20,000 bases of DNA from Chthonomonadaceae bacterium. Lineage in GTDB: Bacteria > Armatimonadota > Chthonomonadetes > Chthonomonadales > Chthonomonadaceae. Both the position numbers and the translations under genes were made by a program. Positions 1-20,000 of the stretch are shown here, one piece after another. How positions within the stretch are numbered: position 1 is the first letter of the stretch; each line of letters begins with the position of its first letter. The DNA is taken from the NCBI GenBank assembly GCA_035650735.1, contig DASRGZ010000115.1, positions 55,187 to 75,186 of the forward strand, in the 5' to 3' direction. Under the pieces are notes generated by a model that made no database searches, had not been told where the DNA came from, and worked only from the letters and a program-made list of their open reading frames with translations.

Positions 1-918
1 CGGCTCTGGCTGGATCAAACGCAATTGGTCCAGGAGGTACATCGCCTGGGGCGCGCGGCCCCGACGACATGGAAGCAACTGGCAGCCTATCAGGAGAGCC
101 GGTTCTGGGAGAATGCGCCGCCCATGGAGCCGCTTCCGCAGCGTTTTCCGCCTCCCAACCGCGCGGATGTCCTGCGATGGCTGGCCGATCAAGCACACAT
201 TGAGTTTGTTGCCGATTACTACTCCCTGCCCGGTATTACCCTTCCTGGTGAGATGCAACAACGGCTAACGCGCCCGGTTGAGGAGGAACTTAACTTCCGC
301 GCCGCCCAGCTAGATAGCAGTTGGAAACGGGTCGGGGATATTTATCTCCTGCGCGATAACCGCTGGTACCGCGATGACTATCTGGAAGTGCCTGCGCCGC
401 TGGCCCAGAAATGGCTGGCCCAGCGTGCGGCCTCCAAGCAACAGGCCGGCCCGGCGAGCCGGGCAAAGCAATCGCCTATTCCCGCGCAACTTGAGTGGGA
501 AGCCGCTTTTGCCGGTCAGCTCACACGCTGGCAGATAGCCAACGGCCTGAAGTGGTTAAGGCCCGAGGAATCGCACTCGGATTCCGATCCCAAACAACCG
601 ACGCCGGCAGTGCCCCTCTCTCCGCGCGCCATGTTTCCTTTCTACTCGGATGCGGATGAAACCCTGCACGAGTACAATCTGGCCCGGTTCTATGCAAGTC
701 TTGATTCTGATGCCCGCGCCGCCCTCCTGGAAAAGCGCCTTGCCTTCGCGTCGCTCACGCCTGAGCAGAAGCAGCAGGCGCTCTTCCTGACGCCAACACT
801 GCGCGCCGCATTAGCAGCAAACCAGGCGAAACCTGTTATGCTCGGCGTGGAAGATAAAAGCCTCCTCGGTCGCAAGATCAGCCTGGTCTTTTCTGTTCCC
901 AATTCACCGGCGCAGTAA
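1..918 (+). CDS. Hypothetical protein, 5'-truncated by the window edge
   Basis: Frame 1 is open from base 1 to TAA at 916-918; the listed TTG start at 25 has no RBS. Protein-like composition, no family recognised. Followed by a hairpin with a T-tract. Confidence 0.75.
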   Translation, partial: RLWLDQTQLVQEVHRLGRAAPTTWKQLAAYQESRFWENAPPMEPLPQRFPPPNRADVLRWLADQAHIEFVADYYSLPGITLPGEMQQRLTRPVEEELNFRAAQLDSSWKRVGDIYLLRDNRWYRDDYLEVPAPLAQKWLAQRAASKQQAGPASRAKQSPIPAQLEWEAAFAGQLTRWQIANGLKWLRPEESHSDSDPKQPTPAVPLSPRAMFPFYSDADETLHEYNLARFYASLDSDARAALLEKRLAFASLTPEQKQQALFLTPTLRAALAANQAKPVMLGVEDKSLLGRKISLVFSVPNSPAQ

Positions 919-983
919 TCTAGTAATCAGGGCCAATCGTCGAGAAGACAATACAGGCCGCAAACTTTGTTTATCTTCTTGCT

Positions 984-1035
984 GCCAGGGACAGGAGGTT
1001 GTCCCTGGCTTTTTGTTATCATCGGAGTCCTGCCG
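984..1035 (+). repeat. Dispersed hairpin repeat, copy 1 (GCCAGGGACA-GGAGGT-TGTCCCTGGC plus tail TTTTTGTTATCATCGGAGTCCTGCCG); possible terminator and/or operator-promoter
   Basis: Perfect 10-bp inverted repeat (984-993 / 1000-1009) with a 6-nt loop and a T-tract; 47/52 identical to 4288-4339. Confidence 0.9.
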
Positions 1036-1146
1036 CCTCCGCCGGTTGTCACAGTTTTTTCTCCTGGTTTCTAGTTATGGCGTAATGTGCTTGAGTCCAG
1101 CATCTAATAAGTGGAACTATATTTGCTCAGGAGGCAGGAAGACGCG

Positions 1147-1995
1147 ATGAAGGCTGAGGGGAACGAGCGCATAACGGTCAAGGAAGTGGCCCGGCTGTTG
1201 AGTTGCTCGGTGACCGGGGTTCGCTACTGGATACGCAAGGGATATCTGACCCTGCACAGGCCGCCAGGGCGGACAAAAGGGCGTCCCGCATGGCTATTGA
1301 TATCGGAGGTGCGCGCCTTTGCCGCCCAGCGTGAGCGGGAACGGCAACGGCAGTACCGCTGGCTGCGCAACCGCCGTGTTCAACCGCTGACGGCGGGGCT
1401 CAGGCAGGAGGAGCGGTTTATTACCCTCAAGGAGGCGGCGGCGCTGCTTAGGGTGACACTGGATCGTGCCGCCAAGCTCGCCCGAGAGCGCAAGCTGCCG
1501 ACGTATCGTCCTACGGAAGGCCATTTCAAGTACCTGCTGCCGTTGCGCGCTGTTGAAACTCTTCGCGAAGATCCCCACTATTTGCGTGATCGGGCGGAGT
1601 GGGAGAACCGTCACGGGCGCAAGGGCAGGGGGCCGGGTGGGGAGGTGCTGGACGGCACGCCTGCCGAGGAAGAGGCCGAGTGGCTGACGGCGGAGCAGGT
1701 GGGGCATCGGCTGGGGATAAGTTATCAGCGGGTCTATTGTCTGCGCCGTTCGGGGCGGCTGCCTGCGGTGCGTTGCCGACGCTTGGGCAACCCGAACGGC
1801 CCGCTGTGGCGTTTTCATAGGGATGCCATACAGGCGCTCCTGGACGACCCGAAATACCAGCAAGACCGGGCCAAATATCAGAAGGCCGAAGCGACGACGT
1901 TTAACAAGCAGGTGGAGTGGACGCTGCGCGTCAACGGCTGGGATCGCACCGACCATGAGTGGGGTTATGAAGGCTGGCCGGGCGGTATCTGGTAG
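1147..1995 (+). CDS. Protein with three tandem excisionase/MerR-like helix-turn-helix (HTH_17) units
   Basis: Three motifs of the type [IL]T..E.A..L..S...V.......G.L: ITVKEVARLLSCSVTGVRYWIRKGYL, ITLKEAAALLRVTLDRAAKLARERKLP, LTAEQVGHRLGISYQRVYCLRRSGRLP. ATG at 1147 follows AGGAGG/AGGAAG. Confidence 0.8.
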   Translation: MKAEGNERITVKEVARLLSCSVTGVRYWIRKGYLTLHRPPGRTKGRPAWLLISEVRAFAAQRERERQRQYRWLRNRRVQPLTAGLRQEERFITLKEAAALLRVTLDRAAKLARERKLPTYRPTEGHFKYLLPLRAVETLREDPHYLRDRAEWENRHGRKGRGPGGEVLDGTPAEEEAEWLTAEQVGHRLGISYQRVYCLRRSGRLPAVRCRRLGNPNGPLWRFHRDAIQALLDDPKYQQDRAKYQKAEATTFNKQVEWTLRVNGWDRTDHEWGYEGWPGGIW

Positions 1996-2088
1996 ATAAA
2001 TGGTGGGACGCCAAGAGGAAAGTCATGCTATAGGGCGTATAAGCTGGTAACTGGTAAATCGACTCTAACTCTGCGAAAGGAGAATGCG

Positions 2089-2538
2089 ATGAAGCTTCCT
2101 GGAATGCTCCTGGTTCTTACGCTTGTCAACTTGATGCTCGTTTCGATCCTGTTGGCGCGCGGTCAGAAAGCCGACGCCCGCAACGAATTGTCGGTCCTTC
2201 GTGGCCGGGCGCTGGAGATCGTGGATGATCAAGGCAGGGTCCGTGCGAGCATCAACATCTTCCCAACAGATCCTAAATTCAAGACAGCGGACGGCAAACC
2301 GTATCCAGAGACTGTTCTGCTTCGCCTGATCAACTCCAACGGCGCTCCCAACGTCAAGCTCAGCGCTTCCAACGATGGCGCGGCGCTCGGTCTGGGAGGC
2401 GCCTCCAATCCCACTTACATTCAAGTGATTGCCGCCGGGGACGAAACGTTTGTAAATATGACAAACAAGGACGGAAAGAAACAGACGTTGAAGCCTGGAA
2501 GGAGAAACGGACCAACTCCCTATTTCCCCCGCCGATAA
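2089..2538 (+). CDS. Hypothetical exported or membrane-anchored beta-rich protein
   Basis: AAGGAG RBS before ATG 2089; N-terminal hydrophobic stretch; beta-strand-like segments (LEIVDDQGRVRA, LLRLINSNGAPNVKL). Confidence 0.75.
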   Translation: MKLPGMLLVLTLVNLMLVSILLARGQKADARNELSVLRGRALEIVDDQGRVRASINIFPTDPKFKTADGKPYPETVLLRLINSNGAPNVKLSASNDGAALGLGGASNPTYIQVIAAGDETFVNMTNKDGKKQTLKPGRRNGPTPYFPRR

Positions 2539-2868
2539 CAGACGAACTTTGCAAGCAGAGGCGCGGTGGGAGTAGCCCGTTTGACCTCTAAGTAACCTTG
2601 GGTTTTGAGGTGGATCGCCCCCTCGGCAGCAGGCTGGCGCGGAGCAGATCCAATGTCCCACGTCCACAAACCGCGTCCGGTGGTAGAAGCTGCCCGCGTG
2701 AGTTTAGTTATCGGGGTTGGCTGAGCGAAACGGAGGGACACATCATCGTACACAAACAGGAAAAGTGGGAAAGTCAAAAAGGCCAACATGGGGATGCGCT
2801 TTCGGACATGCATAAGAAACCGAGGAGTTATGTGGTCACCGATCCATTCCATACGTACCTACTGAGAA

Positions 2869-3654
2869 TCAGGCACGTTCGGCACTGACGGCAATTGTGG
2901 TGCGGGTGCGATAGGAAAGGCGAGGATCCTCCAGACATTCCCCTAATCGCGCGACCTTGGCTGCGACCGGGGGGTGTGTCTGCGTTAGGGAAGCGGCTAA
3001 CTGTTGGAAAGAGATCTGATGGAACCGGGCTTCCGCACTGCCTCCTACGACGGTACGGGCGCGGCGCGTCATACGGGTAACCTGAAAGCCAACACGCTTC
3101 GCTAGCGCCCCAAGGTGTTGCCCTAATCGCACGTCCATCCCGCGTTCAGCATACACCCAAAGGACATCCTGTATTCCTTGCTCGCAGGTCGAGCGCAGGG
3201 GTTCCGGTGTGCCTGCATCCACTTGCCAGGTCGAGAAGTCCGACTCCTCGACCAGTAAAACGCCTCCCGGCTTGAGCGTAGACAGCACCTTGGAGAAGAT
3301 GCGTTCGTGTTGCTCCTGGGGGACATGGATGAGGACATGGCGCATATGCGCCAGATCGAAGGTCTGCGGCGGCAGGGCATCCTCGACAATGTCATGTCGC
3401 CACACTTCGCACCGCTCCGAGTCCAGGAGATGAGGCTGCACATCGGTAGCCACGACCCGTCCCTCTTTCCCCACCTGGTCGGCCAGCCAGTAAGCGATGG
3501 AACCGGCCCCGGCGCCAATCTCCAGGCAGTTCCACCCCGCTCCGACGCCCAAGGTAATTAACTGCTCCAGGGTGCAGGCATCTTCTATTTGCTCCAGAGC
3601 CTGCAGACGCGCGAGCGCAACAACGTGTTCATTTGGATAGAGATAGTCTGTCAT
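2869..3654 (-). CDS. Class I SAM-dependent methyltransferase
   Basis: Motif I CLEIGAGAGS, VVATD, FDLAH.R.VL.H and LKPGGVLLVEE. Confidence 0.92.
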   Translation of the reverse strand: MTDYLYPNEHVVALARLQALEQIEDACTLEQLITLGVGAGWNCLEIGAGAGSIAYWLADQVGKEGRVVATDVQPHLLDSERCEVWRHDIVEDALPPQTFDLAHMRHVLIHVPQEQHERIFSKVLSTLKPGGVLLVEESDFSTWQVDAGTPEPLRSTCEQGIQDVLWVYAERGMDVRLGQHLGALAKRVGFQVTRMTRRARTVVGGSAEARFHQISFQQLAASLTQTHPPVAAKVARLGECLEDPRLSYRTRTTIAVSAERA

Positions 3655-3719
3655 GTTGCGATACTCATGCTGTCCCGTCTTGCTCTAACCAAGCCCTGGC
3701 TCTCTTGCCACCCAGGACA

Positions 3720-4091
3720 CTACCTCCGCAGAGGCGCGAACTCCGGGCCGGTGTACAATTGCCACAGAATCGGAGCCGACAGACCGGCGGTCAGGATCAC
3801 CGGAAGGGCCAAGAGCACCCACCAGACCAGGCGCTTACGCGCCTGTTTGGCTTGCCCTTCTTTCCCGGAGTGCATACAGACCCCCGCCACAAGGCCCGCC
3901 ACAGCGCCCAGGATAGGAGCGCCTGGGATCGTGATAATTCCAATATTCATGTATTCGGGGGATCCCGCGAGCGGAAAGAGTTTGATCACGAGGACCACCA
4001 CGCCATTGACCAAGAAGAACCAGGAGACCGCTCCGAGGAGGATAGTCTCCAGCACCCGAAGCAGCCACCGCATATCCGAGGATGCTTGCAT
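3720..4091 (-). CDS. Small membrane protein with about 3 TM helices
   Basis: AGGAGG RBS just upstream of ATG 4091 (MQASSDM...); three hydrophobic segments. The longer ORF from 4259 adds an unlikely Arg/Ser-rich extension. Confidence 0.7.
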   Translation of the reverse strand: MQASSDMRWLLRVLETILLGAVSWFFLVNGVVVLVIKLFPLAGSPEYMNIGIITIPGAPILGAVAGLVAGVCMHSGKEGQAKQARKRLVWWVLLALPVILTAGLSAPILWQLYTGPEFAPLRR

Positions 4092-4287
4092 GGAATCCCT
4101 CCTGGGCCGCGCCGGACTAGCCCTTATACGAACACCGCCACTCTGCCTGTTGCGCGCGCTGCTGGGCAGCCGCACAGGGCGAACCTTGCCTACAAATTCC
4201 TGGCTCCTGCGAAAACTCCTGCTTGGTCGGCAAGCCTCTCCTCGCGATTTAGAGGACATGAGGAATTTAAATCTTGAGAGGCAGAAT

Positions 4288-4339
4288 GCCAGGGACAGGG
4301 TGTTGTCCCTGGCTTTGTGTTATCATAAGAGTCCTGCCG
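4288..4339 (+). repeat. Dispersed hairpin repeat, copy 2 (GCCAGGGACA-GGGTGT-TGTCCCTGGC plus TTTGTGTTATCATAAGAGTCCTGCCG), upstream of the nucleotidyltransferase-uvrA pair
   Basis: Perfect 10-bp arms (4288-4297 / 4304-4313); TGTTATCAT extended -10-like motif at 4318-4326. Confidence 0.9.
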
Positions 4340-4524
4340 TCGCAAGGGTGTGGCAGGGTTCAGCCTGCCTCACGGTCGCACCTGCGCAAAAAGGATTTTC
4401 CGCCTTTGGAAAACGCGCGGGAGTGTGCAACTTAACGGCAGCGCCATCTGTCAAGAATCAAGCGTGCCAACCACTCAGGTTCTAGAACCTCCTGTTCCCC
4501 GTGCAGGCAAGGAGACAGACAGCC

Positions 4525-5453
4525 ATGCAGACGACGACGGAGAACGTCCAACAACGCTTTGCCGAGGCGCTCGAATCGTTTGTGGCGCGGGTCAAGCAAG
4601 ACCCCTATGTGATCGCGGCCCTGCTCTTCGGCAGCCTGGCCTACGATCAGGTCTGGGAGAAGTCGGATATTGATATCATCCTCGTCGGCAAGGACGAGCG
4701 CAAGCCGGAGCGCTCCTACGCCCTGGTCGAGAACGGCATCAATATCCATATCATTATGCTCTCCCGCAGCAAGTTCAAGCAGGCCCTGGAAGGCTCCCTG
4801 CAAAGCTCCTTCTTCCACTCCTCCTTCTCCAAAAGCACCTTACTTTTTTCCAGAGACGAGTCCCTCCGAGAGTATTACGACAACGTGAAGCGCGTTGGAG
4901 CGCGCGACAGGGAGATGCAACTGCTGCGTACCAGCGGCGGCACGATCTACTCCCTGGCGAAGGCGGAGAAGTGGTTCTATGTCAAGCGCGACCTGGAGTA
5001 CAGCTTCCTCTGGATTCTCTACACGGTGGACAGCCTGGCAAAGATCGAAGTACTGCTCCACAGCGAAGTGACCGGGCGCGAGGTCATTCAGCAGGCGCTC
5101 CAGATCAATCCCGACCTCTTCCATGCGCTCTATACCGACCTTATACACGGGCCGAAGACCGCGCAGGCCATTCAGGAGGCCCTGGATCGCATCAACGGCT
5201 ACCTGGACGAGAAGGCGATGCTCCTGTTCCGGCCCATCCTGGACTATCTGGCCGAGTCGGGCGGCGCTCGCTCTGCCACCGAGATTGACGAGTACTTCAA
5301 GAAGAGGGCGCAAACCGAAACGCTGTCTTTTGTGTGTGAGTGGCTGGCGGACAAGGACATTATCCGCAAGGTGTCCGCTCCGCTCTTCCTGACCGAAAAG
5401 AGCCGTGTCGCCGTCGAAGAGGCGGCCTACTACTATGATGGAGGCGAGAGATA

Positions 5454-5454
<1 letters not shown>
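4525..5454 (+). CDS. Pol-beta-superfamily nucleotidyltransferase domain protein (YgxA-like: NTase, helical domain, C-terminal winged helix)
   Basis: Signature [19 protein letters not shown] (hGS...DhD); helical middle region; C-terminal wHTH-like segment ([21 protein letters not shown]...[11 protein letters not shown]). AAGGAG RBS before ATG 4525. Stop overlaps the uvrA start (TAATG). Confidence 0.85.
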
Positions 5455-8318
<2,864 letters not shown>

Positions 8319-8457
8319 ACATCGCTGCCCGACCAATCGTCGCAGGGGACGAGCCGCCAGCCATGCTTGTGTAGAGCAGTAAGGTTCTTCAGGCGGCTCA
8401 CCCCTGAACTCGGTAGTTATGCAGCAGGGATTAAGTCAGCGAGAGGGGACATTTCCG

Positions 8458-8874
8458 ATGAGCGATGACTTGCAGAGAGCCAGGAAGCAGAAGACCGCTA
8501 TAGCCCCCATGCTCTCGGTGCGAAACGGGGCGCGTGCGGTCGAGTTCTACAAGGTGGCGTTCGGAGCCGAGGAGGTATTCCGCATCGAAAGCGAGGATGG
8601 GCACATGGTTGCTCGGTTGTCCGTGCGGGGAGCTGAATTCTGGCTTGCCGACGAGTCTCCGGAGTATTTCAACTTCAGCCCCGAGTCGCTCGGTGGCGGC
8701 TCTGTGCGGATGGTGATGACCGTGGAAGACCCGGATGCCTCTTTCGAACGGGCTGTCGCAGCAGGGGCTACCAAAGTTTGGCCCGTCAGCAATCAGCACG
8801 GTTGGCGCTTAGGACGTATCGTCGATCCGTTCGGACACCATTGGGAAATCGGCAAGCCCCTTTCAGAAGGCTAG
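8458..8874 (+). CDS. VOC family protein (glyoxalase/bleomycin resistance/PhnB-like)
   Basis: IAPMLSVRNGARAVEFYKVAFGA and WRLGRIVDPFGHHWEI motifs; GAGGGG RBS before ATG 8458. Confidence 0.92.
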   Translation: MSDDLQRARKQKTAIAPMLSVRNGARAVEFYKVAFGAEEVFRIESEDGHMVARLSVRGAEFWLADESPEYFNFSPESLGGGSVRMVMTVEDPDASFERAVAAGATKVWPVSNQHGWRLGRIVDPFGHHWEIGKPLSEG

Positions 8875-8915
8875 TGAACGTCGGTTGCCTATAGCTCGTG
8901 GAGGGAACCGGTATG

Positions 8916-8953
8916 CTGCCAGGGAGAAAGTAATCTCCCTGGCAGTTTCTTAT
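8916..8953 (+). terminator. Dispersed hairpin repeat, copy 3 (CTGCCAGGGAGA-AAGTAA-TCTCCCTGGCAG plus TTTCTTAT); likely intrinsic terminator after the VOC gene
   Basis: Perfect 12-bp stem (8916-8927 / 8934-8945) about 40 nt after the stop, followed by a T-rich tail; compensatory C-G to G-C pair relative to copies 1 and 2. Confidence 0.7.
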
Positions 8954-9069
8954 CTGCCCTCCGTTAGAAGAGGAACGCTTCCGCCTTGCTAAGCCCTCTG
9001 TCCGGCGATTGGCAGCCCGGTATAGAGCGTATATGGAGAGCATTTCAGCCCGTTACCATGCCTGGAACT

Positions 9070-9124
9070 AAAAATAAAAAGTTTGAGGAGGGCTTGACTC
9101 TGACATTACGTCACCCTGTACACT
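9070..9124 (+). promoter_or_regulatory. MerR-type sigma70 promoter with 19-bp spacer and operator dyad
   Basis: -35 TTGACT at 9094-9099, 19-nt spacer, -10 TACACT at 9119-9124; dyad TGAC-ATTAC-GTCA at 9101-9113 in the spacer; A-tract (UP-like) at 9070-9080. This matches the established Mta/TipA promoter architecture. Confidence 0.88.
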
Positions 9125-9146
9125 CCAGAGCAGAAAGGAGGAAAAC

Positions 9147-9923
9147 TTGAATCGCCGTTTCTATCGCATAGGCCAGTTCGCCGACAAAGCCTCTGTCACC
9201 GTCCGCGCGCTGCGCTACTATGATCGGGTTGGGCTGCTGTCGCCCTCGCAGCATACTGAGTCGGGTTATCGTCTCTACACGGAACAAGACCTGCTTACCC
9301 TTCAGCAGATTCTATCGCTCAAGTTTCTGGGCTTCTCGCTGGAGGAGATTAAGCTCTGCCTGCACGCCGAACCGAAGCGGTTCCAGGAGGCCCTTGTTCA
9401 GCAAAAAGCCCTGCTGCGGGAGAAACGAAGCCAGTTGGATGCCATTCTTGGGGCCATTGAGGAGATAGAGTCGCGACTGGAGGCGGGCGATTGGGATTGG
9501 GAGTCCCTCGCCGGAGCGATTCAGGTGAAAAGGATCATGTCAACAGCAACAACCCTGAGTGAGGCTCTCAAGGGTCTCGAAAATCAGTTGGTACAGGACA
9601 ACAGGCAGCAATTCGTTCCGTTGCTGGAAGAGCGGTCCGTGCAGGAGGCGATTCGCGTCGCGCAAGCCGCCTATGAACCGCTCACGCCAGGGAAGGGTGA
9701 ACACTATTACCGGTCGGTTATTCAGCCGCTCTTGCAGCAAATCGTGGATCAGGGCGCATGGCCAGGGAACGCGGAGTTCGATGCTTTCTACGAGTTGCCG
9801 AAAGATAACGGCGTCACCTATCAGGGTTTGGGAGTGAGCCTCGAAATCTGGACGCCCGATGAGGCATTTAAAGGCTTCTCATTGCCGGTTTTGGATGTGT
9901 GGTATGGCCGCTGGGTCGAGTAG
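9147..9923 (+). CDS. MerR family transcriptional regulator with unrecognised C-terminal domain
   Basis: YRIGQFADKASVTVRALRYYDRVGLLSP..TESGYRLY..LKFLGFSLEEIK followed by a coiled coil; AGGAGG RBS before TTG 9147. Confidence 0.93.
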   Translation: MNRRFYRIGQFADKASVTVRALRYYDRVGLLSPSQHTESGYRLYTEQDLLTLQQILSLKFLGFSLEEIKLCLHAEPKRFQEALVQQKALLREKRSQLDAILGAIEEIESRLEAGDWDWESLAGAIQVKRIMSTATTLSEALKGLENQLVQDNRQQFVPLLEERSVQEAIRVAQAAYEPLTPGKGEHYYRSVIQPLLQQIVDQGAWPGNAEFDAFYELPKDNGVTYQGLGVSLEIWTPDEAFKGFSLPVLDVWYGRWVE

Positions 9924-9931
9924 CAGTGAGC

Positions 9932-9959
9932 GGCAAGAGATATTCTTGCCTTTCCTCTT
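9932..9959 (+). terminator. Putative intrinsic terminator after the MerR gene
   Basis: GGCAAGA-GATAT-TCTTGCC stem-loop followed by TTTCCTCTT, 8 nt after the stop. Confidence 0.5.
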
Positions 9960-10152
9960 GCTGGCTGGTCCGTAATAACGGCAAAGTGTCTCGGTTCCTA
10001 CTGATCCGCCCCTAGCTTTCTAAAGGCACTCTGCGTGCTTGACGCTGACTTTGAAGGCAAACTTTAGAGATTAATGCTCGAATCAGTAAACCGGCCTGCT
10101 CCTGAAAAGAAGGGAGTACTGAACAAAAAGTGTAGAATTCTTTCCGCTTTTG

Positions 10153-10193
10153 CTGCCAGGGACGGAGTGTTGTCTCTGGCAGTTTGTTATTAT
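10153..10193 (+). repeat. Dispersed hairpin repeat, copy 4 (CTGCCAGGGACG-GAGTGT-TGTCTCTGGCAG plus TTTGTTATTAT)
   Basis: 12-bp stem (10153-10164 / 10171-10182) whose two non-Watson-Crick positions are both G-T; followed by TGTTATTAT. Confidence 0.85.
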
Positions 10194-10245
10194 AGGGTAT
10201 ACCCTGGCGCGCTGCGCGCTACCGCTCCACAGGAGGCTACAGGTC

Positions 10246-10431
10246 ATGATGCCAATGCTATTTGCCCACTGGAATCGTCTGTTCCACCGCGATAGACCGT
10301 CTGTATCATCCCATTCCGTCCGTCAACGGCGACCGCGCCGGTCCCTCGTCACGACCTTGTCAGACGAAAACAGCGTTCTCTTCATCTTCTACGCATACCT
10401 GCTCTGCTACCGTCCCTGGTGGCTATCCTAG
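10246..10431 (+). CDS. Putative small protein (61 aa) with hydrophobic/aromatic C-terminus
   Basis: AGGAGG at 10231-10236 before ATG 10246; lies downstream of a -10-like motif; no family recognised. Confidence 0.4.
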   Translation: MMPMLFAHWNRLFHRDRPSVSSHSVRQRRPRRSLVTTLSDENSVLFIFYAYLLCYRPWWLS

Positions 10432-10476
10432 CTGCCCACTATACACAGCCGACAACAATTTTGAAGGAGCACCGTA

Positions 10477-10710
10477 ATGACACGCACCATTTCTGCGCCA
10501 CGTTTCTTCTTCTCCGGCGAGACGGTTGAGCCTGGAGTCTATCGCGATGTCGAGTCTGGCGCGACCGTCACCGTCCTGGAACCGGATACGCTGCCTTTGG
10601 AAGTGCGGATTCTGCGCGTTACCCGATTTTTCTTGCGTATAGACCAGGAACCGAATGCCGCCGTCGCGAACTTGACCCTGCCTGTCTGTGAGAGTGGGAC
10701 CGGGAGTTAG
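10477..10710 (+). CDS. Small hypothetical protein (weak YjzC-like F.xGE...PGxY pattern)
   Basis: GAAGGAG RBS before ATG 10477; FFSGETVEPGVYRDVESG...DTLP pattern. Confidence 0.65.
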   Translation: MTRTISAPRFFFSGETVEPGVYRDVESGATVTVLEPDTLPLEVRILRVTRFFLRIDQEPNAAVANLTLPVCESGTGS

Positions 10711-10729
10711 GCCGAAAGGAGAGAGGCAC

Positions 10730-12232
10730 ATGGCAGACTCAACGCAAGATCAAACGGGGCAGGGCGCGAGGGATACAGGACTTGACCCTTTCGCCTCCGC
10801 GACAGCGATGCTGCACGCGCTGCGCCAGCGGAAGATTTCCTCTGTGGAACTGCTTGACCTGCACCTGCGCCGGATCGCGCGCTATAACCCGGCCCTGAAC
10901 GCCATCGTCACGCCGAACTATGAGAATGCGCGCCATGTTGCGGCAGAGGCGGACGAGGCGCGAGCGCGCGGGGAAGAGCGTCCGCTCTTGGGCCTGCCGC
11001 TGACCATCAAGGACTGCATCTACGTCAAGGGACTGCCGACGACGGGCGGGCTGAAAGAGCGCGCCGAGGCCATCTCCGAGGAGGATGCGCGCCTGGCGGC
11101 GCGGGTGCGGGCGGCGGGCGCGGTGCTACTGGGCAAGACCAACGTTCCGCCCTACGCCGCCGACTGGCAGTCGAGCAATCTGCTCTTCGGGCGCAGCAAC
11201 AATCCCTGGGATAGGACGCGCACACCGGGCGGCAGCACGGGCGGCGGCGCGGCGGCGGTGGCGGCAGGGCTGACGCCGCTGGAGTTCGGGGGCGATTTCG
11301 CCGGCTCTATCCGCATCCCGGCGGCGTTCTGCGGCATCTACGGTCACAAATCCAGCGAGACGGCCCTGCCCCGCACCGGCCATTTCCCCGGTCCGCCGAC
11401 TACGCCCAACGCCGCCTTTGCGATGGCCGTGCAAGGACCTCTGGCGCGCAGCGCCGAAGACCTGGAACTGGCCTTCGACGTGATCGCCGGGCCGGATGTG
11501 GGCGAGGACACGGCCTGGCAGCTTCACATGCCTCCCGCCCGGCACGAGCGCCTGTCGGACTACCGTGTGGCCGTGCTGCCGCCGATCTCCTGGCTGCCGG
11601 TAGATAACGAAATCCGCGAGGCGCTCGAAGGGCTGGCCGATACATTGCGAAAGGCGGGGGCGAAGGTTGCAGAGACACAGCCGGAGATGTTCGGCGACCT
11701 GCGCGACTACTATAAGCTCTACCGCTCTCTTTTAGCGGCTCTGAGCTATGTCGGCGTGCCGGAGGCGGAGCGCCGCCAGCAAGCCGAGGAGGCGCGCAAG
11801 GGGGCGGATGAGTTCGGTATCGCCTGGGCGGACGGCATTACGGCCAGCGCCTCGGACTATGTTATGTGGCATGGCCGGCGAGAAGGGTATCGCGCTTCCT
11901 ACCGCGCCTTCTTCCGGGAATGGGATGTCTTGCTCGCTCCGGCAAACATCGTTCCTGCCTTCCCGCACACGGACGCTCCCTGGCCGGAACGCAGGCTCGA
12001 CGTCAACGGCCAACAGGTGGATTATGGCCTACAATCGGCCTATCCGAGCCTCTGCAATATGACCGGCCAGCCGGGAACCGCCTTCCCGATAGGGCTGACG
12101 CGCGGCGGACTGCCCATCGGCATCCAGGCTATCGGTCCCTACCTGGAAGACCGCACCCCGATGCGCTTTGCCGCGCTCGTGGCACAGGAGTTCGGTGGCT
12201 TTCGCCGCCCGCCCGGCTACGAGGAGAGCTAG
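10730..12232 (+). CDS. Amidase-signature family amidase
   Basis: GLPLTIKD (catalytic Lys), GKTNVP, TPGGSTGGG, GGDFAGSIRIPAAFCG (nucleophile Ser), GLPIGIQ; GGAGAGAGG RBS before ATG 10730. Confidence 0.95.
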   Translation: MADSTQDQTGQGARDTGLDPFASATAMLHALRQRKISSVELLDLHLRRIARYNPALNAIVTPNYENARHVAAEADEARARGEERPLLGLPLTIKDCIYVKGLPTTGGLKERAEAISEEDARLAARVRAAGAVLLGKTNVPPYAADWQSSNLLFGRSNNPWDRTRTPGGSTGGGAAAVAAGLTPLEFGGDFAGSIRIPAAFCGIYGHKSSETALPRTGHFPGPPTTPNAAFAMAVQGPLARSAEDLELAFDVIAGPDVGEDTAWQLHMPPARHERLSDYRVAVLPPISWLPVDNEIREALEGLADTLRKAGAKVAETQPEMFGDLRDYYKLYRSLLAALSYVGVPEAERRQQAEEARKGADEFGIAWADGITASASDYVMWHGRREGYRASYRAFFREWDVLLAPANIVPAFPHTDAPWPERRLDVNGQQVDYGLQSAYPSLCNMTGQPGTAFPIGLTRGGLPIGIQAIGPYLEDRTPMRFAALVAQEFGGFRRPPGYEES

Positions 12233-12284
12233 CGGAAGCGACGGCACAAAACACGCCGTTCCTTCGATAAGCAGCGAACGGAAG

Positions 12285-12608
12285 CTATTCGCTTTCCTCT
12301 CGCTGGCTAGGCCGTAACAACTGCTCGGACGCGCTCTCCCCCGCTCCCTGGGCAGGACGCAACAGGGTCTGCTCCGCCGCCTCCGGATTGTCCGCATAGG
12401 CCTCCAGATACCCGCAGACGCTACAGCGGTAGAGGGTGATCGGATACTGTACTTTGTCCTTCACGCGCACTCCGGTCCAGTAGTTAGGCTCCGGAAGGCC
12501 GGCCACCCAGGTCACCTGGTAGCGGACACCTCCTGAAGCGTGATCCACGAGAAAGCCCGGTTCCATGTGGCCCTGGCAATTAGGACATGAGAGCGTCTGA
12601 GGGGGCAT
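12285..12608 (-). CDS. Zinc-ribbon protein (DUF6487/PF20097-like) with an LLRP-repeat tail
   Basis: CPNCQGHMEPGF and YRCSVCGYLEAYA; AAGGAG RBS; tail TLLRPA...QLLRPS. Confidence 0.8.
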   Translation of the reverse strand: MPPQTLSCPNCQGHMEPGFLVDHASGGVRYQVTWVAGLPEPNYWTGVRVKDKVQYPITLYRCSVCGYLEAYADNPEAAEQTLLRPAQGAGESASEQLLRPSQREESE

Positions 12609-12714
12609 CGGTTCTCCTTTCCCTCCGCGCCGTCGTACTGATCTAAGCGCCCGCGCAGAGTTATTTCGTATCGTTCCACTCTTAGAAAACTACACAGATA
12701 CTCTGATCGGGCGC

Positions 12715-13860
12715 TCAGGCGCGTTTGTTCAGCCAGAGGTCTATGCGCGGGGCTTCCCAGTTATAAGGCTTGGCGCAGATGTCCGGGCGACCGTCTCCGT
12801 CCAGATCGCCCACCTTGCCCTCATGGATGCCGAATCCGGTGGCGATTACCATCTGCGTGAAATGGCCCTTGCCGTCGCCCAGGAAGAGCCACATATGGGC
12901 GTCCAGGTGATCCGGCTGCGGGGCCGACTCCGTCCACTTCGCCATCTCCCCACAGAAGATGTCCGGCGTGCCGTCCCCGGTAAAATCCACTATCGCCAGC
13001 GTGTGCCCGTGTATCACGTCGTGGCCGAGCAGGTCGTGGCCGACCCAGGCGGAAGTCTCTTTCGGGTCGCCCTTGCACTCGTACCACTTCAGACGGCCCA
13101 CGCCGTCGCCGGGAACCATGACAACCTCCAGCCGGCCATCGCCGTTCAGGTCGCCGACGGCCATGCGCGGATGCGTCTGCACAGGGTCAATCCCATACGA
13201 GTCAAACTTCCCGCCACCCTGGTGCTTGAACCAGCGCCCGCCCGCCAGCAGTTCGATCTTCCCATCGCCGTCTATATCGCCTTGCGCCAGTCCTTCGCCC
13301 GCGCCAGAGAAAATCTCGGTATACGGCCAGGGCTGTACCGTCGGGTCGGCGGGGATGGGCGCGTGGAAGAGCTTGTTCGCGCCCTGGTTCCAGAAGACCA
13401 GTTCGGCTTTGCCGTCGCCGTCAAAATCGCCGCAGAGCATGTCGTGGTGCTGTGTCGCGCCGGAGTTTTTGATCTCGTAGCGTTTCCAGGGCGTGTTGGG
13501 GGCGTAGTGGGGATACGGATTCTTCCACCAGTAGACCTTGTTGCTCTGCCAATCGCCTCCGGCAAGGATGTCCAGGCTGCCGTCGCCGTCCACGTCAGAG
13601 AAGGTCATGCCGGCCTCGATGGTGATCATCGTGTCCTCAATGACGTAGACGGCCCAGCCTTTGGCGGCAGGCCGGTACCAGACCAGGGCGGGCGCTTTGC
13701 CCCGACAGGCGATCATGAACTCATTTCGGCCATCCTTATCGGCATCCAACACCAGGCACGCCGTCTGCTGATTGGAGCCGGGCGGCACAGGCAGGTCGCC
13801 GTTCTTGCTGGAGAGATGTACCCACTTGATGGGCGAATGGCCCTGTGTCGGTTCGGGCAT
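12715..13860 (-). CDS. FG-GAP/VCBS repeat beta-propeller protein
   Basis: About seven DxDxDGxxD/E calcium-loop repeats (DADKDGRNE, DVDGDGSLD, DFDGDGKAE, DIDGDGKIE, DLNGDGRLE, DFTGDGTPD, DLDGDGRPD); AGGAGG RBS before ATG 13860. Confidence 0.9.
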   Translation of the reverse strand: MPEPTQGHSPIKWVHLSSKNGDLPVPPGSNQQTACLVLDADKDGRNEFMIACRGKAPALVWYRPAAKGWAVYVIEDTMITIEAGMTFSDVDGDGSLDILAGGDWQSNKVYWWKNPYPHYAPNTPWKRYEIKNSGATQHHDMLCGDFDGDGKAELVFWNQGANKLFHAPIPADPTVQPWPYTEIFSGAGEGLAQGDIDGDGKIELLAGGRWFKHQGGGKFDSYGIDPVQTHPRMAVGDLNGDGRLEVVMVPGDGVGRLKWYECKGDPKETSAWVGHDLLGHDVIHGHTLAIVDFTGDGTPDIFCGEMAKWTESAPQPDHLDAHMWLFLGDGKGHFTQMVIATGFGIHEGKVGDLDGDGRPDICAKPYNWEAPRIDLWLNKRA

Positions 13861-13890
13861 TGCCGGCCTCCTATCGAAAACCAACAACCT

Positions 13891-14027
13891 CAACGGGATG
13901 AACAGGATTTAGCAGGATTTACAGGATTAAGACAAAGACACAAGCCTTGAACCTAAGAGGAAAAGTGCAATAGGTACTCGGTTGGTTGGGTGTTAGAAAT
14001 CCTGTTTAATCCTGAATAATCCTGTTG
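13891..14027. repeat. Inverted arrays of 9-10-nt CAGGATT / AATCCTG units in an AT-rich spacer
   Basis: Left: CAACGGGATG AACAGGATTT AGCAGGATTT ACAGGATT (13891-13928). Right: AATCCTGTTT AATCCTGAAT AATCCTGTTG (13998-14027). Confidence 0.88.
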
Positions 14028-14044
14028 AAAGGTTTTTCGGCGTC

Positions 14045-15436
14045 TTATGGCGTGCGGATCAGCCGCAGCGCCGTGTCCTCGGTGTAGGGCGGTGAGGCGA
14101 GGGTGAGATCGCCGCCGCTATGGGGGATGTCCTCCGTCTTCTCGGTTGCGCCCGTGCGTGGGTTGACCCATTCGGCGCAATAGTGTCCGGCAGGGAGTTC
14201 CAGCGTAAGAGTGGCCCGATTGCCGCCTTTGAGATAGAGGGCGTAGGCCCTGCCCGCCTCCGCCAGACACCGCACAGTCGCTCCCTCCGGCGCGCCGCCC
14301 TTGATGACGCCATTCTCCGGGCGCATCCGTAGAAAATCGAAACCGTTGAGGAAATCCTTCAGAATCTTGAGCTGGCGGCGTAGGGTCGGGCTACCCCCGC
14401 CCGGCTGCGTGGAGGGGAGCATGAAGGTTCCGTCCTCATGGCCGACGGTGAACGAATAGTCCAGATTGTTGTAGAGGCCGCCGCCCGCCAGCAGGAAGTC
14501 CCAGCCCTCCATGCGATAGGGCGTGTCGCCCGTCCCTTTAAAGCCCGTCTCGTCGAACCCGATGACCTTATCCAGGCCGTAGTTGACGGTCACAGCGTCC
14601 GGCGGGGCGGCATAGTGGAAGTTGAAGATGGAGACGCGCGGGTCGGGAGACTCAATCTTAGCGGAGCCGTTGGCGATGTTCTGCGCGATAAGATGCCGAT
14701 GCGGGAACGCCGCTTCCGTCTCTGCGATGATCTGGCTGATATGGGCCTGCCATTCCAGAGTCACGCCGCCAAAGTACGCCTCGTTGCATATCTCATAGAA
14801 GACGTTATCAAAGTCCTTGAGCTCCTGGACGATCTTGCGCACCATCGCCTCCTGCGCGGCGACCAGGGAAGGATGCTTCAAGGTCAGCGCCTCCGTGCGG
14901 GGCACATCGCCGATGCCCTGAATGTTGTTGCTCGCCTTAAGGGGGCTGATCTCCCACATTGAATCCTGGTAGTACGGGCAGAACAGCGAGACCTCCACGA
15001 CGATACCGCGCCGGCCTGCCTGCGTGCAGAAGTCCTTCAGGCGGTGGAAATAGGCGTCATCCCAGGTATTCAGGTCGAACTTGTTGCCGCCTCCGGCGTA
15101 TCCGGGTGTGGAACTGCGCGCCCAGGGGCAGAGCAAGCGTCCGGGAGCCGGAGCCAGCGTATTGTTACGGATGTTGAACGCTGCCGGGTCCTCCATATAG
15201 ACGCCGGTAAAGATGCGCGTGTAGTTCAACCCGTCGGCGTGCAGCGTCTCCAGGTAGCGGAGGTAATTGAAATCTTGATTGAGCACCGCGCCATAATGTT
15301 CCGCCGAGGTGATGAGGACGGTCGGTTTGCCCCGGAACAGAAAGTAGTGCGGGTTGTCGGGGTGCAGCGAGATCGGCGGCATCGGCTTGACGGCAGACGG
15401 CAGCACCGCCATTGCCACCAGGGGAGGGAATAGCAT
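14045..15436 (-). CDS. Clan GH-A (GH5-like) glycoside hydrolase with C-terminal beta-sandwich (putative collagen-binding-like domain)
   Basis: HPDNPHYFLFRGKP start, NYTRIF, YFHRL....QAGRRGIVVEV, YEICNE (acid/base), IGFDETG (nucleophile), C-terminal EWVNPRTG; AGGAG RBS. Confidence 0.82.
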   Translation of the reverse strand: MLFPPLVAMAVLPSAVKPMPPISLHPDNPHYFLFRGKPTVLITSAEHYGAVLNQDFNYLRYLETLHADGLNYTRIFTGVYMEDPAAFNIRNNTLAPAPGRLLCPWARSSTPGYAGGGNKFDLNTWDDAYFHRLKDFCTQAGRRGIVVEVSLFCPYYQDSMWEISPLKASNNIQGIGDVPRTEALTLKHPSLVAAQEAMVRKIVQELKDFDNVFYEICNEAYFGGVTLEWQAHISQIIAETEAAFPHRHLIAQNIANGSAKIESPDPRVSIFNFHYAAPPDAVTVNYGLDKVIGFDETGFKGTGDTPYRMEGWDFLLAGGGLYNNLDYSFTVGHEDGTFMLPSTQPGGGSPTLRRQLKILKDFLNGFDFLRMRPENGVIKGGAPEGATVRCLAEAGRAYALYLKGGNRATLTLELPAGHYCAEWVNPRTGATEKTEDIPHSGGDLTLASPPYTEDTALRLIRTP

Positions 15437-15543
15437 CTCTTCTTCTCCTAAAAGGGGGCGGTAAGGAGGCAGGCATAACTGCGCAAAAAGAGGCGTACCA
15501 GGTCTATGTTCCCTATCCTTGCTGATTGCGGGGATGATTGGGC

Positions 15544-15900
15544 TTAATCTTTCAGGATCTCAACTTTATTTTTCGCGTGCTCGGCCAGAATAGCGGCGCG
15601 CTGCTCTTCAATCGCCTTCTTGATGGCTTCGAAGCTATGCTCCTGGAGCTTAAGGAACGAAACGCAGAAATCCTCGAAGTCCTCGCGTCCCTCGTCATCA
15701 TGAAAGGCGATGTAGCCGCCCAATCCTCCGACTGTGTGCTTGAACTCAATTTTCTGGATCTGCCCTAGCAGCAGATCGGTGGGTCGGTCCCGCTCATACA
15801 GGCTGGCGATCAGGCCCGGTCGCAGGATACGGATACGATCTGGGAATAATTGAAGGATGCCATTGAGGCCTTTGGCCTGCATTAGCGCGCGCTCTTGCAT
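15544..15900 (-). CDS. Small hypothetical protein, bacterial PH-like fold (DUF4429-like)
   Basis: KGLNGILQLFPDRIRI...IQKIEFK...GGYIAF pattern plus a C-terminal helix; GGAGGAG RBS. Confidence 0.72.
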   Translation of the reverse strand: MQERALMQAKGLNGILQLFPDRIRILRPGLIASLYERDRPTDLLLGQIQKIEFKHTVGGLGGYIAFHDDEGREDFEDFCVSFLKLQEHSFEAIKKAIEEQRAAILAEHAKNKVEILKD

Positions 15901-15953
15901 CTTCTCCTCCGCTTTCCGCTCTATCAGAAGAGACCTACCGGGGTAACACCTAC

Positions 15954-15996
15954 GAATGCAGCTTGATGGGCAAGGCCCGCCCCATCAACTGCATTC
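15954..15996. other. 16-bp stem-loop with a single-nucleotide bulge
   Basis: GAATGCAG(C)TTGATGGG at 15954-15970 pairs with CCCATCAACTGCATTC at 15981-15996. Confidence 0.7.
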
Positions 15997-16131
15997 TCTA
16001 TTTCGTTGGACTGATGGCTGGGGCAGGATGTTTCGCCTAATTTGCGCTCTTTGCTTTATTTGTCGCAGTCACAGATCGCAAATGGCCCGTCTGCGGAGCG
16101 TGCCGCCGGTTTTCCCCTGCCACGGACAAAG

Positions 16132-16235
16132 GCGAGGGGATGAGGGGATAGGGTTCTAAGGGTTCTTAAGGTTCTAGGGTACTATGGTGCTAGGGTTCTA
16201 GGTTGCTAGGGCGAAAGCGAGGGGATAGGGGGATG
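16132..16235. repeat. Degenerate 8-9-nt tandem repeat (AGGGTTCT, about 7 units) flanked by GCGAGGGGAT direct repeats
   Basis: AGGGTTCTA AGGGTTCTT AAGGTTCT AGGGTACT ATGGTGCT AGGGTTCT AGGTTGCT at 16150-16207; GCGAGGGGAT at 16132 and 16217. Confidence 0.85.
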
Positions 16236-16244
16236 CAGGACGGA

Positions 16245-17189
16245 TCACCGCGTCTCCCCCTCATAGTAGACCCAGCGCGCCGAGGTCTTGAAGACGATGA
16301 AAGAGGCCAGGAGCGTGAGGATAAACAGCACCCAGGCCATCGCGCAGGCATAGCCCATGCGGAAGTACTGGAAGGCGTTCTGGTAGAGGTAGAGGGCGTA
16401 GAACAGCGTGGAGTTGGCCGGGCCGCCTACGCTGCCGGAGCCGCCCGCGCCCGTCATGATGAATGCCTGCGTGAAGTACTGGAACGTGCCGATGACGCCC
16501 AGGATGAGGTTGAAGAAGATGACCGGAGAGATGGCGGGCAGCGTGACGTGGCGCACCTTGTCCCACCAGGTCGCCCCGTCCAGGTCGGCAGCTTCGTAGA
16601 GGTGCTGCGGCACGCCTTGCAGCGCCGCCAGGTAGATGATCATACCGCCGCCGACGGCCCATAGGTCCATGACGATGAAGCCCGGCTTGGCCCAGGTGCG
16701 GTCGTTGAGCCAGGCGCTGACCGGTAGGTGCAGCCAGGCGAGGGTTTTATTGATCAGGCCGTAGTCCGGGTTGAGCAGCCACAGCCAGAGGATGGAGGTG
16801 GCCACCGTCGGCACGACGGAGGGGATATAGTAGAGCGTGCGGAAGAAGGCCATTCCGCGCAGATTCATGTTCAAGAGCAGCGCGATGGCCAGCGAGAGGA
16901 TCAGGGCCAGCGGCAGCTCCAGAAACATGAAGGCCGTATTCAGGAGCGATTGCAGGAAGTACTCGCGGTCGGAGAAAAGCTCGACGTAGTTACGCACGCC
17001 GACCCAGTGCGGCGGGCTAAGCACGCGATACTCGCAGAAGCTATAGTAGAGCGAGGCCACAATCGGGTAGAGCGTGAAGATCAGGAATCCGACGATCCAG
17101 GGCGAGATGAAGGCCAGGCCGAGCCAGATCGCCTGGCGCGCACGCCGGCTTTCGGTGAGGCTGTTCTGGCGGCGGGTAAAGGCTATCAT
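16245..17189 (-). CDS. Carbohydrate ABC transporter permease (CUT1, MalF/UgpA-like)
   Basis: FISPWIVGFLIFTLYP, FFRTLYYIPSV, EAA loop LYEAADLDGA, MGYACAMAW; start overlaps the upstream stop. Confidence 0.95.
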   Translation of the reverse strand: MIAFTRRQNSLTESRRARQAIWLGLAFISPWIVGFLIFTLYPIVASLYYSFCEYRVLSPPHWVGVRNYVELFSDREYFLQSLLNTAFMFLELPLALILSLAIALLLNMNLRGMAFFRTLYYIPSVVPTVATSILWLWLLNPDYGLINKTLAWLHLPVSAWLNDRTWAKPGFIVMDLWAVGGGMIIYLAALQGVPQHLYEAADLDGATWWDKVRHVTLPAISPVIFFNLILGVIGTFQYFTQAFIMTGAGGSGSVGGPANSTLFYALYLYQNAFQYFRMGYACAMAWVLFILTLLASFIVFKTSARWVYYEGETR

Positions 17190-18505
17190 TGCTCGTCTAG
17201 CTCCTTCTGGACGCGCTGGCGCACGTCGGCCAGCGCCTGTGCGGGCGTCTTATCGCGATAGAGGATGCGATCCATGGCGTTTGCCATCTGGCTCATATAG
17301 AGATTGGTGACGGGCAGCGCGGGAAAGGCTTCAGCGTTGGGACTGTCGGCCAGGTCCAGGAAGATGGCATATTTGTAGCGGAACGGCGGGCCGGTGCGCA
17401 GCTCCCTGGCCTTTAAAACCTCGCGGGTGTTGGGGACGTTGTTCATGTCGTGGGCGAACATCACCTGCGCCTCCCGCGACTGCACCCAGACCAGAAAGTC
17501 CCACGCCTCTTTCGGGTGTTTGCTCTCCACCGGAATACAGAAGACGTTGCCGCCCAGCCAGGTGGAGCGGGCGCGGTCGGGGCGGGAAGCGGGCGGCGGC
17601 ACGGGCGCAACCCCGTACTTCATGCCCGGCACGTAGCGCGAGATCCAGTAAGGGTTCCACTCGCCGTTGAACATCATGGCGACTTTACCGACGAAGAACG
17701 GGCTGCTGGCGGTCTGGTCGCGTCCAAACCCGGAGGCAAAGGCGTTGACCTGCTCGATGCCGCCCAGGCGGTCCACCAGGTTTTTATACCAGGTCAGGGC
17801 GGCGACATTGGCGGGGTCGTCGGCGGTGATGCGCCCGGTCACCGGGTCCACCAGCTTGCCGCCGAAGAGCGCGATGAGCATGTAGGGGTCGGTCAGGGGC
17901 CGAAGCCCCAGCCGTACGATCTGGCCGTTGGCGTCGCGCTTGGTGAGCTTGAGGGCGTAGTCGGCCAGCTCTTCCAGGGTGCGCGGCGGGCGGTCCGGGT
18001 CCAGGCCGGCCTCCTTGAAGGCGCCTTTGTCCCAGAGCAGCGCCGTGTCGTCAATCAGAAACGGCATACCGTAGAGGTGGCCCTGATATTTGCAGAGCCG
18101 CAGCGAGGCAGGCACGAAGTCCGACTCGCGTAGGCCGGAGGCGCGAAAGAGGGCGTCCATCGGGCGAATGGCGTGGTTGCGAGCGAGCGGACCGAGGTAG
18201 GAGGGGTCCCAGATCTGGAAAAAGTCGGGAGGAACGCCGGCGACCAGAGCGCGGATAGTCTTGGTATCGTCGCTGACGGCGCCGAGATTGCGGATGCGAA
18301 TGTTGGGGTGAAGCTGCTCGTAGCGGCGCAGGACGCGCTCAAAGTTCTTCTCCTCCTGCCCGCTCCAGCCGGTCCACAGGCTCAGATGCACGACGCCAGG
18401 GCCGTCCGCCTCCGCGCGCCGGCAGCCGTGCGCGCCCAGCAGCAGGCCGCACAGCAACAGCCCCACTCCCCACCGCAGCCGCCGATTGTGCCTGATGAGT
18501 TCCAT
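17186..18505 (-). CDS. Carbohydrate ABC transporter substrate-binding lipoprotein
   Basis: Signal peptide with lipobox-like AHGC; YEQLHPNIRI, GHLYGMP, FKEAGLDPDRPPRTLEEL, GKVAMMFNGEW, HPKEAWDFL motifs. Confidence 0.93.
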   Translation of the reverse strand: MELIRHNRRLRWGVGLLLCGLLLGAHGCRRAEADGPGVVHLSLWTGWSGQEEKNFERVLRRYEQLHPNIRIRNLGAVSDDTKTIRALVAGVPPDFFQIWDPSYLGPLARNHAIRPMDALFRASGLRESDFVPASLRLCKYQGHLYGMPFLIDDTALLWDKGAFKEAGLDPDRPPRTLEELADYALKLTKRDANGQIVRLGLRPLTDPYMLIALFGGKLVDPVTGRITADDPANVAALTWYKNLVDRLGGIEQVNAFASGFGRDQTASSPFFVGKVAMMFNGEWNPYWISRYVPGMKYGVAPVPPPASRPDRARSTWLGGNVFCIPVESKHPKEAWDFLVWVQSREAQVMFAHDMNNVPNTREVLKARELRTGPPFRYKYAIFLDLADSPNAEAFPALPVTNLYMSQMANAMDRILYRDKTPAQALADVRQRVQKELDEQ

Positions 18506-18510
18506 GTTTT

Positions 18511-18540
18511 ATCCTAACACGAAGCGGGCCGGTCGGTCAA
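18511..18540 (-). promoter_or_regulatory. Putative sigma70 promoter of the ABC operon
   Basis: Minus strand TTGACC (18540-18535), 18 nt, then TAGGAT (18516-18511) preceded by TGT; 5 nt before ATG 18505. Confidence 0.5.
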
Positions 18541-18648
18541 GAGAAATAGGCCGATGGAACTGTTCTGCTGCCTATTCGGTAGAGAGTACGGCGATGGAGA
18601 GCGCCGTTGGCCGGGCTGAGAAACGGCCCAACATTTGAGGAATAGGTG

Positions 18649-19767
18649 ATGGAGCGGCGAGAGAATGAGATCTACCGGGCGCTGGCCAGGGCGATCTGGC
18701 TGGCGACGGGCGTGGCGGTGGCGCTATGGTTTTTGGATACTATCGCGCTGGTCGTGCTGCTGTTTGTGTTTGCCTTCGTGCTGGTGCTGGCCCTCAACGT
18801 GCCGGTGACCTGGCTGGAGGAGAGACGGGTGCCGCGTCCCTTCGGCACGCTGCTGGTAAGCCTGGCCGTGGTGATCGCTCTGTCGCTGCTGGGCTGGCTG
18901 GTGCTGCCGCGCATGGCGGAACAGGTCGTCAATCTATCGCACAGGCTGCCGAGGGACATTGTCAGCCTCTCCGCGCGCCTATCGGAATTGTTCAAGCATT
19001 ATCCTATCGTCCAGCGCTGGCTCCAGCCCAACGCAGAAGCGCTGACGAGAACGCTTCCCTCCATGCCGACGCTGCTGATGCACGTAGGCAAAATCACGCT
19101 CACCGTCTTTGAGATACTGGTTTTCGCCATCGTGGTCGCCAGCACGGTCGTCTACACGCTGGCTCGGCCCCGTCCACTGCTGAAGAACTACCTGGCGATC
19201 ATGCCGCCGCATCTTCAGGAGCGGGCGGAACGGGCATTCACGCGCGGCTCGCAGATGGTGGTGGGCTGGATCTACGCGCACTTGATGGTGGGGGCCATCG
19301 AGGCAGTCTGCGCCGGGCTGTTTCTGACCTTCCTTCGGGTGCCGGGCGGCTTTATCTGGGCCGCATTCACCTTCTTTGCCGAGCTAGTGCCCCGGATCGG
19401 CCCCTACTTGATGGCCGTGCCGCCGCTGTTGGAGGCGCTGGCCGTCTCCCCGATCAAGGCGCTCTGGGTCGCGCTTTTCTACACCTGCCTCAACGAGACG
19501 ATGGGAACGTTCGTGCTGCCGTTTCTCTGGGGCAAGGAGATGGAATTGCATCCAGTTTCACTGCTGTTTGCCGTGATGGCTCTGGGCGGCGCCTTCGGTA
19601 TTCTGGGCGCGCTACTGGCCGTCCCGATTACCGGCTTTGTGAAAGCCTTTTACGAGGAGTTCTATCTCCTGCGCCAGCCTAAAGACGAACATCGGGAGGA
19701 GCGGGCGGAGAACATCCTGCACCGTGAGATGGAGGAAATGGAGCACGTCGAAGCGCCGCCCGGATAG
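18649..19767 (+). CDS. AI-2E (PerM/UPF0118) family transporter
   Basis: Multi-TM protein; LALNVPVTWLEERRVPR, ELVPRIGP, LHPVSLLFAVMALGGAFGILGALLAVP; GAGG RBS. Confidence 0.93.
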   Translation: MERRENEIYRALARAIWLATGVAVALWFLDTIALVVLLFVFAFVLVLALNVPVTWLEERRVPRPFGTLLVSLAVVIALSLLGWLVLPRMAEQVVNLSHRLPRDIVSLSARLSELFKHYPIVQRWLQPNAEALTRTLPSMPTLLMHVGKITLTVFEILVFAIVVASTVVYTLARPRPLLKNYLAIMPPHLQERAERAFTRGSQMVVGWIYAHLMVGAIEAVCAGLFLTFLRVPGGFIWAAFTFFAELVPRIGPYLMAVPPLLEALAVSPIKALWVALFYTCLNETMGTFVLPFLWGKEMELHPVSLLFAVMALGGAFGILGALLAVPITGFVKAFYEEFYLLRQPKDEHREERAENILHREMEEMEHVEAPPG

Positions 19768-19779
19768 GCTGCGTTACGG

Positions 19780-19861
19780 GCGGCTGATGACCTTGGATTG
19801 TCTAAGGGGGCAGTTTTTCTAACTCCACTATCCGGTTAGATTGTCAAAGGTCATCAGCCGC
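19780..19861. repeat. 82-bp element with 26-bp imperfect terminal inverted repeats (MITE/REP-like)
   Basis: GCGGCTGATGACCTTGGATTGTCTAA (19780-19805) versus the reverse complement of 19836-19861, GCGGCTGATGACCTTTGACAATCTAA: 22/26 identical, outer 15 bp perfect. Confidence 0.8.
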
Positions 19862-20000
19862 AGCAACCAAGGCACAAAACCCCCCGGCCTTATAAGGGAA
19901 GGTTTTTCACGCGGCCCTCTGTTGTAGCGTTTTGGGAGGCGGTTGGGCCGCCGTTGCCCCCGCAACGGATTGGGGCCAGGGTTCGGGCAGAAACCGGCCC

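Follow-up and report, generated by a model that had tools for sequence, protein, structure and literature searches.

The window, as we call the whole 20,000-nucleotide stretch of Chthonomonadaceae DNA analyzed here, contains four copies of a short dyad interspersed among genes (Table 1). All four copies are intergenic, lie on the plus strand and have arms separated by a 6-nt spacer, as the initial annotation had described. Our scan placed their cores at 984-1009, 4288-4313, 8918-8943 and 10155-10180; the earlier coordinates of 8916-8945 and 10153-10182 take in extra outer pairs of copies 3 and 4. Allowing up to three mismatches, the dyad pattern gave four matches in the window and none in 200 dinucleotide shuffles. 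Over 53 nt, copies 1 and 2 are 91% alike; for copies 3 and 4 the figure is 80% over 40 nt.

Table 1. Dyads, predicted promoter elements and neighboring genes in the window.
Feature	Position	Strand	Remarks
Copy 1	983..1010	+	11-6-11 dyad, predicted WYL operator
Copy 1, predicted -10	1017..1022	+	TATCAT, preceded by TG (extended -10); offset conserved in the clade
Triple HTH_17 (excisionase-like) gene	1147..1995	+	likely copy-1 target
Copy 2	4287..4314	+	predicted WYL operator; orthologous box before the NTase gene in G130 and L048
Copy 2, predicted -10	4321..4326	+	TATCAT
Pol-beta-fold nucleotidyltransferase (NTase) gene	4525..5454	+	first gene after copy 2; stop overlaps uvrA start
Second uvrA paralogue (uvrA2)	5454..8318	+	51% identical to the C120 copy; passes UvrA equivalog cut-offs
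Glyoxalase/VOC gene (PF18029)	8458..8874	+	likely the final gene transcribed from copy 2, co-transcription being predicted
Copy 3	8915..8946	+	perfect 13-bp stem, T-rich tail, 40 nt past the VOC stop
Copy 3, decayed -10 position	8951..8956	+	TATCTG, lacks the T at -7
MerR-type promoter before merR	9094..9124	+	TTGACT-19 nt-TACACT with internal dyad, read from sequence
MerR-family gene	9147..9923	+	between copies 3 and 4
Terminator-like hairpin after the MerR-family gene	9932-9950		
Copy 4	10154..10181	+	predicted WYL operator; two substitutions, invariant G and C retained
Copy 4, predicted -10	10188..10193	+	TATTAT
Small ORF, 61 aa	10246..10431	+	AGGAGG ribosome site; possible copy-4 target

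The initial annotation had noted that copies 1, 2 and 4 share a -10-like hexamer, and we found it at each of them, 11 nt after TGTC(C/T)C and directly preceded by TGT. Equally, no TTGACA-like -35 was called at the dyad sites. With the copy-1 hexamer set at -12 to -7, GACA falls at -39 to -36, the spacer at -35 to -30 and TGTC at -29 to -26. Exactly 17 nt separate the end of the 6-nt spacer from the -10, so the spacer occupies the position of a -35 element. In copy 3, the hexamer is degraded and the C that is invariant elsewhere in the clade described below is gone from both arms.

The protein encoded downstream of copy 1 had been put forward as a possible regulator acting at the dyads. With this triple-HTH protein as query, no match was found in any of the four box-bearing relatives searched (G130, G054, G032 and G089), and the sole partial match came from a relative without the box (G001). 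The protein is likely a target of copy 1 and not its regulator. The small ORF after copy 4 matched no Pfam family. Between copies 3 and 4, the 19-bp spacing typical of MerR-type promoters marks a separate promoter for merR, and transcription of that gene therefore does not require copy 3 as a promoter.

A better candidate regulator is encoded outside the window at C115:52492-53487, with its stop codon 2,702 nt before the TGTC of copy 1. The protein matches PF13280 and PF25583 in the order wHTH-WYL-WCX. Its predicted model places three helices between the wHTH and WYL domains (residues 87-101, 110-121 and 126-138, with a pLDDT of only 57-69), and the top seven Foldseek rows were DriD (E 7e-16), followed by PafBC, CapW and BrxR; sequence searches placed PafBC and CapW level with or above DriD. 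In the recognition helix, R50 is found in 78/78 sequences and K or R at position 46 in 68/78; we equate K46 and R50 with DriD Arg37 and Arg41 by motif position. In a weak alignment (E 1e-4), five of the seven mapped residues of the DriD ssDNA pocket are kept (Y171, S175, R182, R195 and R210 align with Y168, S172, R178, R189 and R204), while R207 aligns with Ala213 (77/78) and Y192 with Glu198. As these contacts are only partly kept, the signal may differ from that of DriD. The WYL motif itself is degenerate, and a new invariant arginine, R192, lies in the pocket.

No box was found directly beside this gene or at its own promoter. The genome encodes a second WYL paralogue on contig C93; 26 nt downstream of it lies a box of variant sequence whose -10 offset is unchanged, followed by cas6-(cas8)-cas7-cas5. 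The recognition helices of the two paralogues are near-identical, so any assignment of a given box to one or the other is a prediction.

We looked for the box across the Armatimonadota WYL clade. A first contig scan with a single protein as query found nothing, and the exact box pattern gave one match in 60 relatives, which we judged to be chance; the flanks are lineage-specific. Searched by locus, GACA-N6-TGTC-N13-TAnnnT occurred no more than 250 nt from the stop codon of the WYL gene at 17/45 clade loci, against a mean of 0.26 (maximum 3) in shuffles, 0-5 in other spacer and offset cells and 0 on the reverse strand. These 45 loci, from which six with a cut 3' end or less than 200 nt downstream had been dropped, are relatives and not independent, and two (L047 and L071) are this genome's own genes. 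With N6 or N7 and (T/C)AnnnT allowed, a proximal box was present at 25/45 loci. Among the 20 others, 12 have one farther off (a match 9 kb away at L094 was taken as chance), though in the offset control, next to 8 sites at 13 nt, there were 5 at 17 nt.

The gene that follows the proximal box is cas3-HD at 17 loci and cas6 at 6, together 23 of 25. All 16 core mismatches fall on A/T positions, leaving G and C invariant in the 25 sites, and the GnC elements are spaced by 8 (20/25) or 9 (5/25); the GnC-N7-GnC box proper of DriD and DdaA does not occur among them. At eight of the 25, a start codon lies 5-9 nt past the hexamer, as expected for a leaderless mRNA made from a true -10. The TG of an extended -10 is absent in many relatives.

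The protein encoded near the window belongs to a sub-clade with two others, from G130 and L048 (SH-aLRT 98 in a quick tree), these being the contigs examined among the closest homologues P0002-P0020. With each of the three goes an NTase orthologue preceded by a box of the form CAGGGACA-N6-TGTCCCT. The same box was found before none of 28 other NTase orthologues, three of which had less than 100 nt of upstream sequence. In G130, a further box precedes an SDR gene; the WYL gene is on a separate contig, where no box was found beside it. A dyad on G130 contig C326 lacked a -10 and was dropped. An ABC exporter is another apparent target in the window genome; it had no match at 1e-80 in G130 or G001, and that target is thus without cross-genome support.

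Within the whole 6.5 Mb genome there are six strong copies, the two outside the window lying on C101 and C220. With the stricter pattern, a grid of spacer and offset lengths gave six sites in the 6/13 cell and 0-3 in the other cells. A loose GnC pattern showed no excess in that cell (23, against 8-33 elsewhere), so weak extra members cannot be claimed, and there was no genome-wide excess of N5-type sites or of PafBC-like half-sites. LexA was not found in this genome. The 320 nt upstream of recA, uvrB and the housekeeping uvrA hold no box, which points to a small regulon. The initial annotation had offered an operator-promoter serving a possibly DNA-damage or WYL-type regulon: the WYL-type operator-promoter is well supported, now with a candidate gene for its regulator, and a genome-wide damage regulon is not.

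Taken together, these data make it probable that the dyad is the double-stranded DNA site of a DriD-like WYL factor and that, with its -10, it forms a promoter that lacks a -35 and would depend on this activator. By analogy with DriD, a homodimer would use K46 and R50 to read the G and the C that are invariant in both half-sites, straddle the -35 position and recruit RNA polymerase, the trigger probably being single-stranded nucleic acid that appears during DNA damage or infection. The predicted target in most relatives is a cas operon. In the sub-clade, the targets would be NTase-uvrA2(-VOC) and SDR, joined in the window genome by the ABC exporter, the triple-HTH gene and the small ORF.

Extended -10 promoters of the TG-n-TAnnnT type can work without a -35, which would also suit a reading in which the same protein represses from the same site in the style of BrxR and CapW, blocking such a promoter and leaving it upon sensing nucleic acid. 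The overlap of the site with the -35 position and the Ala at the DriD R207 position agree with this. Repressor sites usually tolerate shifts, however, whereas the distance to the -10 is fixed to the base in the 25 proximal sites, as suits polymerase contact, and the TG that such a promoter would use is missing in many relatives. The model likewise has DriD-like helices between wHTH and WYL in place of the BrxR/CapW helix-hairpin, and DriD ranks first by fold. WYL repressors of defense loci do exist (PMC10853764), and the clade mostly guards cas operons; on balance we consider repression distinctly unlikely.

The dyads also have the look of RNA hairpins, and the site could be mainly an intrinsic terminator or REP-like element at which the -10 match is incidental or secondary. 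All four window copies were called terminator-like, with folds of -21.5 to -26 kcal/mol (z -4.5 to -6.4). In the window genome, the 8 nt that follow the copies include 4-6 T, and plus-strand stop codons stand 65 nt before copy 1 and 40 nt before copy 3. The symmetric double change of copy 3 (GGGAGA/TCTCCC) is present as first reported, and both changes in copy 4 would give G-U pairs. Self-complementarity of the outer arms is higher within sites (107/175) than from site to site (73.8 +/- 5.5), a figure inflated by kinship and by the picking of the best palindrome per locus. The non-Watson-Crick pairs of relatives, in contrast, comprise 7 G-U and 18 A-C, plus 50 other mismatches, and the covariation of an RNA stem that had been proposed is unsupported across them. 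The window gave no Rfam match at the gathering threshold, and six copies in 6.5 Mb do not make a REP-like family, so the mobile terminator or REP-like element considered in the initial annotation finds no support as the chief explanation. The C220 copy has a broken stem base yet an intact core and -10. Copy 2, as had been seen, has a divergent gene as its sole upstream neighbor and none on the same strand. There is no variation in spacer length, in the GnC bases or in the 13-nt offset; the T-tails of the relatives are weak (1-5 T of 8). The leaders after copies 1 and 2 folded no better than shuffles. Terminator features fit copy 3, fit copy 1 in part and do not fit copy 2, and copy 4 stands behind another hairpin. 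As a general account we regard termination as very improbable; for copy 3 it is plausible, as it is for copy 1 in the form of a second role, and copy 3 is likely a decayed box that now acts as a terminator.

The recombination site dif resembles the 28-bp 11-6-11 shape of the dyad, and copies 1/2 and 3/4, with the similarities given above, could be direct repeats around inserts, shuffled as modules by a tyrosine recombinase. The gene after copy 1 is excisionase-like, the spacer of the C101 copy is the reverse complement of that of copy 4, and L048 has its WYL gene, box and NTase gene side by side where modules intervene in the window genome. Differing spacers hinder strand exchange by tyrosine recombinases, though, and those of the copies differ. 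No integrase or recombinase was found among the window ORFs scanned, viral contigs gave one exact box match, without a -10, and at dozens of single-copy cas loci the site goes together with WYL genes and a -10 box. We give this reading hardly any credence.

Returning to the activator, we can offer a more speculative account, which we think possible but doubtful. A clade of WYL activators dedicated to type I CRISPR-Cas operons may, in one Armatimonadota sub-lineage, have been redeployed to a stress regulon of NTase-UvrA2, SDR and exporter, LexA not being found in the window genome. Such a regulon would grow by operator-promoter duplication (copies 1/2 and 3/4), spent copies becoming terminators, and the altered pocket, with Ala for DriD R207 and with R192, would sense a ligand that is not plain ssDNA, possibly an RNA or something made by the co-regulated NTase.

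Our literature searches returned no description of this box or clade, although similar N6 sites may be present in figures or supplements (site alignments, Table S4) of the papers on DriD, SiwR and DdaA; papers on Armatimonadota and WYL, judged by title or the start of the abstract, included none on regulation. For a WYL clade of a phylum in which regulatory data are very scarce, the analysis predicts the binding site, the geometry of the promoter and a set of targets, and it links an unstudied NTase-uvrA2 pair to a WYL regulon. It predicts that a DriD-like activator switches on the clade's type I CRISPR-Cas operons, a prediction relevant to the coupling of cas expression to DNA damage or infection. 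The sites suggest a rule whereby the right half-site lies 13 nt before the -10 and the spacer has a clade-specific length (N5, N6 or N7), usable for finding WYL regulons elsewhere. Since the class of mechanism is already known, the gain is a new and directly testable variant, not a new kind of system.

Several known systems share parts of this arrangement. The CRISPR-associated WYL regulators and BrxR/CapW (PMC4012209, PMC10853764) also have a WYL gene directly upstream of defense operons; the linker domain and promoter geometry here are predicted to be activator-like, not repressor-like. Mycobacterial PafBC (PMC8635444, PMC6789036), to which the initial annotation had likened the box, shares a GTC near -26 and a bare TAnnnT without a -35. 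PafBC, however, is a heterodimer on the non-palindromic tGTCgg-N10-tA-N3-T, with 12 nt from TGTC to the -10, whereas here a full palindrome replaces the half-site, the offset is 13 and a single gene stands in place of the pafB-pafC pair, so the site is not of PafBC type. SiwR of Mycobacterium smegmatis (PMC10693628) is a homodimeric WYL activator of neighboring genes with an imperfect palindrome between -10 and -35, needs the -26 region and has PF18029 glyoxalase-like genes as neighbors; it differs in its 19-bp site and dinB-like targets, and the likeness is one of description, not base by base.

In Moraxellaceae, the WYL activator DdaA (PMC12392091) turns on uvrA and cas genes from a related dyad, CGWCA-N5-TGWCG, and has one WYL-domain arginine replaced by Ala, the first in DdaA and the second here. 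Unlike the small regulon here, in which recA, uvrB and uvrA1 have no box, that of DdaA is global, taking in recA, ssb, gyr and ruv, and the DdaA site lies about 50 bp before the start; ours is centered near -32 with a spacer 1-2 bp longer. DriD of Caulobacter crescentus (PMC10853764, PMC13004042) differs in having N7 where the core here is GnC-N8 (or N9)-GnC, and in targeting didA or recA where the clade targets cas operons or NTase-uvrA2, SDR and the exporter. Here, moreover, the spacer is not AT-rich, there is no box at the regulator's own promoter, Ala occupies the position of R207 and the WYL motif is degenerate. Yet DriD, the top fold match, has the same wHTH, three-helix, WYL and WCX order and few targets, and recognizes a palindrome whose invariant G and C in each half are read by Arg37 and Arg41 (PMC10853764). 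As here, its sites overlie the -35 position, their distance to the -10 is constant and the -35 consensus is absent (PMC13004042).

The four same-strand dyads described in the initial annotation are all present on the plus strand and were absent from each of 200 shuffles in a dinucleotide-type control (0/200). With the outer bases included, each is an 11-6-11 palindrome. The fixed -10-like box reported for copies 1, 2 and 4 also held up: TATCAT, TATCAT and TATTAT, respectively, lie 13 nt past TGTC, and copy 3 carries TATCTG at this position. The 6-nt dyad spacer ends 17 nt ahead of the hexamer, which puts it where a -35 box would stand; in no copy is it TTGACA-like. The combination of dyad and -10 is called the box below. 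Because GAGTCCTG follows the -10 of copy 1 (1025-1035), copy 2 (4329-4339) and an NTase promoter in the related genome G130 (locus L197, about 2318-2325), this common start region points to promoter duplication. The window also holds a long inverted repeat with 35-nt arms and a 12-nt gap 3' of the AI-2E transporter gene (19780-19861) and an intergenic TAGGGTTC-like short tandem run of 8-nt period (16150-16215).

Coordinates of the dyads, the candidate regulator gene and the merR promoter (window positions unless contig C115 is named)
Feature	Position	Strand	Remarks
Copy 1 core dyad	984-1009	+	agrees with the initial annotation
Copy 2 core dyad	4288-4313	+	agrees with the initial annotation
Copy 3 core dyad	8918-8943	+	core within the longer span first annotated
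Copy 4 core dyad	10155-10180	+	core within the longer span first annotated
C115 WYL gene	C115:52492-53487		331 aa
MerR-type promoter	9094-9124	orientation of merR	TTGACT, 19-nt spacer (TGAC-N5-GTCA dyad), TACACT; 5' of merR

When the 6.5-Mb genome was scanned with a weight matrix, six sites stood out as strong (scores 34.5-61.6; next independent site 18.4): the four window copies, one on contig C101 upstream of an SDR gene of family PRK08303, and one on C220 upstream of a gene for a 599-aa ABC exporter. Both extra-window copies keep TAnnnT at the identical offset.

The genome has four WYL-domain matches. One gene, on the window's own contig, ends 1.7 kb ahead of the window and 2,702 nt ahead of the copy 1 TGTC. 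In the AlphaFold model of its product, C115 WYL (mean pLDDT 83.8), a winged HTH is followed by three helices and then by the WYL and WCX parts, and the best seven Foldseek rows were all DriD, with PafBC, CapW and BrxR behind. A three-helix bundle is the hallmark of homodimeric activators and a helix-hairpin that of repressors, according to the DriD authors (PMC10853764). Taxon-labelled homologues are from Armatimonadota, which suggests the same phylum for the source genome; across this clade the recognition helix always has R50, and 68 of 78 sequences carry K or R at position 46. C115 WYL groups with proteins of G130 and locus L048 (SH-aLRT 98, quick tree), away from its 59-60% identical paralogue on contig C93. 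The C93 gene stands directly 5' of a variant dyad with TATCCT at the same 13-nt offset, and downstream of this dyad are type I-B cas6, a likely cas8, cas7 and cas5. In L003 (7135-10551 and 13647-14160), transposase-like ORFs lie 5' of the PadR/WYL pair, and a secreted-protein gene 3' of the WYL gene is apparently frameshifted.

We collected 107 clade loci, reduced to 82 at 90% identity; 51 scored at least 230 bits, and 45 of these were complete at the 3' end with sufficient sequence beyond it. Under a strict rule (GACA-N6-TGTC with at most one mismatch per half, TAnnnT 13 nt on, at most 250 nt from the WYL stop), 17 of the 45 loci carried the box, a sample that includes two loci from the source genome itself and relatives that are not independent. 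Counts for other spacer and offset cells were 0-5, the reverse strand had none, and shuffles averaged 0.26. Allowing N7 and CAnnnT raised the count to 25 (20 N6, 5 N7). At a looser threshold, for which an offset control also gave five sites at 17 nt, 12 of the remaining 20 loci had a box at greater distance, eight of them upstream of an ORF that by eye starts like Cas3-HD. The 25 proximal boxes include 17 ahead of cas3-HD, 6 ahead of cas6 and 1 ahead of an NTase gene (23 target proteins plus that of L071 scanned, L113 left out). In eight of the 25 the start codon falls 5-9 nt past the hexamer, the pattern that would be expected of leaderless transcripts from a real -10. Separately, at 14 of the 45 loci (e.g. 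L093, L087 and L070) the WYL stop is closely followed by a different conserved dyad, GCGAACC...GGTTCGC, which has a -10-like box of its own; genome G171 has, in order, the WYL gene with this dyad, a CRISPR array, the box and a cas3-like gene. The GCGAACC...GGTTCGC dyad is likely a CRISPR leader element.

Two targets recur beyond the source genome. L048 has, in this order, a WYL gene, a box with the copy 2 spacer and an NTase 56% identical to that of the window. G130, of a different family and with its WYL gene on a separate contig, has a perfect box with TATCCT ahead of NTase-uvrA2 and a second box ahead of the SDR orthologue start. A further 28 NTase orthologues, for 25 of which 450 nt of upstream sequence could be read, have no box; several of the 28 come from genomes with more distant clade members, and one has a weak N5 match, inside coding sequence. 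Because of this distribution, the NTase and SDR links are independently supported. Support for the triple-HTH gene, the small ORF past copy 4 and the ABC exporter as targets comes from this genome only. Matches to the NTase of the window pair (NTase-uvrA, 4525-8318) occur in 38 of 401 phylum genomes, with a uvrA match adjoining in 23 of 30 fetched loci (L151-L180); at several loci a sigma-factor-like C-terminus seems to be joined to the NTase or to lie ahead of it. A literature search gave no description of the NTase-uvrA pair. In other Armatimonadota (L204/L217, L209, L213/L218), PRK08303-like SDR genes adjoin a different, YafY-type WYL gene and carry an N5 dyad with TAnnnT again 13 nt on. 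WYL proteins thus seem to target this SDR family repeatedly.

The initial annotation had also raised a DNA-damage regulon. On a global scale this idea fails: the box is missing upstream of recA, uvrB and housekeeping uvrA in this genome. The window uvrA is the second of its kind here and shares 51% identity with its paralogue on contig C120, the housekeeping copy. LexA gave no match with TIGR00498 or PF01726 in the genome, which is 97.6% complete. A third WYL protein (contig C65, 362-aa ORF), with close relatives in several family members, is a candidate for broader damage control, but recA, uvrB and uvrA1 showed no common box. The uvrB match on contig C92 (7879-11409) is interrupted within its frame of 1,248 aa, which suggests that an intein-like element is inserted close to the N-terminus.

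Is the dyad read as DNA or as an RNA stem? Covariation had been taken as a sign of a conserved RNA or single-stranded DNA stem. The core mismatches in the 25 sites, 16 in all, are confined to A/T positions; neither base of GnC, G or C, varies in any site. DriD reads these two bases by Arg37 and Arg41 (PMC10853764), and R50 and position 46 are the candidate counterparts in the clade. Non-standard pairs comprise 7 G-U, 18 A-C and 50 of other kinds, where selection for a plus-strand RNA stem would have given the reverse pattern. The genome's own six copies (3 G-U, 1 A-C, 5 other) are too few to weigh, and an Rfam search of the window gave no match. The outer arms score 107 of 175 for self-complementarity against 73.8 by permutation, in a test that kinship and selection inflate. 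Any one of symmetric protein preference, palindrome homogenisation and a secondary hairpin role could explain this excess. The double compensatory change noted in copy 3 is indeed symmetric, but it removes the invariant C from both arms. Since copy 3 has also lost an intact -10, has the strongest stem of the copies (-26 kcal/mol), lies 40 nt 3' of the glyoxalase stop and is separate from the merR promoter, it is best read as a putative former box turned terminator.

The site, its geometry, the gene, their co-occurrence and the shared targets are observed. As a whole they are best explained, we think with high probability, by dyad and -10 forming the predicted operator-promoter of a DriD-like WYL activator encoded by the C115 gene. 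By analogy with DriD, a WYL dimer would bind single-stranded nucleic acid, dock on the dyad and recruit RNA polymerase. The ligand step is the weakest of this scheme: in the alignment, DriD Y168, S172, R178, R189 and R204 have counterparts in the clade, but 77 of 78 sequences have Ala in place of DriD R207, and DriD Y192 aligns with Glu; R192 is invariant in the clade.

The earlier proposal of a WYL-type operator-promoter thereby gains a candidate gene, co-occurrence and shared targets, while the global damage regulon and the PafBC promoter type fall away; the PafBC motif tGTCgg-N10-tA-N3-T (PMC8635444) does not fit here. We found no description of the box or the clade in the text of the literature covered. 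At DriD promoters, which have no -35, the sites extend over the -35 position and keep a constant distance to the -10 (PMC13004042). The box and C115 WYL would work like DriD, SiwR and DdaA, although the core spacing is 8-9 here and 7 in the DriD/DdaA box proper.
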